A stretch of 64,000 nucleotides of DNA from Candidatus Magasanikbacteria bacterium RIFCSPHIGHO2_02_FULL_48_18 (GTDB lineage Bacteria > Patescibacteriota > Patescibacteriia > Magasanikbacterales > UBA922), in contig MFQC01000003.1 in assembly GCA_001784285.1 (NCBI GenBank), forward strand, positions 18,151 to 82,150, written 5' to 3'. Positions 1 through 64,000 of the stretch are shown one piece after another. The notes under the pieces are model-generated. The model was not told where the DNA came from, made no database searches, and saw only the letters and a program-made list of their open reading frames with translations. Within the stretch, counting starts at the first letter, position 1; every line of letters begins with the position of its first letter. The translations under genes and the position numbers were made by a program.

Positions 1-2263
1 GCGCCTGGAATCTGGTGTTTTTGCCAAAGTCGGGGTTTCCCATGGTCAGAATGACAAAGCGTTTGCCATCGCTTTTTCGTTCCACTTCCATGACGAGACA
101 TGTGCCGGATTCATACAAAAATCCTGTTTTGCTCGCAAGAATGGTATACGGAAGGGTTTCTTTCATGAGAAGATTGCTGTGGGTATCAAAATGTTTGGGA
201 TCGCCGTCAATATCTTTTTCCTCGTTATATTCGTATGACGGTTTTCCCATGATGGTCCGGAGATCTTTATTTTCAACCGTATGGCGAAACAGAGTCAAAA
301 ATTCGCGTGCGGTGGACACATTCTCCGCACGAACGCCGCTCGTATCGACGAACGTGGTTTTGGAAAGTCCGAGTTTTTTTGCTTGGGCATTCATGTTTTT
401 GATAAAGAGGGCCTCGTCCGAGGTGACGCTATTCACCAACATGCGCGCGGGCGTATTGAGCGAAGAAACAAGGAGGGCGTCAAGCAGATCTTTATTCAAT
501 ACCTTTTCTCCGTCTGCTATGCGATAGTGATGGTAGAGTTCTTTATGTTTTGTAGAATCGTAGGTTACGGTTTTATTCATGACAAGCCCTTCTTTCAATA
601 GTTCATACGCCGTCATCACTTTTGTAAAAGAAGCAATGGGACGAACCGTATCTATATTTTTTCCCGCGAGAATAGTCCCGCTTTCCGCATCTGCAATAAG
701 GTAGGCATCCATGGCTGTGTCGAATTTTGGTCCAAGAATTTCTGTTTGTTCTGCCCGAGTTGTCACCATTGCATCTTGCGGCGAAGACGCGCCAGTGTCA
801 TCCTTCACCGGTTCTGTTTCGGAAACGGCATCGGGTGAGGAAACGGTTTCCTCACTGAGCGTTGTGAGGATTTCTTTGGTGGTTTCTTTTTCTATATAAA
901 TCGCTTGCCCGGTCGGGTGGGCCATGCCGGCAAATTCATTGACCCACGCAATATTCTCCCATCGGTATCCCAGGCCGTTGAAGACTTCTTCAGACGCAAT
1001 ATGGCGCTTTTTGCCATTTTCTACGACATAAATTTTATTTTGACCGGTAATACCGAATAATGTGCCATCTTGAAACAGCACCTCCGGACCGGCTTCAAGA
1101 GAGGAGAGATACGATGCAGGTACGGCGGTGATGGTTTTTCCGGGATAATTTACTTTTGCAATCCCATCATCATACACGGAATGATATATGTTGTCCTTCA
1201 CGTAGTAGAGTTGTTTGTTTTCTTTAAGCCGGATCAATTCGCCCAGTGGCGCCGTTGTGGCCGGTTCGATCGGTTTTCCTATCATGTATCCGCCAAGAAT
1301 TGTTTCGTCGACGACAATGATTTCGTCCGGATTGAAACCAAGTTTTTTTCTGACCTCTTCCGTAAAAGGCCGGAGGGTGTCGTAATCAAGCAAATAATAC
1401 GTCGTTCCTTCTTTGAGCACCGAATAATTGGCGAGCGTGATGTCCTCTCCTTGTTCATACCGCGTTATTTCGGATGTGGGAACCGTAATAACCAATTTTG
1501 GATCATAGCGTGTCGTTAACGCCGCCATATTTTTGAAGGCGCGCCGTTTTCCTTGTTGCAAAAGATACGTGGTGGAGTCTTCCGCGCTTTTGAGAAGCGT
1601 CCCGTCCGGATAGATTTGTGTAAACCACTTCTGCCACAAATTCCAGAAATTTTCATTTCCATGAATGTGGGGTGTGTATGTATATAAAAATGCGGTCGCG
1701 TACGACGCGGGTTCGACATTGGTATTGTCAATCGCGTATGTGATATTTGGGCGCTTGATCCATGATTCCTGATCGACGTGATCATAATACCACCGCATAA
1801 TGCCGGCGGCATTATCCATTTGAGTGCCAAAGCCTTTATATTTTTGGATTTTTTCATCCGTGGTTTTGCAACTGTCGCACACCCCATAGCCGGTTGCCCA
1901 GTCCAATTGCTTTTGGGTTGGGTCCGGATCGTTTACCAGGCTCTGTTCTTTTTGGAGTTTTACCAGAAGATATTTTGGATTGATTTGGTAGCCTTTGGCC
2001 GCTCGGTAGATGATATCCGACACTTTTCGTTTTTTTCCTTGCACGTCTTCGGTCCGATATTCCGCGATATATCCTTCTTGGTCTTCCAAAAACGCTTGGA
2101 TGTCGGCTCGGCTCATGCTTTTCCAATCTTGGAGTTCTTCATCGCTGATAATGAAGTTTGGATTAAAGATGGATCCGTTTTCTGCGGCCGCCGCCCATGT
2201 GAGCTGGGGGAGAAAAGTTACCACAAAAATAACGAACCATATGCCAATACGTGGAAGTGTCAT
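1..2263 (-). CDS. Multidomain secreted cell-wall protein with C-terminal D-alanyl-D-alanine carboxypeptidase (peptidase S11/PBP5-like) domain; 3' end runs off window start (partial).
   Basis: Manual minus-strand translation from ATG (rc of cat 2261-2263) stays open to position 1. Not in ORF track because no in-window stop. Signal-peptide-like N-terminus MTLPRIGIWFVIFVVTFLPQLTWAAA. C-terminal part has the S11 motifs SFTK (SxxK), SLN (SxN) and KTG (ASKTGF). Overlapping + strand ORFs 15..527, 281..601, 1070..1519 and 1778..2338 look like shadow ORFs. Confidence 0.7.
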   Translation of the reverse strand, partial: MTLPRIGIWFVIFVVTFLPQLTWAAAAENGSIFNPNFIISDEELQDWKSMSRADIQAFLEDQEGYIAEYRTEDVQGKKRKVSDIIYRAAKGYQINPKYLLVKLQKEQSLVNDPDPTQKQLDWATGYGVCDSCKTTDEKIQKYKGFGTQMDNAAGIMRWYYDHVDQESWIKRPNITYAIDNTNVEPASYATAFLYTYTPHIHGNENFWNLWQKWFTQIYPDGTLLKSAEDSTTYLLQQGKRRAFKNMAALTTRYDPKLVITVPTSEITRYEQGEDITLANYSVLKEGTTYYLLDYDTLRPFTEEVRKKLGFNPDEIIVVDETILGGYMIGKPIEPATTAPLGELIRLKENKQLYYVKDNIYHSVYDDGIAKVNYPGKTITAVPASYLSSLEAGPEVLFQDGTLFGITGQNKIYVVENGKKRHIASEEVFNGLGYRWENIAWVNEFAGMAHPTGQAIYIEKETTKEILTTLSEETVSSPDAVSETEPVKDDTGASSPQDAMVTTRAEQTEILGPKFDTAMDAYLIADAESGTILAGKNIDTVRPIASFTKVMTAYELLKEGLVMNKTVTYDSTKHKELYHHYRIADGEKVLNKDLLDALLVSSLNTPARMLVNSVTSDEALFIKNMNAQAKKLGLSKTTFVDTSGVRAENVSTAREFLTLFRHTVENKDLRTIMGKPSYEYNEEKDIDGDPKHFDTHSNLLMKETLPYTILASKTGFLYESGTCLVMEVERKSDGKRFVILTMGNPDFGKNTRFQA

Positions 2264-2339
2264 ATAATAAAAAGTATAGCATGGAGTGGTAAAAGGTATC
2301 AATGGGTTTGTTGCTTTTTTCGTATTTCTTTGCTATGAT

Positions 2340-3038
2340 ATGCTGTATATGCCATCTGGGAATCTTTTTATTGTTGCAACACCTATTGGTCATTTTGATG
2401 ACATAACGATTCGGGCTCTTGAAACGTTACGCGCGGTTGATGTGATTTTGTGTGAAGATACCAGGGTCACCAAAAATTTACTTCACCATTATCATATTAA
2501 AACTCCAACCTTGAGTTATCATCAGCATAGCGATCAGAAAAAAATAGCCCATATTTATACCCTTCTGCAAGAGGGAAAATCCCTGGCTCTGGTCACGGAC
2601 GCAGGAACGCCCGGAATGAGCGACCCCGGGAATAAACTTATTCATGATCTGCTCAAGAAGGTATTGTTTGAGCAAAAAGTATCTGCGCCAAATATTATCC
2701 CCATTCCAGGGCCATCAGCGGCTGTCGCCGCCATCAGTATTTCTGGATTTCCAACGGATTCATTTCTTTTTCTTGGTTTTCCTCCGCACAAAAAAGGGAG
2801 AAGCCGATTTTTTCAAGATATAGCCGATTCGTCTTATACGGTGGTTTTGTATGAATCCTGCCATCGTATCAAAAAGACAATGCAAGAACTTGGGGCCGTA
2901 TTGGCCAAAGACAAAAAAATCTGCGTGTGCAGAGAATTGACCAAACGGTTTGAACAGATATATCGCGGAACGATTACTGAAGTGAATAATCAAGATATAA
3001 AAGAGAAAGGGGAGTTTGTGATCGTTATTTCAAAATAA
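2340..3038 (+). CDS. rsmI: 16S rRNA (cytidine1402-2'-O)-methyltransferase RsmI (tetrapyrrole methylase family)
   Basis: LFIVATPIGHFDDITIRALETLRAVDVILCEDTRVTKNLL and TDAGTPGMSDPG are the typical RsmI N-terminus and SAM site. ORF track opens at GTG 2286 but the first ATGs (2340/2349) fit the conserved start better. Confidence 0.85.
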   Translation: MLYMPSGNLFIVATPIGHFDDITIRALETLRAVDVILCEDTRVTKNLLHHYHIKTPTLSYHQHSDQKKIAHIYTLLQEGKSLALVTDAGTPGMSDPGNKLIHDLLKKVLFEQKVSAPNIIPIPGPSAAVAAISISGFPTDSFLFLGFPPHKKGRSRFFQDIADSSYTVVLYESCHRIKKTMQELGAVLAKDKKICVCRELTKRFEQIYRGTITEVNNQDIKEKGEFVIVISK

Positions 3039-3043
3039 AACCT

Positions 3044-4564
3044 ATGAATCCGCCTTTTTATATCACAACAACCCTTCCCTACGTGAATGCCGAGCCGCAT
3101 GTCGGCTTTGCGCTTGAGATTATCCAAGCCGATGTTATCGCGCGGTACCACCGTCTCCGGGGGTATGACGTTTTTTTTAATACAGGGACCGATGAACACG
3201 GGTTGAAAATTTATCAAAAAGCCCAGGAACACGGTCTTGACGCGCAAACATATTGCGACCAGTATGCCGCGCGGTTTGATGCGCTCAAAGGCGCGCTGGA
3301 TTTAAGCTACACCCATTTTATTCGGACAACCGACATGCATCATGTGCGCGCGGCGCAGGAATTTTGGACTCGGTGCTTTGCTAATGGCGATATTTATAAA
3401 AAGAATTATCACGTCAAGTATTGCGTCGGGTGCGAACTCGAAAAGACCGACTCCGAATTGGTTGATGGGTATTGTCCGCTTCATCCGAATCGAGAGATTG
3501 AATTTATCGACGAAGAAAATTATTTTTTTCAATTTTCCAGTTATCAACGGCCGTTGCTTCATTTTTACAAATCCCATCCTCATTTTGTGGCGCCGGATCA
3601 TCGATTGCAGGAAATTATCAACTTTGTTTCTGCCGGACTTCAAGATTTTAGCATTTCACGGCTGAAAGCCAAAATGCCGTGGGGAGTACCGGTCCCCGAC
3701 GATGAAGAACATGTGATGTATGTATGGTTTGACGCCTTGGTTAATTATATCTCCACCATAGGGTGGCCGAATGATGAAAAAGCGTTTTATCATTTTTGGG
3801 GAACTCCCGAACACCCAAACGGCATTCAGGTTGCGGGCAAAGACAATTTGCGCCAGCAATCGGCAATGTGGCAAGCCATGCTCATGTCGGCGGGACTTCC
3901 GCCGTCAAAACAAATTTTTATTCATGGCTATATTGGCAGTGAAGGGCAAAAAATGAGCAAAAGTCTTGGAAATGTGGTCAACCCGTTTGACGTGGTGGAG
4001 CGTTATGGAACCGATGCGTTGCGCTACTATCTTCTTGGCGCTATTCCGGCGCATGAGGATGGCGATTTTTCGATCGGCCGATTTGAAAGTTTTTATACCG
4101 CTCACCTCGTGAATGGGATTGGCAATTTGACTTCTCGTATCGTCACCATGATTGAAAAATATCTTGGCGGTCGCGTGCCAAAACCATCGAAGGATTTCTT
4201 GGGTGCGAAACGATTTTGGTCCGCATACGAAACCTCTGTATTGGGTTATCAATTTGACAAGCTGGTCGAACAGATCAATGAAGCGGTTGGGTTGTGCGAC
4301 CGGACAATTTCAGAACAAAAGCCGTGGGAAAAAGCAAAGAGAGGAGAAGATGTGTCGGAGCTGTTGTATGGTCTTCTTGAAGCGCTTCGTCATATTGCCT
4401 TTGCGCTTTTGCCCGTTTTGCCCCAAACCGCGGAGAAAATTTTATCTCAAATGGGCATAGCTTCTGATGTTTTTGGAGATTGGAATGCCGAAACTGCATG
4501 GGGAAAATTGGAAGAGGGGAGCCTTGTCCATAAAGGGGAGGTATTGTTTCCAAGATTGTCTTAG
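3044..4564 (+). CDS. metG: Methionine--tRNA ligase (class I aaRS)
   Basis: HIGH-type motif PHVGF near the N-terminus, KMSKS motif (QKMSKSLGN) and Zn-knuckle CVGCELEK...CPLH. Overall MetRS-like organisation. Confidence 0.9.
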   Translation: MNPPFYITTTLPYVNAEPHVGFALEIIQADVIARYHRLRGYDVFFNTGTDEHGLKIYQKAQEHGLDAQTYCDQYAARFDALKGALDLSYTHFIRTTDMHHVRAAQEFWTRCFANGDIYKKNYHVKYCVGCELEKTDSELVDGYCPLHPNREIEFIDEENYFFQFSSYQRPLLHFYKSHPHFVAPDHRLQEIINFVSAGLQDFSISRLKAKMPWGVPVPDDEEHVMYVWFDALVNYISTIGWPNDEKAFYHFWGTPEHPNGIQVAGKDNLRQQSAMWQAMLMSAGLPPSKQIFIHGYIGSEGQKMSKSLGNVVNPFDVVERYGTDALRYYLLGAIPAHEDGDFSIGRFESFYTAHLVNGIGNLTSRIVTMIEKYLGGRVPKPSKDFLGAKRFWSAYETSVLGYQFDKLVEQINEAVGLCDRTISEQKPWEKAKRGEDVSELLYGLLEALRHIAFALLPVLPQTAEKILSQMGIASDVFGDWNAETAWGKLEEGSLVHKGEVLFPRLS

Positions 4565-4595
4565 CCATTTCCTGAATTCATTTATTTTTTTATCT

Positions 4596-5135
4596 ATGAC
4601 TCTCTTCGATGTCATCCTCCTCTGCCTTATCGCAGGATTTGCAGGATTTGGTTTTTGGTTTGGTCTTATTCATACGCTGGGTTCTTTGGCGGGTACGGTG
4701 GTTGGCGCATTTTTTGCCAGCCGGTTTTATGAATTTTTTGCCGATTGGCTGGTGCACGTTACCGGGTGGCCGGAAAATATTTCTCGCGTTCTCATGTTTA
4801 TTCTTCTTTTTATTTTGATCAACCGTTTGGTTGGTTTTTTATTTTGGCTTATTGAAAAATTTTTTAATCCTTTGACATCCTTGCCGTTTCTGTCTTCCAT
4901 GAATCATTTGTTGGGCACCGTCTTTGGCGCTTTGGAAGGAGCGCTCACATTGGGACTCATTATATATTTTATCAAACAGTTTCCCATCTCACCCTTGATT
5001 ATGGGCTGGATTGGCAATTCGACGATCGCTCCAATTTTGGAAAATATGGCCGTGGTGTTGCTTCCGTTTATTCCCAAAGCGCTCAAAACGCTTGATGACA
5101 CGCTTAGTGGGTTTGGCGACGTGTTCTCTCTTTAA
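4596..5135 (+). CDS. CvpA-family (colicin V production-like) integral membrane protein
   Basis: In-frame ATG at 4596 just after the metG stop. Multi-TM hydrophobic protein MTLFDVILLCLIAGFAGFGFWFGLIHTLGSLAGT resembling CvpA. The longer track ORF from 4467 overlaps metG and is unlikely. Confidence 0.6.
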   Translation: MTLFDVILLCLIAGFAGFGFWFGLIHTLGSLAGTVVGAFFASRFYEFFADWLVHVTGWPENISRVLMFILLFILINRLVGFLFWLIEKFFNPLTSLPFLSSMNHLLGTVFGALEGALTLGLIIYFIKQFPISPLIMGWIGNSTIAPILENMAVVLLPFIPKALKTLDDTLSGFGDVFSL

Positions 5136-5142
5136 TCTTTTT

Positions 5143-5337
5143 ATGAAAATGCAAATTCCACAGTCGCCGCCGCAAATGGAGCCAGAAAAAGTATTATCAG
5201 CCGCTCTTGTCCGAGGTATTATTTTTGGTGTTGTTCTCGCTGGAGTTGTTTTGTATATTGTTTTTTCAAGACAGATGAAATCGATTGAAAAAGACTATAT
5301 GATGCAAACGGTTCAAAATGAAACGGATACGCCTTAA
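5143..5337 (+). CDS. Small single-TM hypothetical protein (64 aa)
   Basis: In-frame ATG at 5143 within track ORF 5011..5337. Hydrophobic core VRGIIFGVVLAGVVLYIVF. Weak. Confidence 0.3.
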   Translation: MKMQIPQSPPQMEPEKVLSAALVRGIIFGVVLAGVVLYIVFSRQMKSIEKDYMMQTVQNETDTP

Positions 5338-5344
5338 TTTTTTT

Positions 5345-6202
5345 ATGCTTTTTGACACCCATTGCCATCTTCAATTTCAAGCATTTAAAGAAGACCGTGA
5401 TGACGCCATAGCGCGTTCTCTTGCCCGCGGCATGATATTGAACGTGGTGGGGACACAAAAAGACACAAGCCGTGCCGCTGTGGCATTGGCGGAAACATAT
5501 GACGGCATGTATGCAACGATTGGCACACACCCCATTCATCTTTTTCCAACGCATGTTGATGAAGAAGAAACATCGTTTCAGTCGCGCGAAGAAGATTTTG
5601 ATGAAGCCTATTATGAAACGCTCGCGCGGTCAAAAAAAGTAGTTGCTGTCGGAGAAACCGGTATTGATCTGTATCATTTGCCAAAAGACAAGCCAAAAGA
5701 AGATGTTTTGGCAAAGCAACGCGATGTTTTTTTAAAGCACGCGGCTTTCGCGCAAAAGCATAATTTGGCTCTTGTGATTCATTGTCGGGACGCGCATGAT
5801 GAGCTTATACAAACACTCAAGTCAACTGTTAATGGTCAATTGTCAATGCTCATAAGAGGCGTTGTGCATTGTTTCTCTTCTAACTGGACTCATGCCGAGC
5901 AGTATTTGGACTTGGGGTTATATCTTGGATTTACCGGGGTTATTACCTTTCCCGCGAAAAAGACCAATCCGCAAGTTCAGGAAAATCTTCTCGAGGTTGT
6001 CCGTCGTATGCCGCTTGATCGCATCCTGGTGGAAACCGACTCACCCTATCTCGCGCCACAGGCGTACCGCGGAAAACGATGCGAACCGTGGATGGTGGAA
6101 GAGACTGTCAAAAAAATTGCTGAAATTTGCGGGGTGAGCCCTGCCAAAATAGAAGAACAGACAACAAATAATGCCAGAGCCTTGTTCTTAAAGGGGGAGT
6201 AG
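5345..6202 (+). CDS. tatD: TatD-family metal-dependent hydrolase (DNase)
   Basis: N-terminal MLFDTHCHL motif, internal IHCRDA and C-terminal ETDSPYL are characteristic TatD signatures. Start taken at in-frame ATG 5345. Confidence 0.85.
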   Translation: MLFDTHCHLQFQAFKEDRDDAIARSLARGMILNVVGTQKDTSRAAVALAETYDGMYATIGTHPIHLFPTHVDEEETSFQSREEDFDEAYYETLARSKKVVAVGETGIDLYHLPKDKPKEDVLAKQRDVFLKHAAFAQKHNLALVIHCRDAHDELIQTLKSTVNGQLSMLIRGVVHCFSSNWTHAEQYLDLGLYLGFTGVITFPAKKTNPQVQENLLEVVRRMPLDRILVETDSPYLAPQAYRGKRCEPWMVEETVKKIAEICGVSPAKIEEQTTNNARALFLKGE

Positions 6203-6265
6203 TTGCGTCCGACAATAGTGTTATGATAAGATAAAAGTACGTCATTTATTTTTATTATATGTTGT

Positions 6266-6703
6266 ATGAAGGAGGAAAACATCGTGGCAATTCTGAACTC
6301 TCATACAGAGGAGTTCAAACTTATTCATGAGGTATTAGAATCCCATGGAGAAGAGCTTCGATCCCATGGAGAACAACTTCGATCGCACGGAGAACAGCTT
6401 GCGGCTCACACCAAAGAATTTCAATCCATTCATAAAACGTTACAATCCCACGAAAAACAACTTGATTTTTTGGCATTGAAAGTGGTTGAACATGATGAAC
6501 GCTTTGACCGGATAGAGGAGAGGATGGCGACAAAAGATGATGTGCGGATGATTATGAGCAGTTTGGATGAAGTTCTTGTACAAATGAAAAAAAGAGATCA
6601 GGAAATGGCGATGTTTTGGCACGCGTTTCGCCGGCATGAAGATCGCATCGAAATTGTGGAATGTGATATTAAAAAGATAAAACCAAAAGTTGGATTGCGT
6701 TAA
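6266..6703 (+). CDS. Coiled-coil hypothetical protein with SHGE(E/Q)LR heptad repeats
   Basis: ORF with AGGAGG at 6270-6275, so the real start may be GTG 6284. Contains 3 tandem 21-nt repeats encoding SHGEELR/SHGEQLR/SHGEQLA. Rich in E/K/Q/L and predicted coiled coil. Confidence 0.5.
   Translation: MKEENIVAILNSHTEEFKLIHEVLESHGEELRSHGEQLRSHGEQLAAHTKEFQSIHKTLQSHEKQLDFLALKVVEHDERFDRIEERMATKDDVRMIMSSLDEVLVQMKKRDQEMAMFWHAFRRHEDRIEIVECDIKKIKPKVGLR
6341..6403 (+). repeat. 3 x 21-bp tandem coding repeat (tcccatggagaRSARcttcga)
   Basis: Direct reading of units at 6341-6361, 6362-6382 and 6383-6403. Confidence 0.7.
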
Positions 6704-6833
6704 CAATTTTTTTCATCTCAAATATCTTAAAGTTAAAGCAAAAAATGTTAGATGGCCGACGTTTTTTAAGTATTGACACGTTCCTCACTGCTCTCTCAGA
6801 AATGAACTTATACACTTTTTTCTTCAAAAATGA

Positions 6834-6862
6834 TTGACGAAGGGTTTTTTTTCGTCTATACT
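6834..6862 (+). promoter_or_regulatory. Sigma70-like promoter of the ATP synthase operon (TTGACG-N17-TATACT)
   Basis: TTGACG at 6834-6839, 17-nt spacer, TATACT at 6857-6862, about 23 nt upstream of the atpZ-like ATG. Confidence 0.5.
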
Positions 6863-6884
6863 AGTGGTCGCTTTATTGACCGCT

Positions 6885-7157
6885 ATGATTGACCCAAAAG
6901 ACAGAAAATATATGCTCTTGGGTCTTCGGATTGCCGGTGATTTTGGGGCAACGATCGCCGTTCCGGTCGTTATTTTTGTTATCATTGGTCAGTGGCTGGA
7001 CGGACGGTACGGACACCGGTATTTCTTTACAGCTTTCGGTTTTCTTGTTTCAGCAGTCATTTCCGGTATTATTATCACAAGAAAAGCCAAACAATACGGC
7101 AAAGAATATCAAGCAATGGATACACGTTCAAAAAAAGAAGAACTCAAAAAAGAATGA
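6885..7157 (+). CDS. atpZ: AtpZ/AtpI-like small membrane protein preceding the F-ATPase genes
   Basis: Two-TM protein LLGLRIAGDFGATIAVPVVIFVIIGQWLDGRYG resembling ATPase_gene1/AtpZ proteins. Sits directly upstream of atpB. Track ORF start (TTG 6834) lies inside the promoter, so ATG 6885 was chosen. Confidence 0.6.
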   Translation: MIDPKDRKYMLLGLRIAGDFGATIAVPVVIFVIIGQWLDGRYGHRYFFTAFGFLVSAVISGIIITRKAKQYGKEYQAMDTRSKKEELKKE

Positions 7158-7181
7158 GCGCCATCTTTTGAAGCACATGGT

Positions 7182-7961
7182 ATGAGTGACATTCACATCC
7201 CAACCCTTGCGCCAGAAATACTGTTTCATATTGGGTCCGTGTCGGTAACGAACACGATGATCAATGCCTGGCTTGCGATTGTCATTTTACTGGTGTTTGG
7301 CCTCGTTCTTCGCAAAAAAATAAAAACAAGCCCTGGGACATTACAAAACGGTGCCGAATATGTGCTGGAAATGCTTTTGCCATATTTTGACCAAGTGACC
7401 GGAGATCGAAAAAAGACCATGCGGTTTTTGCCCATCGTCGGTTCGATCTTCTTTTTTGTTTTATTGTCCAACTGGCTTGGTCTTTTGCCTGGAACCGGGA
7501 GCATTACTCTTGGACACACCTTTTTGCTCCGTCCGGCAAATACGGACCTCAATCTGACGGTGGCCATGGCGCTGGTTTCAGTGATTGGCTCCCACCTTTT
7601 TGGCATTGTTGCGGTGGGATTTTTTACCCATATCGGCAAATTTATCCAGTTGGGGACGCTCGCAAAAAGTTTTAAACGGGGGCCGATCGGCATTTTTAGC
7701 GCCGTTATTGAATTTGGCGTTGGTCTCCTGGAAATTGTGGGAGAAATGGCCAAAGTGTTATCGCTCTCTCTTCGTTTGTTTGGTAATATTTTTGCCGGAG
7801 AAGTGTTGATTTCGGTTATTGCCGCTTTGGTATCGGCGGTTGTGCCCACGCCATTTATGCTCCTGGAATTACTGGTTGGCTTGATCCAGGCCGCGGTGTT
7901 TGCTATGCTCACGCTAGTCTATTTCACGGTCGCTGTGGAAGAGCCGCATGGCAGTCATTAA
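7182..7961 (+). CDS. atpB: F0F1 ATP synthase subunit a
   Basis: Multi-TM protein with conserved LSLRLFGNIFAGE motif containing the essential Arg. Operon position. Confidence 0.9.
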   Translation: MSDIHIPTLAPEILFHIGSVSVTNTMINAWLAIVILLVFGLVLRKKIKTSPGTLQNGAEYVLEMLLPYFDQVTGDRKKTMRFLPIVGSIFFFVLLSNWLGLLPGTGSITLGHTFLLRPANTDLNLTVAMALVSVIGSHLFGIVAVGFFTHIGKFIQLGTLAKSFKRGPIGIFSAVIEFGVGLLEIVGEMAKVLSLSLRLFGNIFAGEVLISVIAALVSAVVPTPFMLLELLVGLIQAAVFAMLTLVYFTVAVEEPHGSH

Positions 7962-8103
7962 ACCGCGAATGTCTTTTGTTCTCTTTGGTAAAGCGTTTTT
8001 TTACCAAACAGAACAGGAGGAATTTATTTCATAATGAATATCCACTCCGCGAGGTAAAACACCCCCCTTCCTCGGCCGGTACGATATTTCAAAGGAATCA
8101 TGT

Positions 8104-8325
8104 ATGGAACACGCGTCAATTGTGGTGCTTGCTAAAGCATTTACCATCGGTATCGGCGGTATGATGCCGGCTCTTGCCATTGGAAAACTCGTGGCAAAAG
8201 CCATGGAAGCCATCGGACGAAATCCAGAAGCCTCCGGCAAAGTGTTTGTTCCCATGCTTTTGGGCGCGGCATTTGCGGAAGCGATTGCCATTTACGCCCT
8301 GGTTGTCGTTTTTACATTGAAGTAA
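8104..8325 (+). CDS. atpE: F0F1 ATP synthase subunit c
   Basis: 73-aa two-helix hairpin proteolipid. GxGxG-type first helix and conserved carboxylate in LLGAAFAEAIAIYALVV. Confidence 0.85.
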   Translation: MEHASIVVLAKAFTIGIGGMMPALAIGKLVAKAMEAIGRNPEASGKVFVPMLLGAAFAEAIAIYALVVVFTLK

Positions 8326-8383
8326 ATCAACCCAGGAGACCATTGCGGTCTCTTGTTCTTGATTTAATTCTTGTTTTGTCGCT

Positions 8384-8992
8384 ATGCCATTGTCACCCGT
8401 CTATTCTTTTGATCTTGCGGTTGCGGAAATTCAAAAACAATCAGCCGTGACGGCCTCTCAAGGAGAAGAACCCGTAGGTGAAGAAAGCGTGTTGGGGTCA
8501 TTGGGGCTCAATGGGCAATTATTTGCGTTTCAACTGTTGAATTTTGCCATTGTCGCCGCTATTGTGTGGTTTCTTATTTTGAAACCGCTGACCAAAAAAA
8601 TGGATGAACGAAAACAGATGATTGACGACAGCCTCGAGAAGGCAAAACAGATTGAGGCGAATGTATTGATGAGCCAACAGAGATATCAAGAAAAAATTGA
8701 TGAAGGAAAAGTGGAAGCGAACAAAATCATTGAACACTCTCACGAAGAAGCGGAACGGTTGGCGCGCTCCATGAAAGAAAAATCAAAAAAAGAAATTGAA
8801 CTCTTGGTGGACCAGGCAAAACGCAATATCGCGATTGAGCGGGACGAGGCGTTTGCGGCCGTAAAAAAAGAAGCCGGGGCGCTGGTTGTCGCGGCCGTGG
8901 AAAAAATTCTCGGGCAGGCGATTGACGAATCAACGGACAAAAAAATTATTCAGGAAGCTATTCAAAACATAAAAAAACAAAAAACATCATAA
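8384..8992 (+). CDS. atpF: F0F1 ATP synthase subunit b
   Basis: N-terminal TM (FQLLNFAIVAAIVWFLILKPL) followed by a long charged helix, typical of subunit b. Operon position. Confidence 0.8.
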   Translation: MPLSPVYSFDLAVAEIQKQSAVTASQGEEPVGEESVLGSLGLNGQLFAFQLLNFAIVAAIVWFLILKPLTKKMDERKQMIDDSLEKAKQIEANVLMSQQRYQEKIDEGKVEANKIIEHSHEEAERLARSMKEKSKKEIELLVDQAKRNIAIERDEAFAAVKKEAGALVVAAVEKILGQAIDESTDKKIIQEAIQNIKKQKTS

Positions 8993-9000
8993 ATGACTCT

Positions 9001-9390
9001 ATGAAAAAACGTTCACACACACAATACGCGGAGGCGCTGTATGAAATGACGAAAGACATCGCCGGAAAAGAATTGGACGCGGTTTTGCGCGCTTTTGTGC
9101 ATATTCTCGCTCGCGATCGCCAGCTGTTGCACGTGGACAAAATCGTGGACTCTTTTTTGCGCCACGTAAAAAAACAAGAGGGGATACAGGATCTCCATAT
9201 TGAAACCGCGCGAACTCTCGACCCAAAAACACGAGCGGCGATCGCGGCCGCATGCGGAAAAAAAACGGATGTAACCACATCAGTAAGACCCGGTCTCTTG
9301 GGCGGTTTTCGTATTACCACCGAACACACGATTCTTGACGCGAGCGTTGCGGCGCAACTCAAGCGTCTTGAAGCAACACTTATTTCGTAG
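9001..9390 (+). CDS. atpH: F0F1 ATP synthase subunit delta (short OSCP-like)
   Basis: YAEALYE start and C-terminal [18 protein letters not shown] are typical of delta. Only 129 aa, shorter than usual. Confidence 0.75.
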
Positions 9391-9415
9391 ATTGTTCTAT
9401 TCTCCTTTACTTTAT

Positions 9416-10930
9416 ATGTCAACACACAGCATTGTCGAAGAACTCAAAAAACATATTGACGCATTTCAAAAAGACGTGTCTGTTGAGGAAGTTGGCGCGG
9501 TGTTAGAGGTGGGCGATGGCATTGCCCGCCTTTCCGGATTGTCAAAATGTCAGGCGCAGGAAATGATTGCATTTCCGGGCGGCGTCTTTGGCGTGGCGTT
9601 GAACTTAGAAGAAGAAACTATCGGCGCCATCATTCTCGGCGAATCCAACCATATTAAGCAAGGAGACACGGTCAAGCGAACCGGGAGAATTTTGTCTGTG
9701 CCGGTTGGCGACCACATAGTTGGTCGCGTGGTCAACGCCTTGGGCCAGCCGATTGATGGAAAGGGCGATATCAGCACAAAGAAATTTTACCCTCTTGAAC
9801 GCATTGCCCCGGGGGTTATGAGTCGAGAGCCGGTGCATGAACCGGTCCAAACCGGCATAAAAGCTATTGACGCGATGATTCCCATTGGCCGCGGCCAGCG
9901 CGAATTGATTATTGGCGATCGTCAAACAGGCAAGACTGCTGTGGCGATCGACACCATCATCAATCAAAAAGGCCAAAACCACGCCAAAGGCGGGCGAGGC
10001 ATGAAATGCATTTATGTGGCGGTGGGACAAAAAGAATCCAAGATTGCCCGTATCAAGGCAAAATTGGAAGAAGCCGGGGCCATGGAATATACCATTCTTG
10101 TTGTTGCCGGCGCTTCTGACCCTGCATCTATGAGCTATCTTGCGCCATATGCCGGGGTTGCTATGGCAGAATATTTTGCGGATAAGGGTGAAGACGTGCT
10201 TATTGTGTATGACGATTTGACCAAGCAGGCATGGGCCTATCGTGAAATTTCGCTGTTGTTGCGCAGGCCGCCCGGACGCGAAGCATACCCGGGAGATGTA
10301 TTTTATTTGCATTCTCGTCTCTTGGAACGCGCCTGCAAACTCAATGAAAAAAATGGCGGCGGGTCCATTACGGCATTGCCCATTATTGAAACGCAAGCAG
10401 GCGATGTCTCTGCGTATATTCCCACCAATGTCATTTCCATCACCGATGGACAAATTTTTCTTGAGACCGATTTGTTTTATCGTGGCATTCGGCCGGCGCT
10501 CAATATCGGCATCTCCGTTTCCCGTGTCGGCGGCGCCGCACAGCTCAAGCCCATGAAGAAAGTTTCAGGAAAAATAAAATTGGCAATGGCGCAATTTCGA
10601 GAGTTGGAAGCATTTGCGCAGTTTGCGAGCGATCTTGACCCGGAAACAAAAAAACAAATTGATCGCGGACAGCGGCTGACTGAACTCTTTAAACAGGGCC
10701 AATACGAACCGATGGCTGTGGAGCATCAAGTGGCAGTCATCGCGGCGGCAAATAACGGATTATTTGATGCAGTAAAGGTGGAAGATGTGCCTCGCACAGA
10801 GAAAAAGTATTGTGCGTTTGTGGAAAAAACAAGGAGATCGGTTCTTGATGCCATTCAACAAGGAGAATGGACCGATGATATTGAATCAGCTTTAAAAGAC
10901 AGCGTGAAAGCATTTCAATCGGCGTTATAA
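9416..10930 (+). CDS. atpA: F0F1 ATP synthase subunit alpha
   Basis: Walker [10 protein letters not shown] and overall alpha-subunit sequence. Track ORF 9335 overlaps atpH, so the in-frame ATG at 9416 ([10 protein letters not shown]) was chosen. Confidence 0.95.
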
Positions 10931-10933
10931 TGT

Positions 10934-11920
10934 ATGGCAGTAAACACCAAAATTATTAAACGGCGCATTCGTTCCGTGTCCAACACCAAAAAGATTACGA
11001 AGGCCATGGAAATGGTTGCCGCCGCCAAAATGAGAAAAGCGGTGGAGGCGGCTTTGAATACACGAACCTACGCCCAAATGGCGCGGGATTTGTTGGTGAA
11101 ATTGTCGCAGTCCGCAAAAATGCATCTTCCGCTTTTGGCCGTACGCCCGGTGAAAAAATTGCTTGTCGTCTTGATCACATCGAATCGGGGACTCTGCGGC
11201 AGTTTCAACAGCATGATTATAAAGAAAACGGCGCAAGAATTGGCAGATCCAAAAAATATCAGTCGTCAGAGAATACAACATAGCCATGCCCTGGAGCCGA
11301 GTGGAGATATAGCGTGTGATGTCATTGGTATCGGCAAAAAAGGATCTGATTTTGCAAAAAAAATGGGGTACCGACTGGTTGCTTCGTATAGTCAATTTTC
11401 CGATACGCCGAACTTGGATGATGTATTGCCAATCGCGAGTCTGATTATTGATGCATATACGAAAAAGCAATATGATAAGGTCGTTGTTGCCTACACCGAC
11501 TATAAATCCCCCATATTGCAAGTTGCAAAATTGCGCCAGGTATTGCCGATTTCAGAGTATGATCTTGAAAAAATGTTTTTGGAGCTTGGTCGGGGTTCTG
11601 CTTCGTCCGAAGAGTCGCATCCGGCAGATACAAATATTCAAAAGAGCGAACACGCGCCAGTTGAATATCTGTTTGAACCGGATAAGGAAAACGTGCTTCG
11701 CACGATTTTGCCTCGATTGGTGGAGACACAAATATATCAGGCGGTTCTTGAGTCTGCCGCGAGTGAGCATAGCGCCCGCATGCTTGCCATGAGAAATGCC
11801 AGCGACGCGGCCGGAGATATGATTGATGAGCTAACCCTTACCTTTAACAAAGCGCGCCAGGCCGGTATTACGCAGGAAATTGCGGAAATTGCGTCCGGTG
11901 CGGCCGCATCGAGTTCGTAG
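10934..11920 (+). CDS. atpG: F0F1 ATP synthase subunit gamma
   Basis: N-terminus IKRRIRSVSNTKKITKAMEMVAAAKMRKA and C-terminal ITQEIAEIASGA are gamma-subunit signatures. Confidence 0.9.
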   Translation: MAVNTKIIKRRIRSVSNTKKITKAMEMVAAAKMRKAVEAALNTRTYAQMARDLLVKLSQSAKMHLPLLAVRPVKKLLVVLITSNRGLCGSFNSMIIKKTAQELADPKNISRQRIQHSHALEPSGDIACDVIGIGKKGSDFAKKMGYRLVASYSQFSDTPNLDDVLPIASLIIDAYTKKQYDKVVVAYTDYKSPILQVAKLRQVLPISEYDLEKMFLELGRGSASSEESHPADTNIQKSEHAPVEYLFEPDKENVLRTILPRLVETQIYQAVLESAASEHSARMLAMRNASDAAGDMIDELTLTFNKARQAGITQEIAEIASGAAASSS

Positions 11921-11957
11921 TTCGGGGTTTTGAGTTCATAGATTCGCTCAACGATGA

Positions 11958-13358
<1,401 letters not shown>

Positions 13359-13359
13359 T

Positions 13360-13764
13360 ATGAAATTTTGCATTGCAACTCCTGAAAAAGTGATTTACGA
13401 GGATGATGTCCTGAGCGTCTCTCTTCCTACAATGAGCGGAGAAATTACCATTCTTCCTCACCATATTCCTTTGGTTTCGGTTATCGCCCCGGGAGAGTTG
13501 CGATTGAACGACCGCGAAGGCAATCACATGTTTGCCGTTTGGGGCGGATGTGTTGAGGTAGCGGGGGATACGGTCACTATCCTTGCGGATAATGCTGAAC
13601 GAGCGCAAGAGATTGACATTGAACGCGCGGAAGAAGCGCGAAAGCGGGCAGAAAAAGAAATGCGCGAGACAAAAAATCGCCAGGATGTGGATTTTGCTAA
13701 GTTGCAGGCGATTATTGACCGTGAAATGAATAGGATTCGAGTAGGGAAAAAGTATCGAAAGTAA
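13360..13764 (+). CDS. atpC: F0F1 ATP synthase subunit epsilon
   Basis: N-terminal beta-sandwich sequence (ATPEKVIYEDDV...LPHHIPLVS) plus C-terminal helical hairpin. Last gene of the operon. Confidence 0.85.
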   Translation: MKFCIATPEKVIYEDDVLSVSLPTMSGEITILPHHIPLVSVIAPGELRLNDREGNHMFAVWGGCVEVAGDTVTILADNAERAQEIDIERAEEARKRAEKEMRETKNRQDVDFAKLQAIIDREMNRIRVGKKYRK

Positions 13765-13787
13765 AAAATAAATAATATCCTTGAAAC

Positions 13788-13822
13788 AAAAAATCCTGGG
13801 CAGAGTATGCACAGGATTGTTT
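13788..13822. terminator. Bidirectional rho-independent terminator between convergent atpC and permease genes
   Basis: aaaaAATCCTGggcagagtatgcaCAGGATTgttt, a 7-bp stem flanked by an A-run and a T-run. Confidence 0.5.
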
Positions 13823-13849
13823 AGTTTCATCAAATGTGAACGTCTGGGA

Positions 13850-15124
13850 TTAGATAAGATATCGGAAGTACACATAGATGGTGCACAACACAAGCCCGAC
13901 GAATGTAATCGGCATCGCGACTTTCATATATTCCATAAAGCCAATGCGTTGGTTTTGTTTTTCCGCCATACCGCTCACAATGACATTTGCGGATGCGCCC
14001 ACAATGGTCGCATTTCCTCCAATATCCGCGCCAAGCGCGAGCGCCCACCACAGTGGAGCAAGGCCAATTCCTGTAAGGGCGCCGATTTCCTGCACCAATG
14101 GTATCATGGTCGCAACATAGGGGATATTGTCAATCACTGCCGAAAATATGGCAGACCCCCACAGAATAGACAAGGTCATCACTGTTTCGTTTCCTCCGGT
14201 GTAGGCCAGCAATTTTTCGGCCATGATGTTGATGGCCCCCACATGTTCGAGTCCTGTCACCAGAACAAATAATCCCACAAAGAAGAAAATTGTTGTCCAC
14301 TCCACTTCTCGGAGGTGTTCTTCCGGATCGTTGAGGGTGAGGAGCAGGAGGAGCGCCGCCCCGGACAACGCAATCGTCGCGCCTTCAATATGCGTGGTGT
14401 TGTGGGTGATAAATCCAACAAGGACGAGTCCAAGAACAATGAGTGATTTTATTAGGAGTCGCTTATCAGTGATGGTTTCTCTCGGGTTGAATTTCATAAT
14501 TTTTTCAGCCGCTTCTTTTGAGGATATTAATTCTCTGCGGTACCAAAAAACCAATAATCCAATAGTGACACATCCAACCAAAAAGGCAATCGGCGCCAAA
14601 TGGACTAAAAAGTCATTAAAAGTCAAGCCAGAGGCGCTTCCGATAAGAATGTTGGGCGGGTCGCCGATAAGCGTCGCTGTGCCGCCAATGTTGGCAAGAA
14701 GGATTTCTGCAATGAGAATTGGTTTGGGATTGATGTTGAGATTGTTTGCAATCACAAAAGACACGGGAACAAGTAAAAGCACCGTGGTCACGTTATCCAA
14801 AAACGCGGAGAACGTTGCGGTGATAATACCAAGGAGGATAAAGATGGGCAGTGTTTTCCCTTTCCCCAATTTTGCGGCAGTGATCGCGACATATTGGAAT
14901 AGCCCTGAATCCTTGGCTATTCCGACAATAACCATCATACCAATAAGAAGACCGAGCGTATTGAAATCAATGCCCTCAATGGCCTGCTCTTGGTTGATAA
15001 TACCTACAATGACCATGGTCATTGCCCCGGCAAGCGCGATAATGGTTCGGTGAATTTTTTCAGAGATGATGATCGCATATGTCCCGACAAAAAGACCAAT
15101 GGCGATCAAAAATTGTATTTCCAT
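13850..15124 (-). CDS. ArsB/NhaD-superfamily (SLC13/CitMHS-like) anion/cation permease
   Basis: 424-aa polytopic protein with duplicated hairpin regions (GDPPNILIG, LGADIGGNATIVGASANV) typical of the ArsB/NhaD permease fold. Confidence 0.8.
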   Translation of the reverse strand: MEIQFLIAIGLFVGTYAIIISEKIHRTIIALAGAMTMVIVGIINQEQAIEGIDFNTLGLLIGMMVIVGIAKDSGLFQYVAITAAKLGKGKTLPIFILLGIITATFSAFLDNVTTVLLLVPVSFVIANNLNINPKPILIAEILLANIGGTATLIGDPPNILIGSASGLTFNDFLVHLAPIAFLVGCVTIGLLVFWYRRELISSKEAAEKIMKFNPRETITDKRLLIKSLIVLGLVLVGFITHNTTHIEGATIALSGAALLLLLTLNDPEEHLREVEWTTIFFFVGLFVLVTGLEHVGAINIMAEKLLAYTGGNETVMTLSILWGSAIFSAVIDNIPYVATMIPLVQEIGALTGIGLAPLWWALALGADIGGNATIVGASANVIVSGMAEKQNQRIGFMEYMKVAMPITFVGLVLCTIYVYFRYLI

Positions 15125-15139
15125 AGCAAATTTATCCGA

Positions 15140-15613
15140 TTAATCATGAATACCGAGGACATCGCCCATGGCATGTTTTATATCCGTTCGGTTGATATAT
15201 CCAATAAGCGTTCCTTCATTATTGATAACGGGAAGCTGGCGGATTTTAAATTCTGACAAAAGGGTTGCCGCTTCCATAATCGAAGCCTTTGCGTGAATGG
15301 AATGGACATGGCTGGTAACAAATTTTGTGATTGGGTCATTTTGGATTTCTACTATACGTTTCATAAACACGTCAGCAGATTCAAATGCCGCCAAATGTTT
15401 GTCCTTTTCCAAATAATCCGGAACGAGGTATTCAATGAGGTCCCAGGATGAGAGCATTCCTTTGACTTTTTTTTGTTGGTTCACCACCACCGCTCCATTG
15501 GTATGATGTTGGATCATGGTCTCAAGCGCATCACGAAACGTGGCATGTTCGTCAACCGTCACAACCGTGTCGCGCATATAATCTGAGACAAGACAGGTCT
15601 TTTTTATGTCCAT
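15140..15613 (-). CDS. Tandem CBS-domain protein (probable regulator of the downstream permease)
   Basis: Two CBS motifs (DYMRDTVVTVDEHATFRDALETM, VTSHVHSIHAKASIMEAATLLSEFKIRQLPV). Start taken at ATG 15613 (MDIKK). Ends 16 nt before the permease start. Confidence 0.75.
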   Translation of the reverse strand: MDIKKTCLVSDYMRDTVVTVDEHATFRDALETMIQHHTNGAVVVNQQKKVKGMLSSWDLIEYLVPDYLEKDKHLAAFESADVFMKRIVEIQNDPITKFVTSHVHSIHAKASIMEAATLLSEFKIRQLPVINNEGTLIGYINRTDIKHAMGDVLGIHD

Positions 15614-15823
15614 ACTGCATGGATTAAAGAGTAAAAAATATGAAAGAATTGCAATAGTATACTCTTCCAAAGAAGAGGAGTCAATGTGGGTAAAATTTTT
15701 CAGTGCATATCTTTTTAAAAGGGGGGGAAGTCTTTGTCTGTAACAATTTTTTGGCTCAACCGTCTACTTTATGCGACCCTCTCTCAAAGAAGGGCGTATT
15801 CTGTATACAAGGCGGGTATTGAT

Positions 15824-17587
15824 ATGGATCGAATCACCAAAAAAACGTTTTCAATCTATTGGGCCCACGTTCGGAAATATCGGTGGCTGTTTTTTGTTAT
15901 TTTGTTCACTCGCATCGCCTGGACGGCTGTTGACGTCGTTATTCCTTTGTTTTTTAAGGAATTTTTTGATCTGTTGTCCGATGCTTCAATATCGGTTGTA
16001 GAAGTTGCCAACCAACTCTTTGCTATTTTAGGGTGGATCGCGGTTTTGTTTGCCGTGTACTGGGTGTTGGAACGCATCACGGGATTTTCGAACAATTATT
16101 TTCAGCCCACCGTTATTCGCGATTTATACCACACATGCTTTGACTATCTTCATCGGCATTCTTTCGGTTTTTTCCAAAGCAATTTTGTGGGTTCTCTCGT
16201 GCGGCGGGTGAATAAATTCACGCGCAGTTTTGAAAACATGGCCGACCGGCTGATATGGAATGGCGTCATGCTTATTACCACCATTACCTTGATTACCGCC
16301 GTGCTTTTGTATACTCACCGCCTGCTTGGGCTCATTGTTCTTTTGTGGACAATTTCTTTTTTGGCTGTGAATTTTTTTATCAGCAAGTATAAGTTTCGGT
16401 ATGATACCATTCGCAGTGAAGCAGAAAGCAGGGCAACCGGTTTTTTGGCCGATTCCATTACCAATAACGCCAATATCAAACTTTTTGGCGGTCTTGAGCG
16501 CGAAAAAACGAGTTTTTGGGATGTCAACCAAATTGTTCGGAAATGGCGCATGTTTACATGGAATTTGGACGTGGCATTTGAAGGTATCCAGGGTTTACTC
16601 ATGATGGGCCTTGAACTTTCCGCATTTTATATTGGCATTGTGTTGTGGCAAAAAGGACAATTTACTATTGGCGATTTTGTGTTGATCCAGTCATATCTCC
16701 TTATGATTTTTCATCGCGTGTGGGACTTTGGAAAGATGATCCGATATTTTTTTGAAGATATCGCCGATGCAAAAGAAATGACCGAAATTCTCGACATGCC
16801 CCATGAAATTGCCTCGGCCAAGAGCGCAAAAGCGCTTTCTGTTCTCGGGGGAGCGGTCCGGTTTGATCATGTTTTTTTTCATTACCACAAAACACGCTCT
16901 ATTCTCAAGGATTTGTGTTTGGATATTCATGCGGGGGAGCGCGTTGCGTTGGTCGGTCCGTCGGGCGCAGGAAAATCAACCGTTATCAAATTGCTGTTAC
17001 GCCAGCATGATGTGACGCGAGGAAGAATTTTGGTTGATGACCAACATATTACCAAAGTAACATTGGAGAGCTTGTGGGATAATATCAGTCTCGTTCCGCA
17101 GGATCCATTGTTATTTCACCGAACGCTCAAAGAAAATATTCGATATGGAAAGCCGGATGCCACCGAAGAAGAGGTCATCCTCGCCGCGCGATTGGCGCAT
17201 TGCCATGAATTTATTACTGAATTTTCCGACGGCTACGACACCTATGTGGGAGAACGCGGAGTAAAATTATCCGGAGGAGAGAGACAGCGCGTTGCGATTG
17301 CGCGAGCGATTTTGCGAAACGCGCCCATTTTAATTCTCGATGAAGCCACCTCAAGTTTGGATTCTGAATCAGAAAAGCTTATTCAAGATGCGTTGGTTTC
17401 GCTCATGAAAGGGAAGACGGTCGCAGTAATTGCGCATCGGTTGTCGACCATTATGAAAATGGATCGCATTATTGTGATTGATAAGGGAAAAATTGTAGAA
17501 GAAGGGACTCATGCGCAATTGTTGAGAAAGAAAAAAAGCGTCTATAAACGCTTGTGGAATATTCAATCAGGGGGTTTTATTGAATAA
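15824..17587 (+). CDS. ABC exporter, fused permease/ATPase (MsbA/type I exporter family)
   Basis: N-terminal 6-TM domain. Walker A GPSGAGKST, signature LSGGERQRVAIARAIL and Walker B ILILDEATS. In-frame ATG 15824 chosen over TTG 15734. Confidence 0.85.
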   Translation: MDRITKKTFSIYWAHVRKYRWLFFVILFTRIAWTAVDVVIPLFFKEFFDLLSDASISVVEVANQLFAILGWIAVLFAVYWVLERITGFSNNYFQPTVIRDLYHTCFDYLHRHSFGFFQSNFVGSLVRRVNKFTRSFENMADRLIWNGVMLITTITLITAVLLYTHRLLGLIVLLWTISFLAVNFFISKYKFRYDTIRSEAESRATGFLADSITNNANIKLFGGLEREKTSFWDVNQIVRKWRMFTWNLDVAFEGIQGLLMMGLELSAFYIGIVLWQKGQFTIGDFVLIQSYLLMIFHRVWDFGKMIRYFFEDIADAKEMTEILDMPHEIASAKSAKALSVLGGAVRFDHVFFHYHKTRSILKDLCLDIHAGERVALVGPSGAGKSTVIKLLLRQHDVTRGRILVDDQHITKVTLESLWDNISLVPQDPLLFHRTLKENIRYGKPDATEEEVILAARLAHCHEFITEFSDGYDTYVGERGVKLSGGERQRVAIARAILRNAPILILDEATSSLDSESEKLIQDALVSLMKGKTVAVIAHRLSTIMKMDRIIVIDKGKIVEEGTHAQLLRKKKSVYKRLWNIQSGGFIE

Positions 17588-17663
17588 AGAAGCTCACCAT
17601 GGTATTCTTATCTCTAGTCTTTACTATTGCGTCTCCATAAGGCGGCGTGAAGCACCTCTTTCC

Positions 17664-19622
17664 ATGAGACGAATTTTCTCCTTTCGATTTTTTTTGTTTT
17701 TTTTAAGTATTTTTGCCCTTCAGGGAGGGTATTTCTTTTTTTATTACCGTGCGTTGTCCCTGTCATTTTCTTTTACTTCCCTTGCGTTCCTTTTCTTTTT
17801 TTCATTGGGCCTGTCATTTTTAGTCGCGCTTCATTCGTCTCTTTTTTGGCGTGCAACGGTCTGCCTCTTGTTTGGAGGATTTTTGCTCTACAGTTTGATC
17901 AATTTTGGCCACGCATCCGTATTTCACGCGTTTACCGCGTCTCATTCGCAGGGAAGTATTGCGCCGGCAGGAACGCTCGCGTCTTTTGTGGCAGAGTATT
18001 ATCGGCTGATCCCGCTGTGGCTTTATGCCGCCGCTATTGTGTTGTTTTTGTTTTTTATTTTTGTCGTCTTTTTTTACACTCAAAAAACAAAGTCCGGGCC
18101 TGTCTTTTTTCATGGTGTTCCTGTGCAAAAAAAACATGCGGTTGCCGCGTTTGGGGGTATTGCCTTTTTGTTTTTTTTGAGCCAGGCGTTCGCGTTTGTA
18201 TTGATCGGCCACTTCCATCGTTTTCCAGATTCTGACTGGTGGAATCAGATTGTCTATATGAGCGCCAAGGGATTGCCCGGGCATATGTACGATATGATCT
18301 ATTCGGATTTTTTTAGTCGCGATCATTTGTATCAGGTGGCGCAGGCAAAAACATCGGAGAGCATGGCCAGCCCTTCTTCGTCTGTGTCTTTCGATTCCGA
18401 TCCTGGGCTCCCGACAACTCTTGAAAAAATACGGGCAGACCAAACACAATTGTTTCATCTTGCGGCAGGTCCTATCCAACAATCGGTCGTCCCCCCGGCA
18501 TTCGGTCAGCCGCCGCATATTCTTATTTTTCAACTGGAATCCATTCCTTCCTGGGCCATAGAGCAAACGCCGAGTGTCATGCCTTTTTTGTCTGAGACAA
18601 TAAAACACGGTATCACCGTATCCGATTTTTATGCAACCGGGTGCCATACGATTGACGCGGAATTTGTCGGTTTGTGCGGCGTTTATCCGGATTCTCGCGA
18701 AGGGACAACGGCACAAGAAACCAATTATTCCTGTCTTCCGGCACTGCTCAAAGAGCGCTATGGGTATGCAACCCGCATGTTTCATTCCAATATTTCCGCT
18801 TTTTGGAATCGCGATGTGCTTGCACCGGCATGGGGGTTTGATGAATTGTTTTTTGTGCCGTATTTTCGTGACCGAGAACCGGATAATCTCGTTCTTGATG
18901 ATGCCCTCGACCGAATGGCGGCATCCGATACGCCGGTTTTGAGCTATGTGATGAGCTACACATCCCACACGCCGCATGAGCCGTCAATGGTCGAATTATT
19001 TCAAAAGGCCTATGGTTTGCAGATTCGTTCTTTCGACGGGCCGGTTGAACCGTCTCTTATTGAAGAGTCGGAATTGGACGAGTACGCTCTCCGTTTTTAT
19101 CTTGGATTTTTGAATCCGGTCGATACCGCGATTGCAGAATTGTTTGACGGATTAAAAAAACGAAATCTTTTGGATAACACAATCGTGGTTATCTACGGAG
19201 ATCATCGGTATTATAATTTTCCACGGCCAACCCTGGAAAATTATTATCGTTACAATCGCATTCCTTTTGTCTTGTCGGTTCCCGGCATGCCTGAGGGAGT
19301 TGTCCAGGATATTGCAAGCCACATTGATATTGCGCCAACCCTTCTTCAACTCGTTGAAGGAGCATCATTTGACCCGCCGGAAACATTTTTGGGGACCAGC
19401 CTTTTTTCAGAGCGGCACCCAAACAATGCCGTCACCAAATGTCTGGGAGGGATCAATTTTATCAATCGTGATGGCATTGTTCATGGAACTGTTCCGCCCT
19501 ATGCCTTTACATTCTGGTATGGCTTTCGTCCGCTCGACCCTTTGGTGAAGGATGCATATACCGAAACCGTGATGCGGCTCGTGAATGATACGGACATCTT
19601 TTGGGAAGAACGGCAGCCTTGA
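17664..19622 (+). CDS. LTA synthase/sulfatase-family (phosphoglycerol transferase-like) membrane protein
   Basis: N-terminal multi-TM region followed by an alkaline-phosphatase-superfamily extracellular domain (YGDHRYY metal/active-site region, SHIDIAPT). ATG 17664 chosen. Confidence 0.75.
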   Translation: MRRIFSFRFFLFFLSIFALQGGYFFFYYRALSLSFSFTSLAFLFFFSLGLSFLVALHSSLFWRATVCLLFGGFLLYSLINFGHASVFHAFTASHSQGSIAPAGTLASFVAEYYRLIPLWLYAAAIVLFLFFIFVVFFYTQKTKSGPVFFHGVPVQKKHAVAAFGGIAFLFFLSQAFAFVLIGHFHRFPDSDWWNQIVYMSAKGLPGHMYDMIYSDFFSRDHLYQVAQAKTSESMASPSSSVSFDSDPGLPTTLEKIRADQTQLFHLAAGPIQQSVVPPAFGQPPHILIFQLESIPSWAIEQTPSVMPFLSETIKHGITVSDFYATGCHTIDAEFVGLCGVYPDSREGTTAQETNYSCLPALLKERYGYATRMFHSNISAFWNRDVLAPAWGFDELFFVPYFRDREPDNLVLDDALDRMAASDTPVLSYVMSYTSHTPHEPSMVELFQKAYGLQIRSFDGPVEPSLIEESELDEYALRFYLGFLNPVDTAIAELFDGLKKRNLLDNTIVVIYGDHRYYNFPRPTLENYYRYNRIPFVLSVPGMPEGVVQDIASHIDIAPTLLQLVEGASFDPPETFLGTSLFSERHPNNAVTKCLGGINFINRDGIVHGTVPPYAFTFWYGFRPLDPLVKDAYTETVMRLVNDTDIFWEERQP

Positions 19623-19751
19623 TTTTTGTTTTGGACGTTTCGTCATATTGGACAGAGCACCTTTTTTTCGGTATACTTGGATCCGTCATTTATTCGTCTG
19701 CGTCCCGCCATATGGCACTCCGGCCTATATGTTTTGTGAGTATTTTTTTTT

Positions 19752-20528
19752 ATGAATCCAATAAATAAAAAAGAACGAAATGATCTTCGTATTTTTTACA
19801 TGCAGATGAGAAAAGACAAGGCCACGCAAGAGGAAGAGTTGGCGGGCTTTGCCCGTATGATGGATCTCACAAAGGAACAATTTTTGGTTTGGAACGTATT
19901 TGAACAACCCTTTTTTGATGTAGGCCAAATCAACGCGTGCGACGCTCTTATCGCCGGAGGATCGAGTGACGACCCGGAGAAAGCGACGATATTGGACCCA
20001 AACGAATATCCGTGGATTGCAAATGCAAAAAAATTGGTCCGCCATTGTTTTGAACAATCTGTCCCAACCTTTGTGTCGTGCATGGGTTTTTTGGTTTCAC
20101 TCGAGGCGCTTGAAGGAAGGATTATTCTCGATAAGGAACACATGGAGGAAGGATATTATCCTACTCATCTTACCGACGCCGCTCGGCGAGACCCGCTTTT
20201 TCGGGGACTGCCGCCTTCTTTTATGGTGATTTCATTTCATAAAAAGCGCGCCGATGGCCTCCCGCCGGGATGCGTGCTGTTGGCATATTCCGATTTATGC
20301 CCGGTTCACGCCTTTCAAGGTGTGGGAAAGCCGTTTTATGCCTTTCAATTTCATCCGGAATTGGATCGTACAGACCTCATATCAAAATTGGAGCGATATA
20401 TTACCCGTTATTTTGATGACGAAAAATCCAAAAATGTGCTTCAGCATATTATTGATACCTGCCCGGAAACGCCGGAATCAAACAAGTTGGCCCGGAATTT
20501 TATTGATTTTGTTGTTCTTGGAAAATAG
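19752..20528 (+). CDS. Class I glutamine amidotransferase-like protein
   Basis: GATase1 fold signature: catalytic Cys region VSCMGF and FQFHPE His/Glu motif. Confidence 0.75.
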   Translation: MNPINKKERNDLRIFYMQMRKDKATQEEELAGFARMMDLTKEQFLVWNVFEQPFFDVGQINACDALIAGGSSDDPEKATILDPNEYPWIANAKKLVRHCFEQSVPTFVSCMGFLVSLEALEGRIILDKEHMEEGYYPTHLTDAARRDPLFRGLPPSFMVISFHKKRADGLPPGCVLLAYSDLCPVHAFQGVGKPFYAFQFHPELDRTDLISKLERYITRYFDDEKSKNVLQHIIDTCPETPESNKLARNFIDFVVLGK

Positions 20529-20600
20529 ACGTCGCATACGATGCCGTGCTTGGGGTACGAGCCTTCCAACTGTGACGGGCGTCTGACGTCTCAGGTCTCT

Positions 20601-22073
20601 ATGACGAAAATAATTGCTTCGGTTTTGTATTTTACCGGTATTGGCGTGTGTCTCACCATTATTGTAACGATTGCGGGATTTGCGGTACCCGTTTTATTTA
20701 ATGACGAAGGAATTTGGATGCAGGTTGCGCAGACGTGGCACACGTATGATGAGCCGCCGTACCAAGGAACAGTGGAAAATAAAACTCCAGGGATTTTTTA
20801 TCTTTTTTTTGTTTCGCATGTTTTTTTTGGGACCGACATTTGGTTTGTCCGGGCCATTGGCATTGCGGTGACGCTCGCGACCAGCGTACTTTTGTACGCG
20901 ATTGGCAAGGAACTTTTTGATGAAATAACGGCGAGGTTCGCTATGCTTTTTTTTGGCCTTTCGGCCGCATGGCTCAGTCTTGACGGCGAATTTCCGGCTC
21001 AAACCGAGACGTTCATGATCTTTTTTTCTGTCCTCGCCTTTTTTCTTTTGTTTCACTATGCAGAGAGACCGGAAAAACAAAAACACCGCATGACCTTTGT
21101 CATTGGGGTCTCTATGGCCTTCGCAATTGCGATGAAACAAGTCGCCCTATTTACCGCGGTCGCCATAATTCCTTTTTTGTTTGCCTATTCATTCGGCAAG
21201 AAGACGCAGTGGATTTGTACATTGGCGGTGTATGGCGCAGGTATTTTTTTTGGCACCGTGCTTTCCATTTTGCCGCTTCTTTTTGCGGGCGTCGGTGTTT
21301 TTGATTACCTTTCCGGCGCATGGACGATATTGATCACGACCGGCGGCGCGGCATCGCTGTCTTTCAGATTGCAGGAATTTACCGATGTTTTTGTTTTGAG
21401 TTCGTTTGTCTTTTTTTATCCGTTTCTCGCGTTCTTTTTTTTGAAAAAAGATTTTTTTCTGCGAAAAGGGGTGCCGGTTTTTTTACTGCTTTTTTGGCTC
21501 GGACTTGATTTTTTTGCAACAAATACGTCAGGATTTTATTTTCCTCACCAATTAAAACAACTATTACCGGTTTGTTCTCTTCTTGCGGCTCTGGCCGTGA
21601 GGGCAATGCTTGAGTGGAAATTGCTCTTTCCATTCCAAAAAGATGAATTCTTGATTTTTATTGTCTCGGCGTTGTCTATTCTGTGGTTTCCCTATCAATC
21701 AATTTCATTTTTTTTTCAATATGATGCATTGTATCCTGTCCGAGAAACCGAAATACTCGGATCATGGCTTTTTTCCCGCACAAAATCGGATGAACGGATA
21801 TATTTGGTGAGTCAGGAAAGGAATGAATTATATGCGTACGCGGGACGCGCGTCTCCAAGCAAATTTTTTCTGCCGTATTTTTTTGGTTCAAAGCGCGTCG
21901 CAAATCGCGTCGTGAGCGATATAACTCTTCATCCGCCGCGGTACCTGATCTTTGATCGGCACCATGAAGGGTTTGTACCGGCATCGTTGCGAGAAATCCA
22001 AGAACAATCCTATCATTTTTTATTCTCGTATTATTATTTTGATATATTTGAATATCGCGGGCACCGTTTATGA
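20601..22073 (+). CDS. Glycosyltransferase family 39/83-like (ArnT/PMT-type) polytopic membrane protein
   Basis: About 490 aa and 10+ TM helices. N-terminal loop with DE-containing motif (NDEGIW...YDEPP) typical of GT-C ArnT/PMT-like enzymes. Confidence 0.6.
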   Translation: MTKIIASVLYFTGIGVCLTIIVTIAGFAVPVLFNDEGIWMQVAQTWHTYDEPPYQGTVENKTPGIFYLFFVSHVFFGTDIWFVRAIGIAVTLATSVLLYAIGKELFDEITARFAMLFFGLSAAWLSLDGEFPAQTETFMIFFSVLAFFLLFHYAERPEKQKHRMTFVIGVSMAFAIAMKQVALFTAVAIIPFLFAYSFGKKTQWICTLAVYGAGIFFGTVLSILPLLFAGVGVFDYLSGAWTILITTGGAASLSFRLQEFTDVFVLSSFVFFYPFLAFFFLKKDFFLRKGVPVFLLLFWLGLDFFATNTSGFYFPHQLKQLLPVCSLLAALAVRAMLEWKLLFPFQKDEFLIFIVSALSILWFPYQSISFFFQYDALYPVRETEILGSWLFSRTKSDERIYLVSQERNELYAYAGRASPSKFFLPYFFGSKRVANRVVSDITLHPPRYLIFDRHHEGFVPASLREIQEQSYHFLFSYYYFDIFEYRGHRL

Positions 22074-22139
22074 CGCTTTTTCTTTCAGGACCGCTTCCAA
22101 TGAATCCTCGGAATCTTCTTCGCCGATTTGGCTATGGGG

Positions 22140-22435
22140 AACTGATAAACCGAGAGAGAAAAACGAGTTATGCGCGGCATCTTTCCGGAGCGCGGTTTCC
22201 GAGGTTTCATGCCTATACTCGGCCAAAGGACGGCGGGCTTGAGATACATCTTCATTTGGATCAAAAAGCGCCGCTCTACAAAAGCGTGGCGGCGCATGCG
22301 GGGGAATATGATGGAGAACGCGTTGCCATGGAATGCCGGAGAATTGAAATTATGTATGGCACTATGCGCTCCGGATTATAATGGAACGGTGATGAGTTCT
22401 TTGGTTGTCTTTGACAGCACCCGTGCTGTAGTTTT
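22140..22435 (+). ncRNA. Candidate structured ncRNA (unclassified) in a GC-rich convergent intergenic region
   Basis: Local GC elevation. Long-range 9-bp pairing CCGGAGCGC (22185-22193) with GCGCTCCGG (22366-22374). Internal 7-bp hairpin GCGCCGC...GCGGCGC (22268-22295). Intrinsic-terminator-like hairpin plus T-run at about 22413-22438. No convincing ORF. Confidence 0.25.
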
Positions 22436-22449
22436 TTCTTTGAGCATAT

Positions 22450-23283
22450 CTACAGAACAATTCGTTTATGTCTTTTTCTTTGAATCAATCGTATCGGAGC
22501 AAAGACGCACCAGACCAAAAGAAAATGAAATAGCGCGATGAAAAGCGTGTACACAAACATGCCAATCATAATGCCCGTATACGCGCGAAGCGCAAGAACA
22601 CGAGTGGTAATATCCTGCCCAAACAAAAGCGTTATCATATTGATGAAAAACAGAAGAACAATAATCCAGCCGAGGCCTTTCCACATATTGGACCGGTCTT
22701 CTTTGCTTGGCGCGATATGCGTGGCAACACAAAATGACACATACAAAAAAAGCCAAAAATGCCAACGTGTCAGAGATGCTGGGTCAAAAAAAATGGCCAG
22801 AATATGGCGTATAAAGAGAAAAAGCGCGGCAACGGTCATTGGCTCGTCAATTGCCACCAGAGGAGAAAAGAGCGTTTTTCCGTCTGGAAGAAGAATATAT
22901 CCCAAAAAAGAAAGCAAGAGGACGCCAAAAATCATCGGCGCGCCGCCAATAAAAAAATTTCCTATTTGCTGGTACAGGCTTTTTGGATTGTATGAATGGC
23001 TGACATGGCCCAACGTTCCGGTTGTTTTATTTGGCCGAAAGAGCGATATTTCTTCAACACGATGACGGAAGATCTTTGCAAAAATGATATGGCCGAATTC
23101 GTGGAGCGGCGTGCCAAACCACGCGGTCCACAGGATTCCTTTCCATCCGACAACGGCGCGGTATGCTTGCTGGGTGCGCTCCTGGATTTTTGAAAGCAGA
23201 AAACCAATAAAAAAAAAGGTGCCGAGAAGTCCTACAATTTGTATGACGGTTGTGCCAATAACATTGAAAAAGAAGAGTTTCAT
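22450..23283 (-). CDS. Polytopic membrane protein with HExxH motif (putative DUF3267-like zinc metallopeptidase)
   Basis: 277 aa and multiple TM helices. GTPLHEFGH motif in a cytoplasm-proximal position. Confidence 0.5.
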   Translation of the reverse strand: MKLFFFNVIGTTVIQIVGLLGTFFFIGFLLSKIQERTQQAYRAVVGWKGILWTAWFGTPLHEFGHIIFAKIFRHRVEEISLFRPNKTTGTLGHVSHSYNPKSLYQQIGNFFIGGAPMIFGVLLLSFLGYILLPDGKTLFSPLVAIDEPMTVAALFLFIRHILAIFFDPASLTRWHFWLFLYVSFCVATHIAPSKEDRSNMWKGLGWIIVLLFFINMITLLFGQDITTRVLALRAYTGIMIGMFVYTLFIALFHFLLVWCVFAPIRLIQRKRHKRIVL

Positions 23284-23339
23284 GCGAAGAATATTCTCAT
23301 AGAATGATTGTTACTATACCATTTCTCAGTTTGGAATAC

Positions 23340-23376
23340 AAAACCCCCGGCCATTCAAGTCCGGGGGTTTGTTTTT
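23340..23376. terminator. Strong bidirectional rho-independent terminator downstream of rpmA
   Basis: AAAACCCCCGGccattcaagtCCGGGGGTTTGTTTTT, a 9-bp GC stem with an A-run before and a T-run after. Confidence 0.6.
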
Positions 23377-23389
23377 GAGCGTCGGCGTA

Positions 23390-23680
23390 TTATGCCGTTT
23401 TCTCGGTATTCACCACTTGTACGATTTTTCGTGGTTTGAGCGATCCGTCAAAACGAGTCTGTTTTTTTTGTATAAATTTCACCATCCCGGCAATACGCGC
23501 GTAGAGGGTGTCATCTTTTCCTTTTTTTACGTTTTTTCCGGGGAATATTTTTGTTCCGCGCTGGCGGACAAGGATTTGTCCCGGGCGAACATTTTGACCG
23601 TCGCCGACTTTGGTGCCAAGATACTTTGGTTTTGAATCTCGGCCAAGCCGGGTAGAGCCGCCCGCTTTCTTATGTGCCAT
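23390..23680 (-). CDS. rpmA: 50S ribosomal protein L27
   Basis: [16 protein letters not shown]...[24 protein letters not shown] is the near-canonical L27 sequence. Start at the MAHKK ATG, not the upstream track start. Confidence 0.9.
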
Positions 23681-23704
23681 AGAGGTATGTTTATTTCGTT
23701 CGGA

Positions 23705-23733
23705 AGTATACACGGCTCTTTTTTTCTTGTCAA
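23705..23733 (-). promoter_or_regulatory. rpmA promoter (TTGACA-N17-TATACT on minus strand)
   Basis: rc of 23728-23733 is TTGACA and rc of 23705-23710 is TATACT, with a 17-nt spacer. It shares the -35 region with the divergent promoter. Confidence 0.45.
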
Positions 23734-23755
23734 TACCGGCGTTTTACCCTATAAT
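23727..23755 (+). promoter_or_regulatory. Divergent promoter (TTGTCA-N17-TATAAT) for the 23814 membrane-protein gene
   Basis: TTGTCA at 23727-23732, 17-nt spacer, TATAAT at 23750-23755. Confidence 0.45.
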
Positions 23756-23813
23756 TGGAATAATTTTCAAGTGCCAATGTTCACAATATAATTTGAAAAT
23801 TGAAGCAAAGAGT

Positions 23814-24173
23814 ATGTCTAAATGGTACCCCCTCAAACTGTATATCAAATATCCTTCCAATATTGTTTTTTTTTCCATTGCCGGAGCGCTCAATATTGCC
23901 ACATGGGTTTGGATTGTGTGGAATATCCGCCCCCAGACGGAGCCTGTTTTTTTGCATTATAATATTTTATACGGCGTTGATTTGATTGGTTCGTGGTATA
24001 AGGTTTTTTATCTTCCTTTGCTCGGTCTTGGAATTTTTCTTTTCAACTCGTTTTTCGGTTGGTTTTTTTTCCATAAGGATCCATTTATCGCGCAAATTGC
24101 AAATGCGGTCGCCGTGATCTGCCAAATTTTTTTATTTCTTTCGGCGCTTCTTATTGTTTCATTGAATGTCTAG
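23814..24173 (+). CDS. Small multi-TM hypothetical membrane protein
   Basis: In-frame ATG 23814 (MSKWYPLKLYIKYP) downstream of the promoter. 3-4 predicted TM helices. No recognisable family. Confidence 0.45.
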   Translation: MSKWYPLKLYIKYPSNIVFFSIAGALNIATWVWIVWNIRPQTEPVFLHYNILYGVDLIGSWYKVFYLPLLGLGIFLFNSFFGWFFFHKDPFIAQIANAVAVICQIFLFLSALLIVSLNV

Positions 24174-24182
24174 GCGGCGCGT

Positions 24183-25304
24183 ATGATTTCTTCACACATG
24201 AAACAATCGGGAAAAATTGATATCGTTCTTTTTGTCTCTGTTCTCATGATTCTTGTGTTTGGACTTATTATGCTGAGTTCGGCGAGCGCTCCTGTTGGGT
24301 TGCAGAGATTTCAGGATCAATATTTTTTTATTAAACGGCAATTGCTGTTTGGCGTTCTCCCCGGCATGATATTTTTTCTTTTTTTGAGCAAATTCTCCTA
24401 TACGACGCTTATAAAATATGCGCTCCCCATTTTTTTGGGGTCGTTGATTTTGCTTCTTGCAGTCTTTATTCCCGGCATTGGCTCTTCGCTCAATACCGGG
24501 TCTCATAGCTGGCTCGTTATTGGATCATATTCGTTCCAGCCCGCCGAATTCGCCAAACTTGCCATGATTATATTTTTTGCGTCGTGGCTCTCAAAAAAGG
24601 CATCGACAATGAAGGATTGGAAACATGGATTTTTGCCCGCTGTCTTTCTCGGCATGATTCCCATCGGGCTTGTTATTCTTCAGCCGGATGTCGGCACTGT
24701 TTCTATTTTGTTCGCTATTTTCTTTGGGCTTCTTTTTTTTGCAAATACAAAAATGACGCACATGACATTTCTCGCCGGCCTTGCGCTTGCCGGGCTGGCA
24801 GTAATGATTATCGCGGCTCCCTATCGAACCGAGCGCCTTATGACATTTTTACGCCCTGAACTCGACCCAAAAGGCATTGGGTATCAAATTAATCAGGCGT
24901 TTGTAGCGGTGGGATCGGGCGGATTGTTTGGATTGGGGTATAATAATTCACGGCAAAAATTTCAGTATCTTCCGGAGGTTCACGCGGATAGCATTTTTGC
25001 GATTATCGCCGAAGAAATGGGTTTTGTCATTTCCATACTCTATCTGGTTCTTTTGGTATATGTTGCCCACCGGGGATTAACGCTTGCAAAATCGGTCCCC
25101 GACGCAAACGCTGGTTTTTTGGTGGGAGGAATCATTGTGTGGATTTTGGCGCAATCTTTTTTGAATATCGGTTCGATTGTCGGCGTTTTGCCTTTAACCG
25201 GCGTGCCGCTTCCATTTGTGAGCCATGGAGGAACCGCGCTTGCGATTACCCTTGCGGCCATGGGGATTGTCATGAACGTGAGCAGGCATGCGGTGAGATT
25301 GTAA
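24183..25304 (+). CDS. ftsW: SEDS-family peptidoglycan glycosyltransferase FtsW/RodA
   Basis: 10-TM SEDS signature regions (FQPAEFAKLAMII, GSGGLFGLGYNNSRQKFQYLPE, PFVSHGGT). Located immediately upstream of murG. Confidence 0.85.
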   Translation: MISSHMKQSGKIDIVLFVSVLMILVFGLIMLSSASAPVGLQRFQDQYFFIKRQLLFGVLPGMIFFLFLSKFSYTTLIKYALPIFLGSLILLLAVFIPGIGSSLNTGSHSWLVIGSYSFQPAEFAKLAMIIFFASWLSKKASTMKDWKHGFLPAVFLGMIPIGLVILQPDVGTVSILFAIFFGLLFFANTKMTHMTFLAGLALAGLAVMIIAAPYRTERLMTFLRPELDPKGIGYQINQAFVAVGSGGLFGLGYNNSRQKFQYLPEVHADSIFAIIAEEMGFVISILYLVLLVYVAHRGLTLAKSVPDANAGFLVGGIIVWILAQSFLNIGSIVGVLPLTGVPLPFVSHGGTALAITLAAMGIVMNVSRHAVRL

Positions 25305-25325
25305 TTTCCAAGATGCAATAATAGT

Positions 25326-26399
25326 ATGAAAATTTTTTTTTCCGGCGGGGGAACATTGGGCCCCGTCACACCGCTTCTTGCCATGCGCGAAATGCTGCAA
25401 CATGTGCACCCTGATATAGAATATCGATGGGTTGGAACAAAACGAGGGCCGGAAGCGGCTATTGTCAAAGAGCAGGGGATACCATTTATAACACTGTCAT
25501 CCGGCAAGTTTCGGCGTTATATTTCCATTTGGAATGTTGTTGATATTGTCCGCGTTATTATTGGTTTTTTTCAATCGCTTCGGTTGCTGTGGCGAGAGAA
25601 GCCGGATGTATGCATTACCGCCGGTGCTTTTATTTCTGTTCCATTGCATTGCGCGGCCTGGGTGCTGGGTATCCCGTGTTGGGTGCACCAACAGGATGTT
25701 CGCATTGGTCTTGCCAACAAACTTATAGCGCCATTTGCGACAAAAATAACAACTGCGCTCAAAAGGCAAGTGATTTCATTCAACAAAAAAAAGACCGAGT
25801 GGCTCGGCAACCCAGTGCGGCCGTCATTGTTTCAAGCCACAAAAGAAGACGGGAGAAAACGGCTTCAACTGAAAGACGACATGCCTGTTATTTTTGCGAC
25901 CGGCGGCGGCACTGGATCACAGCGTGTAAACCAGCTAATTGTGGAAGCGGTGGGTCAGTTGACCGGAAAAGCGCAGGTGATTCATCTTACCGGAAAAGAA
26001 CGGTCGCAAGAGTTGGCCGAGCGCGCGCAAAAGCATGCCCGGGATTATCATGTCTACCAATTTTTCACCAATGAAATGAAAGACGCCTATGCCGCGGCTG
26101 ATATTATTATTTCTCGGGGCGGATTTGGCACGATTACCGAAATTGCCGCGTTTGGCAAGCCGGCTATTCTTATTCCAAAACCCGGGCATCAAGACGAAAA
26201 TGTTCAATTTCTGCAAGATCAGGGCGCGGTTTTATGTCTGAATGAACGAACCAGTGACGGCAACCAACTCGCGAAAGTGATCCGCCAGCTACTGGAAGAC
26301 GCACCCCGGCAAAAGACCATGGTGGACAAACTTTCTGTCCTTATGCCGTGCGCCAAAGAAGAAGATATATTCCGTATTCTCCACGCATTGACCGGATAA
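25326..26399 (+). CDS. murG: UDP-N-acetylglucosamine--N-acetylmuramyl-(pentapeptide) pyrophosphoryl-undecaprenol N-acetylglucosamine transferase
   Basis: N-terminal G-loop FSGGGTLGPVTP and C-terminal GGFGTITE...GKPAILIP are MurG GT28 signatures. Confidence 0.9.
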   Translation: MKIFFSGGGTLGPVTPLLAMREMLQHVHPDIEYRWVGTKRGPEAAIVKEQGIPFITLSSGKFRRYISIWNVVDIVRVIIGFFQSLRLLWREKPDVCITAGAFISVPLHCAAWVLGIPCWVHQQDVRIGLANKLIAPFATKITTALKRQVISFNKKKTEWLGNPVRPSLFQATKEDGRKRLQLKDDMPVIFATGGGTGSQRVNQLIVEAVGQLTGKAQVIHLTGKERSQELAERAQKHARDYHVYQFFTNEMKDAYAAADIIISRGGFGTITEIAAFGKPAILIPKPGHQDENVQFLQDQGAVLCLNERTSDGNQLAKVIRQLLEDAPRQKTMVDKLSVLMPCAKEEDIFRILHALTG

Positions 26400-26454
26400 G
26401 TATGGATTTACTCGGCGTAATTATGAAGATTGGCCGACACAGTTAAAAAAATTG

Positions 26455-26527
26455 TGACCCCGGTGGGGATTGAACCCACGACCATCAGCTTAAAAGGCTG
26501 CTGCTCTACCAGCTGAGCTACAGGGTC
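26455..26527 (-). tRNA. tRNA-Lys (anticodon UUU)
   Basis: rc reads GACCCTGTAGCTCAGCTGGTAGAGCAGCAGCCTTTTAAGCTGATGGTCGTGGGTTCAATCCCCACCGGGGTCA. 7-bp acceptor stem, canonical D-arm and T-loop, anticodon loop CTTTTAA. No encoded CCA. Confidence 0.85.
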
Positions 26528-26589
26528 ATTTGATTGTTTCAAAACTCCTGGAATATGGTATACTACCCATCTCAAAACGTCAATATTCT

Positions 26590-29280
26590 ATGGATTTTTA
26601 CGCATCCAGTATATCACAGCTCTTTCGGGATTTCCAGACGTCCAAGAATGGTTTGACAACCGAAGAAGCGACAAAGCGCCGTACAATGCACGGAGCCAAT
26701 GTTCTTCCCCCCTCACACGAAGCGACCACACAAGTTCGCATTTTTTTTGATCAATTCCGCAGTCCATTGATTATTGTTTTGGTCCTTGCCGGTGTGGTGA
26801 GCGCTCTTTTGGGGGAGATGGTGGATATGGTGGTGATTGGGATTACTGTTTGTCTCAATACCCTTGTTGGTTTTTTCCAAGAAAATAAGGCCAATCAGGC
26901 GCTACAAAAACTTCGAACCATGGTTGAATATCACGCCGTGGTCCTTCGAGATGGGCATAAACACATTCTTCCGAGCGACGATATCGTACCGGGCGATATT
27001 CTCTTTTTAGATGCCGGCGACAAAATTCAGGCCGATGGGCGAATTCTTGAATGCGTTCATTTCCAAGTCAATGAAGCATCGCTTACTGGAGAGTCTGTTG
27101 CCGTAAAAAAAATGCAGACCACACTTAAAAAAGACACGCCCATTGCAGACCAAAAAAATATGGTATTTCGCGGGACGGTTGTGGTGAATGGCAATGCGGC
27201 GGCGCTCATCACCGCTACCGGCCCCAAAACGCAAATTGGCGGGATTGCTTCGTTGGTTCAAGAAACAGCTGAAGAAAAAACACCGCTTCAGACCCAGCTC
27301 CATCGGTTGAGCCAAAAAATCGGTATCGTGGTTCTTTTCTTTTCTTGCATCATTTTTTTTCTCAATATTTTTTTCTCGAATGGTCTGCATTCTTTTTTTG
27401 AGGCGTTTCAAATTTCGGTCGCCATAGCCGTCGCCGCTATTCCGGAAGGATTGGCTATTACGCTCACGGTTATTTTAGCGATCGGAATGCGGCATATTTT
27501 AAAGCGCCGTTCTTTGGTAAGAAAATTGGTTGCCGCCGAAACCCTCGGTTCGGTCAATGTGATTTGCACCGATAAAACCGGAACGATTACGGAAGGAATC
27601 ATGCGTGTGACGAAGATCATTACTATGCACGACGATTTGGATTTTGATGAAGTGAAGACACTCCATGTCAGCAAAGCGGATCGGCATGAAGACGCGCTTT
27701 TTGCGTTAAAAATTGGCGTTATGACGAATGACGCCATGCTCGAGACAGGTGATAACGATGGCAATGTGCCTCAGTTTGTGGGCGATACGACGGACGTTGC
27801 TTTTTTAGAAGCCGGTCGAATTGTGGGCATAGAAAAAGAACAGATGGAGTCCGTATTTCCTCGCTCCGGCCATATTCCTTTTACCAGTGAACAAAAATAT
27901 ATTGCCACCCGCCATCGCGCTGATGGCGCGTTGTTTATCTATGTCAAAGGAGCGCCCGAAGTCATACTCGGCCGGTGTGTATCTATTCAATCAAAAGGAA
28001 AAAAACAGGTTATGACGGATAAAAAACAGCAATGGATAAAGGACCAGATAGTCTCTCTCACCGATCAGGGTCTTCGCGTGATTGCCATCGCATATAAAGA
28101 AGAAAAAACAGCCGGAAAGGAACTTGCCAACAGTTCTGTATCTGAGTTGGTTTTTGTTGGATTAGCGGGTTTATCCGACCCAATCCGTTTGGGCGTTCGA
28201 GAAACTATTGAAAAAGCAAAAAAAGCCGGCATTCGGACCATTATGATTACAGGCGACCACGTCCATACAGCCCAATCAATCGCCGCTTCTATTGGCCTTC
28301 CGCATGGGGCGGAATTTGTTTGTGATGGCCTCCGCTTGGGGCAGATGAGCGATGACGAACTCACCGTTGTGGTTGAAAAAGTTTCTGTGTTTGCCAGAGT
28401 GGACCCAGTTCATAAAATTCGCATCGTCCAAACCCTTCAAAAAAATGGGAACGTGGTGGCTATGACAGGCGATGGTGTCAATGACGCGCCCGCGCTCAAA
28501 GCCGCGGATATTGGTGTCGCGCTTGGCTCGGGAACCGATGTGGCAAAAGAAATTGCGGATATTGTGCTTCTTGACGATTCTTATGAAACCATTGTCGCTT
28601 CCGTCGAAGAAGGAAGAGGCATTTATCAGAATATCAAAAAAGTACTTTTGTACCTTATGTCCGGGAGCCTTGCCGAGGTGGTCTTGATTGGCGGGAGCAT
28701 TCTCGCCGGCCTTCCGCTTCCGGTTTTGCCGGTTCAAATTTTGTGGGTGAATATAATTGAAGACGCGTTTCCTGCCATGGCTCTTGCGTTTGATAAGAGT
28801 GAAAAAGAAAACATGAAGGATCGTCCGAGAAAAAGAGGGGAATCCATCCTGGACCGAGAAATGAAAATAATGATCGTCGTGATTACACTTTTTTCAAATT
28901 TTGTTTTGCTGGGCCTTTTCTTTTATTTTGTCAGCACGATTGACGATATTGCGCGCATCCGTACGCTTATGTTTGTCGGTTTGGCTATTGCGCCGCTGTT
29001 GTATATCTATGCCGTTCGAAGTCGGCGTCGCATGTTGTGGCAAATGAATCCCTTTGATAATATTTTTCTCAATTTTTCCATTCTGTTCGGCTGGTTTTTG
29101 CTGATTGGCGCGGTGTATATCCCTCTGTTTCAAACATTATTGAGGACCGTGCCTCTTTCATTTTCCGATTGGAAAATTTTGATCCTTTTTGGTTTTGTCA
29201 ATCTATTTCTCATTGAAATCATGAAGTATTTATTTTTGGTGTCCAAAAAACACACAGTTTCATCACTTCAAGCAACATAA
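26590..29280 (+). CDS. P2-type cation-transporting ATPase (Ca2+-ATPase-like)
   Basis: DKTGTIT phosphorylation motif, TGDHVHTA and MTGDGVNDAPALKAADIGVA hinge motifs, 10 TM. In-frame ATG 26590 chosen because track ORF 26530 overlaps the tRNA. Confidence 0.9.
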   Translation: MDFYASSISQLFRDFQTSKNGLTTEEATKRRTMHGANVLPPSHEATTQVRIFFDQFRSPLIIVLVLAGVVSALLGEMVDMVVIGITVCLNTLVGFFQENKANQALQKLRTMVEYHAVVLRDGHKHILPSDDIVPGDILFLDAGDKIQADGRILECVHFQVNEASLTGESVAVKKMQTTLKKDTPIADQKNMVFRGTVVVNGNAAALITATGPKTQIGGIASLVQETAEEKTPLQTQLHRLSQKIGIVVLFFSCIIFFLNIFFSNGLHSFFEAFQISVAIAVAAIPEGLAITLTVILAIGMRHILKRRSLVRKLVAAETLGSVNVICTDKTGTITEGIMRVTKIITMHDDLDFDEVKTLHVSKADRHEDALFALKIGVMTNDAMLETGDNDGNVPQFVGDTTDVAFLEAGRIVGIEKEQMESVFPRSGHIPFTSEQKYIATRHRADGALFIYVKGAPEVILGRCVSIQSKGKKQVMTDKKQQWIKDQIVSLTDQGLRVIAIAYKEEKTAGKELANSSVSELVFVGLAGLSDPIRLGVRETIEKAKKAGIRTIMITGDHVHTAQSIAASIGLPHGAEFVCDGLRLGQMSDDELTVVVEKVSVFARVDPVHKIRIVQTLQKNGNVVAMTGDGVNDAPALKAADIGVALGSGTDVAKEIADIVLLDDSYETIVASVEEGRGIYQNIKKVLLYLMSGSLAEVVLIGGSILAGLPLPVLPVQILWVNIIEDAFPAMALAFDKSEKENMKDRPRKRGESILDREMKIMIVVITLFSNFVLLGLFFYFVSTIDDIARIRTLMFVGLAIAPLLYIYAVRSRRRMLWQMNPFDNIFLNFSILFGWFLLIGAVYIPLFQTLLRTVPLSFSDWKILILFGFVNLFLIEIMKYLFLVSKKHTVSSLQAT

Positions 29281-29304
29281 TTTTTTTATTTTTGTTCATC
29301 GTCT

Positions 29305-29889
29305 ATGATACTGCAAAAATCATATCTCAAAAAAATGCGAACCCACCTTCATGCATATCAGGCCATACGGCACGATGTCATCCATGAGTCGGATACCGCT
29401 CTCCATATGGCAAAGCGGGCGATTTTTTCAATGCAAAGGGGGGATATGGCCGTTGCGGGAGAAGCAACTCATGCAATTGAAAAAATTTTGAAGGGCATTC
29501 AAAAAAAATATGAGAAGCAGACCCAAGCAATGGATGAAGGCTCGTACAAAGCGGCCGTTGAAGAATTTGTGGAAGCGTCGCTTTTTTTGCATTTTCTCAA
29601 AAAACAGCCAATGGGTGAAATTTCCTCAATCCGTGTTGACCCAGATGTGTATCTGGCCGGCCTCTGTGACGTTCCAGGGGAATTATATCGTTTTGCCATT
29701 CGGGCCGCGAGCGAGAAGGACAGAGCCATGGTACGACGGTGCCAGGAGGCGGCGAGCGCCATTATTGGAGAACTGATCGAGTTCAATTTGACCAGTTATT
29801 TGCGGACAAAGTTTGACCAGGCCAAACAAGCCGCGCATAAGCTCGACTTGGTGGTGTATGAGTTGGCACTTCGTGAAAAAGAGATATAA
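29305..29889 (+). CDS. Translin-family protein
   Basis: All-helical 194-aa protein. YLAGLCDVPGELYRFAIRAA and C-terminal KLDLVVYELALR resemble the conserved translin motifs (LxGLxDLTGELxR and VVYDLSIRG). Confidence 0.5.
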   Translation: MILQKSYLKKMRTHLHAYQAIRHDVIHESDTALHMAKRAIFSMQRGDMAVAGEATHAIEKILKGIQKKYEKQTQAMDEGSYKAAVEEFVEASLFLHFLKKQPMGEISSIRVDPDVYLAGLCDVPGELYRFAIRAASEKDRAMVRRCQEAASAIIGELIEFNLTSYLRTKFDQAKQAAHKLDLVVYELALREKEI

Positions 29890-29904
29890 CGCGATGTATG
29901 GCAT

Positions 29905-31293
29905 ATGAAGGCATTGCTTAAAAAAATTGTTCCCAAATCCATATTGAATGTTGGTCATTTGTTTTACGCGTGGTTTGGGGCAATGCGTTATCGGCATCCT
30001 TCCGAAAAATTATTTGTCATTGGCGTTACGGGAACCAGCGGAAAATCAACCACGGTATTTTTGTTGCGCCAATTTTTGGAAGCGGCCGGGTACGTGGTTG
30101 GGTCGTTGTCCACGATTGATTTTTCTATCGCAGGAAAAAACCGTTTAAACGACCAAAAAATGACCATGCTTGGCAAAATGCAGATTCAAAAATATTTGCG
30201 CGAGATGGTCGAGAGCCGGTGCCAGATTGCGATTATAGAAACCACATCCGAAGGACGCGTCCAGCATCGCCACCGGTGGATTGCGTATGACGCGATGGTT
30301 CTTACCAATCTTTATCCGGAACATATTGAGTCGCATGGCAGTTTTAAAAAATACAAACAAGCAAAATTGGATATTTTTTACAATGCCGCCAGGTACCGAG
30401 CGGGCCGGAAGAACGCGGAAACGATTGGATTCCCCAATTTGAAAAAAAAGAATTCAACTTCGCTCCAAAAGATGTGTTTTGTCAATGGGGACATCGCGGA
30501 AGCGGAGGAATTTTTGTCCGCAGGTTCGTTTGACGCGCGGTATGTGTTTGGAACGCGCAAAACGTCCGACTTGTCCATAGGTTATTTTCAGCTTTCAAAC
30601 ATACAAACAGAAAAAAATGGCATATCTTTCCTCATACAAAACAAACGCTTTGAAACGCCGCTTTTCGGCCGCCACAATGCCATGAATATGACTGCCGCGG
30701 TTGCCGTTGCCGAGACAGTGGGCGTTTCGGCGTCTCTCCTTCAAAAAAAAGCAAAAATTCTTGAACAAATTCCCGGACGGATAGAATTTATTGCAGAATC
30801 CCGGCCTTTTGGATTTGATGTTATTGTCGACTACGCGTTTGAGCCAAAGGCCATGGAAGCGCTGTATGGAGTCGTTCTACAACGTGAGCCAAAACGCATT
30901 ATTCACGTGTTTGGTTCAACCGGCGGAGGAAGGGACAAGGCCAGGCGGCAGATTTTGGGCGCGTATATTGGCGAGCGGGCGAACCTGTGCATTATTACCG
31001 ATGAAGACCCATATGATGAAAATCCGCTTGACATTATCAATACCGTCTTTGAGGCGGTGCGGCAGACCGGAAAACAGGAAGGAAAGTCTGTCTGGAAAAT
31101 TTTTGATAGACGAGACGCAATCGAGAAAGCAGTCGGCCTGGCCGCTCCTGGTGATTTGGTGTTGATCACCGGAAAGGGGAGCGAACAGGCAATGTGTGTC
31201 GCCCATGGAAAAAAGATACCCTGGGATGATCGCGCCATTGTTCGTCAAGCGCTCGAAAAGCGAAAAAAACTATGTCACGAGCATCAAAAATAA
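29905..31293 (+). CDS. murE: Mur ligase, MurE-like (UDP-N-acetylmuramoyl-L-alanyl-D-glutamate--diamino acid ligase)
   Basis: P-loop GVTGTSGKSTT, Mur ligase middle and C-terminal domains (DYAFEP, GKGSEQ). MurE versus MurF assignment is not certain from sequence alone. Confidence 0.7.
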   Translation: MKALLKKIVPKSILNVGHLFYAWFGAMRYRHPSEKLFVIGVTGTSGKSTTVFLLRQFLEAAGYVVGSLSTIDFSIAGKNRLNDQKMTMLGKMQIQKYLREMVESRCQIAIIETTSEGRVQHRHRWIAYDAMVLTNLYPEHIESHGSFKKYKQAKLDIFYNAARYRAGRKNAETIGFPNLKKKNSTSLQKMCFVNGDIAEAEEFLSAGSFDARYVFGTRKTSDLSIGYFQLSNIQTEKNGISFLIQNKRFETPLFGRHNAMNMTAAVAVAETVGVSASLLQKKAKILEQIPGRIEFIAESRPFGFDVIVDYAFEPKAMEALYGVVLQREPKRIIHVFGSTGGGRDKARRQILGAYIGERANLCIITDEDPYDENPLDIINTVFEAVRQTGKQEGKSVWKIFDRRDAIEKAVGLAAPGDLVLITGKGSEQAMCVAHGKKIPWDDRAIVRQALEKRKKLCHEHQK

Positions 31294-31910
31294 AATTACA
31301 GCCGGGAGAACGCATTGTCCGTATGGCTTCACGCTATGGGCTTATCTTTTTTTGGTCTTGGTTTTTGGTTGGGCTCTTGTTTGTAGCGCCTTTTTTCTTT
31401 TTATTTTGGCTCTTTCAAAAAGGCTGGTGGGGGCAGGCGATATTTTTTTCTTCGGTAACTCTTGGATTGTTGTTGCTTATCCGCACGTGGGTTATGTATC
31501 GGCGGAATATTTGTTTTATTACGACGCATCGTATTGTGGATATCTCGTATCAAAGTTTTTTTGAACAAACCATTACGGACGTGCCCTATGACGACATTGA
31601 AACTGTCTATGGAAAGGTTACCGGTTTTTGGGGAAGTCTTTTCCGCTATGGTTCTGTCACCATCGACACCACCACTCCTGGAATTTCTGTCGTTATCGCA
31701 CAGATGAAACATCCAGCGGATATTCAGCAAGAAATTCAGACCCAACGAAAACACTATTGCGCATCTGCCGCCCGTGATTTTGGACAGAATCTCACCAAAG
31801 GAATTATTGAAAAATTGTATGAGCTGGAATTGGAGGACCTGCGCCATATTCAAAAGAGCGTTGCCAAACGCATTGCATCCCTTTCCCAACATAATGATGA
31901 TCGAACGTAG
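31272..31910 (+). CDS. Membrane-anchored bacterial PH-like (YdbT/DUF304-type) domain protein
   Basis: Two N-terminal TM helices followed by a beta-rich domain resembling bPH_2 proteins. Start overlaps the murE end. Confidence 0.5.
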   Translation: MSRASKIKLQPGERIVRMASRYGLIFFWSWFLVGLLFVAPFFFLFWLFQKGWWGQAIFFSSVTLGLLLLIRTWVMYRRNICFITTHRIVDISYQSFFEQTITDVPYDDIETVYGKVTGFWGSLFRYGSVTIDTTTPGISVVIAQMKHPADIQQEIQTQRKHYCASAARDFGQNLTKGIIEKLYELELEDLRHIQKSVAKRIASLSQHNDDRT

Positions 31911-31952
31911 TGCGCCCTTTTCTTCGCTGTTTGTGTTTGGTATACTTGCACT

Positions 31953-32375
31953 ATGAAGCAAGAATTTCAGTCTTTTCGCCGTTTTTTCCAGTCACGAGCG
32001 TTTTTTCTGGTCCTTTTCAGTATTGCCATTCTTTTTGTTTTCGGTTTTGGCCGGGCGTATTTTCAAAATTATAAAATTCGCCAGGAAATCAAACGTCTTG
32101 AAGAGGATGTTCAAAATTTGGAACAAAAAAAGATAGAGTCGCTCAGTCTCTTGGCGTACGTCACCAGTCAAAAATATGTCGAGGATACGGCGCGCGTTGA
32201 GCTTGGCATGAAAAAACCGGGGGAAGAGGTTGTCATTATTTCCGATTCCTCAAAAGAGAGCCGGGGAGAAACGCGTGACGGGGCAGAGAGCGTTGAGGCG
32301 TCGCATATTCCAACATACAAAAAGTGGTGGTATTACTTTATAGATCATTCCTTGCCACAGGAATCGGATACATAA
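31953..32375 (+). CDS. ftsB: FtsB/FtsL/DivIC-family septum formation initiator
   Basis: N-terminal TM, coiled coil and conserved distal motif YVEDTARVELGMKKPGEEVV. Lies upstream of ftsI, the ftsL position in dcw clusters. Confidence 0.6.
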   Translation: MKQEFQSFRRFFQSRAFFLVLFSIAILFVFGFGRAYFQNYKIRQEIKRLEEDVQNLEQKKIESLSLLAYVTSQKYVEDTARVELGMKKPGEEVVIISDSSKESRGETRDGAESVEASHIPTYKKWWYYFIDHSLPQESDT

Positions 32376-32392
32376 TTCTTAATTTTTTATAT

Positions 32393-32719
32393 ATGGGAAA
32401 ATTCAAGCGCGGCCTTATTATGGGCGGGCTCTTGGGCGCCGGCCTCATGTGGCTCAACACCACAAAACACGGCAAAGAGACAAAAGAAAAGATATTGTCC
32501 TATGCCGGAGATGTGTACGACGATGTCAAACAAAAAATTGCCGCATCGAACGCCTGGGAAAAAATGACAAAGAACGCGTACGTCACCATGGTAAAAGACG
32601 CCGTGAAGAAGTACGCGAATACATATCAATTGAGTGAACACGTGCAGTCTCTCATCACGACGCTTGTGTCGTCGCAATGGAACACGCTCAAAAAGGAAAT
32701 GAAAAAAAAGGGAAAATAA
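32393..32719 (+). CDS. YtxH-domain membrane-anchored protein
   Basis: MGKFKRGLIMGGLLGAGLMWL followed by a charged helical region, the YtxH/DUF948-like pattern. In-frame ATG 32393. Confidence 0.55.
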   Translation: MGKFKRGLIMGGLLGAGLMWLNTTKHGKETKEKILSYAGDVYDDVKQKIAASNAWEKMTKNAYVTMVKDAVKKYANTYQLSEHVQSLITTLVSSQWNTLKKEMKKKGK

Positions 32720-32730
32720 CAATTTTTTTT

Positions 32731-34515
32731 GTGAACACTCCTTCGTCATATCGCACCACACGATCCAAAACGTCAGGTGCTCGCTTTTGGGATCGTAATC
32801 GTCATGGCGTCGTTATGTTGGTGATTTATGGCATGGCGCTCCTTATCGCTGTTCGCCTGTTTGATCTTATGGTTGTGCGGCATGAGGTCTATGTGGCTCT
32901 TGCGGAAGGGACACAGTCCGTCGCCGCAAAATTATTTCCCAATCGCGGAAATATTTTTTTCCAAGACTCTCGAACAGGGGGCCCGTATGCGGTCGCAATG
33001 AATAAAGACTATTTTGTCGTTTTTGCGGACACCCGCGCCATTCTCACAGATGACACAGCCGAAAACGTGGCGGAACAGCTGTCTTCTATTTTTTTGTATG
33101 ATGACGAAAAAAAGTTTTCTCTTTTTTTAGCCCTTAATAAACGAACCGATCCGTATGAGCCCGTTGAACAAAAAGTTGACGAGGCAACCAAGGAAGCTGT
33201 TGAGGCGCTTTCGTTGCCCGGGATCGGTTTTATACGAAAATCGTATCGGTTTTATCCCGAAGGGTCGCTCGGAAGTCACGTCATTGGATTTGTCGGAAAA
33301 GATGCCGAAGGAAATGAAGCCGGCCGGTATGGTGTTGAGGGGTATTGGGACAAGGAGCTTGCGGGGAGCGGGGGTTTTTTAGAGGCCGCTAAAAGCGCAA
33401 CCGGGAGTTTGATTCTCCGGAATGCGTTTCAGCCGGCAGAAGACGGAGCACATCTTTTTTTGACCATTGATCGAACGCTTCAACACCGTGCGTGCGACCG
33501 CCTTCGTCGGGCCATGGAAGAAACACGTTCGGCGAGTGCGTCCCTCATTATTGCTCACCCTCACACCGGGGCGCTTCTTGCAGTGTGTTCTCTGCCCGAT
33601 TTTGACCCCAACGAATACAATAAAGCGGACTCTGTGGATGTGTATAACAATAGCGCGATTTTTACGCCGTATGAACCGGGTTCTATTTTTAAACCGATTG
33701 CCATGGCGGCGGCGCTCGATCAAGATTTTATGACGCCGGACACGACGTTTGTGGATAGCGGGTCAAGAGCGGAATTATGCACGAAACCTATTATGAACGC
33801 GGGACAGCGAAGTTACGGCCTTCAAACCATGACCGAAGTTCTGGAAAATTCTGTCAATACGGGAATGGTATTTGTGGTGGAGAAGATCGGGAAAAAAGTC
33901 TTTCGCGAGTATGTGGAACGGTTTGGTTTTGGCGTGAAAGAAGGAATCGATTTGGACAAAGAAAATACCGGAGTGATTCGCACTCTTTGGGAAAATAAAG
34001 GCGATCGGGTTGATTGCTACACTGCGACTGCTTCGTTTGGCCAGGGCATTACAGCGACACCGCTTCAAATGGTGTCGGCATTTGGCGCGATAGCAAACGG
34101 AGGCAAGCTGATGAAGCCCTATGTGGTCGACCGCATTGAATATCCTAATGGAAAAATGAAGAAAACCCAGCCCTTGGAAGTCCGGCAAGTGTTGCAGAGC
34201 CGGTCGGCGGCTCTGTTGACCGGCATGCTTGTGAGCGTGGTCCAAAATGGATATGACGCGCTTGGCATTAGCGCCTATCATCTTGCGGGAAAAACTGGAA
34301 CCGCGCAGATTCCCGGACCCGGAGGGTATATTGATGAAACCATCCATTCGTTTATCGGTTTTGGGCCGGTGGAAGATCCAAAATTTGTGATGATTATAAA
34401 GCTTGAAAAACCGCAAACATATAAATACGCGTCCAATTCCCTCGCGCCTGTGTTTGCCGATATTGCAAAATTTATTTTAGCATATTATGAGGTGCCGCCA
34501 AGCGAGGGTAATTAA
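32731..34515 (+). CDS. ftsI: Class B penicillin-binding protein (peptidoglycan D,D-transpeptidase FtsI/PBP2-like)
   Basis: N-terminal TM anchor, PBP dimerisation domain and transpeptidase motifs SxxK (SIFKP), SxN (SVN) and KTG (GKTGTAQ). The GTG 32731 start is uncertain; ATG 32815 is the alternative. Confidence 0.85.
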   Translation: MNTPSSYRTTRSKTSGARFWDRNRHGVVMLVIYGMALLIAVRLFDLMVVRHEVYVALAEGTQSVAAKLFPNRGNIFFQDSRTGGPYAVAMNKDYFVVFADTRAILTDDTAENVAEQLSSIFLYDDEKKFSLFLALNKRTDPYEPVEQKVDEATKEAVEALSLPGIGFIRKSYRFYPEGSLGSHVIGFVGKDAEGNEAGRYGVEGYWDKELAGSGGFLEAAKSATGSLILRNAFQPAEDGAHLFLTIDRTLQHRACDRLRRAMEETRSASASLIIAHPHTGALLAVCSLPDFDPNEYNKADSVDVYNNSAIFTPYEPGSIFKPIAMAAALDQDFMTPDTTFVDSGSRAELCTKPIMNAGQRSYGLQTMTEVLENSVNTGMVFVVEKIGKKVFREYVERFGFGVKEGIDLDKENTGVIRTLWENKGDRVDCYTATASFGQGITATPLQMVSAFGAIANGGKLMKPYVVDRIEYPNGKMKKTQPLEVRQVLQSRSAALLTGMLVSVVQNGYDALGISAYHLAGKTGTAQIPGPGGYIDETIHSFIGFGPVEDPKFVMIIKLEKPQTYKYASNSLAPVFADIAKFILAYYEVPPSEGN

Positions 34516-34537
34516 TTCGGAAAAGGGAAAGGTATAA

Positions 34538-34566
34538 TTGACAGGATGATTTTTTTTTCGTAAACT
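34538..34566 (+). promoter_or_regulatory. Candidate promoter of the tRNA-Glu/tRNA-Met unit (TTGACA-N17-TAAACT)
   Basis: TTGACA at 34538-34543, 17-nt spacer, TAAACT at 34561-34566, about 32 nt before the tRNA-Glu 5' end. Confidence 0.35.
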
Positions 34567-34598
34567 ATCTCCAGTTTTTGGCCAACCGTTGGCGAAAT

Positions 34599-34670
34599 GC
34601 CGCGTTCGTCTATCGGCTAGGACGCATGGTTCTCATCCATGTAAGAGGGGTTCGACTCCCCTACGCGGTA
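34599..34670 (+). tRNA. tRNA-Glu (anticodon CUC)
   Basis: GCCGCGTTCGTCTATCGGCTAGGACGCATGGTTCTCATCCATGTAAGAGGGGTTCGACTCCCCTACGCGGTA. Acceptor with one G-U pair, Glu-like D-arm GTCTA...AGGAC, anticodon loop TTCTCAT, T-loop TTCGACT. Confidence 0.85.
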
Positions 34671-34692
34671 CGTTGTTGATTATTACAATTAT

Positions 34693-34766
34693 GTCAGGGT
34701 AGCTCAGTTGGTGAGAGCGTAGGATTCATAACCCTAAGGTCGGGAGTTCGATTCTCCCCCCTGACA
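34693..34766 (+). tRNA. tRNA-Met (anticodon CAU; elongator type, could alternatively be tRNA-Ile2 read via lysidine)
   Basis: GTCAGGGTAGCTCAGTTGGTGAGAGCGTAGGATTCATAACCCTAAGGTCGGGAGTTCGATTCTCCCCCCTGACA. Perfect 7-bp acceptor with G1-C72, so not an initiator. Anticodon loop TTCATAA. Confidence 0.8.
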
Positions 34767-34771
34767 CCCAG

Positions 34772-34809
34772 AAAAAAAAGCCCTGCATTTTTACCGCAAG
34801 GCTTTTTTT
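34772..34809. terminator. Bidirectional rho-independent terminator between the tRNA unit and hup
   Basis: aaaaaaaAGCCCTGCatttttaccGCAAGGCTtttttt, an 8-bp stem with one mismatch flanked by an A-run and a T-run. Confidence 0.55.
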
Positions 34810-34826
34810 ATTCCGTGATGTATATT

Positions 34827-35177
34827 TTACGACATGAATTGATTTTCTTGTTGCGGGGCAGTCAATGGTGCAACGGGTACAGTTTTCCCCTTGCCTTTCA
34901 GGGCGTCTTTCAGTCCTTTTCCTGCTTTAAACTTTGGCACTGTCACCGGAGGAATCTGAATTTTTTCAGTTGGATTTTGAGGATTGACTCCAACACGACC
35001 GGCTCTTGTCTTGGCGCTAAATGCGCCAAAGCCGGCAATGGTGACTTCTCCTCCCGCTTGTAATGTTTCAATAACAATTTCGGTGAAAGAGGCAACCATG
35101 TCCTCGGCTTCTTTTTTGGATACGCCGACCTTGTTGGCAATCAGTTCGGCCAATTTTGCTTTGTTTATGGTCTGCAT
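34827..35177 (-). CDS. hup: HU-family DNA-binding protein with lysine-rich C-terminal tail
   Basis: MQTINKAKLAELIANKVGVSKKEAEDMV...GFGAFSAKTRAGRVGVNPQNPTEKIQIP is the canonical HU fold sequence. Carries a C-terminal KAGKGLKDALKGKGK extension. Confidence 0.9.
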   Translation of the reverse strand: MQTINKAKLAELIANKVGVSKKEAEDMVASFTEIVIETLQAGGEVTIAGFGAFSAKTRAGRVGVNPQNPTEKIQIPPVTVPKFKAGKGLKDALKGKGKTVPVAPLTAPQQENQFMS

Positions 35178-35265
35178 AGAGCGTGAAGGTTAGCAAGTAA
35201 GTGGTAGTGATACGATACCATTATATAATATTTATGTCAATAGAGCGGAAAAAATTGTCCACAGG

Positions 35266-36792
35266 TTATTTTGCATACTCGATGACACGTGTTTCACGGA
35301 TGACATTTACTTTAATTTCTCCCGGATATTGCAGTTCACTTTCAATGCGTCTTGCAATGTCCTTTGCGAGATTATACGATTCGTAGTCGTCGAGTTCGTT
35401 GGGATTGACAAACACGCGCACTTCTCGTCCCGCTTGAATGGCATACACTTTGTCAACGCCAGGAAAATCTTTTACCGTGTTTTCCAACTCTTCCAAGCGG
35501 GCCACATATTGTTCATAGGTGTCGCGTCTCGCGCCCACGCGGCTTGCAGAAATTGCGTCCGCCGCCATAACCAATTTGGTGAGAAGGAGGGGAGGGTTGG
35601 TGTCATGGTGGGTAAGAGCCACTTGCGCCGTATCTTCGTCAATATTGAATTTTTTAAGAATGGTGTAGCCGATTTCCGTATGCGCCCCCTGTGTTTCGTG
35701 ATCGACCGCTTTGCCAATGTCGTGGAAAAAACCTGCCTTTCGCGCTTTTGCCGGATCTGCGCCGACTTCTTCCGCCATAATGCCGGCCAAGTATCCCACC
35801 TCAAGACAGTGATTCAATACATTTTGACCATAGCTCGTTCGATATTTGAGACGGCCGACAATAGCGCCCAATTTTGGGTCCATGTTGATAATACCCATTT
35901 TGTGCAACGCTTCTTCGCCCGCTTTTTGGATGTCAATCGCGAGTTCTTTTTTTGCTTCCTCAAAATATTCTTCAATTTTGGCAGGCTGGATTCGCCCATC
36001 TTTGATGAGTTTGTCAAGCGTCAGGTAGCACATTCTGCGGCGGATGGGCGAAAAGCTTGAGATGAGAATAATGTCCGGTGTTTCATCAATAATCAATTCA
36101 CAGCCGGTGAGTTTTTCAATCATTTTAATGTTGCGCCCTTCTTTTCCAATAATGCGGCCTTTCATTTCATCGCTCGGCAAACTTACTGCCGTTGATGTGG
36201 TTTCCGATGCATGATTCGCGGCCGTGCGTTGCATGGCCACAATAAGTATATCTTTCGCTTTTTCTTGAAGCGTGTCGTGGTTTGCATTGTCAAACTTCAA
36301 AATACGGTCCATCAAATCTTTTTTGGATTCTTGTTCAATTCGGACAAACAATTCTTCCTTTGCCTGTTCCGGCGTGTATTGTGCAATATCTTGGAGTTTT
36401 TGCTTTGCCTCTTCGTGAGCCGCATCAATCCGTTCTTTGATATTTTGAATTTCGGTTACTTTTTGCTGGAGCTTTGTTTTTCTATCTTCGAATTCCATGA
36501 ATTTTTGGTCAAACATGGACTCCCGTTTTTCAAGACGCGATTGAATATCTCGCATTTCTCTGCGCCGATTGTCATCTTCTTTTTTGGCTTCGTCGATAAT
36601 GGTAATCGCTTTTTCTTTTGCCTTGAGGATAACCTCTTGTTCCTTGTTTTTTGCCTCGATCAGGCGTTTTTCGGCCAATGCTTCCACCGAATTGGCGCGT
36701 GCTTGGGCGACCTGTTTGCGAATACTATACCCGGCAAATATACCAATCAAAAGCCCAACAAAGCCGATCGCGGCAATAATAAATTCCGACAT
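35266..36792 (-). CDS. rny: Ribonuclease Y
   Basis: N-terminal TM anchor, long coiled coil, KH domain (GRIIGKEGRNIK) and HD domain (HDIGK). ATG at 36792; the track ORF starts at TTG 36798. Confidence 0.9.
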   Translation of the reverse strand: MSEFIIAAIGFVGLLIGIFAGYSIRKQVAQARANSVEALAEKRLIEAKNKEQEVILKAKEKAITIIDEAKKEDDNRRREMRDIQSRLEKRESMFDQKFMEFEDRKTKLQQKVTEIQNIKERIDAAHEEAKQKLQDIAQYTPEQAKEELFVRIEQESKKDLMDRILKFDNANHDTLQEKAKDILIVAMQRTAANHASETTSTAVSLPSDEMKGRIIGKEGRNIKMIEKLTGCELIIDETPDIILISSFSPIRRRMCYLTLDKLIKDGRIQPAKIEEYFEEAKKELAIDIQKAGEEALHKMGIINMDPKLGAIVGRLKYRTSYGQNVLNHCLEVGYLAGIMAEEVGADPAKARKAGFFHDIGKAVDHETQGAHTEIGYTILKKFNIDEDTAQVALTHHDTNPPLLLTKLVMAADAISASRVGARRDTYEQYVARLEELENTVKDFPGVDKVYAIQAGREVRVFVNPNELDDYESYNLAKDIARRIESELQYPGEIKVNVIRETRVIEYAK

Positions 36793-37066
36793 ATGCAAAA
36801 AAACTCATTGTCATGAGGAACCGATTATTGCCACAAATCCCTTTTGAGTATGTGGAGGGAGAAATGGTACTTAGTGTTGTCGAAAAAAAAGAGGAATCTC
36901 GTTTTGAGACGCCAAACACGTGTTCGTGTTACGAGCCGCTGTCAGAATCGGAGAGTTGGTATTCTTTTCTGAAGAAATAACTTTTTTTTTGCTCAACATA
37001 GCCATTTTTTGCAACAATAAAATCGGAATCTTGCATGACCAATATTTGTTAAATAAGACATAATGA

Positions 37067-37094
37067 AGTATAACAAGTTTTTTTTATTTGTCAA
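37067..37094 (-). promoter_or_regulatory. Candidate rny promoter embedded in the truB stop region (TTGACA-N16-TATACT, minus strand)
   Basis: rc of 37089-37094 is TTGACA and rc of 37067-37072 is TATACT, with a 16-nt spacer. The truB stop codon is at 37084-37086. Confidence 0.4.
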
Positions 37095-37806
37095 ATATGG
37101 AAAAATAGACATCAGGCGCTACAAAATAATTTTCCATTTGTTCTGCCTCTATGGTTTTCACATCATGCGCGTTTTCAATACGGTATGGACCGATCTGTGT
37201 TCGTTGGAGCTCTTTGCAGTATGCGCCGCATTGAAGCGCCTCGCCAATGTCATGAACGAGCGTTCGTATATATGTTCCGGAAGAGCATGAAACGACAATG
37301 GTTAAAAGGGGATAATCATATGCCAACATGTGCATATCATATATTTCAATATCGATTGGTTGGCGTTTGATTTCTATTCCTTTTCGCGCCAACTCATACA
37401 ATTTCTTCCCTCCGACTTTTTTTGCCGAATACATGGGTGGAATTTGCGTTTTTTTTCCCAAAAAAGTAGAAATAATTTTTTCAATCTTGCCGTTTGTGAG
37501 CGGGGATAGGAGGGGGGGTAGCCGTTTTATTTTTCCTGTCTCATCGTACGTATCGCTTATTTCGCCAAGTTTCAGTGTTGCTTCATATGTTTTATCCAAT
37601 GCTTTGAACTGGTCCAATTGTTTCGTTGCGTTTCGACCAATGCCAACGATAAGGAGACCGGTCGCAAAGGGATCCAATGTCCCCGAATGGCCAATTTTTT
37701 TAATTCCGGTTATTTTTCGCAAATACCCAACTACATCATGGCTGGTCCAGTCTTTTGGTTTGTCGATGAGGAGAAATCCTGATGATTGTAGAGTAATTGT
37801 CTGCAT
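37084..37806 (-). CDS. truB: tRNA pseudouridine(55) synthase TruB
   Basis: LLIDKPKDWTSHDVV...KIGHSGTLDPFATGLL catalytic Asp motif. Start placed at the MQTITLQ ATG (37804-37806). The 83-aa Arg-rich N-terminal extension of the track ORF is read through a GC-rich RNA-like region and is not believed. Confidence 0.85.
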   Translation of the reverse strand: MQTITLQSSGFLLIDKPKDWTSHDVVGYLRKITGIKKIGHSGTLDPFATGLLIVGIGRNATKQLDQFKALDKTYEATLKLGEISDTYDETGKIKRLPPLLSPLTNGKIEKIISTFLGKKTQIPPMYSAKKVGGKKLYELARKGIEIKRQPIDIEIYDMHMLAYDYPLLTIVVSCSSGTYIRTLVHDIGEALQCGAYCKELQRTQIGPYRIENAHDVKTIEAEQMENYFVAPDVYFSIFDK

Positions 37807-37844
37807 GTGCTGGCCAAAATGTTGTGGTTGTACTATGCTGAAAT

Positions 37845-38092
37845 TGTCTCGGGGGGTTTGGAGGTTTCCATGGAGCAGAAACGGCGAAAGCCGTCGTCTC
37901 CTTGGAGAGTCCTTGCAAAGGATGTCCTGGGTCTCCTCTCGCCGCTCCGTCTCGTACGCCGTGCGGTGCGAGGTCTCTCTAGCTCTTTTGAGGCTCTCCT
38001 CTGAGACAGGCCTGCCCGCTTTCCGGATAACAACTGGACCCATGCGGGCAGGCAATCTCCTCTATTCAGATAGGTTCTCTCTGTTTTTTTGT
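37845..38092 (+). ncRNA. Candidate structured ncRNA (unclassified), GC-rich island between divergent truB and methyltransferase genes
   Basis: GNRA-capped hairpins ACGGC-GAAA-GCCGT (37881-37894) and TCCTT-GCAA-AAGGA (37910-37922). Perfect 10-bp stem GCCTGCCCGC (38010-38019) with GCGGGCAGGC (38044-38053). Terminal T7 run at 38084-38090. GNRA loops read as such only on the + strand. Confidence 0.3.
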
Positions 38093-38116
38093 CTTCAAAA
38101 ATGATACACTAGCCTC

Positions 38117-39052
38117 ATGAAAAAACAAAATACAGAAGATTTTCCCAGACAAAGAGGATGGGGGATGGTGGCAGAGGACGGCTCGGAAATTTGGGACGCA
38201 GAGCCGGTTTTTGCTGGTTCTTTTTTTGGTTTTTGGCAAAAACAAAAGCTCATTTTTTATCCAAAAAAATTTGTTCTCTATCGGGCCATTGAAAAACATA
38301 TTCGTCATCTCCAAAAGCGCTATGCCACGATTGAAGGAGGAAATTTATATATTCCCAAAATTCTCGATCTTGGCTGTGGCACCGGCGCGACCGTGATTGA
38401 TTTCAAAAAAATGTTTGGCCGGCGCGTGGACGTGATTGGTCTTGACATCGTCCACCTCCAAATTGACCTTGCGCAAAAAAAGATGCGGCGTTACGGCGTG
38501 TGGACCGATGTCCGTTATTTTGATGGCCGACATCTGCCGTTTGATAATCAAACTATTGATGTGGTCTATACATCCGATGTTTTAGGCCATGTGCAGGATG
38601 TGCCGGCATGGCTGTCTGAAATTGCCCGGGTATTGCGTCCGGGCGGTCTTCTCGCGATGTTTGCGGAATCAAAATTGGGCAAGCACGCGTATCTTCGGAA
38701 TTATTTTTTGAAACATGGATTGAACACGGATCCGCATTACGCATTTCATGTTTCTCTTTTTTCCAAAGCAACCCTTCGAGAAATGCTTGAACAAACCGAT
38801 TTTGAAATTCTCGCCATGTATAGCACGGTATGGGCAAAATTTTTGGTTCATCCGGATGAGCTCTACCCGGCGCTTCACGCACAGAAGAAGTTTTTGATTT
38901 TTCGCTGGATAAATTTTATGCTGTATTGGCTGAAAAAAATAACGCATCCCGTTTCTACTGCTCTGTCGGAACTTTATAGCTTTGTCGAAATGCTGACGGT
39001 TGGGCGCTTTATTGAAAGCCAGGGGTATGTGATCGTGGCGAAGAAAAAGTAA
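38117..39052 (+). CDS. Class I SAM-dependent methyltransferase
   Basis: Motif I ILDLGCGTGATVIDF, acidic loop VIGLDI and motif III LRPGGLL. Confidence 0.75.
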   Translation: MKKQNTEDFPRQRGWGMVAEDGSEIWDAEPVFAGSFFGFWQKQKLIFYPKKFVLYRAIEKHIRHLQKRYATIEGGNLYIPKILDLGCGTGATVIDFKKMFGRRVDVIGLDIVHLQIDLAQKKMRRYGVWTDVRYFDGRHLPFDNQTIDVVYTSDVLGHVQDVPAWLSEIARVLRPGGLLAMFAESKLGKHAYLRNYFLKHGLNTDPHYAFHVSLFSKATLREMLEQTDFEILAMYSTVWAKFLVHPDELYPALHAQKKFLIFRWINFMLYWLKKITHPVSTALSELYSFVEMLTVGRFIESQGYVIVAKKK

Positions 39053-39069
39053 TTGTTTCTTCTCTGCCG

Positions 39070-39097
39070 TTGACTTTTTGACTTTTTAGGGTATACT
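39070..39097 (+). promoter_or_regulatory. Candidate hppA promoter (TTGACT-N16-TATACT)
   Basis: TTGACT at 39070-39075, 16-nt spacer, TATACT at 39092-39097, about 50 nt upstream of the hppA ATG. Confidence 0.4.
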
Positions 39098-39147
39098 TTC
39101 GATCAGTATTTTTTTATTATTCTTTATTTTTAAATAGGAATCACCGT

Positions 39148-41133
39148 ATGAATATTGTCCTCACCATTGTGCCGGCGGCGCTTGCCATTATTTATGGAGG
39201 ATTTTTGATTCAATGGATTCGCAAACAGCCATCCGGCGACCAAAAAATGCAGGATATTGCAGGAGCCATACAACAAGGCGCTCGCGCGTATCTTCGGAGA
39301 CAATACAAAACCATTGGCGTTGTTGCCATTATTATTTTTCTGGTGTTGTGGATATTATTGAATCTTTCGACCGGTATTGGATTTTTGATTGGCGCGATCT
39401 TTTCCGGTCTTGCCGGCTATCTCGGCATGAGCATTTCCGTTCAGGCCAATGTTCGGACCGCCGAAGCGGCAAAAGGAGGGCTTGCAAAAGCGCTGGCTAT
39501 GGCCGTAAAGGGGGGTTCTGTGACAGGATTATTGGTGGTCGGCCTTGGGCTTCTCGGCGTTGCCGGGTTTTATCTGATATTTACCGATGTTGATGCCCTT
39601 ATTGGTCTTGCGTTTGGGGGGAGCCTTATTTCTATTTTTGCGAGAATCGGCGGCGGTATTTTTACCAAAGCGGCAGATGTCGGCGCGGATTTGGTGGGAA
39701 AAGTCGAGGCAGGCATTCCGGAAGACGATCCGAGGAATCCCGGCGTTATCGCGGACAATGTGGGAGACAACGTTGGCGACTGCGCGGGGATGGCCGCCGA
39801 CTTGTTTGAAACATATGCCGTAACGGCGGTTGCCGCGGTGGTTCTTGGCGCTCTTTCGTTTCAAAATACCGAGGCCGCGGTATTTTATCCGCTCGTTATT
39901 GGCGGTGTTTCCATTCTTGCGTCGATCGCAGGGACATTTTTTATCCGACTTTCAAAAAACAACAATATTATGGGCGCGCTCTACAAAGGATTGGCCGCAA
40001 CGGCCATTCTTTCGTTGGTTGCATTTTATTTTGTCACTCGTTATTTTGCGCCGCTATTAAAACTCACCGTGAGTGATTTGTTTTTGAGCGCGCTTGTCGG
40101 CGTGGTCCTAACTACGCTCATGGTGTGGATTACCGAATATTACACATCAACAAAATACAAACCCGTCCGGCAAATTGCAAAATCCAGCGAAACCGGCCAT
40201 GGAACCAACGTCATTGCCGGTCTTGCGTTGTCCATGCGCGCAACCGCCTTACCCGTTATTATCATCGCGTTTGGCATGCTTGCCGCATATAATTTTTCCG
40301 GGCTCTATGGAATTGCCATTGCCGCGATGGCTATGCTGTCCTTAACCGGAATTATTGTGACGATTGACGCCTACGGTCCCATTACCGACAATGCGGGAGG
40401 TATTGCCGAAATGGCAGGACTCGACGAACATGTCCGCGCGGTCACTGATCCGCTTGATGCGGTCGGCAATACAACCAAAGCCGTTACGAAAGGATATGCC
40501 ATTGCAAGCGCCGGGCTTGCCGCCTTAGTTTTATTTGGGGACTACGCGCACAAATTGACCGAAGAAGGCATTGAAACTTTTTTTTTGATTAGCGACCCCA
40601 AAGTGTTGGTTGGTTTGTTTATTGGCGGGCTCATGCCGTACTTGTTTGGATCCTATCTTATGGAGTCGGTTGGAAAAGTGGCACAAAGCGTGGTCAAAGA
40701 AGTGCGTCGGCAATTTCATGAAATAAAAGGAATTATGGAGGGAACCACCAAACCTGATTATGCGAGATGCGTTGATATTGTGACCAAAGGGGCTATTGGA
40801 CAGATGATTTTGCCCGCGCTTATTCCCGTGGTCTTTCCTATTGTTGTCGGCTTGTGGCTCGGTCCTGCCGCCCTCGGCGGGCTTCTTGTTGGGACAATCG
40901 TGACCGGGCTGTTTGTCGCCATTTCCATGACCGCGGGAGGCGGCGCGTGGGACAATGCCAAAAAATATATTGAAAATGGCCATCATGGCGGAAAGGGAAG
41001 TCCTGCACATAAGGCCGCGGTGACCGGAGATACGGTGGGCGATCCGTACAAAGATACCGCCGGGCCGGCGATTAACCCAATGATTAAAGTGGCAAATATT
41101 GTGGCGTTATTGATTGTTGGTTTGTTGAAGTAA
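39148..41133 (+). CDS. hppA: Membrane-bound proton/sodium-translocating pyrophosphatase
   Basis: 661 aa and about 16 TM helices. Conserved [20 protein letters not shown] and [21 protein letters not shown] motifs. Confidence 0.95.
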
Positions 41134-41157
41134 TGAAATAACACTGCATAAAATTCA

Positions 41158-41186
41158 TTGACCTTTTCTTCTTTTTTCTTTATACT
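41158..41186 (+). promoter_or_regulatory. Candidate infB promoter (TTGACC-N17-TATACT)
   Basis: TTGACC at 41158-41163, 17-nt pyrimidine-rich spacer, TATACT at 41181-41186. Confidence 0.4.
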
Positions 41187-41246
41187 CACCTCACTTGTTC
41201 CTCCACTGAGCCACTCATGGTTGGAAAATTTTTTTCTTTTTGCATG

Positions 41247-43274
41247 AACGTTTCAGAACTTGCGCGACAACTTCACGTCAATACCAAACAGCTCCTTGAA
41301 ATTTTACCGGGGTATGGCTTTGATATTGGCGCAAAAGCGATTAAAATTGATGACCGGACCGCGCAACAGGTAATGCGAAAATGGAAATTTATCAAAAGGG
41401 AACTGGAAGAAAAGCGTCTCGCTGAGTTGGAAGAACAAAAGAAAAAAGAACGCGAACTTCGAAAAGAAAGCGGCGTAGGCATTGTACTGCCCCAATTGAT
41501 CACGGTTCGAGAGTTCGCAGAGAAAATGAACATGCCGGTGACCCAGCTTATTGGGGAATTGATGAAAAATGGTATTTTGGCTAATCAAAATCAAAATATT
41601 GATTATGATACGGCCGGAATTATCGCAGAGGATCTGGGTTTTTCTGTTCAAAGGCAGGCGGGAAATATCGGGGAAAACATAAAAGAACAAAAAAAGACGG
41701 AAGCGCTGGAAGAAGCGCTCGGCAAGGGCGACGCGCTTGAACAGCGGCCGCCGGTTGTCGTTGTTATGGGTCATGTGGACCATGGGAAAACAAAATTGCT
41801 GGACACGATTCGTCAGGCGCATATTATTGATACCGAGTCGGGAGGCATCACGCAACACATTGGCGCATATCAGACGATTTGGAAGGACCCAAAAACCGGT
41901 GAAGAACGCCAACTTTCCTTTATTGACACTCCCGGCCATGAAGCGTTTACCGTCATGCGAAGCCGCGGCGCCAAAGTCGCTGACATTGGCATTTTGGTTG
42001 TTGCCGCGGACGATGGCGTCAAGCCCCAGACGGAAGAAGTGATCCAAATTTTAAAGGCGGCAAAACTGCCCTTTGTCGTGGCCATCAATAAAATTGATAA
42101 AGAAACCGCCGATGTCCAGCGCGTCAAAACAGAATTGTCGCAACACAACATTATTCCCGAAGAATGGGGCGGCAATGTCCCCATGGTCGAAATATCGGCG
42201 AAAGCCAACACCAACATCGACAAGTTGCTGGATGTTTTGCTGTTGGTTTCGGACATGCACGCTGAAGATATTCAAGCCGATTCTACCATTCCGGCCATTG
42301 GCACCATTATTGAGTCGCACGTGGACAAGGGGATGGGGCCGGTTGCAACCGTATTGGTGCAGGCAGGCACCCTCCGTAAGGGCGATCCCTTAGTGGTGAA
42401 CGGTGAAATTTATGGAAAAATTCGGGCAATGAAAAATTATCTCGGAGCGTCGCTTGAAATAGCGACTCCTTCAACGCCGGTTCAGATTATTGGGTTTAAG
42501 GTGGCGCCAGAAGTGGGAGATGTTATGGATTTGAGCAAGGAAAGCCAGGCACAAAAAATTGACATTAAACAAAAGAAATCCCTCCAAACAGGAGCGGAAA
42601 AACAAACAATTTTGGACGCAAAATCAGACGACGATGAAGAAAAAGGCAAAAACACCCTTAATGTACTTATTAAAACCGACGTGTTGGGGTCGCTTGAAGC
42701 CATTGTAGGATCATTGCAAAAAATCAGACACGACGAGGTCGGTGTAAAAATCATCGGGAAAGGGCTGGGAAATATCACCGAAGACGACGTGCACAAAGCG
42801 CAAGCCGGGGAAGGAACAATTGTCGGATTTAAAGTAAAAGCCACGCCGGTTGCCGAAGAAAGCATGCGAGAAAACGATATCCGTTTTTTGCAGTATGATG
42901 TGATTTACGATCTCATCAACTGGGTAAAGGATGAGCTGGAAAAATTGTTGGATGTTGAAAAAATTGTTACCGAGCTTGGCGTGCTAAAAGTTCTTGCGGT
43001 GTTTCGTACGGATAAAAAGGCGATGACCGTTGGAGGACGGGTTGAATCTGGAAAAATTCTTGAAGGCTCGCTTGCAAGAGTCAAGAGAAAAGGAGAATAT
43101 GTCGGCCAGGGAAAAATTGTCGAATGCCAGATAGGAAAACAAAAAATGAAAGAAGTGGCGGGGGGCACTGAATGCGGCATTCGTTTTGAAGGAAAGACAA
43201 AAATAGAAACTAACGACGTTATTGAATCGTACAGTGAAGAATCAAAAGTAAGAAAAATTGAATTTTTGAAATAA
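41247..43274 (+). CDS. infB: Translation initiation factor IF-2
   Basis: IF2_N-like start MNVSELARQLHVNTKQLLEIL, G-domain GHVDHGKTKLLDTIR, DTPGHEAF and NKIDK. C-terminal beta-barrels. ATG 41247 is preferred over the track start 41217. Confidence 0.9.
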   Translation, partial: NVSELARQLHVNTKQLLEILPGYGFDIGAKAIKIDDRTAQQVMRKWKFIKRELEEKRLAELEEQKKKERELRKESGVGIVLPQLITVREFAEKMNMPVTQLIGELMKNGILANQNQNIDYDTAGIIAEDLGFSVQRQAGNIGENIKEQKKTEALEEALGKGDALEQRPPVVVVMGHVDHGKTKLLDTIRQAHIIDTESGGITQHIGAYQTIWKDPKTGEERQLSFIDTPGHEAFTVMRSRGAKVADIGILVVAADDGVKPQTEEVIQILKAAKLPFVVAINKIDKETADVQRVKTELSQHNIIPEEWGGNVPMVEISAKANTNIDKLLDVLLLVSDMHAEDIQADSTIPAIGTIIESHVDKGMGPVATVLVQAGTLRKGDPLVVNGEIYGKIRAMKNYLGASLEIATPSTPVQIIGFKVAPEVGDVMDLSKESQAQKIDIKQKKSLQTGAEKQTILDAKSDDDEEKGKNTLNVLIKTDVLGSLEAIVGSLQKIRHDEVGVKIIGKGLGNITEDDVHKAQAGEGTIVGFKVKATPVAEESMRENDIRFLQYDVIYDLINWVKDELEKLLDVEKIVTELGVLKVLAVFRTDKKAMTVGGRVESGKILEGSLARVKRKGEYVGQGKIVECQIGKQKMKEVAGGTECGIRFEGKTKIETNDVIESYSEESKVRKIEFLK

Positions 43275-44035
43275 TGCGTTCTATGTTTTCATCCGAGGCT
43301 GAAAAAATACATGACGTAGAGCTCTCTCAATTGAGAGACGTTCAATCCAATCCGTATATTGTTGATCAAGAGGCGTCTTCTCACTCGGGTGATCATGAAG
43401 AAGATCCGCCGGATCTCTTTACCGGCGAGCGCAAAGCGACGCTTTTGGGCGGCGCTCAAGCCCGCGTGGAACGTGTCTCCAAAGAAAGTATCGTCGGCGG
43501 CGTGCGATTTAGCTTTGATGACGAGGTTCCAAAATCTCCAGAAAGCAAAACGACCGATGATGAGGACGCGGACGGACCGGAAAACCATGCGGTGGTTGAA
43601 GAAAATCTGCTTGAAGGCGAGATAATGAAGCGGTCGCTCATTGAACAGTTGGAAGCTATTTTCCGCGCGTATGGCAAAGATGTTTTTATGCTTCGAAAAA
43701 TTGGTGAAGATAATTCTGAGGGTCTCGAGGCGGAAGAAGGCATAGATCCGCGACAAATCGGGAATGAGGTCAATTTGGACGCGGCGATTTTTGTGATTGA
43801 CGCCAGCGATGGAGAAAAAATGGCGGCATTATTTGAGAATCCTCCGGCTGTTTCCGGGCTTGATATGGCAGGGAATTTTGATATTGAGCCGTGGAATTAT
43901 TTGCATAATGATGGATTTGTTGTAAGATATCGTCTGCCGGATAGCGACAAAATCGCGGAAATGCGGTTTTTGTATCAGCAAGATGAGAATGTCCGAAGTT
44001 TGGAAGCGTTTCGTACTCTCAAACGTAAAGAATAA
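43274..44035 (+). CDS. Acidic hypothetical protein (253 aa) at the position usually occupied by rbfA
   Basis: ATG overlaps the infB stop (taATG). Very D/E-rich N-terminal two-thirds and a more ordered C-terminal about 90 aa. No RbfA/KH signature recognised. Confidence 0.4.
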   Translation: MRSMFSSEAEKIHDVELSQLRDVQSNPYIVDQEASSHSGDHEEDPPDLFTGERKATLLGGAQARVERVSKESIVGGVRFSFDDEVPKSPESKTTDDEDADGPENHAVVEENLLEGEIMKRSLIEQLEAIFRAYGKDVFMLRKIGEDNSEGLEAEEGIDPRQIGNEVNLDAAIFVIDASDGEKMAALFENPPAVSGLDMAGNFDIEPWNYLHNDGFVVRYRLPDSDKIAEMRFLYQQDENVRSLEAFRTLKRKE

Positions 44036-44056
44036 ATATTTTTTAATTTTTTTCCT

Positions 44057-44380
44057 ATGTCCGAAGCAACATTCACCGATCAAAATTTTGAACAAGAAGT
44101 GTTACAATCGGCTGTGCCGGTGTTTGTTGATTTTTGGGCGCCATGGTGCGGGCCATGCCAGATGATGGGGCCTATCGTTGAAGCATTGGCAGGGGAGTAT
44201 GACAGCGGAAAAATAAAGATTGGAAAGTTGAATGTGGATGAAAATCAAGAAATTGCAGGCAAATATCAAATTATGAGCATTCCCACATTTCTCATATTCA
44301 AAAATGGAGAAAAAGCGGATCAGTTGGTTGGCGGGGTGAGCAAGGAAAAAATGAAGGAATTTATTGATAAGAACATTTAA
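44057..44380 (+). CDS. trxA: Thioredoxin
   Basis: WAPWCGPCQMMGP active site and overall thioredoxin-fold sequence. Confidence 0.95.
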   Translation: MSEATFTDQNFEQEVLQSAVPVFVDFWAPWCGPCQMMGPIVEALAGEYDSGKIKIGKLNVDENQEIAGKYQIMSIPTFLIFKNGEKADQLVGGVSKEKMKEFIDKNI

Positions 44381-44411
44381 AATTGTCTTCGACCAATGTG
44401 AGTATAAAAAC

Positions 44412-44445
44412 AGCCGGCTTCCGCGCCGGTGTTTTTATACTTTGG
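44412..44445. terminator. Rho-independent terminator downstream of trxA
   Basis: ataaaaacaGCCGGcttccgcGCCGGtgtttttatac, a GC stem flanked by an A-run and a T-run. Confidence 0.5.
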
Positions 44446-44484
44446 AGTTCTCAAAACTTCCAGGCTTCGAACTGTTACCTTCAC

Positions 44485-44514
44485 TTGACGCCCGCCTCTC
44501 TTAGGGCGTAAAAT
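44485..44514 (+). promoter_or_regulatory. Candidate gdhA promoter (TTGACG-N18-TAAAAT) with inverted repeat in the spacer
   Basis: TTGACG at 44485-44490, TAAAAT at 44509-44514. The spacer contains ACGCCC...GGGCGT. Confidence 0.4.
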
Positions 44515-44547
44515 AGCAATACTTTTGTCATTTTTTTTTCTTTTTTT

Positions 44548-45786
44548 ATGAACAATCCCTTCGCAAACGCGATGACCCAGCTCGACAAGGCGGCAACCAT
44601 TATGAAGCTTGACCGATCGGTCCATGAGATATTGCGTCAGCCAAAGCGCGTTCTTACCGTTTCTATCCCTGTGAGAATGGATGATGGGTCAATGAAAGTT
44701 TTTACCGGATTTCGAAGCCAATACACAGATGCCCTCGGTCCGTTTAAGGGTGGTATTCGCTATCATTGGAATGTGACGCTTGACGAAGTCAAAGCATTGT
44801 CTTTTTGGATGGCTCTCAAATGCGCCACTGTCGGTATTCCTCTTGGCGGAGGAAAAGGGGGTATTATTGTCAATCCAAAGGAACTCTCCGAAGGAGAATT
44901 GGAGCGTTTGTCTCGAGGATATATTCAAAAAATATATAAATATATCGGCCCAACGCAAGATGTCCCGGCGCCGGATGTATATACTACCCCAAAGATTATG
45001 GCCTGGATGCTCGATGAGTATGAAAAACTCGTTGGCGAGCATGCCCCGGGTGTTATTACCGGGAAACCGTTGTCTGTCGGCGGGTCCCAAGGCAGGGGCT
45101 TTTCCACGGCTCAGGGCGGCGTGTACGTGTTGAGAGAAGCGGTGAAGAAAAAAAACATGGTCCCTTCCGAAACATCCGTTGCCATTCAAGGTTTTGGGAA
45201 TGCCGGGAGCTTTATGGCAAAAATTTTGGCAAAAGAAGGGTATCGAATTGTTGCGGTCACCGATTCTCAAGGGGGTGCGATGAATAGAAGTGGATTGCAT
45301 ATTTCGGAATTGGAAGCGTACAAACGCGAACGCGGGACAGTGCTTGGAGCGCCGGCAACCGAACCAATTTCAAACGATGATATCCTCACGCTTGACGCGG
45401 ATGTGGTGGTTCCGGCCGCGCTCGAGAATGTGATTACTGCCACCAACGCTCCGATGATAAAAGCAAAAATTATTCTCGAACTGGCGAACGGTCCGGTCAC
45501 CCCGGAAGCAGATGAGATATTGCATAAGAATGGCGTGTTGTTTGTTCCGGATATTTTATCAAATGCCGGCGGAGTCACCGTGAGTTATTTTGAACAGGTG
45601 CAAAATGCCTACAACCACTATTGGACCGAAGAACAGGTACTCAAAAAATTGGAGGCGATCATGGTTGCCGCCTTTTCAGCGGTGTGGGAAACAAAAGAAA
45701 AACACAATATTGATATGAGAACAGCCGCCTTTGTTCTCGCGGTTGGAAGAATCGCGGAAGGGCTCCTTGCTCGCGGGTTGGTATAA
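44548..45786 (+). CDS. gdhA: Glutamate dehydrogenase (Glu/Leu/Phe/Val dehydrogenase family)
   Basis: Catalytic-lysine region KGGIRYHWNVTLDEVKALSFWMALKCATVGIPLGGGKGG and NAD(P) Rossmann motif GFGNAGS. Confidence 0.95.
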   Translation: MNNPFANAMTQLDKAATIMKLDRSVHEILRQPKRVLTVSIPVRMDDGSMKVFTGFRSQYTDALGPFKGGIRYHWNVTLDEVKALSFWMALKCATVGIPLGGGKGGIIVNPKELSEGELERLSRGYIQKIYKYIGPTQDVPAPDVYTTPKIMAWMLDEYEKLVGEHAPGVITGKPLSVGGSQGRGFSTAQGGVYVLREAVKKKNMVPSETSVAIQGFGNAGSFMAKILAKEGYRIVAVTDSQGGAMNRSGLHISELEAYKRERGTVLGAPATEPISNDDILTLDADVVVPAALENVITATNAPMIKAKIILELANGPVTPEADEILHKNGVLFVPDILSNAGGVTVSYFEQVQNAYNHYWTEEQVLKKLEAIMVAAFSAVWETKEKHNIDMRTAAFVLAVGRIAEGLLARGLV

Positions 45787-45839
45787 ACAGGTTTTAAGGA
45801 GGGCCACATCGTTTTTTATGCTCTCCGTATTATGTTGGT

Positions 45840-46616
45840 ATGCAAGAATTTATTGAGACACTTCTGAAAGAAGCCGGAGACATGGCAAAAGCCTATTTTT
45901 ATAAAGGCGTAACGCACAAAACAAAGTCGAATTTGGCGGATTTGCTGACAGAGGCCGATCTCGCGGTAAGTGATTTTTTAGTACGCAAAATTCACGAGGC
46001 TTATCCGGATGATCATATTCACAGCGAAGAAATGGAGAAGGATATCAATCCCGGGAGTTTTCGAGAGTGGGTGATTGATCCTATTGATGGAACGCTCAAT
46101 TTTGCAAAAGGCATTCCCTCTTGGTGCCATCTTTTGGCGGTGGTCGAGGATAAAGAGACGCTGTATGGAGCCGCGTATCACCCCATTGCGCAGGAATTTT
46201 TCTTTGGAGAAAAAAACCATGGCGCAACGATGAATCGGATGCCAATTCGGGTGAGCCAAAAAGATTCATTTGATTTTGCTATTGGCCATGGCGCGCGATT
46301 TCCTACTGAGGACGCTGTGTACGGCACGCATATTGAACAATTTAAAGAATATTTCCGCCGGCTCAATCTCAATACCAATGTGTGGATACAGCATCATGGA
46401 TCTATGATCGGCGCGTGTTATGTGGCAAGCGGAGGATTGGATTTTTTTCTTCAAAACGCCGGGTTGGATCACGATTATCTCGCGCCGGCGCTTCTGTGTG
46501 AAGAAGCAGGCGCAGTGGTTACTGATAGCGAAGGCAACCCGTGGAAAAGGGGGAGACAAGATATTGTTATTGCAAACCCGACGCTTCATAAAAAACTCAT
46601 GGCGTTATTCGCGTAA
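45840..46616 (+). CDS. suhB: Inositol monophosphatase/SuhB-family phosphatase
   Basis: WVIDPIDGTLNF (DPIDGT) metal-binding motif and the overall IMPase fold. Confidence 0.85.
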   Translation: MQEFIETLLKEAGDMAKAYFYKGVTHKTKSNLADLLTEADLAVSDFLVRKIHEAYPDDHIHSEEMEKDINPGSFREWVIDPIDGTLNFAKGIPSWCHLLAVVEDKETLYGAAYHPIAQEFFFGEKNHGATMNRMPIRVSQKDSFDFAIGHGARFPTEDAVYGTHIEQFKEYFRRLNLNTNVWIQHHGSMIGACYVASGGLDFFLQNAGLDHDYLAPALLCEEAGAVVTDSEGNPWKRGRQDIVIANPTLHKKLMALFA

Positions 46617-46637
46617 ATTTAAAGGAAATCAATCGGT

Positions 46638-49600
46638 ATGGACCAATATAATCCAAAAATTATTGAAAAAAAATGGCAGGAAGAGTGGGAAAAGAAGGGA
46701 CTTTCTTCAACCCCAGTCGATGCCACCAGGGATAATAAAATGTATGTGCTCCCACAGTTGCCCTATCCGTCCGGATCCGGGTTGCATGCGGGCCATGCCG
46801 AAGTGTACGCCGCCTGCGATATATACGCGCGGTTTTTGCGCATGCAAGGCAAAAAAGTATTACAAGTGTTTGGTCTGGATTCGTTTGGATTGCCGGCAGA
46901 AAATTATGCCATTAAAACCAATGTCCATCCTCGTGAAACCATTAATAAGGCCGGGGAGATGTTTTGCGAGCAGGTTCGTTCACTTGGCATCTCCGTCGAT
47001 TGGGACAGGTTCGTTCGTTCAAGCGATCCAAACTATTATCAATGGACGCAGTGGTTTTTTTTGCTCATGTATAAGCGGGGATTGGCATATCGAAAAAAAC
47101 AATCGGTGAATTGGTGCGATAGTTGTAAAACCGTTCTCGCAAATGAACAGGTCACGCCTCAAGGAATGTGTGAACGGTGCGAAACCGTCGTTATTCAAAA
47201 AGAAATGGAACAATGGTATTTAAAAATTACCGAATATGCTGAGCGTCTTCTTGAAGGCCTCGACCGCATTGATTGGCCGGAAGAAACAAAACAGCGTCAG
47301 CGCAATTGGATTGGAAGAAGCGAAGGCGCGGAAATTCTGTTCCGGATTCCATGCGGGACGTGTGGAAAAAAGCCGGTCGGCCAAACGATCAGTTGCGCTG
47401 ACGACAAGACAGTGGCCGTCTTTACCACACGTCCTGATACCATTTTTGGAACGACCTATTTGGTTTTAGCTCCGGAGCATCCGTTTATTCAAAATCAAAA
47501 ATCAAAAATCAAAAATTGGAATGAGGTTCAAGCATATATTGAAAAAACCGGCAAAAAAACCGAATTGGATCGTCAGATTGAAAAAGAAAAAACAGGAGTA
47601 GAGCTTGAGGGGATACAGGCGATAAATCCGGTAAATGGTGAAGGAATTCCTATTTGGATTGCGGATTATGTTCTTGCGACCTACGGAACCGGCGCTATTA
47701 TGGCTGTTCCCGCCCACGATGAACGAGATTTTGCGTTTGCAAAAAAGTTTGGGCTTAAAATTCGCCAGGTCGTTGATCCTACAGAATATTTTGTAGCAGT
47801 TGATAAAGCGAATGTTGATTTTAAAAAATTAAATGAATACAGAAAAACAATTTTTGTAAATGAAATAGTTTTTGGTGCAGAAGGTCAATTTACGCTTGCT
47901 GTGAGAAACAAAAAAATAATGAATAAAATAGTGCAGAATTGTATCACTAGGGGTGGCGTTAAAGGGATTTATTCTAGTGGGGAAGAATCAGTGCAGGATT
48001 GGTACAAAACTGAAGAAGAGAAGGAATATCGGCCTTTTTTAGATGAAGCAACTGCAATCAACTCCGATTTTCTTAATGATCTCGAAACAAAAGAAGCAAA
48101 AGAAAAAATAATTCAACATTTGGAGGCAGAAAGGATGGGAAAGCGGCATATCCAGTATAAACTTCGAGATTGGTCGGTGTCGCGTCAGCGGTTTTGGGGC
48201 GCCCCGATTCCAATGATCTACAACGAACAAAGAGCAAAAAATAAAAAACACTATTTGTTTCTCCATGGCTATCGAGCGCATGGGAGTGATTGTTTTCGTT
48301 CTTGGCTCAAACACGAATTGGAAAAACAAGGCCATATTGTTTGGGCCGAAGATTTGCCCAACACAGATAAACCGCACATTGATGAACAGGTTGATTTTGT
48401 TTTGCGCACGGCTGATCTTTCGGAAGATACCGTTATTGTCGCGCATAGTCATGGCGGGGGAGTAGCTTTTCGACTGCTTGAAAAAACAAAACAAAAAATC
48501 GCAAAGGTGGTCTTGGTTGATTGTTTTTACAAGCCGGAATTTACCGATAAAAAACGTCCGGATGTGGAAAAGAGCGATACGTGGACGTTTGATTTTGAAA
48601 AAATTCGCGCGGCCGCGGATGAATTTGTCATTGTTCACGATCGTGATGAAAAAACGATTAGCAAAAAACAAGCCGAAGAAATGGCCGAGCTGTTGGGCGC
48701 TCGTCTTATTTTTGAAACACCGCAAGAACGGCACTTTACCGGCGCGAAAGAGCCGCGTATTTTGGAAGAATCACTGGTCACCGGCTTGCATCCTGTTTCA
48801 GAACATGATTTGCCCGTTCTTTTGCCCGATGATGTTGATTTCAAGCCCACTGGCCAATCGCCCTTGACGTATTCGGAAGAATTTCAAAAAGGCGTGGAAG
48901 AACAATATGGAAAAGGCTGGAAACGGGAAGTGGATACGCTTGATACATTTATGTGTTCAAGCTGGTATTATTATCGTTATCTTGATCCGCATAATGATAC
49001 GGCATTTGCGTCCAAAGAGGCGCTCAAACGCTGGATGCCGGTTGATTTTTATCTTGGCGGGGAAGAGCACGTCAATGGCCACCTGCTCTATTCTCGATTT
49101 TTTACCAAAGTGCTCTACGACGCGGGATACATTGATTTTGATGAACCGTTTCTCAAACATCGCCATCAAGGGCTTATTCTTGGCGAGGACAACAGAAAAA
49201 TGAGCAAACGGTGGGGGAATGTGATCAACCCGACCGATGTGGTGAATACGTTCGGCGCGGACACGGTTCGCATGTACGAAATGTTTATGGGCCCGTTGGA
49301 GCAGACAAAACCATGGAGTACGAATGGGGTAAAAGGCGTGCGGAGGTTTTTGGATAAGGTGTGGAGATTGCATGCATCAGTTGTGAGACACGAGCCTTCA
49401 GACAGCGAAAGTGCGGAGTTGGATTCTTTAGTGCATAAGACCGTAAAAAAAGTCACAAAAGATCTTCATGCGATGAGTTTTAATACGGCAATCGCAAAAA
49501 TGATGGAATTGGTCAATGCGATGCAAAAGGAAGAAAAAATTTGTCAACAGCATTTTGAGTTTATTCTTCTTCTGCTGTCTCCTTTTGTGCCGCACATTGC

Positions 49601-49874
49601 GGAAGAGTTGTGGGCAATGCTTGGCCACACGACAAGCATTACGCTTGAATCCTGGCCTGTATTTGACCCGTCGAAAATTGTGGATGAAATGGTCATGTTG
49701 GTGCTCCAGGTGAATGGAAAAATGAGGGGCAGTATTGAAGTGGGTCGAGATATTTCGGATGATGACGCAAAAACAACGGCTCTCTGCCATCCCAATGTAG
49801 TAAAATGGCTCGGTGGGAAAGAACCAAAAAAGATTATTGTTGTGCCGGGTAAATTGGTCAGTATTGTCGTATAA
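46638..49874 (+). CDS. leuS: Leucine--tRNA ligase with an inserted alpha/beta serine-hydrolase (RBBP9/YdeN-like) domain
   Basis: HAGH (HIGH-type) motif, editing-domain return RDWSVSRQRFWGAPIP, KMSKR (KMSKS-like) and the anticodon-binding C-terminus. At 1078 aa it is about 220 aa longer than typical. The extra segment (about 48228-48800) carries a nucleophile elbow VAHSHGG, an acidic VHDRDE and ERHF. Confidence 0.9.
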   Translation: MDQYNPKIIEKKWQEEWEKKGLSSTPVDATRDNKMYVLPQLPYPSGSGLHAGHAEVYAACDIYARFLRMQGKKVLQVFGLDSFGLPAENYAIKTNVHPRETINKAGEMFCEQVRSLGISVDWDRFVRSSDPNYYQWTQWFFLLMYKRGLAYRKKQSVNWCDSCKTVLANEQVTPQGMCERCETVVIQKEMEQWYLKITEYAERLLEGLDRIDWPEETKQRQRNWIGRSEGAEILFRIPCGTCGKKPVGQTISCADDKTVAVFTTRPDTIFGTTYLVLAPEHPFIQNQKSKIKNWNEVQAYIEKTGKKTELDRQIEKEKTGVELEGIQAINPVNGEGIPIWIADYVLATYGTGAIMAVPAHDERDFAFAKKFGLKIRQVVDPTEYFVAVDKANVDFKKLNEYRKTIFVNEIVFGAEGQFTLAVRNKKIMNKIVQNCITRGGVKGIYSSGEESVQDWYKTEEEKEYRPFLDEATAINSDFLNDLETKEAKEKIIQHLEAERMGKRHIQYKLRDWSVSRQRFWGAPIPMIYNEQRAKNKKHYLFLHGYRAHGSDCFRSWLKHELEKQGHIVWAEDLPNTDKPHIDEQVDFVLRTADLSEDTVIVAHSHGGGVAFRLLEKTKQKIAKVVLVDCFYKPEFTDKKRPDVEKSDTWTFDFEKIRAAADEFVIVHDRDEKTISKKQAEEMAELLGARLIFETPQERHFTGAKEPRILEESLVTGLHPVSEHDLPVLLPDDVDFKPTGQSPLTYSEEFQKGVEEQYGKGWKREVDTLDTFMCSSWYYYRYLDPHNDTAFASKEALKRWMPVDFYLGGEEHVNGHLLYSRFFTKVLYDAGYIDFDEPFLKHRHQGLILGEDNRKMSKRWGNVINPTDVVNTFGADTVRMYEMFMGPLEQTKPWSTNGVKGVRRFLDKVWRLHASVVRHEPSDSESAELDSLVHKTVKKVTKDLHAMSFNTAIAKMMELVNAMQKEEKICQQHFEFILLLLSPFVPHIAEELWAMLGHTTSITLESWPVFDPSKIVDEMVMLVLQVNGKMRGSIEVGRDISDDDAKTTALCHPNVVKWLGGKEPKKIIVVPGKLVSIVV

Positions 49875-49898
49875 GACCGGCGCATGTATTGACAACCT

Positions 49899-51395
49899 AT
49901 GCAAGGGGGGATATGGCAGTCGCCGTCAAAACGTTTTTTTCTTTTTTGTTCGTGCTTTCTTTTCGGCATTTCCAGCGCGTCCGTATTTGATAAACAAGGT
50001 ATCTCCTCTTTTGATATCTTGTTTTTTTTCGCGTGTCTCTCTTGTCTCATATTTTTCAGGAGACACTCTGTGGGGCGTCGAGCTTGTTTTTGCCTTTTGT
50101 TTTTTTGGTCTGGGGTCTTGCGTTTTTTTTTGGGATTTCCGCACATGTCGCCTTCATTTATTTCCTTTTACAACAATGAGCGTGTTACGCTTACCGGCGT
50201 TATACTCATGAACGCGGATGTGCGGCAAGATGGCGTTCGGTATAGGATCGCGGCAGAGACAATACAAAGGGATGACGGAAAGGACAAATCAGTACACGGA
50301 AATATTTTTGTTAAAACATTTTTATATCCGCGATATTTCTATGGGGACACGGTTCGTATTCAATGTGAACTGAAAGCGCCGGAGCCGATTGAGGATTTTC
50401 GGTACGACCGGTATTTGGCGCGATATCGCGTTTGGAGCATTTGCGTCAACCCATCTCTTGAACGTATAGAGGAAAGACACCGTTTTTCGCTTCTTTCGGT
50501 GATTGAATCGCTCAAGAATGTTGTTGCGGAAACCATACAAAAATTATGGCACGAGCCGTATGCAAGTTTTATGGCCGGCCTTTTGTATGGCTATCGCGGG
50601 GGATTGGGAGATCTGGATGTATTATTTCAAAAAACCGGCGTGTCACACATTGTGGCTGTTTCCGGCTATAACATTAGCATTGTTGCGTCTGTCCTTATGT
50701 CTGCCGCAGGGACTATTGGCATTTCTCGAAAAAAGTCGTTTTGGTTTGTTTTAAACGGTATTGTTTTTTTTGTTCTGTTTACCGGCGCGAGTCCTTCGGT
50801 GGTTCGAGCAGGCATTATGGGCGGTTTTGTGTTGCTTGGAAAATATCTGGGCCGCATGAGTCGTGTTGGGAATGCCATTCTTTTTGCCGCGGTTGTTATG
50901 GGTCTTATGAATCCCTTTATGTTGGTGTGGGATATCGGATTTCAGCTCTCGTTTGTCTCCACGCTTGGCCTCGTCTATCTTTCTCCTGTTTGCACTCGAT
51001 GGTTTCATCGATGCCCTGCGCGGTTTGGCCTTCAGGAGACGTTGGTGTCGACCGCGTCCGCCATACTCGCAACGCTTCCGCTTTCACTCTATTATTTTGG
51101 CCGAGTTTCGCTCGTTGCGCTCATGGTCAATATGCTTATTCTTTGGAGTATTCCTTGGATTATGTTTGGCGGATTTCTCTCTTTCTCTTTCTTTTTTTTG
51201 TTCAAACCGCTCGGTTTCTTTTTTGCGGCCATGTCGTGGCTGGGCATGGCATATATTTTATTCACCGTGCAGTGGTTTGCATCCTTGTCATTTTCATCGG
51301 TTGAGTGGAAAGTTTCTTTTTTGACGATGTTCGGTTTTTATGTTGTGATCGCAGGATTTATTCTGTTGCGGGGACGCGTATATAAGGCAAAATAA
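49899..51395 (+). CDS. comEC: ComEC/Rec2-family DNA internalisation channel protein (competence domain only)
   Basis: N-terminal DUF4131-like TM region and the competence domain (VSHIVAVSGYNISIV, multiple TM helices). Lacks the usual C-terminal MBL domain, which is encoded by the next gene. Confidence 0.8.
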   Translation: MQGGIWQSPSKRFFLFCSCFLFGISSASVFDKQGISSFDILFFFACLSCLIFFRRHSVGRRACFCLLFFWSGVLRFFLGFPHMSPSFISFYNNERVTLTGVILMNADVRQDGVRYRIAAETIQRDDGKDKSVHGNIFVKTFLYPRYFYGDTVRIQCELKAPEPIEDFRYDRYLARYRVWSICVNPSLERIEERHRFSLLSVIESLKNVVAETIQKLWHEPYASFMAGLLYGYRGGLGDLDVLFQKTGVSHIVAVSGYNISIVASVLMSAAGTIGISRKKSFWFVLNGIVFFVLFTGASPSVVRAGIMGGFVLLGKYLGRMSRVGNAILFAAVVMGLMNPFMLVWDIGFQLSFVSTLGLVYLSPVCTRWFHRCPARFGLQETLVSTASAILATLPLSLYYFGRVSLVALMVNMLILWSIPWIMFGGFLSFSFFFLFKPLGFFFAAMSWLGMAYILFTVQWFASLSFSSVEWKVSFLTMFGFYVVIAGFILLRGRVYKAK

Positions 51396-51402
51396 AAAAA
51401 TT

Positions 51403-52299
51403 ATGAAAAAATTTTTCTTTTTTTCTTTAGTCATCATTTTGTTGTCCGCCGGAGTGACTGGATATTGGCATATTTCACACAGGACAGAACAAAAGCATAG
51501 CACCACTATCACTTTTTTGGATATTGGCCAGGGAGATGCAACATTTATCGAATTTTCGGACGGCCAGCAGATGTTGGTGGATTGCGCGATTGACGCGCGT
51601 ATTTTGGAAGCGCTCGGGCGTGTGATGCCTTTTTATGATTTTACGCTCGATTATCTTGTTATTACGCATCCGGATCTTGATCACTATGGAGGATGCGTTG
51701 ATGTGCTTAAAAAATTACACGTGAGGCATATTGTGTATTCCGGTCTTCGAGAAGAAGATTCTGGTTATTGGAATGAATTCTGGTTCGCAATCGAGAAGGA
51801 GAAAGCCATGTATCACCAAATGGAAGAACAACAAGAATGGATGGTTGGAGACGCCACGCTTCATTTTTTATATCCGGACCATTCCATTCCGGATAACCCG
51901 CATATTCCAGGCCATGCCGGCGCTATGGATAAAAATAATACGTCGATTGTTTTTGTGGTTGATGCGTATGGCATTCGGACCATGTTGACGGGAGATATGG
52001 AAGAACCTTTGGAAAAATACCTTATTGAAACGGCGTCCGCCTATCTTGCCGCTCATATTCTGAAAGCAGGGCACCATGGCAGTGGCTCCTCATCAAGCCA
52101 ATCATTTTTGAATTTGGTTCAGCCGGAAGAAACGGTCATTTCCGCGGGAGAGAATAATCCCTTTCATCATCCCAATGAAAGAGTTTTGCGGCGGCTCAAA
52201 CGCATGGACGCAAGAATATGGCGGACCGATCGCCAAGGTGATATACTACTCACCATAGAGAAAGGAGGAATGTATGTTCTCTCAGCAAAAAAGAGGTAG
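51403..52299 (+). CDS. MBL-fold metallo-hydrolase, ComEC C-terminal-domain-like (separate gene)
   Basis: ITFLDIGQGDATFIEF and HPDLDHYGG (HxHxDH) motifs. Signal/TM N-terminus. Starts 8 nt after the comEC stop. Confidence 0.8.
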   Translation: MKKFFFFSLVIILLSAGVTGYWHISHRTEQKHSTTITFLDIGQGDATFIEFSDGQQMLVDCAIDARILEALGRVMPFYDFTLDYLVITHPDLDHYGGCVDVLKKLHVRHIVYSGLREEDSGYWNEFWFAIEKEKAMYHQMEEQQEWMVGDATLHFLYPDHSIPDNPHIPGHAGAMDKNNTSIVFVVDAYGIRTMLTGDMEEPLEKYLIETASAYLAAHILKAGHHGSGSSSSQSFLNLVQPEETVISAGENNPFHHPNERVLRRLKRMDARIWRTDRQGDILLTIEKGGMYVLSAKKR

Positions 52300-52325
52300 A
52301 TTTTTGTTATTAGGCATAGACGATT

Positions 52326-53768
52326 GTGAAGATTGGCCGACAAAAAATAATATATGCAGTCTCTGTGGCAAGCAGTCTTCTCTCGTCCTTTTTTATTTTT
52401 TTGTTTCCCGTCTCCACGGCATTTGAATTTATAAAAAATGACAGCATTTGGTTGTCAAACGCCAATGCGTTTGCCGGGGACGAAGTAAAAATTTACACGG
52501 TCGTCGTTAATAACGATTTTCCTTTTGTTTCATCGGATATTCAATTTTTCAACAATGGATCTCTCATTGGAACGGCTGTGATTGACAATCTTTCATTTGA
52601 ATCTGCCGAGCAGGTGTGGATTGCCCATACGCTATTGAAAGGCGAAAATGTTTTTACGATTCGGCTGGCCAATTTTGTGGCAAAGAATGCGGACGGCAGC
52701 GTGGTTCCTCTTTCCGATGCAAACACGACAGGGTACGAGGTCTCAAAAACATTTACCATTGATCTTGATACGGATCATGACGATGTGGGAGATGCGGAAG
52801 ACCTCGATGACGATAACGACGGGCTTTCTGACGAGGAAGAGGCAGGGTTTGGGACCAATCCTTTGCTGGCGGATACCGATGGCGATGGCGTAGGAGATAA
52901 GGAAGAAATTCAAAAAGGATTGGATCCGAACAAGAAAGACAGCGATGGAGATGGATATTTGGACGGCGCTGACGATTTTCCCCAAGATTCGGGAGAATGG
53001 GAAGACACCGACAACGATGGCATTGGCAATAATGCGGATCCCGATGACGATAATGATGGACTTTCCGACCAAGAAGAAGGGGATATCGGCTCAAACCCTC
53101 TTATTCTTGACACCGATGGCGACGGCTTGCCTGATGGGAAAGAAAAAGAATATGGTAGCGATCCCACAAAGGTTGACACCGATCAGGACGGCATTTCCGA
53201 CAATGACGAGGTGAGTCAAGGACTGAACCCCGGAAAAAATGACACCGATGGCGACGGTATTACGGATCAGGATGAAACAAAAAAAGGCACCAATCCTTCT
53301 GTTTCGGATAGCGATGGCGACAGTCTTTCGGATGGGCAGGAAGTGAGCGCGGGCACGAATCCATTACAGACCGATACCGATCTCGATGGGTATCCCGATA
53401 ATGAAGATCCATTCCCGCTCGACCAGCATGAATTTCTCGATACCGATGAGGACAGCATTGGAAATACTGCGGATTTGGACGATGATAACGACGGCCTGCC
53501 GGATGAAGAAGAGTTGTCTCTTGGTACGAACGTCCTTCATCCCGACACCGATCAGGACAGCATTTCCGACAAGGAAGAAACAGCAAAAGGAACCAGTCCC
53601 ACCAATCCCGATTCTGACGGCGATGAACGGCTCGATGGAAATGATGATGAGCCGCTCATTCCGCAATCGCAAACGCGGGAGTTTTTTCTTTGGTTTGGGG
53701 TGGGTGCATCATTTATTCTTTTTTTGCTTTTCTCTGCGGTCTATGCGTATAAATCGGAAAAACAGTAA
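52326..53768 (+). CDS. Secreted/anchored thrombospondin type-3-like (Ca-binding Dx[DN]xDGxxD) repeat protein
   Basis: N-terminal signal/TM, Ig-like N-domain, then more than 12 repeats of DTDGDG/DSDGDG-type motifs and a C-terminal TM anchor FFLWFGVGASFILFLLF. Confidence 0.65.
   Translation: MKIGRQKIIYAVSVASSLLSSFFIFLFPVSTAFEFIKNDSIWLSNANAFAGDEVKIYTVVVNNDFPFVSSDIQFFNNGSLIGTAVIDNLSFESAEQVWIAHTLLKGENVFTIRLANFVAKNADGSVVPLSDANTTGYEVSKTFTIDLDTDHDDVGDAEDLDDDNDGLSDEEEAGFGTNPLLADTDGDGVGDKEEIQKGLDPNKKDSDGDGYLDGADDFPQDSGEWEDTDNDGIGNNADPDDDNDGLSDQEEGDIGSNPLILDTDGDGLPDGKEKEYGSDPTKVDTDQDGISDNDEVSQGLNPGKNDTDGDGITDQDETKKGTNPSVSDSDGDSLSDGQEVSAGTNPLQTDTDLDGYPDNEDPFPLDQHEFLDTDEDSIGNTADLDDDNDGLPDEEELSLGTNVLHPDTDQDSISDKEETAKGTSPTNPDSDGDERLDGNDDEPLIPQSQTREFFLWFGVGASFILFLLFSAVYAYKSEKQ
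52780..53650 (+). repeat. Degenerate tandem coding repeats (gaYaSYgatggMgaYgg units) encoding TSP3-like Ca-binding loops
   Basis: Recurrent gataccgatggcgacgg / gatagcgatggcgacag motifs throughout this interval. Confidence 0.6.
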
Positions 53769-54570
53769 AAAAGAAAAAAAGAAAAAGGAAGAACAAACAA
53801 ATTTTTGCTGGATTTTTGGTTTCTGTTTTTTAATTTTTGTTCCTTTTTTTGTCGTACCGGTCTATGCCGCTCCGGACAGCGATCAGGATGGATTGCTGGA
53901 TGAAGAAGAACGTGTCTGGTATACCGATCCTGAAAACAGCGACACTGATAATGACGGGTATTCCGATGGGTTGGAAATTGAGCAAGGCTATTCTCCTCAC
54001 AGCGGAAATGGGCTTCGTCTTGAACAGTCGGATTTTGACAACGACGGATTGCACGACGCCGCGGAACGCGCATTTGGCACTAACATGGGAGATGCGGACT
54101 CGGATGACGATGGGTATAATGATTTTGAAGAAATTTTGTATGGGTATGATCCTCTCGACCGAGAGCCAATAAAAAAATGGAATAAAAAAATCGTGATTGA
54201 TCTTTCACGACAGCAATTATTTGTCGTTGTGAATGCGATTTCCGTATTGCAATTTCCGGTTTCCACGGGGAATCCATATACGCCGACACCGCCAGGCAAT
54301 TTTTCGATTGAGCGAAAAGTTGATACGATGCTGTACCAAGGCCTGGATTATTATTACCCCGGGGTAAAATGGAATCTTCAGTTTAAGCCGCGTTATTATA
54401 TCCATACGGCATATTGGCATAATGATTTTGGAAAACGAACGCGCTCTCATGGGTGTGTCAATATGAGAGAGGCCGATGTCGCTGTGCTCTACCGGCATAT
54501 TGACGTCGGCACCCCTGTGGAAATTATCGGGAAGACGCCGCCAAAAAGATACGTTGTCGAAACAGAATAG
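53743..54570 (+). CDS. L,D-transpeptidase (YkuD domain) with N-terminal signal peptide and TSP3-like repeats
   Basis: MRINRKNSKKEKKKK plus hydrophobic core plus VYA/AP cleavage-like site. DxDxDG repeats. C-terminal YkuD catalytic motif RSHGCVNM. The start lies within track ORF 53386..54570 and overlaps the 3' end of the preceding gene in another frame. Confidence 0.7.
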   Translation: MRINRKNSKKEKKKKEEQTNFCWIFGFCFLIFVPFFVVPVYAAPDSDQDGLLDEEERVWYTDPENSDTDNDGYSDGLEIEQGYSPHSGNGLRLEQSDFDNDGLHDAAERAFGTNMGDADSDDDGYNDFEEILYGYDPLDREPIKKWNKKIVIDLSRQQLFVVVNAISVLQFPVSTGNPYTPTPPGNFSIERKVDTMLYQGLDYYYPGVKWNLQFKPRYYIHTAYWHNDFGKRTRSHGCVNMREADVAVLYRHIDVGTPVEIIGKTPPKRYVVETE

Positions 54571-54604
54571 AACCTATCTCAAAAAGGAGGGCTGATATCC
54601 CAAT

Positions 54605-55444
54605 ATGCCCCTTTCGGAAATACAGACACAGAAGATTCAAGATGTTTTTTCCTGGTATAAAAAAAACAAGCGCGATTTGCCGTGGAGAAAAACACATGAT
54701 CCGTATCATATTTTGATCAGTGAACTTATGTTGCAACAAACACAGGTTGAACGAGTTATGCCAAAATATGAATTATTTCTTTCTCAATTTCCTACGGTTG
54801 CTCATCTTGCCGGCGCGCGCGCTTCAGACGTTATCAAAGCATGGAAAGGCCTGGGATATAACCGCCGAGCGCTTTATGCGCGCCAAACGGCGCAGATGGT
54901 ACGTACGCAAAACGGAGGCGTATTTCCTGAGACGCTTGAAGAACTAAAACGGTTTCCTGGGATAGGGGAGTATACGGCTCGCGCGCTTTTATCGTTTGCA
55001 TTTCTTCAGCCGCTCGCGCTCATTGATACGAATCACCGCACATTCTACCGGAAAATGTTTTCATTAAAAAAAATAGTATCCGACAGCGTTCTCCTCACAA
55101 AGGCCGAGGATGTTATTCAATACATTGTGTATACCAAAGGAAAAAAGGCGGTGTATCACTGGAATCAGGCATTGATGGATTGGTCTTCCTTTTTTTATCA
55201 GCCCAAGAAAAGACAAAAACGGAAAGGGCGCGAATCCGAAAAGAACACGGAACGTTTCAGGGATTCGAACCGTTATTATCGGGGGCAAATTATTAATGCT
55301 TTGAGAGAATACGAGAGTATATCCATAAAAAAAGCGTATGGTATCATGGCAGATATTGAGCCAATAAGAGCAAAGAAGATTATTGAGAAACTCAAGTCTG
55401 ATGGCTTGATTTTTCAACAAAAGGGCCGTATACTTCTTCCATAA
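54605..55444 (+). CDS. HhH-GPD base-excision glycosylase, MutY/EndoIII-like, without an obvious Fe-S cluster loop
   Basis: LPWRKTHDPYHILISELMLQQTQV, helix-hairpin-helix FPGIGEYTARALL and catalytic Asp region. No C-x6-C-x2-C-x5-C cluster. C-terminal basic/winged-helix-like tail. Confidence 0.7.
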   Translation: MPLSEIQTQKIQDVFSWYKKNKRDLPWRKTHDPYHILISELMLQQTQVERVMPKYELFLSQFPTVAHLAGARASDVIKAWKGLGYNRRALYARQTAQMVRTQNGGVFPETLEELKRFPGIGEYTARALLSFAFLQPLALIDTNHRTFYRKMFSLKKIVSDSVLLTKAEDVIQYIVYTKGKKAVYHWNQALMDWSSFFYQPKKRQKRKGRESEKNTERFRDSNRYYRGQIINALREYESISIKKAYGIMADIEPIRAKKIIEKLKSDGLIFQQKGRILLP

Positions 55445-55475
55445 ACAACAAAGAATTTTTCTTTTCATTTTTTAT

Positions 55476-55817
55476 ATGCGTCTTCTCATTCGGTGGGTCC
55501 TTAACGCCGCAACACTTTTGGCGCTTGCATTTTATTTGCCGGGCATCGAGGTGTCCGGCTGGTATGCCGCCCTCATCACAGCCCTTGTGTTGGGCCTTGT
55601 CAATGCCATTATTCGGCCCATTATTCTCCTGTTGACTTTGCCGATTACCGTTCTCACGCTTGGTCTTTTTACGCTGGTTATCAATGCTGTTCTTTTTTGG
55701 TTTGTTGGCACGGTCGTGGAAGGTTTTTCGGTCGCGGGATTTTGGCCGGCATTTTGGGGCGCTTTGATTATGAGTGTCGTGAGCTGGATTGTCGGTCTTG
55801 TGTTTAAGAAAAAATAA
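55476..55817 (+). CDS. DUF360/phage-holin-4-like small membrane protein (YvlD/Mgm family)
   Basis: 113 aa with 3-4 TM helices. GLVNAIIRPIILLLTLPITVLTLGLFTLVINA matches the family pattern. Confidence 0.6.
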   Translation: MRLLIRWVLNAATLLALAFYLPGIEVSGWYAALITALVLGLVNAIIRPIILLLTLPITVLTLGLFTLVINAVLFWFVGTVVEGFSVAGFWPAFWGALIMSVVSWIVGLVFKKK

Positions 55818-55822
55818 CCGGT

Positions 55823-56515
55823 ATGAACGCACCGTGGAAAATTATTTCGGTTGGCGGATCAATTGTTATCCCGAAAACCGGCTTTGATGTTCGTTTTTTG
55901 AAACAGTTTGTTCGTTTGATTGAAAATCATATTACACGGGGCAACAGGCTCATTTTGGTTGTCGGCGGCGGATGGACTTGCCGGCAATACCAAGATGCCG
56001 CAAAAAAGGTTGCCTTATTGGGTCATGATGATCTTGATTGGATCGGCATTGCTTCGACCGTTTTGAACGCGAAATTTTTGCAATTGTTGTTAAAGCAATA
56101 CGCGGATCCGCGTATTATTCAAAAACCAAAGAAAAAAATTATCACGTCGTATCCGGTGTTTATTGGGGCTGGTTTTGAACCGGGACATTCCACTGATATG
56201 GACGCTGTGCTTCTTGCAAAGACATATGGAGCAAAAGAAATTATCAATCTCTCAAACATTGATTATGTCTATGATAAGGATCCAAAAAAATATAAAAACG
56301 CAAAAAAAATAGAACATATTGATTGGAAAACATTTCGGGAAGATATTGTCGGCAACGAGTGGCGCCCGGGAAAAAATGCTCCGTTTGATCCCATTGCCTC
56401 GCAAGCCGCTGAAAAAATTGGGCTTACCGTTCGCATTCTTCGCGGCACCAATCTCAAACAACTCAAGAATGTTTTGGGCGGGGAACAATTTTTGGGCACA
56501 GAAATTCATCCCTAG
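55823..56515 (+). CDS. pyrH: UMP kinase (amino-acid kinase family, archaeal-like short form)
   Basis: N-terminal ISVGGS...ILVVGGGWTCRQY and C-terminal GAGFEPGHSTDMDAVLLA are UMPK-like. Confidence 0.7.
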   Translation: MNAPWKIISVGGSIVIPKTGFDVRFLKQFVRLIENHITRGNRLILVVGGGWTCRQYQDAAKKVALLGHDDLDWIGIASTVLNAKFLQLLLKQYADPRIIQKPKKKIITSYPVFIGAGFEPGHSTDMDAVLLAKTYGAKEIINLSNIDYVYDKDPKKYKNAKKIEHIDWKTFREDIVGNEWRPGKNAPFDPIASQAAEKIGLTVRILRGTNLKQLKNVLGGEQFLGTEIHP

Positions 56516-56529
56516 CATTCGATTTTTTT

Positions 56530-57630
56530 ATGGAAGAACAAGATTGCATTATTTATTCAAATACAAAAAATGCCTGGGAAGGCATGTTTCAGGCACTGCA
56601 AGGAGCAAAAATTTCTATTTATTGGGAGCTCTATATTTTTGTCGACGATCACGCGGGAGTTCGTTTTTTTGATCTCCTCGAACAAAAATCTCGTGGTGGG
56701 GTGTGCGTGAAGTTGATTGTCGATTCTTTTGGAAGTTTTTGGCTTTCTCAAAAGCGGATCCAGTCTCTTCGCGCAAGCGGCGTTGATATCCGTTTTTTTT
56801 CTCCGCGAAGAAAAATATACCGAGGAATACGGCAATTGTTTACTCGGACGCATCGGAAAATACTCGTAGTCGATGAGCGGATCGGATTTATTGGAGGAGT
56901 AAATATACAAAAATCAATGGAAGATTGGGACGACATGCATATCCGCATTATGGGCAAACCCGTTCGCTCTCTCCTTCGTTCATTCGCAAAATCCTATTTG
57001 CTGTGCGGCGGCAAAAGGAGAATGGTTCGCCATTTGCTCGCGTATCGATTCCGAATAAAACAGCGGCAAAAAAGAGAAGCAGTCGAATTTATTTTTGATG
57101 TTGGAGGAGTCCCTTTTTCTCGCGCGAAAAAAAGATACACGGACGCCCTCCTCAAGGCTCGCGAACGGGTGATTCTTTTTTCTCCTTATTATTTTCCGGA
57201 TAAACAATTTTTACGAGCCCTGTGGAAGGCCAGGAAGAGGGGAGTGCGCGTCGATCTGCTTATTCCATTTCGAACCGACATCAAAATAGCAACATACGTC
57301 GCATATTCTTATTTTTCGTTTATGAAAAAAATAGGCGTCCGTGTTCACTTGTTACAGCACATGATGCATGGGAAAGGGGTTGTGGTGGATGATGAGTGGG
57401 CCATGATTGGCAGTAGCAATTTGGACACCCAAAGTTTTTTCCACAACTATGAAGCAAATATCAAAATTAGCGATAAACGCATTGTGCGAAACATAAAAAT
57501 GAAAGCGCTGAGCTGGCTTCACGGTTCTACCAATTTGGATAATCTCTATTGGGAAAACAGAGGAATAGCGCAACGGACAAAAGAGTTTATTGCGCTCTCG
57601 TTGTATCGAGTTTGGTTTGGAAGGAAATGA
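56530..57630 (+). CDS. Phospholipase D-family protein/cardiolipin synthase-like (two HKD motifs)
   Basis: First HKD THRKILVVDERIGFIGGVNI, second HKD HGKGVVVDDEWAMIGSSNLD. Confidence 0.8.
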   Translation: MEEQDCIIYSNTKNAWEGMFQALQGAKISIYWELYIFVDDHAGVRFFDLLEQKSRGGVCVKLIVDSFGSFWLSQKRIQSLRASGVDIRFFSPRRKIYRGIRQLFTRTHRKILVVDERIGFIGGVNIQKSMEDWDDMHIRIMGKPVRSLLRSFAKSYLLCGGKRRMVRHLLAYRFRIKQRQKREAVEFIFDVGGVPFSRAKKRYTDALLKARERVILFSPYYFPDKQFLRALWKARKRGVRVDLLIPFRTDIKIATYVAYSYFSFMKKIGVRVHLLQHMMHGKGVVVDDEWAMIGSSNLDTQSFFHNYEANIKISDKRIVRNIKMKALSWLHGSTNLDNLYWENRGIAQRTKEFIALSLYRVWFGRK

Positions 57631-57639
57631 TTTTTTACC

Positions 57640-58104
57640 TCAGGCGATCTCTTCAATGGTAATATGCCGCTTCCGCGGGGCTTCATGTGAAAACATGACT
57701 TTTTTTGTATGCATATTTTTTGTGAGAAGGGACTCTATTTTTTCCGGCCATTCCACCACACAAATCGTGTCAGGAGATCCAAGATATTCCTCTACTCCAA
57801 TATCGCGCAATTCGTTCGGTCCATGAATGCGGTAGGTATCTATATGGACAAGCTGTTTGATTTTTTTTGTCTTTGTCGGATACACTGCGCAAAGGGTGAA
57901 CGTGGGGCTGACGACGTCGGTGGAAACACCCAATTTTTTTGCTAAACCTTGCACAAATGTTGTTTTTCCAGCGCCAAGATCGCCAAAAAGAAGAAGAATA
58001 TCGCCACCGCATAATGTTGCGGCGACTTCTTCACCGAGGGATCTTGTCTTTTCCGGAGAATCTGTGTTATAGTAAACGATATTCTTTTTTTTCATTTGTT
58101 TCAT
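57640..58104 (-). CDS. tsaE: tRNA threonylcarbamoyladenosine biosynthesis protein TsaE
   Basis: P-loop GDLGAGKTTFVQG, SPTFTL and switch region HIDTYR. Start at MKQMKKK (58104); the track start 58140 adds an unlikely extension. Confidence 0.85.
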   Translation of the reverse strand: MKQMKKKNIVYYNTDSPEKTRSLGEEVAATLCGGDILLLFGDLGAGKTTFVQGLAKKLGVSTDVVSPTFTLCAVYPTKTKKIKQLVHIDTYRIHGPNELRDIGVEEYLGSPDTICVVEWPEKIESLLTKNMHTKKVMFSHEAPRKRHITIEEIA

Positions 58105-58127
58105 ATTTTTTGATTGGGAGTCACTGT

Positions 58128-58535
58128 ATGCCAGAGACACACATCTACGAACCTATTGGGACAACAATAACCGATTTCGGCGATGGCAGAATAGAGCTGG
58201 TGTATGGGAGAACCGCGCAAACGCCGCAGGAAGTCCTTGAACAAGGGTTATGGCTCAAAGAGAAACTCCATGCCATTTTTCAAAAACGCAATAACGAAAA
58301 TTTCCAATACACCCTGTTGGCTGATTTGAGCAAATTGCATGCGATCAATCTGGATGAGGCGGCGCAGAAACTCTATAAAGAAATTATTGATCTGCCGACC
58401 ATTGGCAAGATTGCCATTGTCGGGGACGGATTCAGTCTGACGAGCATTATGCCGCTTCTTCTCTCGGTCGCCCAAAAAGAAAAAGTGAAATTTTTCTTTA
58501 AAATTATTGAAGCGAAAGATTGGCTGGGCTGGTGA
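58128..58535 (+). CDS. Hypothetical protein, possibly STAS/DUF4325-like
   Basis: In-frame ATG 58128 (MPETHIYEPIG) divergent from tsaE. alpha/beta pattern with IAIVGDGFSLTSIMPLLL. No firm family assignment. Confidence 0.4.
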   Translation: MPETHIYEPIGTTITDFGDGRIELVYGRTAQTPQEVLEQGLWLKEKLHAIFQKRNNENFQYTLLADLSKLHAINLDEAAQKLYKEIIDLPTIGKIAIVGDGFSLTSIMPLLLSVAQKEKVKFFFKIIEAKDWLGW

Positions 58536-58580
58536 TTTTTTGAATACGCTCGGCAAGCATCTCATTATTGAGATGTTTTT

Positions 58581-59936
58581 TTATATATCAAAAGGATATA
58601 TTTTGCACAAGGTCTTCACTTCTTCAGCTATTTTTTGAATTTTTTCTGACTGTCGCACATGTGTTTCAAATGATTCAAAATCGAGCGCATTCCAGGGTTG
58701 CGTTATATCCATAACGCGATTCATCCATTCGGCTATCGTTGTCATTTCTTTTTCTTTCATGCCTCGCGTGGTAACGGAGGGCGTGCCAATACGGAGCGCC
58801 GATGGGTCGGCAGGAGAGCGCGTTTCCTGCGGCATGGTGTTCATATTGGCAATAATACCGGCATAATCCAGCGCGCGGGCGTATTTTTTTCCAAACACTT
58901 GTTTGTTGGTAAGGTCAATGAGCACGAGATGTTTGTCTGTTCCGCCTGAAATAATGTGGAAATCATAGGTGAAAAGCGCGGCGGCAAGCGCGCGCGCATT
59001 TTGCACGATTTGTTCCGCATAGGTCCGAAATGCCGGCGTCATTGCTTCTCTCAGGCCGACAGCAATGCCGGCAATACTGTGATTGTGCGGCCCTCCCTGG
59101 AGACCCGGGAAAATGGCCCGATCAATTTTTTTCATGCATTCTTTTTTGCTGAGGATAATCGCGCCGCGATTGCAACGGAGCGTTTTATGGGTTGTTAATG
59201 TAACGACATCAGCGATTCCGACCGGAGACTGATTGACGCCTGCCGCGACAAGACCCGCCTCATGGGCAATGTCAGCGAGATAATACGCGCCGACACCCTT
59301 TGCGATTGCTGACATTTTTTGGTAGTCAATTTCTCTGGGGTAGGCAGTGCCGCCGGTAATAAGCAATTTGGGTTTGTGTTTTTGGGCGATTTTTTCTATT
59401 TCCGCGTAGTCAAACTGCTGGGTATTTGGATTGGTTTTATACTGGACCACATGCCAAAAGCGAGAGGTAATGTTGACTTTCCGCGATCCTCCGGTATACA
59501 CTAAGTTGTTTGGATCTTGTATTTCCTCTGGCTCATACGACCAGCCATGAGACAGATGCCCGCCGTCCGGAAGGTACATGCCCATAACCGTGTCTCCTGG
59601 CTCCAAAAGTCCAAGATAGACCGCAAGATTTGCCGCGCTCCCTGATAATGCTTGGACATTAACAGCCCAATCGTTTGGCAAGTGGAACGCTTGTTTAACA
59701 CGTTCTATTGTTAATGTTTCGAGCTCATCAATAAAATAATTTCCTTCATAATAGCGCTTGCCCGGGTATCCTTCGGAATATTTATTCATAAAAACAGACC
59801 CCACTGCTTCTTGGATCGCTTTCGAGGCAAAATTTTCCGATGGAATCAAGGTAATTTTTTCTTGTTGTTTCGTTTCTTCTTTTTTGAGAATAGCGTACAG
59901 TTCAGGGTCTTCTTGTTGGAGATCTGGTTTTTCCAT
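58581..59936 (-). CDS. glyA: Serine hydroxymethyltransferase
   Basis: PLP-lysine region VTLTTHKTLRCNRGAIIL. Canonical SHMT N-terminus LIPSENFASKAIQEAVGSVFMNKYSEGYPGKRYY. Confidence 0.95.
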   Translation of the reverse strand: MEKPDLQQEDPELYAILKKEETKQQEKITLIPSENFASKAIQEAVGSVFMNKYSEGYPGKRYYEGNYFIDELETLTIERVKQAFHLPNDWAVNVQALSGSAANLAVYLGLLEPGDTVMGMYLPDGGHLSHGWSYEPEEIQDPNNLVYTGGSRKVNITSRFWHVVQYKTNPNTQQFDYAEIEKIAQKHKPKLLITGGTAYPREIDYQKMSAIAKGVGAYYLADIAHEAGLVAAGVNQSPVGIADVVTLTTHKTLRCNRGAIILSKKECMKKIDRAIFPGLQGGPHNHSIAGIAVGLREAMTPAFRTYAEQIVQNARALAAALFTYDFHIISGGTDKHLVLIDLTNKQVFGKKYARALDYAGIIANMNTMPQETRSPADPSALRIGTPSVTTRGMKEKEMTTIAEWMNRVMDITQPWNALDFESFETHVRQSEKIQKIAEEVKTLCKIYPFDI

Positions 59937-59974
59937 AGGTTGTTCTACTTATTTAAACTCCAAATATTCAAAAA

Positions 59975-60388
59975 TCATACGTGTTTTCCCTGCTTGTATT
60001 TTTCAATAATCGTGAAGACATTTGGAGCGGAATTCGGTGGCAGATTATTGATATCATACCAACCCCATTCAATAATTTCTTTGCCCGGGCGAACCTCGCC
60101 AATGCGGTTGGCGAGATAATGGACAAGAATCACCAGGCGATCTTCTTTTTCTACTTGTCGAGCGAGCAGGGTGTCGAGCGGTTTGATGATCTCGATATCA
60201 ATGCCCATTTCTTCTCTGGCTTCTCGTCTGCACGTCTCTTCAAGAGAAATGGAAAAATCTTCCACTTTTCCTCCGGGAAACATAAAGAGTGTTTCGCCGT
60301 ATGGTTTTTTTTCTCTGTTGAGCAAGACTTTTCCATTTTCCACAATGACCGGTCCGGAAGCGATAATTGTCTCAGGGGGTAAAAACAT
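59975..60388 (-). CDS. NUDIX hydrolase
   Basis: Nudix box GGKVEDFSISLEETCRREAREEMGI (Gx5Ex7REUxEExGU). Confidence 0.85.
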   Translation of the reverse strand: MFLPPETIIASGPVIVENGKVLLNREKKPYGETLFMFPGGKVEDFSISLEETCRREAREEMGIDIEIIKPLDTLLARQVEKEDRLVILVHYLANRIGEVRPGKEIIEWGWYDINNLPPNSAPNVFTIIEKYKQGKHV

Positions 60389-60449
60389 ATTTGGTTATTT
60401 TTCTATTTTCAAGTATTCTATAGTGGTATGATAGCACCCTCCTCAAAAT

Positions 60450-61691
60450 ATGACAAATAGAAAAAAGGCTGAAAAACATCCTTTTCAACCGCTGGCATAC
60501 CGCATCCGTCCGACCAGATTTGAAGACGTTTTCGGCCAGGAAAAAATTATAGGCAAGGGCACTCTTTTGCGCAGGCTTATTGATCGCAATGAAATTCGTT
60601 CGATTATTTTTTGGGGTCCGCCGGGCGTGGGAAAAACCACGCTTGCGCACATTATTGCCAATGAACTCGATGCCGAGTGCGTCACCATTTCCGCGGTCAT
60701 GAGCGGCAAAGAAGAGTTGCGCTATATTATTGAAAAGGCGCGGAATTTTTTGGATACGCAAAAACGGAGAACTATTTTATTTATTGATGAAATTCATCGA
60801 TGGAATAAAGCGCAACAGGATGCTCTGCTTCCTCATGTGGAGCAGGGGACGGTTTTATTGATTGGGGCAACGACGGAAAATCCGTCGTTTGAAATTATTG
60901 GCGCGTTTCTCTCTCGTTCTCAGGTATTTATTTTACAATCTCTTACTGAAGAGAATATTGTTTCCATTCTAAGACGAGCTCTTTCTGACACAGAAAAAGG
61001 GTTTGGCGATCATACCATAGATATATCAGATGAGTGTCTTGTTATAGCCGCAGGGTTGTCCGGCGGCGACGCGCGCGCAGCACTGAACGCGCTTGAATGC
61101 GCGGTATTGGCAAAATCAAATCAAAAAAAAAGAGTACAGATTACAAAAGAGGATATACGAGAAGCCTTTCAGCGAATACATGTGGTGTTCGATAAAAATG
61201 GGGAAGAATTTTACAATGCTATTTCAGCACTGCATAAATCAATGCGCGGGTCAGACCCAAACGCCGCGTTATATTGGCTCGCCCGCATGCTTGAGGGCGG
61301 AGCGGATCCGCTGTATGTTGCTCGCCGGGTGCTTCGGTTTGCTTCAGAAGATATCGGCATGGCAAACAGCGAAGCCTTGGTACAGGCGCAGGCAGCCTAT
61401 ATGGCGTGTCACGAAATTGGCATGCCCGAGTGTACCGTGCATTTGGCCCAAGCGGTTGTCTATTGCGCCAAATCAAAAAAATCCAATGTGTTGTATACTG
61501 CGTATGGCAAAGCCGCGAAAGACGCACGCGAAACATCACATCTTGGAGTGCCGCTTCATTTACGAAACGCGCCAACCACATTTATGAAACATATCGGGTA
61601 TGGAAAAGAATACAAGTACAACCCCGATTATGATGGTCCGGTGGAACAAGAATATTTCCCGGAGGAGTTGAAAGGGAGGAAGTACTTTTAA
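60450..61691 (+). CDS. rarA: Replication-associated recombination protein A (AAA+ ATPase MgsA/RarA)
   Basis: Walker A FWGPPGVGKTTLA, Walker B ILFIDEIHR, sensor motifs and MgsA C-terminal helical domain. Confidence 0.9.
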   Translation: MTNRKKAEKHPFQPLAYRIRPTRFEDVFGQEKIIGKGTLLRRLIDRNEIRSIIFWGPPGVGKTTLAHIIANELDAECVTISAVMSGKEELRYIIEKARNFLDTQKRRTILFIDEIHRWNKAQQDALLPHVEQGTVLLIGATTENPSFEIIGAFLSRSQVFILQSLTEENIVSILRRALSDTEKGFGDHTIDISDECLVIAAGLSGGDARAALNALECAVLAKSNQKKRVQITKEDIREAFQRIHVVFDKNGEEFYNAISALHKSMRGSDPNAALYWLARMLEGGADPLYVARRVLRFASEDIGMANSEALVQAQAAYMACHEIGMPECTVHLAQAVVYCAKSKKSNVLYTAYGKAAKDARETSHLGVPLHLRNAPTTFMKHIGYGKEYKYNPDYDGPVEQEYFPEELKGRKYF

Positions 61692-61704
61692 ATTTATTAT
61701 TGTT

Positions 61705-62598
61705 ATGCTCTGGGTTTTCTTTGCGCTTCTTGCCCACGTGTGTTGGGGCATGGTGAATGTGACGGACAAATATATTCTTGAAAAACACATACGAAATCCG
61801 TATGTGTATATTGTGTGGCTTTCTCTCTTGGGAATTTTTGGCGCTATTATTCTTTTTCCATTTATTGATTTTTCTTTTCCTTCTTTTCAATATACGCTTT
61901 TGCTTTTCGCCGCGAGCATTTGTTATTTTTTTGGCGGCTTTCCGTATATCAAAGCCATGTCCATGGAAGAAGCAAGCCGTATCAACATTTGGTGGGGGCT
62001 TATTCCTATTTTTTCTCTGTTTTTTTCTTTTATTTTTGTTGGCCAGCGTTTTTCCCAAAATGAATATATTGGGTTTGTCTTTCTTATGCTCGGCGCTGTG
62101 TTTGCGTCAGTGCATCTGAAAAAATCAGCGGTTTCTTTTTCCCGAGCAGTCTGGTATATGGCCCTGGCCGGCGTGTCCTTTGCGCTCTATGCGGTTATAT
62201 TTGATTATGTCACCCGGCGGGTGCCATTTACCATCGCCTATATTTTGGTGACTATATTTTCTTTTTGTTTTGCATTTTCAACATTGTCTTTTCCCAAATT
62301 CCGTCAGCAGTTTTTTGATCACCTTTATGCATTAAAAAGAAAACCGCGGTATGTTATTGTGATCAATAGTTTTTTTGAACAGTTGGGAATATTTTTTAAC
62401 CAATGGGCAATTTTTTTAGGGGTTGCCGCGCTGGTTTTTGCCATGGAAGGATTTCAATTTTTATTTGTTTTTGGTCTCACATCAGGATTTTCTTTATTTT
62501 TTCCGTCAATTATTAAGGAACAAATAAATTTTGGAAATGTCGTTATGAAAATTCTTGCATTGCTCTCTATGGTGTTTGGGATTTTGTTTGTGGTGTAG
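61705..62598 (+). CDS. Polytopic membrane protein, DMT/EamA-like (10 TM)
   Basis: Two roughly 140-aa halves, each with 5 TM helices. N-terminus LLAHVCWGMVNV is EamA-like. Family assignment is tentative. Confidence 0.5.
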   Translation: MLWVFFALLAHVCWGMVNVTDKYILEKHIRNPYVYIVWLSLLGIFGAIILFPFIDFSFPSFQYTLLLFAASICYFFGGFPYIKAMSMEEASRINIWWGLIPIFSLFFSFIFVGQRFSQNEYIGFVFLMLGAVFASVHLKKSAVSFSRAVWYMALAGVSFALYAVIFDYVTRRVPFTIAYILVTIFSFCFAFSTLSFPKFRQQFFDHLYALKRKPRYVIVINSFFEQLGIFFNQWAIFLGVAALVFAMEGFQFLFVFGLTSGFSLFFPSIIKEQINFGNVVMKILALLSMVFGILFVV

Positions 62599-62611
62599 TA
62601 TTTTTGTATTT

Positions 62612-62866
62612 TTATTTGCGTATAGCCGCCGGTCCCGGCTTTGATTCACCACAATTGATACAGCGCTGTTCTCCGTCGCTTGTAACATATTCATGCCCTC
62701 CATCTTGTGTGCACGGGGGTTGAAATTCAGACGAATCCCGATTTGGACCGCGGTCAATTTGTGAGGCAGTTTCTCCCCCTGATTTTCCACAATTAACACA
62801 TATACCATGTTCATTGATATATTCATGAACACCAATATCGCAAGGATTTATTTCTTGTTCTGACAT
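62612..62866 (-). CDS. Small duplicated zinc-ribbon protein (84 aa)
   Basis: Start at MSEQEINP (ATG at 62866). Two copies of C-x-x-G-x-HEY-x5/6-C-(V/I)-NCG (CDIGVHEY...CVNCG and CTQDGGHEY...CINCG). Lies 15 nt downstream of the Elp3-like gene on the same strand. Confidence 0.45.
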   Translation of the reverse strand: MSEQEINPCDIGVHEYINEHGICVNCGKSGGETASQIDRGPNRDSSEFQPPCTQDGGHEYVTSDGEQRCINCGESKPGPAAIRK

Positions 62867-62880
62867 AAAAAATGCGTTCG

Positions 62881-64000
62881 TTAAGATAAGGTTTTTTTGA
62901 ATACTAAGGTTTTCTGTATGCATTTTACCATATATGTTCCAGATTTGCGATATCCCAATTTTCGATAATACGTCCGAACGCCAACACCGGAAATAATGGT
63001 GACAGTGGCTATTCCCTGCAATGCGACAATTTTTTCAGCTTTTTTCACGAGTTTTGTACCTAGGCCTCGGTGTTGGGTCGCGTTTTTTTTTCGTTGTCCG
63101 ACACGCATCATTTGTCCATACACATGGAGTTCTCGAATAAATGCGGCACTACGAATTTCGGGGAGTAATTCAAAGAGACGTTTTTTTTGTTTTTTTTCAT
63201 TCATACTGTCGTCAGGAATGCGGAGCCGCAAAAAACCAAAGACCGCGATTCGGTTTGGATCTTCAAAGCTGATAAAATATTCGGTCCCGCCGCGCGTCTT
63301 GTATTGGTCAACAAACAATACGGGTTTGGTATCCGCGGGAATATATTTTTTCTGCCGTCCAATTTCTCTACAGCGCAAACAGACGCAGTGTTCTCCTTTT
63401 TTGCGCAGTGTCTGTTCCAAGGCTTCACGAAGGTTGGTAATCGCATTTCCTGCGGCAATTTCGGTTGCGGGAATATCGCGGATAATGCGTGAAATTCGGC
63501 AGTAACGCGGCGTGGCGCGTTTCATGTCAAGAAGCGCTCGAAAAAGTCCTTCTCCTCCGTACGGCGCATACGAACCATCTTTATACCATTGGTATAATTC
63601 CGCGCTTGGGATAACGGTGCACGGGTATATTTTCACCATGTCCGGGCAAAGTCCGGTATCTTCAAAAAGTGATCGGTACATGGCCACATCGTGTTCCGGG
63701 GTTGTCCCCGGAAGATCGGGCATCATGTGGAGATCAACTTTAAACCCTGCCGAACGCAGGAGATATATTGCTTGTCGGCATTGTTCTACCGTGTGTCCGC
63801 GATTGATAAGAGAAAGAATGGCGTCATCCGCCGCCTGAAGCCCTAATTCTACTCGCGTGCAGCCTTGCTGACGCATGTAAAAAATACTTTTTGGTGATAC
63901 AGCGTCGGGCCGTGTTTCAAGTGTTAGTCCAATGATTTTATATGTAGCTCTTTTATCATTGTATTCTTGCTCTTCTGCCAATTCTTTTTGAAGTGTTTTT
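62881..64000 (-). CDS. Elp3-like radical SAM/GNAT protein (tRNA uridine(34) acetyltransferase homologue); 5' end beyond the window
   Basis: The C-terminal about 150 aa are GNAT-like (QHRGLGTKLVKKAEKIV). The upstream part matches the Elp3 radical-SAM C-terminal region (RPDAVSP...GCTRVELGLQ...IYPC). The N-terminal radical-SAM CxxxCxxC lies off-window. The track Met at 63981 is internal. Confidence 0.7.
   Translation of the reverse strand, partial: KTLQKELAEEQEYNDKRATYKIIGLTLETRPDAVSPKSIFYMRQQGCTRVELGLQAADDAILSLINRGHTVEQCRQAIYLLRSAGFKVDLHMMPDLPGTTPEHDVAMYRSLFEDTGLCPDMVKIYPCTVIPSAELYQWYKDGSYAPYGGEGLFRALLDMKRATPRYCRISRIIRDIPATEIAAGNAITNLREALEQTLRKKGEHCVCLRCREIGRQKKYIPADTKPVLFVDQYKTRGGTEYFISFEDPNRIAVFGFLRLRIPDDSMNEKKQKKRLFELLPEIRSAAFIRELHVYGQMMRVGQRKKNATQHRGLGTKLVKKAEKIVALQGIATVTIISGVGVRTYYRKLGYRKSGTYMVKCIQKTLVFKKTLS

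Follow-up and report, generated by a model that had tools for sequence, protein, structure and literature searches.

A TRAX-like protein of the C3PO catalytic type encoded next to murE in a Candidatus Magasanikbacteria genome

The DNA analyzed here (the window) is a 64-kb stretch from a Candidatus Magasanikbacteria bacterium (Patescibacteria/CPR). It contains a real translin-superfamily gene of the TRAX/C3PO catalytic type, an ATG-started ORF that encodes 194 amino acids plus a stop codon (Table 1). Taking the evidence as a whole, we consider it highly probable that the product is the TRAX-like subunit of a C3PO-type nuclease, an old CPR resident that forms homo-oligomers and cuts single-stranded RNA (ssRNA). 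The nuclease chemistry is well supported by homology; the assembly, substrates, and role we infer.

In the public annotation of the identical protein (P0001), the start is called at Met11 (window position 29335), giving 184 amino acids. Because residues 2 to 10 align with the conserved N terminus of homologs (MLxKxYLxKLKK; alignment of 18 homologs), the upstream ATG at 29305 is the better start. No obvious Shine-Dalgarno sequence was seen at either start. The position between a P-type ATPase gene and murE, described in an earlier note made from the sequence alone, was confirmed by Pfam and NCBIfam and by TIGR01085. Only 24 nt separate the end of the ATPase gene from the TRAX-like start codon, and 15 nt separate the TRAX-like stop codon from murE. 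A simple terminator scan found no terminator-like site between the three genes, in a setting where promoter and terminator scan counts were not above shuffled controls. The short gaps and the lack of terminator-like sites suggest that the gene is co-transcribed with the ATPase gene and murE, and co-transcription with murE is probable.

Table 1. Features of the TRAX-like gene and its surroundings (window positions)
Feature	Position	Strand	Basis or remark
tRNA-Lys, between murG and the ATPase gene	26454-26527	-	
P-type ATPase, Ca-type, upstream neighbor	26530..29280	+	Pfam and NCBIfam
TRAX-like CDS (translin superfamily, C3PO-type)	29305..29889	+	ORF, PF01997, AlphaFold2, Foldseek
Lys37 codon (= NeC3PO Lys34)	29413..29415	+	Alignment to 5jr9
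EEFVEA motif, residues 86-91, with Glu87 and Glu90	29560..29577	+	Alignments, PMC5100593
YLAGLCDVPGELYRF motif, residues 116-130, with Asp122, Glu126, and Arg129 (= NeC3PO Arg124)	29650..29694	+	
YLRTKFDQ segment, residues 165-172, start of last helix	29797..29820	+	Alignment, conservation counts
VVYELALR motif, residues 183-190, C-terminal helix	29851..29874	+	Aligns with vYdLSlrG
murE, downstream neighbor	29905..31293	+	TIGR01085, 302 bits (cutoff, 257)
Bacterial PH-domain (bPH) protein	31272-31910		Overlaps the murE end by 22 nt
tRNA-Met	34692-34770	+	ARAGORN (79 nt, anticodon at position 36); bounds differ slightly in Rfam (34693-34766)
HU	34827-35177	-	Adjoins the RNase Y gene
RNase Y	35266-36798	-	TIGR03319, 565 bits

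Family, fold, and catalytic residues

The protein matched the Pfam Translin profile (PF01997) at 59.5 bits, against a cutoff of 25.9 (E = 5.9e-16), and the match spans residues 36 to 190, equivalent to profile positions 17 to 204 of 205. An AlphaFold2 model made from the alignment of a 19-homolog profile is an all-alpha fold of six helices (mean pLDDT, 93.6; pTM, 0.88). The best 50 Foldseek matches to this model in the PDB were all translin, TRAX, or C3PO chains (probability 1.00, TM up to 0.90). Superposition on the archaeal AfC3PO and NeC3PO gave TM values of 0.84 to 0.90 (rmsd, 1.8 to 2.4 Å), and that on human and mouse translin gave a TM of about 0.8. Chance resemblance is disfavored by the Pfam E value and by the existence of hundreds of full-length homologs. 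The earlier note had assigned the protein to the translin family, had described it as all-helical, and had proposed an HMM search and a structure comparison as checks; both checks bear out the assignment, and the six-helix model agrees with the description.

Within the superfamily, sequence comparison identifies the protein as the TRAX/C3PO catalytic type rather than translin proper. A single-protein search of PDB sequences ranked NEQ131 (the Nanoarchaeum equitans C3PO) and AfTRAX first. Searched against the PDB, the 19-homolog profile retrieved AfTRAX (8e-15) and NEQ131 (9e-15) most strongly, followed by human TRAX (2e-9), fly TRAX (4e-9), fly translin (1e-7), and human translin (6e-5), so that translin provided the weakest matches inside the family. 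The earlier translin-family assignment thus holds at the level of the superfamily, but the protein is not translin proper, as TRAX types score far above translin. All NCBIfam matches were to PRK14562 models, the best at 65.1 bits against a cutoff of 228 (equivalog cutoffs range from 228 to 359). By sequence, the protein is related to the archaeal PRK14562 groups and belongs to none of them.

The name "haloacid dehalogenase," carried by NCBIfam models and UniRef relatives, was rejected for this protein as a naming artifact, since the fold and motifs are those of translin/TRAX and not of HAD. The misnaming of archaeal and CPR translin-family proteins as "haloacid dehalogenase (superfamily protein)" is persistent and is seen both in the PRK14562 models and in the UniRef name of one relative (P0123).

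In NeC3PO, two cations required for RNA cleavage are coordinated by Glu82, Glu85, Asp117, and Glu121 (PMC5100593). When the bacterial protein is aligned by HMMER with 5jr9 (chain numbering, native plus 34), these equate residue for residue with its Glu87, Glu90, Asp122, and Glu126, at an identical spacing of 3/32/4. The acidic tetrad is invariant in 354/354 homologs, comprising 119/119 Magasanik-type, 117/117 other-CPR, and 118/118 DPANN-type sequences. Asp122 is matched by Ala in the inactive AfTRAX entry 3zc0 and by Ile in human translin; translin lacks the catalytic residues (PMC5100593). The two motifs that had been quoted as translin hallmarks, YLAGLCDVPGELYRF and VVYELALR, are both present. 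Catalytic Asp122 and Glu126 lie inside the former, and the latter is common to translin and TRAX, being aligned with the vYdLSlrG of translin/TRAX-type domains.

The NeC3PO substrate contacts whose mutation matters are K34, R124, R163, R164, and Y168; Lys34 touches substrate phosphates, and the K34A substitution lowers cleavage (PMC5100593). Three of these five mutagenesis-defined contacts are kept in the bacterial protein (K37, R129, and R167, respectively), and the other two differ (R164 to Thr168 and Y168 to Gln172). Lys is found at the Lys37 position in 118/119 Magasanik-type, 117/117 other-CPR, and 118/118 DPANN-type homologs. Elsewhere in the alignment, NeC3PO D167 and S26 correspond to the same residues (D171 and S29), and F160 corresponds to Y165, a conservative change. 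The changes at residues 168 and 172 may give the bacterial protein a substrate preference other than that of NeC3PO.

Tandem translin-fold domains occur in many eukaryotic proteins of 330 to 690 amino acids (P0129, P0132, P0141, P0142, P0154, and about 55 other representatives); P0129 belongs to the stramenopile Chattonella subsalsa. In these proteins, a translin-like domain at the N terminus, which lacks the acidic residues and has translin as its best PDB match, precedes a TRAX-like domain that carries EExxEA and GLxDxTGE. These proteins look like single-chain translin-TRAX fusions.

Gene order among division and cell-wall genes

In the window, the genes surrounding the TRAX-like gene run in the order FtsW, MurG, tRNA-Lys (minus strand), P-type ATPase, TRAX-like protein, MurE, bPH protein, DivIC, YtxH, and PBP/FtsI. 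This division/cell-wall block (24183-34515) is broken by noncanonical members, namely, the Ca-type P-type ATPase, the TRAX-like gene, the bPH protein, and the YtxH-like protein.

The order (P-type ATPase)-TRAX-like-murE-(bPH)-DivIC is conserved. Among 80 species-level loci, a murE-like gene lies downstream on the same strand in 66 of the 73 with enough sequence; a P-type ATPase gene is directly upstream in 36/65 related loci, and DivIC follows downstream in 48/70. The upstream neighbor varies, being a P-type ATPase, a bestrophin-like protein, or GreA, and ORF clustering over all loci found the inserts between the TRAX-like gene and murE to be heterogeneous. Envelope genes also accompany the gene in other CPR lineages: BacA-YceG/MltG-TRAX-like at two loci (L085 and L086), YceG-TRAX-like with a PAP2 phosphatase nearby (L088), FtsW-NUDIX-MurG-GT4-M50 protease-TRAX-like ... 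MurD-MurE-bPH-DivIC (L087), and P-type ATPase-TRAX-like ... MurD (L089).

A NUDIX hydrolase gene lies directly 3' of the TRAX-like gene at L087 (5582-6001, 6 nt away) and L088 (5655-6080, 82 nt away). The idea of a NUDIX/TRAX-like RNA-decay module was dropped, as NUDIX did not recur between the TRAX-like gene and murE when the ORFs of all loci were clustered.

Four loci (L011, L021, L025, and L072) are without murE downstream and have in its place a common large ORF and a membrane protein. The ATPase upstream of the gene at L021 and L025 shows just 32% identity. Two TRAX-like genes occur on different contigs of a single MAG, assembly JACRPD01 (L011 and L025), and are 57% and 53% identical to the query. 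A paralogous locus or a mixed bin could account for these observations.

Distribution and ancestry

The nearest relatives are 52 to 60% identical and about 190 amino acids long; where an organism is named, it is Candidatus Magasanikbacteria, Parcubacteria, or the Patescibacteria group. Some sources label near relatives "translin" or "predicted translin family RNA/ssDNA-binding protein." Scanning 185,579 species, each represented by a single genome, for the sequence pattern turned up 123 species-representative genomes with a relative, a count that covers the Magasanik-type motif clade only because the scan was built on the closer alignment (A1). For the 80 genomes kept from these 123, nearly all informative titles name Magasanikbacteria or Patescibacteria. 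We note that many TPA assemblies titled "uncultured Gammaproteobacteria bacterium" (L007, L009, L014, L020, and others) and one titled "Candidatus Udaeobacter sp." have a Magasanikbacteria-type locus with the same gene order; these titles are probably wrong or placeholder labels.

When 1.84 billion representatives clustered at 50% identity were searched with a profile, 2026 family members scored E <= 1e-3, and 210 of them reached E <= 1e-30. One set of distant single-domain proteins, with names such as Uhrbacteria, Pacebacteria, Andersenbacteria, and the Patescibacteria group, comprises at least 1250 clusters at 90% identity; a second set carries the names Altiarchaeota, Woesearchaeota, and Nanoarchaeota. 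Related clades are also present in Parcubacteria. The earlier statement that bacterial members are rare thus stands outside CPR and does not hold within it, given the 123 species-representative genomes and the further CPR clades.

The bacterial translin-superfamily genes on record in the sources available are those of Chloroflexi (Gupta et al. 2012, J Mol Evol, via PMC5100593). In the literature searched, we found no report of such genes from bacteria beyond Chloroflexi, and no paper in the searchable literature tied translin to CPR or Patescibacteria. The large CPR TRAX-like clade seems not to have been discussed in print before. The description of bacterial members as functionally uncharacterized agrees with our search, which found no experimental work on any of them in the searchable literature.

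GC content stays close to 0.45 throughout the window, and the GC and GC3 values of the TRAX-like gene (0.470 and 0.497) are inside the range of the neighboring genes. A neighbor-joining tree (163 domains, 191 columns, 200 bootstraps, rooted on translin-like domains) was built from a sample biased to sequences resembling the CPR profile, with Chloroflexi left out. In this tree, the window protein falls in a Magasanikbacteria clade (60% support) that lies within a larger radiation, which includes the named CPR sequences; DPANN archaea and eukaryotic TRAX domains branch outside that radiation, and deep nodes have <50% bootstrap support. The mean identity of the Magasanik clade is 36% to other CPR sequences, 31% to DPANN/Altiarchaeota, 30% to stramenopile TRAX domains, 27% to AfTRAX, 23% to NEQ131, and 23% to translin-like domains. 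Five signature positions separate DPANN from CPR sequences: 86 (Q in DPANN, E in CPR), 41 (Y, F), 168 (K, T/N), 172 (S, Q), and 165 (E, Y). A special CPR-eukaryote link, raised by the very high scores of stramenopile TRAX against the CPR profile, is not claimed, in view of the near-equal identities to stramenopile and DPANN sequences and the support of <50% at deep nodes.

That the gene was recently acquired from an archaeon or a eukaryote and inserted by chance into a housekeeping neighborhood is extremely unlikely. Such an origin would agree with the mainly archaeal and eukaryotic record of the family in the literature, and the nearest nonbacterial relatives are indeed DPANN archaea and stramenopile TRAX domains, at about 30% identity. 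However, composition (flat window GC and GC3 within the range of the neighbors), synteny (the same gene order in most of the 80 species-level genomes, with murE in 66/73), and nesting in the Magasanikbacteria clade within the wider CPR radiation argue against recent transfer, as do the signature residues E86, F41, T/N168, and Q172, which differ from those of DPANN. The horizontal acquisition implied by the earlier note is accordingly not supported as a recent event. The data fit long-standing vertical inheritance in Magasanikbacteria and other CPR lineages. An early exchange with DPANN-like archaea may have occurred, as may an interdomain transfer in the remote past at the base of the CPR clade; the deep nodes have bootstrap support below 50%.

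Predicted nuclease function

The closest known systems are the archaeal AfTRAX (Archaeoglobus fulgidus; 3zc0 and 3zc1) and NeC3PO/NEQ131 (N. equitans; 5jr9, 5jrc, and 5jre). Like these, the bacterial protein is a single TRAX-like protein of ~190 amino acids with no separate translin partner gene found, and it shares their helical-bundle fold and the identical Glu-Glu-Asp-Glu tetrad at the same spacing. The equivalents of NeC3PO Lys34, Arg124, and Arg163 are conserved, whereas Thr168 and Gln172 replace Arg164 and Tyr168. It differs from both archaeal systems in its bacterial (CPR) host and its peptidoglycan gene neighbors. Sequence identity to them is only about 20 to 27%, and the octamer and activity known there are here predictions from sequence.

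The TRAX-like proteins of DPANN and Altiarchaeota (Woesearchaeota, Nanoarchaeota, and Altiarchaeota) have the same length and architecture and the tetrad in 118/118 sequences. They are among the closest nonbacterial relatives, at about 31% mean identity, but differ in the clade-specific residues at 86, 41, 168, 172, and 165 and form separate tree groups. Eukaryotic TRAX shares the catalytic motifs EE(Y/F)xEA and GLxDxTGE, and identity to stramenopile and oomycete TRAX domains is 30 to 35%; animal TRAX differs in having a long insertion. Eukaryotic TRAX forms a 6:2 hetero-octamer with translin and is unstable alone (PMC5100593); in contrast, the bacterial gene has no translin partner gene near it, either in the 64-kb window or in the 89 related loci. 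The Chloroflexi translin-superfamily proteins, as described in the sources available (Gupta et al. 2012, via PMC5100593), are likewise encoded by a single gene in a bacterium and functionally uncharacterized, and belong to a different phylum.

In the mechanism that we propose, Glu87, Glu90, Asp122, and Glu126 would face the inside of a six-helix bundle, bind two divalent cations, and hydrolyze phosphodiester bonds, with the single-stranded substrate held by Lys37, Arg129, Arg167, and Tyr165. Judged by these conserved residues, Mg2+-dependent endonuclease activity on ssRNA is the most likely activity. AfC3PO and NeC3PO are homo-octamers of one TRAX-like protein (PMC5100593), and no second translin-fold ORF was found in the 64-kb window or in any of the 89 related loci; a closed homo-oligomeric shell, probably an octamer, is therefore likely by analogy with the archaeal single-gene systems. 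Short ssRNA would be cut inside the cavity, and ssDNA possibly, more weakly. NeC3PO cuts ssRNA at least tenfold better than ssDNA (PMC5100593), and by the same analogy RNA is the likely natural substrate. The eukaryotic C3PO substrates on record include siRNA passenger strands, tRNA fragments, and miRNAs. Most plausibly, the bacterial counterpart would clear or process short RNA fragments as a housekeeping role, expressed from a gene in the division/cell-wall block that is probably co-transcribed with murE.

An RNase Y gene, adjoined by the HU gene, lies about 5.4 kb downstream of the TRAX-like gene on the opposite strand (Table 1). Thus, the TRAX-like protein is accompanied in this genome by at least one RNA-decay endonuclease of a canonical kind.

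Two other functions were weighed against this RNA-housekeeping nuclease. The protein might be a non-catalytic, translin-like one that binds RNA or ssDNA without cutting, as its membership in the same Pfam family as translin and the fit of its model to human and mouse translin (TM of about 0.8) would allow. We regard this as very improbable: the catalytic acidic tetrad is complete and does not vary across the 354 homologs, the profile scores TRAX types far above translin, and translin itself has Ile at the Asp122 position and is without the catalytic residues (PMC5100593). Alternatively, the function might be tied to cell-envelope synthesis or division, through nuclease action on dcw transcripts or through moonlighting, rather than to general RNA housekeeping. 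The adjacency of murE in 66/73 Magasanikbacteria loci points this way, as do the neighbors in other CPR lineages, which are YceG/MltG and BacA (L085, L086, and L088), division and Mur genes (L087), or a P-type ATPase and MurD (L089). Indeed, the RNA-housekeeping model leaves the steady linkage to cell-wall and division genes unexplained. A fixed place in a slowly rearranging block is, however, no proof of a functional link, and both the varying upstream neighbor (P-type ATPase, bestrophin-like, or GreA) and the heterogeneous genes inserted before murE speak against one. To our knowledge, none of the C3PO functions described so far concerns the cell wall. An envelope-specific function is thus unlikely.

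The finding is neither a gene-transfer anomaly nor a new type of system. C3PO/TRAX nucleases have so far been studied in eukaryotes (RNAi and tRNA and miRNA processing) and in two archaea. The CPR members enlarge the known range of this nuclease type: a TRAX-like protein with intact catalytic residues is both stable and widespread in Magasanikbacteria and several other CPR lineages. A candidate housekeeping RNase is thereby added for organisms whose RNA metabolism is barely known, and the protein, being small, apparently soluble, and encoded by a single gene, is suited to in vitro work. The gene keeps its place amid cell-wall and division genes with a regularity that the present model does not explain; the finding overturns no current view. 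A broader reading, which we hold as doubtful though conceivable, is that the TRAX-like protein found across CPR represents a core C3PO of bacteria, a caged RNase that assembles itself and was either kept or taken early from DPANN-like archaea. If so, it would fill a role in RNA decay or processing that other bacteria cover with different enzymes, and its near-fixed place beside murE and other envelope genes would reflect a real co-regulation of RNA turnover with wall growth and division.

What the first reader, a model, noticed from the sequence alone, without database searches (positions are those of the whole stretch)
48228..48800. leuS carries an inserted RBBP9/YdeN-like alpha/beta serine-hydrolase domain with an apparent Ser-Asp-His triad
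The LeuS ORF is 1078 aa, against about 800-880 typical. The excess is one contiguous segment between the conserved RDWSVSRQRFWGAPIPM and LPVLLPDDVDF blocks. That segment reads as a complete small alpha/beta hydrolase of the Ser_hydrolase (RBBP9/YdeN) type. It has beta1 LFLHGYRAHGSD, a nucleophile elbow VAHSHGG, an acidic VHDRDE and ERHF for the His. A presumably active esterase/thioesterase fold embedded in a class I aaRS catalytic core is not a described LeuS architecture. It could be an extra trans-editing or deacylating module, or moonlighting chemistry. There are no intein-like splice junctions.
Basis: partly seen in the sequence, partly recalled or inferred. Interest (0 to 1): 0.75.

Follow-up and report, generated by a model that had tools for sequence, protein, structure and literature searches.

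The report
Serine hydrolase domain inside leucyl-tRNA synthetase
The leucyl-tRNA synthetase of this ultra-small (Patescibacteria/CPR) bacterium carries a complete, apparently active YdeN/RBBP9-type serine hydrolase folded into its catalytic core; I found no paper describing this, yet the same hydrolase is fused to LeuRS or encoded beside leuS in many tiny bacteria and some archaea, so it may be a new quality-control module for protein synthesis.

Summary
The leuS ORF (46638-49874, 1078 aa) holds a clean 184-aa insertion (aa 532-715) at a hairpin tip between WGAPIPM and LPVLLPDD. The insert passes Pfam PF06821 (44 bits, cut-off 22), aligns end to end with B. subtilis YdeN, models at pLDDT ~96 and superposes on YdeN and RBBP9 (TM 0.75-0.83). 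Ser604 and His699 are invariant in 184-185 of 186 relatives. It is not a chimera or an intein. Dozens of independent Patescibacteria LeuRS carry it, at two different sites. Five of seven informative free-standing relatives are encoded beside a bacterial- or archaeal-type leuS, once in an operon with a YbaK-like deacylase. Most likely it is an aminoacyl-ester hydrolase working with LeuRS. That function is inferred, not shown. CP1 editing motifs are intact, carriage is patchy, and the same domain also sits inside SecA, UvrA/B, EngA, TsaD, AlaRS and ValRS. One correction: the hydrolase explains only about two thirds of the extra length. No paper describing the architecture was found.

The parts
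46638..49874 (+). leuS ORF, 1078 aa, bacterial-type leucyl-tRNA synthetase hosting the insert
   Evidence: ORF list. NCBIfam TIGR00396 leuS_bact 908 bits against cut-off 548. Foldseek of the full model matches bacterial LeuRS structures, E about 1e-73.
46785..46796 (+). HIGH signature (HAGH, aa 50-53) of the class I active site
   Evidence: H50, G52 and H53 invariant in 114 homologs
47301..47792 (+). CP1 editing domain (aa 222-385) with intact editing motifs TTRPDT (263-268) and AHDERD (359-364)
   Evidence: Pfam PF13603, 185 bits. T263-T268 are at least 90% conserved and D361, R363 and D364 are invariant, in carriers and non-carriers alike.
47349..47408 (+). Site 1 loop (aa 238-257, PCGTCGKKPVGQTISCADDK). 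In other lineages this CP1 hairpin hosts the same hydrolase domain.
   Evidence: Gap against Tth LeuRS; site-1 carriers mapped; low pLDDT
47778..48032 (+). Site 2 insert (aa 381-465), a segment of about 80 aa of unknown type at the position where relatives carry NUDIX, HAD or methyltransferase domains
   Evidence: Unaligned to Tth LeuRS. No Pfam hit, and shared only with P0004 and P0040. pLDDT 49-79.
48180..48191 (+). SRQR motif (R516, R518), equivalent to E. coli R416/R418, which point at the tRNA CCA tail; 14 residues upstream of the insertion
   Evidence: Invariant. The role of E. coli R416/R418 is from PMC3664829. The residue equivalence is my inference from the SRQR motif.
48231..48782 (+). 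Inserted YdeN/RBBP9-type serine hydrolase domain (aa 532-715), including a basic N-linker (RAKNKK) and a C-linker (EPRILEESLVT)
   Evidence: Pfam PF06821, 44.4 bits. YdeN E=4.9e-11. AF2 pLDDT 95-98 in context and 95.9 alone. Foldseek 1UXO TM 0.77/0.82 and RBBP9 TM 0.75-0.83. Junction defined.
48264..48269 (+). H543-G544, the oxyanion-hole HG motif after beta-strand 1
   Evidence: H in 179/186 and G in 175/186 relatives
48441..48455 (+). Nucleophile elbow A-H-S604-H-G between strand 598-603 and helix 606-616
   Evidence: Ser in 184/186, preceding His in 175/186, Gly606 in 176/186. Secondary structure. Aligned to the YdeN HSLG and RBBP9 HSSG motifs.
48639..48650 (+). Acid loop D668-R-D670-E671 after strand 660-668. 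Glu671 occupies the canonical triad-acid column.
   Evidence: Column 671 is Asp in 113/186 and Glu in 14; column 668 is Asp in 93 and Ser in 64. It is aligned to the RBBP9 ...STDD... segment. Which residue pairs with His699 is unresolved.
48732..48734 (+). Catalytic His699 (ERHF), in the loop after strand 689-693
   Evidence: His in 185/186 relatives; aligned to the YdeN GGHF motif
49197..49211 (+). KMSKS signature (KMSKR, aa 854-858)
   Evidence: K854, M855, S856, K857 and R858 invariant

Best explanation
The segment is a real, independently folded and very probably catalytically active serine hydrolase of the YdeN/RBBP9 family (PF06821). It is inserted in frame at the tip of a surface beta-hairpin of the LeuRS catalytic core, the loop that in T. 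thermophilus LeuRS carries a Cys-x2-Cys knuckle, 14 residues after the SRQR arginines that guide the tRNA CCA end. The host is a complete LeuRS with intact HIGH, KMSKS and CP1 editing motifs. The fusion is one form of a recurrent hydrolase-LeuRS partnership in genome-reduced Patescibacteria and some archaea. The same hydrolase clade is found at this site, at a second site in the CP1 hairpin, or as a separate gene abutting a plain leuS. My proposed mechanism, which is inferred and not shown, is this: Ser604/His699 plus an acid at 668-671 hydrolyse an aminoacyl ester that has a free alpha-amine. The likely substrate is an aminoacyl-tRNA species, or another aminoacyl product of LeuRS, that the CP1 site does not clear. 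The domain would then act as a cis-attached deacylase, in the way the INS/YbaK family acts with ProRS. Confidence by step: domain identity and catalytic competence about 0.95; a specific functional link to LeuRS about 0.75; aminoacyl-ester or aa-tRNA hydrolysis about 0.4. The overall confidence given is that of the weakest (functional) step.
For: Identity: Pfam above cut-off; YdeN and RBBP9 sequence matches; AF2 pLDDT 95.9 and pTM 0.92; Foldseek TM 0.75-0.83 to 1UXO, 2QS9 and 7OEX. Selection for catalysis: Ser604 in 184/186, His699 in 185/186, HG and the HSxG elbow conserved in all contexts. Recurrence: 61 of 114 close LeuRS homologs carry it at site 3. In the 186-domain alignment, 66 copies are at site 3 and 20 at site 1, plus 16 that appear N-terminally truncated; the one checked was a mis-called start. 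Taxa include Magasanikbacteria, Taylorbacteria and Saccharimonadales. LeuRS-linked copies cluster apart from ordinary standalone YdeN-like proteins. Rosetta-stone evidence: standalone clade members sit 6 nt upstream (P0129), 36 nt upstream (P0135) and 2 nt downstream (P0143) of plain bacterial-type leuS. P0152 abuts an archaeal-type leuS. In L007 two hydrolase genes, a PF04073 tRNA_edit (YbaK-like) gene, Ham1 and an archaeal-type leuS overlap in one string. That makes 5 of 7 informative cases. Chemistry: RBBP9 uses Ser75 to cleave aminoacyl groups and requires a free alpha-amine (PMC8866121). Position: R516/R518, equivalent to E. coli R416/R418 which point at the CCA tail in both conformations (PMC3664829), lie 14 residues before the insert. 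ValRS carriers have the domain in the homologous inter-motif loop. The pattern of one domain family that is free-standing, or fused at different points of its synthetase, is the pattern known for INS/YbaK/ProX and AlaX editing domains (established knowledge).
Against: No activity or substrate is shown. CP1 editing residues are intact in carriers and non-carriers alike, so there is no obvious editing gap to fill. Carriage is patchy among close relatives: about 26 gain/loss steps on the core tree of 114 sequences against 37.9 +/- 2.7 for shuffled labels, and hydrolase and core distances are only weakly correlated (Spearman 0.13). The domain is therefore dispensable for LeuRS function. The same domain clade is inserted into proteins that do not handle tRNA, namely SecA, UvrA, UvrB and EngA, and it is fused to Ham1 and the dipeptidase family S51. 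Two standalone members are not next to leuS. I could not obtain model coordinates, so neither the triad geometry nor the distance from Ser604 to the tRNA 3' end was measured. The RBBP9 residue that anchors the alpha-amine (Glu108) has no clearly aligned equivalent.
Confidence: 0.4

Rival explanations
1. Amino-acid scavenging. The domain is an RBBP9-like aminopeptidase that releases N-terminal hydrophobic residues (Leu, Val, Ala) from imported peptides. It is co-localised or co-expressed with the matching synthetases in organisms that cannot make amino acids.
For: RBBP9 is a proven aminopeptidase that needs a free alpha-amine. Relatives are fused to Peptidase_S51 dipeptidases. The aaRS hosts are LeuRS, ValRS and AlaRS, all for aliphatic residues. 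Patchy, dispensable carriage suits a metabolic accessory.
Against: No precedent is known for channelling a free amino acid from a peptidase to a synthetase. It does not explain the operon with a YbaK-like deacylase or the insertion 14 residues from the CCA-guiding arginines. The hosts SecA, UvrA/B and EngA are unexplained as well.
Confidence: 0.2
2. Host-independent hitch-hiker. A small housekeeping or house-cleaning esterase, like the NUDIX, HAD, Ham1 and methyltransferase modules seen in the same LeuRS loops, has been captured repeatedly in permissive surface loops of large essential proteins in streamlined genomes. Its chemistry has nothing to do with aminoacylation.
For: The same domain clade sits inside SecA, EngA, TsaD, UvrA, UvrB, an Fmt-like protein, AlaRS and ValRS. 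The LeuRS of this group has three insertion hot-spots that accept NUDIX, HAD, methyltransferase and even an IS200 Y1 transposase domain. Gain and loss are frequent.
Against: It does not predict that free-standing relatives lie specifically beside leuS in 5 of 7 informative cases, across both bacterial- and archaeal-type LeuRS. It also does not predict that LeuRS dominates the hosts, although that ranking is biased by using a LeuRS-derived query.
Confidence: 0.2
3. Target-embedded antibiotic resistance. The hydrolase, and the NUDIX, HAD or methyltransferase modules in sister proteins, destroy or modify leucyl-adenylate-mimicking inhibitors of LeuRS at the enzyme itself.
For: All four inserted enzyme classes can in principle act on aminoacyl-nucleotide analogues (inference). 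LeuRS is the target of the natural Trojan-horse toxin TM84 from agrocin 84 (PMC5059758).
Against: This is purely speculative. No inhibitor is known in these habitats, and it does not explain the non-aaRS hosts.
Confidence: 0.05
4. Non-catalytic role. The fold serves as a ligand sensor, a structural spacer or an interaction platform rather than as an enzyme.
For: Alpha/beta-hydrolase receptors exist (D14 and KAI2 appear among the weaker fold matches). The predicted domain is rigidly docked (pTM 0.84).
Against: Near-absolute conservation of the Ser, the His, the HG motif and the elbow Gly in 186 sequences is what purifying selection on catalysis would produce.
Confidence: 0.05
5. Artefact or selfish element: an assembly chimera, an intein or an in-frame mobile DNA insertion.
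For: The host range (essential, conserved proteins) resembles that of inteins. One relative carries an in-frame IS200 Y1 transposase domain.
Against: There are clean, conserved in-frame junctions in dozens of independent assemblies. No Hint or intein domain is found. There are no flanking repeats beyond chance-level short matches. GC content is not anomalous: 0.42-0.47 in the insert against 0.39-0.49 in the flanks. Copies in different hosts are only 30-37% identical, so none is recent.
Confidence: 0.02

Closest known systems
YdeN (B. subtilis, PDB 1UXO) / RBBP9 (human, 2QS9, 7OEX): Pfam PF06821 Ser_hydrolase family
   Same: Same small alpha/beta-hydrolase fold of about 180 aa (TM 0.75-0.83, rmsd 2.1-3.4 A), the same HG oxyanion motif, HSxG elbow and C-terminal His, and an HMM score above the family cut-off.
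   Different: The known members are free-standing proteins, whereas this one is an internal domain of an aminoacyl-tRNA synthetase. Sequence identity is only 20-24%. The LeuRS-linked copies form their own clade with extra invariant residues (Q584, E705-P706, D652). The canonical acid is Glu rather than Asp. The RBBP9 alpha-amine anchor Glu108 is not clearly conserved.
ProRS INS domain / YbaK / ProX (PF04073 tRNA_edit) and AlaX: aaRS editing domains that occur inserted, terminally fused or free-standing
   Same: The same evolutionary pattern: one hydrolytic domain family is found inside the synthetase at different points, or as a separate gene beside it. One related operon even pairs the hydrolase with a PF04073 protein and leuS.
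   Different: The fold and the chemistry are unrelated: here an alpha/beta serine hydrolase that would act through an acyl-enzyme intermediate, there the YbaK or AlaX folds without a serine nucleophile. No deacylation activity has been shown for this domain.
LeuRS CP1 editing domain (PF13603)
   Same: Both are hydrolytic modules inserted into the Rossmann fold of the same enzyme near the path of the tRNA 3' end.
   Different: CP1 is universal in bacterial LeuRS and is intact here. The hydrolase is an additional, lineage-restricted and dispensable module with a different fold.
IleRS with an N-acetyltransferase domain (NCBIfam NF040702 ileS_w_GNAT)
   Same: It is another curated case of a class Ia synthetase carrying an extra enzyme domain. 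I saw it only as a library entry.
   Different: It involves a different synthetase and a different added enzyme class. I did not examine it further.
Inteins
   Same: In-frame insertions in conserved essential proteins (aaRS, SecA, UvrA/B), with patchy distribution.
   Different: No Hint domain, no splice-junction residues and no homing endonuclease are present. The insert keeps an esterase-type catalytic apparatus and is predicted to stay in the mature protein.

Membership tests
Pfam PF06821 Ser_hydrolase (RBBP9/YdeN) | HMM score above the curated gathering threshold | tested here: met
   44.4 bits for the excised insert and 40.0 bits in the full protein, against a cut-off of 22
Pfam PF06821 Ser_hydrolase (RBBP9/YdeN) | Compact alpha/beta-hydrolase fold of about 180 aa, superposable on solved members | tested here: met
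   AF2 pLDDT 95.9 and pTM 0.92. Foldseek: 1UXO TM 0.77/0.82 at rmsd 2.3 A; RBBP9 TM 0.75-0.83.
Pfam PF06821 Ser_hydrolase (RBBP9/YdeN) | Nucleophilic Ser in a G/A-H-S-x-G elbow and a catalytic His near the C-terminus | tested here: met
   AHS604HG and H699 are aligned to the YdeN and RBBP9 motifs. Ser is present in 184/186 and His in 185/186 relatives.
Pfam PF06821 Ser_hydrolase (RBBP9/YdeN) | Triad acid after strand beta7, correctly placed to hydrogen-bond the His | tested here: inconclusive
   D668, D670 and E671 lie in the right loop, and E671 sits in the canonical column (Asp in 113/186). The geometry could not be measured because no coordinates are available.
Pfam PF06821 Ser_hydrolase (RBBP9/YdeN) | Hydrolytic activity | not testable with these tools
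   Needs an enzyme assay
Bacterial-type leucyl-tRNA synthetase (TIGR00396) | Equivalog HMM above cut-off; HIGH and KMSKS signatures; CP1 editing domain; anticodon-binding and C-terminal domains | tested here: met
   908 bits against 548. HAGH 50-53 and KMSKR 854-858. PF13603 at 185 bits and PF08264 at 76 bits. Full-length superposition on LeuRS structures.
aaRS editing / aminoacyl-tRNA deacylase module (functional class) | Hydrolyses mis-acylated tRNA or aminoacyl-adenylate | not testable with these tools
   Only indirect support: leuS adjacency, an operon with a YbaK-like gene and RBBP9 chemistry
aaRS editing / aminoacyl-tRNA deacylase module (functional class) | Active site within reach of the tRNA 3' end on the synthetase | not tested
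Only sequence proximity is known: 14 residues from R516/R518, the equivalents of E. coli R416/R418.
Intein | Hint domain with Cys/Ser/Thr at the N-junction and His-Asn plus Cys/Ser/Thr at the C-junction | tested here: not met
   No Hint or intein Pfam hit. The junctions read ...YNEQ|RAKNKK... and ...ESLVT|GLHPV....
Assembly chimera / mis-join | Architecture unique to this assembly, with a frame or composition break at the junctions | tested here: not met
   61 of 114 close homologs from independent assemblies share the same in-frame junction. A 100%-identical fragment, P0001, is found elsewhere. GC content is unremarkable. Read mapping itself was not possible.

The most novel reading that the evidence does not exclude
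An alpha/beta serine hydrolase of the YdeN/RBBP9 family is a previously unrecognised class of aminoacyl-tRNA (or aminoacyl-adenylate) proofreading factor dedicated mainly to LeuRS. It acts in cis when inserted at either of two sites in the enzyme, and in trans when encoded beside leuS. It is used by genome-reduced Patescibacteria and DPANN-like archaea with both bacterial- and archaeal-type LeuRS. It would be the first editing module to work through a covalent acyl-serine intermediate.
Probability: 0.3. Interest if true: 0.85.

Novelty: new variant of a known kind. Interest (0 to 1): 0.7.

Why it matters
Aminoacyl-tRNA synthetases set the accuracy of the genetic code, and their editing domains come from a short list of folds. 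If this domain does edit, a conserved and apparently active serine-esterase fold wired into LeuRS would add a new fold and a new covalent chemistry to that list. The case is strengthened because the same fold recurs at a second site in the enzyme and as a leuS-adjacent gene, with both bacterial- and archaeal-type LeuRS. It would also show how ultra-small symbionts with minimal genomes manage translational quality control. It would give the poorly understood YdeN/RBBP9 family its first candidate physiological context in prokaryotes. Even if the function is unrelated to editing, the data reveal something general and undescribed. The LeuRS of Patescibacteria has three insertion hot-spots that accept whole enzymes (serine hydrolase, NUDIX, HAD, methyltransferase). 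The same hydrolase is also threaded into SecA, UvrA/B, EngA, TsaD, AlaRS and ValRS. That is a mode of protein-architecture evolution worth explaining.

Tried and rejected
- **Word-indexed search with the insert alone:** it found nothing. The exhaustive HMMER search was needed instead.
- **Profile search with a diverse domain alignment (A3):** it listed only free-standing PF06821 proteins. Its candidate set evidently missed the embedded copies, so it gave no host census.
- **Genome-collection scan with domain alignments:** A single-protein scan gave only two loci.
- **NUDIX remnant at site 2:** I tested whether the aa 381-465 segment is a degraded NUDIX. There is no Pfam hit and no similarity to NUDIX-bearing relatives, so this is rejected at the sequence level.
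- **Intein:** rejected.
- **Assembly chimera:** rejected.
- **Recent mobile element:** I looked for flanking direct or inverted repeats and a composition shift. Only short matches at chance level turned up, and GC content is normal.
- **Split leuS genes:** I asked whether LeuRS entries that begin with the hydrolase are split genes. The one I examined (P0130) is a mis-called start inside a continuous 1175-aa ORF.
- **Negative controls for gene neighbourhood:** two ordinary YdeN-like proteins sat on contigs under 2 kb and were uninformative.
- **Triad geometry and distance to the tRNA 3' end:** not possible, because model coordinates are not exposed.
- **Literature:** six searches for the architecture found nothing relevant.
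Full report
**1. The observation**

The window encodes a 1078-aa ORF at 46638-49874 on the + strand. It is a bacterial-type leucyl-tRNA synthetase: NCBIfam TIGR00396 scores 908 bits against a cut-off of 548. Pfam finds tRNA-synt_1, the LeuRS editing domain PF13603 and Anticodon_1.

A phmmer alignment to T. thermophilus LeuRS breaks into four blocks:

| Query | Tth LeuRS |
|---|---|
| 1-380 | 1-363 |
| 465-530 | 375-440 |
| 715-849 | 442-579 |
| 854-1078 | 637-876 |

Residues 531-714 are therefore a clean insertion between Tth residues 440 and 442. A second unaligned stretch lies at 381-464, and the Tth leucine-specific domain (580-636) has no counterpart.

An alignment of 114 close homologs fixes the junction. 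Plain relatives read ...WGAPIPMLYDEK|GELHPVPEEDLPV.... Carriers have about 183 residues at exactly that hairpin tip, with a conserved basic N-linker (NEExKxKK) and a C-linker (EPxxLEESxVTGL).

Relative to the 807-aa plain relative P0055, the extra residues are +183 (hydrolase), +78 (aa 381-465) and a small loop at aa 238-257.

**2. Identity of the insert**

- The excised segment scores 44.4 bits on PF06821 Ser_hydrolase (cut-off 22) and also passes Abhydrolase_1 and Abhydrolase_6.
- Against PDB sequences the best match is B. subtilis YdeN (1UXO, E=4.9e-11, 164 aligned residues), followed by human RBBP9 (E=3.4e-5).
- In the full-length AlphaFold2 model (pLDDT 88.5, pTM 0.84) the insert is the best-defined part of the protein, at pLDDT 95-98. 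Strand 598-603, Ser604 and helix 606-616 form a textbook nucleophile elbow, the acid loop follows strand 660-668, and His699 follows strand 689-693.
- Modelled alone it gives pLDDT 95.9 and pTM 0.92.
- Foldseek places it on YdeN (TM 0.77/0.82, rmsd 2.3 A) and on RBBP9 (TM 0.75-0.83), well ahead of all other alpha/beta hydrolases.
- The full-length model otherwise matches only ordinary bacterial LeuRS structures, none of which carries such a domain.

**3. Catalytic residues**

I aligned 186 near-complete relatives of the domain taken from all contexts.

| Residue | Conservation |
|---|---|
| Ser604 | 184/186 |
| His699 | 185/186 |
| His603 | 175/186 |
| Gly606 | 176/186 |
| His543 / Gly544 (oxyanion HG) | 179 / 175 |

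The acid is less clear. The column that aligns with the second Asp of the RBBP9 ...STDD... segment is Asp in 113 sequences and Glu in 14, including Glu671 here. That second Asp is Asp138, the triad acid of RBBP9; this assignment is from my own knowledge and was not verified here. D668 and D670 flank it, and D652 and D628 are also well conserved. I could not measure geometry because coordinates are not exposed.

This degree of conservation indicates selection for catalysis. It is not what one expects of a decaying passenger.

**4. Artefacts excluded**

- GC content is 0.42-0.47 across the insert and 0.39-0.49 in the flanks.
- No Hint or intein domain is detected, and the junction residues are not splice-type.
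- Repeats around the insert are short and at chance level.
- A fragment with 100% identity occurs in another assembly, and dozens of independent assemblies share the architecture.

**5. Distribution**

A full-length search returned LeuRS from Magasanikbacteria and other Patescibacteria at 50-70% identity. These are either plain (about 800-830 aa) or carry extra Pfam domains: PF06821, NUDIX, both, HAD, or methyltransferases. JGI auto-annotates some of them as 'leucyl-tRNA synthetase/predicted alpha/beta hydrolase family esterase'.

The exhaustive HMMER search with the insert alone gave 781 hits at E<=1e-3 and 163 at E<=1e-10. Mapping the hits onto the plain LeuRS P0055 shows three insertion hot-spots.

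| Site | P0055 residues | Location | What it carries |
|---|---|---|---|
| 1 | ~237-251 | First hairpin of CP1 | The same hydrolase, in a different set of lineages that includes Saccharimonadales |
| 2 | ~373-381 | End of CP1 | NUDIX, HAD, methyltransferase, or short unknown pieces |
| 3 | ~446-448 | Hairpin after WG·PIPM | The hydrolase, as in this window |

Taxa include Magasanikbacteria, Taylorbacteria and Saccharimonadales. A MAG labelled Woesearchaeota carries a bacterial-type LeuRS with a site-1 hydrolase.

A neighbour-joining tree of the domains separates a LeuRS-linked clade of 122 leaves, with site-3 and site-1 sub-clades, from a clade of 64 that is mostly ordinary free-standing YdeN-like proteins.

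**6. Gene neighbourhood of free-standing relatives**

This is the strongest evidence for a functional link. For nine free-standing members of the LeuRS-linked clade I looked up their contigs.

| Protein | Context |
|---|---|
| P0129 | 6 nt upstream of a plain 809-aa bacterial-type leuS |
| P0135 | 36 nt upstream of an 801-aa leuS |
| P0143 | 2 nt downstream of an 806-aa leuS, in a locus that shares the Inositol_P-leuS arrangement of this window |
| P0152 | Abuts an archaeal-type leuS |
| P0134 | First gene of an overlapping string (see below) |
| P0133 | Not next to leuS |
| P0177 | Next to RmuC, not leuS |
| P0140 | Uninformative (neighbour unknown, no DNA available) |
| P0159 | Uninformative (short contig) |

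The P0134 string reads hydrolase, hydrolase, PF04073 tRNA_edit (YbaK-like), Ham1, archaeal-type leuS (TIGR00395, 784 bits against a cut-off of 648).

So 5 of 7 informative cases are adjacent to LeuRS, across both LeuRS types. Two negative controls from the other clade were on contigs too short to be informative, so a formal enrichment test is still needed.

**7. Complications**

- The same domain clade is also inserted in frame into SecA, EngA/Der, TsaD, an Fmt-like formyltransferase, UvrA, UvrB, AlaRS and ValRS. It is also fused to Ham1 and to Peptidase_S51.
- In two ValRS proteins it lies between WCISRQxWxGHRIP and DTLDTWFSS, the loop homologous to LeuRS site 3.
- On a tree built from LeuRS core columns only, site-3 carriage (61 of 114) needs about 26 parsimony steps, against 37.9 +/- 2.7 for shuffled labels. 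Core and hydrolase distances correlate weakly, with Spearman 0.13. The tree is shallow and probably poorly resolved, but carriage is clearly patchy, so the module is dispensable for aminoacylation.
- CP1 editing residues (TTRPDT 263-268; D361, R363, D364) are conserved in carriers and non-carriers alike. The hydrolase does not replace CP1.

**8. Mechanism: what is shown and what is inferred**

Shown:
- The fold, the catalytic residues and the insertion point.
- Recurrence in many independent LeuRS.
- Adjacency of free-standing relatives to leuS.

Taken from the literature:
- RBBP9, the only biochemically defined member of PF06821, uses Ser75 to cleave aminoacyl groups and strictly requires a free alpha-amine (PMC8866121).
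- By motif alignment (my inference) these correspond to the invariant R516 and R518, 14 residues before the insert.

Inferred:
- The domain hydrolyses an aminoacyl ester produced or handled by LeuRS, and acts as an extra cis deacylase.
- It acts as a trans deacylase when it is encoded beside leuS.
- This parallels the INS/YbaK/ProX and AlaX families, which likewise occur inserted, fused or free-standing.

I put about 0.4 on this function. I put about 0.2 each on an aminopeptidase/scavenging role and on a host-independent hitch-hiker, and small weights on inhibitor detoxification, a non-catalytic role and artefact.

**9. Novelty**

Six literature searches found no description of a LeuRS with an alpha/beta-hydrolase, NUDIX, HAD or methyltransferase insertion, nor of a PF06821-LeuRS association. 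The sequences are nevertheless in public databases with automatic names.

I classify the finding as a new variant of a known kind: a synthetase with an accessory hydrolytic module. If the editing function is confirmed, it would be a new class of proofreading domain.

Noticed in passing
window 47778-48032 (aa 381-465 of LeuS): A second insertion of about 80 aa at the end of CP1, at the same hot-spot where relatives carry NUDIX, HAD or methyltransferase domains. It has no Pfam hit, is shared only with P0004 and P0040, and is modelled with low confidence (pLDDT 49-79).
   Followed up: partly
window 47349-47408 (aa 238-257 of LeuS): A small extra loop, PCGTCGKKPVGQTISCADDK (CxxC plus a third Cys), in the first CP1 hairpin. 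This is exactly the site where other lineages carry the hydrolase. It is absent from T. thermophilus LeuRS.
   Followed up: no
window 49197-49211 and surrounding (aa ~849-854): This LeuRS lacks the leucine-specific domain that precedes KMSKS in the T. thermophilus and E. coli enzymes. AgnB2, M. mobile and B. subtilis LeuRS lack it too (PMC5059758).
   Followed up: no
P0125 (LeuS, 998 aa), residues 269-374: A related LeuRS carries an in-frame IS200-like Y1 transposase domain (PF01797, 52.8 bits) at site 1, in addition to a site-3 hydrolase. This hints that mobile DNA may seed these insertion hot-spots.
   Followed up: no
P0132, P0162, P0169, P0184, P0188, P0213, P0221, P0183, P0189: The same hydrolase clade is threaded in frame into SecA, EngA/Der, TsaD, UvrA, AlaRS, an Fmt-like protein, UvrB and ValRS. 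The spread across essential proteins is intein-like, but the enzyme domain is conserved.
   Followed up: partly
L007 5001-9882 (NCBI GCA_020049755.1, JAHZTO010004402.1): An overlapping gene string of two Ser_hydrolases, a YbaK-like tRNA_edit protein, Ham1 and an archaeal-type LeuRS. It looks like a dedicated LeuRS accessory operon in an archaeon-like genome.
   Followed up: partly
L010 699-3899 (JACOVN010000016.1, labelled Candidatus Woesearchaeota): A MAG labelled archaeal encodes a bacterial-type LeuRS (TIGR00396, 979 bits) with a site-1 hydrolase. This is either horizontal transfer into a DPANN archaeon or a binning error.
   Followed up: no
L019 3167-6694 (GCA_030647355.1): The database protein P0130 (897 aa, starting at the hydrolase) is a mis-called start. 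The ORF is continuous for 1175 aa (from the first TTG; the likely ATG start gives ~1157 aa) and encodes a LeuRS with a site-1 hydrolase and NUDIX. This LeuRS keeps the CxxC...CxxC knuckle at site 3. A free-standing NUDIX gene lies immediately upstream of it. Other 'N-terminally truncated' entries may be the same artefact.
   Followed up: yes
window 45840-46616 and L012 243-1007: An inositol-monophosphatase-like gene sits directly upstream of leuS both here and in a relative. In that relative the hydrolase is a separate gene just downstream of a plain leuS, so the locus is syntenic in fused and unfused states.
   Followed up: partly
window 49899-52299: Downstream of leuS lie a ComEC-like membrane protein ORF (498 aa) and a metallo-beta-lactamase-fold ORF (298 aa) with strong negative AT skew. 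They look like a split ComEC competence channel.
   Followed up: no

Follow-up and report, generated by a model that had tools for sequence, protein, structure and literature searches.

The closest described relatives of the larger gene considered here are the Elp3 enzymes of Dehalococcoides mccartyi (DmcElp3) and Methanocaldococcus infernus (MinElp3), in which Radical_SAM and Radical_SAM_C domains are joined to a GNAT/KAT domain. The eukaryotic Elongator pathway also has an ~80-aa metal-binding partner, Kti11/Dph3 (zf-CSL). In bacterial and archaeal Elp3, a three-cysteine zinc motif is conserved in the inter-domain linker (PMC6367351). In Sulfolobus solfataricus, the genes for Elp3 and a Trm9 orthologue are clustered (PMC6144793), and eukaryotic Trm9 requires the zinc-knuckle protein Trm112 (PMC6144793, PMC4678810). 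For the smaller gene, the nearest likeness is to generic zinc ribbons (Zn_Ribbon_1/Zn_ribbon_3, bL32, TFB/TFIIB and HypF), in which a beta-hairpin is followed by a C-x-N-C-G knuckle.

We compared with these systems a locus at the end of a 64-kb window (the whole stretch of DNA that was analysed), where elp3 is followed on the same strand by a short open reading frame, the mini-ORF, encoding a mini-protein. The features of the locus are as follows.

62881..64000, minus strand: 3' two-thirds of elp3, comprising the C-terminal 372 codons and the TAA stop (62883-62881)
62921..62923, minus strand: alternative in-frame upstream ATG of the mini-ORF, giving a 103-aa version that overlaps the final 43 nt of elp3
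62867..62880, minus strand: 14-nt spacer from the elp3 stop to the mini-ORF start
62612..62866, minus strand: mini-ORF for a tandem Cys-His-Cys-Cys zinc-ribbon-like protein of 84 aa, with ATG at 62866 and stop at 62614-62612
62786..62842, minus strand: repeat 1 of the mini-protein, C9 DIGV H14 EY INEHGI C23 VN C26 G27
62648..62713, minus strand: repeat 2 of the mini-protein, C52 TQDGG H58 EY VTSDGEQR C69 IN C72 G73

The reading that we prefer, with a probability of roughly 0.7, is that this region combines a known elp3 gene with an unrelated, species-restricted orphan zinc-ribbon ORF.

Judged by its sequence, the upstream gene is a bona fide Elp3 of a Candidatus Magasanikbacteria (CPR/Patescibacteria) bacterium, a known and already annotated enzyme, whose homologues are named Elp3 or ‘elongator complex protein 3’ by NCBI and JGI. 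The ORF runs past the window edge, leaving the 5' part with the CxxxCxxC motif outside; the stretch inside the window comprises part of the radical-SAM domain, Radical_SAM_C, the CxCxxC zinc motif and the GNAT/KAT domain. These 372 residues match the Pfam families Radical_SAM, Radical_SAM_C and, weakly, GNAT (Acetyltransf_1, a borderline 20.8 bits against a cut-off of 20.7), and they score 368.9 bits against NCBIfam TIGR01211 (ELP3), whose curated cut-off is 350 bits. The identification of a partial Elp3 at this edge, made in an earlier note on the same DNA, is thus borne out, and extension into a longer contig (L001; 1501 nt compared with the window, identity 100 %) recovered the radical-SAM core that the note had expected there, as C95-PGK-C99-IY-C102 (CPGKCIYC). 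The full gene (L001:8226-9986) encodes 586 aa and scores 504.7 bits against TIGR01211, matching model positions 12-521. Its zinc motif, C419-V-C-LR-C, aligns to C-R-C-IR-C of DmcElp3, and its acetyl-CoA motif (Q/RxxGxG/A) reads QHRGLG at residue 523, in a region that aligns to the DmcElp3 KAT domain. DmcElp3 (5l7j) is also the top PDB match (E 3e-105), followed by archaeal and eukaryotic Elp3 structures.

The window Elp3 has its domain layout in common with both DmcElp3 and MinElp3 (6ia8), together with the CxxxCxxC, three-Cys CxCxxC linker and QxxGxG acetyl-CoA motifs. An N-terminal extension of ~77 aa is present in the Magasanikbacteria Elp3, in MinElp3 and in the TIGR01211 model, but absent from DmcElp3 (PMC6367351). 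Relative to DmcElp3, the Magasanikbacteria protein also carries an insert of ~40 aa (residues 183-222), and its host is a CPR bacterium, unlike the hosts of DmcElp3 and MinElp3. From family membership we infer cm5U34 activity for this enzyme, whose radical-SAM [4Fe-4S] cluster and GNAT/KAT-bound acetyl-CoA would together serve to place a carboxymethyl group on C5 of tRNA U34.

The conserved neighbour of this elp3 lies on the other side from the mini-ORF, and is a Trm9-like methyltransferase gene (L001:7534-8223, 229 aa) placed head-to-head with elp3 just outside the window. The encoded protein is a class-I Methyltransf_11 enzyme whose top PDB match is Trm9 (5cm2_Z, E 2.3e-15; runner-up 7e-12), and no NCBIfam model reached its curated cut-off. 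The Trm9-like assignment draws its support mainly from the conserved head-to-head placement: of 69 loci fetched, neighbour-gene tblastn matched 58 bacterial ones, and in 54 of these the methyltransferase lies on the opposite strand, upstream of Elp3. The gene order seen across the class is PALP, methyltransferase head-to-head with elp3, a variable slot, and then eamA/NUDIX/SHMT. By comparison with the archaeal and eukaryotic pathway, the Trm9-like enzyme would convert cm5U to mcm5U. As in the Elp3–Trm9 (–Trm112) mcm5U34 pathway, the elp3 gene stands directly beside that of a Trm9-like methyltransferase, a pairing conserved across Magasanikbacteria; unlike in that pathway, no Trm112 homologue was identified at the Magasanikbacteria locus. 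A nearby 54-aa zinc ribbon was considered for the role of Trm112 and rejected, being a conserved LysW-like protein that reaches Trm112p at E 0.15 only.

On the opposite side of elp3, the mini-protein consists of two copies of a unit of the form C-x4/5-H-E-Y-x6/8-C-[VI]-N-C-G. The duplication described in the earlier note therefore stands, although the spacing given there does not: repeat 1 is C9-x4-H14-E-Y-x6-C23-V-N-C26-G and repeat 2 is C52-x5-H58-E-Y-x8-C69-I-N-C72-G, so that six and eight residues, rather than five, follow HEY, and the Cys-to-Gly spacing is unequal. The two repeats are identical at 12 of 25 aligned residues; these identities sit on the putative ligands and the flanking G/N/G, while the loops have diverged with in-frame indels. 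Two C-x4-5-H-x8-10-C-x2-C motifs arise by chance at a rate of 5e-6 (200,000 composition-preserving shuffles), and a looser motif regex applied to all six frames of the window gave no further match. The motif is non-random but generic. HEY, called conserved in the earlier note, is not specific to a family: numerous zinc ribbons with no relation to one another contain HEY-x(4-10)-C-[IVM]-N-C-G. In back-translated scans of viral and metagenome contigs, carriers of HEY…C[IV]NCG included HypF, TFB, a soil CxxC…HEY…CINCG family and large surface proteins; none of the proteins from these scans had a tandem architecture like that of the mini-protein or lay near Elp3, and the motifs of the scanned contigs had no Pfam name.

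Given its ligand spacing and its likeness to bL32 and other generic ribbons, each half of the mini-protein probably folds into a zinc ribbon or knuckle built on a beta-hairpin, in which Cys/His/Cys/Cys would bind one Zn2+. The predicted arrangement is that of the generic ribbons, with a hairpin leading into the C-x-N-C-G knuckle and an aromatic residue two positions past a His or Cys ligand, and the HEY…C[IV]NCG string is common to both. The first knuckle, however, is C-x4/5-H rather than the CxxC of generic zinc ribbons, and the mini-protein differs from them further in having two tandem units and no homologous family. An AF2 single-sequence model places beta-hairpins at residues 15-25 and 57-71 with low confidence (pLDDT 46), and the ~24-residue linker between the units has low predicted order (pLDDT < 50). 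We note that this pLDDT of 46, along with the low codon score and missing Shine-Dalgarno described below, counts against our preferred reading, in which the orphan ORF encodes a real small zinc-ribbon protein.

With the mini-protein as query, 5.8 billion proteins (5.8e9, word-indexed) yielded no match other than the protein itself, and 1.84 billion representatives (1.84e9, exhaustive phmmer) added one spurious low-complexity match to it; the distant match P0002 was rejected as a VSDGEER low-complexity repeat. Against Pfam, NCBIfam, PHROGs and the PDB there were only sub-threshold matches to generic ribbons, in agreement with the earlier view that the protein lies outside named families. The best Pfam ribbon was Zn_Ribbon_1 (PF13240), at 14.9 bits (cut-off 25, E 0.023), with other Pfam ribbon models at E > 0.6; bL32 was likewise sub-threshold at E 0.41. 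Nothing was found at E <= 10 for Trm112 (PF03966 in Pfam; solved Trm112 chains in the PDB) or for Kti11/Dph3 (zf-CSL, PF05207; solved Kti11 chains), and solved rubredoxin chains in the PDB showed no similarity.

Nor does the mini-protein accompany Elp3 elsewhere. Using a motif regex, tblastn and a generic zinc-ribbon regex, we found it downstream of Elp3 in none of 64 readable loci from Magasanikbacteria, other Patescibacteria and DPANN archaea, and in none of the three closest Elp3 relatives from the 5.8-billion-protein collection (0/3). The corresponding slot 3' of elp3 in relatives holds nothing, QueH, GGDEF or unrelated ORFs, and ranges from no spacer, with overlapping genes (L063), to about 3.5 kb. 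One slot ORF (L037; 101 aa, transmembrane, with CPYC…CDPC) was considered as a conserved partner and rejected for its unrelated sequence and architecture. The earlier note had proposed that Elp3 and the mini-protein form a two-component tRNA-modification or acyl-transfer module; since the mini-protein is not conserved beside other Elp3 homologues across genomes, that module is unsupported. Being confined to one species, the mini-ORF does not encode a conserved part of the Elp3 pathway. With the nearest sequenced Elp3 at only ~65 % identity, a fast-evolving partner could have gone unnoticed in relatives.

Between convergent elp3 and eamA, the mini-ORF fills a 280-nt gap, leaving just 13-14 nt free at either end. 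It had been described as lying 15 nt downstream of elp3 on the same strand; strand and order hold, and the gap measures 14 nt. That spacer contains no recognisable Shine-Dalgarno, promoter or terminator. Because the two genes share a strand, lie 14 nt apart and have no intervening terminator or promoter, the mini-ORF is probably co-transcribed with elp3. Such tight, operon-like spacing is also expected of a functional partner, and to that extent counts against the unrelated-orphan reading.

According to our preferred reading of a known elp3 beside an unrelated orphan, the mini-ORF occupies the variable slot between convergent elp3 and eamA and most likely encodes a real, lineage-specific small protein, which most plausibly serves as a small accessory of a generic kind, binding nucleic acid or protein in a zinc-dependent manner, and which may be dispensable.

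The alternative that fares best, which we regard as possible but distinctly less likely, is that the mini-ORF is non-functional, either as the decaying remnant of a zinc-ribbon coding sequence or as an over-called ORF in the elp3/eamA spacer. The codon usage of the mini-ORF is atypical for the host genome: its score of 0.085 bits per codon falls at the 1.1th percentile of known in-frame gene chunks (0.36 +/- 0.12 for known genes) and differs from the off-frame average (-0.03 +/- 0.12) by no more than about 1 sd. However, a composition rich in Cys, His, Gly and Asn itself lowers such a score. Similarly, a Shine-Dalgarno is missing, but so it is from many real genes of the same genome. The want of any homologue in the two protein collections would also fit a non-functional ORF, as would the disagreement over its start between annotation pipelines (84 aa versus the 103 aa of the NCBI records, labelled ‘hypothetical protein’) and the several relatives with little or no spacer at this slot. 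Against this stand an open frame that takes up nearly the whole gap, two correctly spaced Cys/His/Cys/Cys units that chance would rarely supply, and ligand-centred repeat identity with diverged loops, which is the pattern expected under protein-level selection. The same-species contigs (8 of 19 compared) are essentially identical, and therefore provide no polymorphism data able to show purifying selection. As for an explanation at the RNA level, there was no Rfam match, no terminator and no stable fold (fold z-score -0.52).

Much less probable is that the mini-protein is a lineage-specific accessory of the Elp3/Trm9-like wobble-uridine pathway that evolved independently in one Magasanikbacteria lineage, whether as a Trm112-like activator of the methyltransferase or as a Kti11/Dph3-like electron donor to the radical-SAM cluster of Elp3. 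Its position 14 nt past elp3 on the same strand, uninterrupted by promoter or terminator, would suit such a role, and its 84 aa and metal ligands resemble those of Trm112, which eukaryotic Trm9 needs (PMC6144793, PMC4678810), and of Kti11, both Elp3-pathway-linked, metal-ligand-rich proteins of ~80 aa. However, bacterial and archaeal Elp3 are stand-alone enzymes in vitro (PMC6367351). Moreover, the mini-protein has two CHCC sites where Kti11/Dph3 and Trm112 have one CCCC site, shows no similarity to Trm112p, zf-CSL, or solved Trm112, Kti11 or rubredoxin chains, and is not kept with Elp3 in related genomes: it is missing from dozens of other Magasanikbacteria in which Elp3 and the Trm9-like enzyme are both retained.

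Finally, sactipeptide and ranthipeptide loci typically have small Cys-rich ORFs next to radical-SAM genes, as here, but the idea that the mini-protein is a RiPP precursor modified by the adjacent enzyme is almost certainly wrong. That enzyme is an orthologous Elp3 with GNAT; the only families found on it were Radical_SAM, Radical_SAM_C and GNAT, with none of the SPASM, twitch or RRE domains of peptide maturases. All relatives keep Elp3 while lacking the peptide, and transporter, protease and leader-recognition genes are all absent next to the locus.

A new two-component tRNA-modification module would have mattered if true; on the evidence, elp3 and the mini-ORF stand side by side by chance in a single species, and little follows from the pairing. 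What the locus does confirm is that an archaeal-type Elp3 with an N-terminal extension is a feature of the class Candidatus Magasanikbacteria, and the tight pairing of this Elp3 with a Trm9-like enzyme suggests that a CPR lineage has a (m)cm5U34 pathway of the eukaryotic and archaeal kind. The mini-ORF, for its part, illustrates how the variable slots between operons in CPR genomes gather small Cys-rich orphan ORFs.

The gene cut by the window's right edge and the genes that follow it are laid out as follows.

62881-64000, minus strand: 3' part of elp3, by direct reading an open frame from the window edge at 64000 to a TAA at 62883-62881
62612-62866, minus strand: mini-ORF of 84 codons, by direct reading from an ATG at 62866 to a stop at 62614-62612
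61705-62598, plus strand: convergent EamA-family gene, its stop 13 nt from that of the mini-ORF
60450-61691, plus strand: MgsA/RarA AAA+ ATPase gene, flanking the EamA gene
59975-60388, minus strand: 137-aa ORF, also flanking the EamA gene, corresponding to the NUDIX gene of L001, a longer metagenome contig

The earlier note had taken the upstream gene for a partial Elp3-like radical-SAM/GNAT gene, and this identification held: in Pfam, the 372 residues in the window hit Radical_SAM (E 1e-11) and Radical_SAM_C (E 6e-17), with weak matches to GNAT families, and their score on NCBIfam TIGR01211 'Elp3' is 368.9 bits (cut-off 350). The proposed contig extension was provided by L001 (186 kb, ENA ERZ28564302), with 100 % identity to the window across the 1501 nt compared. 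There the complete gene encodes 586 aa, scoring 504.7 bits on TIGR01211 (model positions 12-521 of 522), and the core proved present rather than missing, with the canonical CxxxCxxC as C95-PGK-C-IY-C, a linker zinc motif C419-x-C-xx-C, of the three-Cys kind kept in bacterial and archaeal Elp3 (PMC6367351), and GNAT motif A as Q523-HRGLG. With the radical-SAM core recovered, the gene is a genuine Elp3. Its closest solved structure is Elp3 of Dehalococcoides mccartyi (5l7j, E 3e-105), followed by Methanocaldococcus infernus Elp3 and eukaryotic Elp3 structures; unlike the D. mccartyi protein it has an N-terminal extension of ~77 residues, as in archaeal Elp3. It belongs to a known, already annotated family, whose members are named 'tRNA uridine(34) 5-carboxymethylaminomethyl modification radical SAM/GNAT enzyme Elp3' or 'elongator complex protein 3' in public records, and Elp3 was already known from 'some bacterial clades' (PMC6367351).

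The mini-ORF does follow elp3 on the same strand, at a spacing of 14 nt, not 15; an alternative in-frame ATG upstream at 62923 would give a 103-aa version overlapping elp3. NCBI entries for the mini-ORF assign its organism to Candidatus Magasanikbacteria. Its product (MSEQEINPCDIGVHEYINEHGICVNCGK…PPCTQDGGHEYVTSDGEQRCINCGESKPGPAAIRK) contains two ligand units.

Unit 1: C9-x4-H14-E-Y-x6-C23-V-N-C26-G
Unit 2: C52-x5-H58-E-Y-x8-C69-I-N-C72-G

The duplicated C…HEY…C-(V/I)-NCG unit is thus confirmed, and the earlier consensus was merely approximate, because the spacers after HEY are x6 and x8 rather than x5. The repeats are identical at 12 of 25 aligned residues, and a looser pattern has no further match in the window's six frames, and the window contains no paralogue.

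The earlier note had further proposed that Elp3 and the mini-protein form a two-component tRNA-modification or acyl-transfer module, testable by their co-occurrence across genomes. A scan using one genome per GTDB species yielded 69 Elp3 loci; it is pattern-based and biased toward close relatives, with ~60 loci from Magasanikbacteria or other Patescibacteria (46-66 % identity) and the remainder from DPANN archaea (35-42 %). Neither a six-frame regex for the CHCC motif nor permissive tblastn with the mini-protein as query detected a relative in the scanned loci, and when the 1.2 kb past each Elp3 stop was screened with a regex for zinc ribbons in general, none appeared in the 64 readable loci, where co-occurrence was nil. 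Furthermore, the mini-protein matches solely itself in a 5.8-billion-protein collection, and exhaustive phmmer against 1.84 billion representatives returned itself and a single distant match, rejected as low-complexity and spurious. When the former collection was searched with the full Elp3, the nearest sequence from any other species reached only 64-65 % identity, and the slot downstream of Elp3 in the three closest relatives holds QueH, an unrelated 105-aa ORF or a GGDEF protein. Since the mini-protein lacks homologues in these collections and is absent next to the other Elp3 genes read, the outcome named beforehand as counting against the module is the one found.

Synteny mapping revealed a conserved backbone of PALP, a methyltransferase head-to-head with Elp3, the variable slot, (EamA), NUDIX and SHMT. 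The slot varies in content and in length: in L063 the two genes overlap and there is no spacer, L025 and L044 have between a few and ~15 nt, and the longest reaches ~3.5 kb. Candidatus Magasanikbacteria GW2011_GWA2_56_11 (L037) shares the window's order Elp3–X–EamA–MgsA; its slot ORF was considered as a counterpart of the mini-protein and rejected as unrelated.

L037:5772-6077, plus strand: 101-aa ORF whose product has a transmembrane helix at its N-terminus and a single CPYC…CDPC zinc ribbon

The order EamA-MgsA-NUDIX-SHMT is common to only a few relatives (L037, L057), MgsA lying after SHMT in most others. QueH (epoxyqueuosine reductase), another enzyme modifying the tRNA wobble position, lies at L205:4682-5212 (minus strand) in one of these closest relatives, convergent with and overlapping the 3' end of a 64 % identical Elp3. 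A 54-aa zinc-ribbon protein of the form CPxC…CxxCG, with EIVDEGK as its last residues, is encoded at L001:6403-6567 (minus strand) and at the corresponding place in 35 related loci. It is conserved close to the PALP gene throughout Magasanikbacteria, with 54-70 % identity; the L001 copy scores 26.7 bits (E 4e-6) on Zn_ribbon_LysW, whose cut-off is 27.

As the earlier note supposed, the mini-protein falls outside named families: Pfam Zn_Ribbon_1 reaches 14.9 bits (cut-off 25), with no curated family matched, and NCBIfam gives no match. The best PHROG (E 7e-4 over 18 residues) is a family without known function, and the best PDB match is the ribosomal protein bL32 zinc ribbon (E 0.41), with Trm112, Kti11 and rubredoxin absent from the matches. 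Analogies with Trm112, Kti11 and RiPP precursors were each tested by sequence or context and found no support. A single-sequence AlphaFold2 model (pLDDT 46; linker below 50) places beta-hairpins exactly at HEY…C in both repeats, compatible with two small ribbons though no proof of them. The earlier note had also pointed to a conserved HEY. A scan of viral and metagenome contigs with back-translated HEY-x(4-10)-C-[IVM]-N-C-G found the string in HypF fingers, an archaeal TFB ribbon and a family of small soil proteins with CxxC…HEY…CINCG, with further matches in small C-x(1-3)-HEY…CINCG ORFs and in very large surface proteins that repeat an H-x-[YF]-x-NGIC-x-x-CG module; Pfam names none of these zinc-binding contexts, and no Elp3 lies next to any of the proteins. 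Because the string recurs in many unrelated zinc-binding contexts, HEY is, on this comparison, not a family signature but something that arises repeatedly, as a local trait, in the strand before a CxxCG knuckle. The predicted surface proteins (L191:3931-9303, plus strand; also L107, L108, L118, L171 and L189) are 900 to >1,800 aa long and carry ~300-aa repeated units, in each of which the module reads C-D-G-x(~20)-H-x-[YF]-x-NGIC-x-x-CG; the one L191 module scanned went unrecognised by Pfam. The mini-protein would work like a generic zinc ribbon, yet no profile scores it above threshold and it is without relatives. It therefore counts as an orphan whose structural kind is known and not as a new system.

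We favour a genuine small zinc protein that is specific to the lineage and unrelated to any conserved function of Elp3 (probability roughly 0.7-0.75). The open frame occupies the entire gap between two genes, chance falls far short of explaining two ligand sets with the right spacing (a frequency of only 5e-6 in 200,000 composition-preserving shuffles), and the repeats keep ligands and G/N/G positions with loops diverged by in-frame indels. Against this, the codon score of 0.085 bits per codon is at the 1.1th percentile of in-frame gene chunks (0.36 +/- 0.12; off-frame sequence -0.03 +/- 0.12), and there is no Shine-Dalgarno sequence, as for many genes here. Both features would suit a non-functional remnant, which the filled gap, ligand spacing and retained ligands make unlikely; a species-specific accessory factor of the Elp3 pathway is very improbable. 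The exact 84-aa sequence is recorded on 19 metagenome contigs (eight places read), and the same-species loci compared are essentially identical, offering no strain variants for testing selection on the mini-ORF. Its GC content is native-like (0.44 vs 0.45). Rfam has no match in the region, which also lacks a terminator and any RNA fold of unusual stability.

The gene truly conserved beside Elp3 is the methyltransferase.

L001:7534-8223, minus strand: Methyltransf_11 methyltransferase, 229 aa, past the window's right edge
26454-26527, minus strand: tRNA-Lys(UUU) gene, of a typical Elp3 substrate class

The methyltransferase is divergent from elp3, with starts 2 nt apart (Elp3 start L001:8226), and of the 58 bacterial loci matched by neighbour-gene tblastn, 54 have it on the strand opposite to Elp3 and upstream of that gene. 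Among solved structures the methyltransferase is closest to Trm9 (5cm2_Z, E 2.3e-15); it lies below every NCBIfam cut-off, so that Trm9 orthology is not proven. The window also encodes tRNA-Glu(CUC) and tRNA-Met at 34599-34770.

Some 25 loci within L009-L064 carrying Magasanikbacteria Elp3 (46-66 % identity) belong to MAG records that bear the title 'uncultured Gammaproteobacteria bacterium'; nearly all share Magasanikbacteria synteny, and they look like mislabelled Patescibacteria bins. The nearest Elp3 recovered outside Patescibacteria, in a scan biased to close relatives, is that of DPANN archaea (Nanoarchaeota, Woesearchaeota and Parvarchaeota, 35-42 %; L065-L069, L071, L073, L076 and L077). 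Together with the archaeal-type N-terminal extension, and given that bias, this may indicate an archaeal origin of Magasanikbacteria Elp3.

Overall, the sequence observation was confirmed and its reading partly supported, for Elp3 and not for the module. By family membership, Elp3 would make cm5U34 on tRNA, and the Trm9-like methyltransferase could convert cm5U to mcm5U; this pair, rather than Elp3 and the mini-protein, is the plausible two-enzyme module. Elp3–Trm9 gene clustering has been noted in Sulfolobus solfataricus (PMC6144793), and the pair described here mirrors it. The head-to-head arrangement and the Trm9 match suggest a bacterial Elp3 and Trm9-like (m)cm5U34 module resembling the archaeal cluster.
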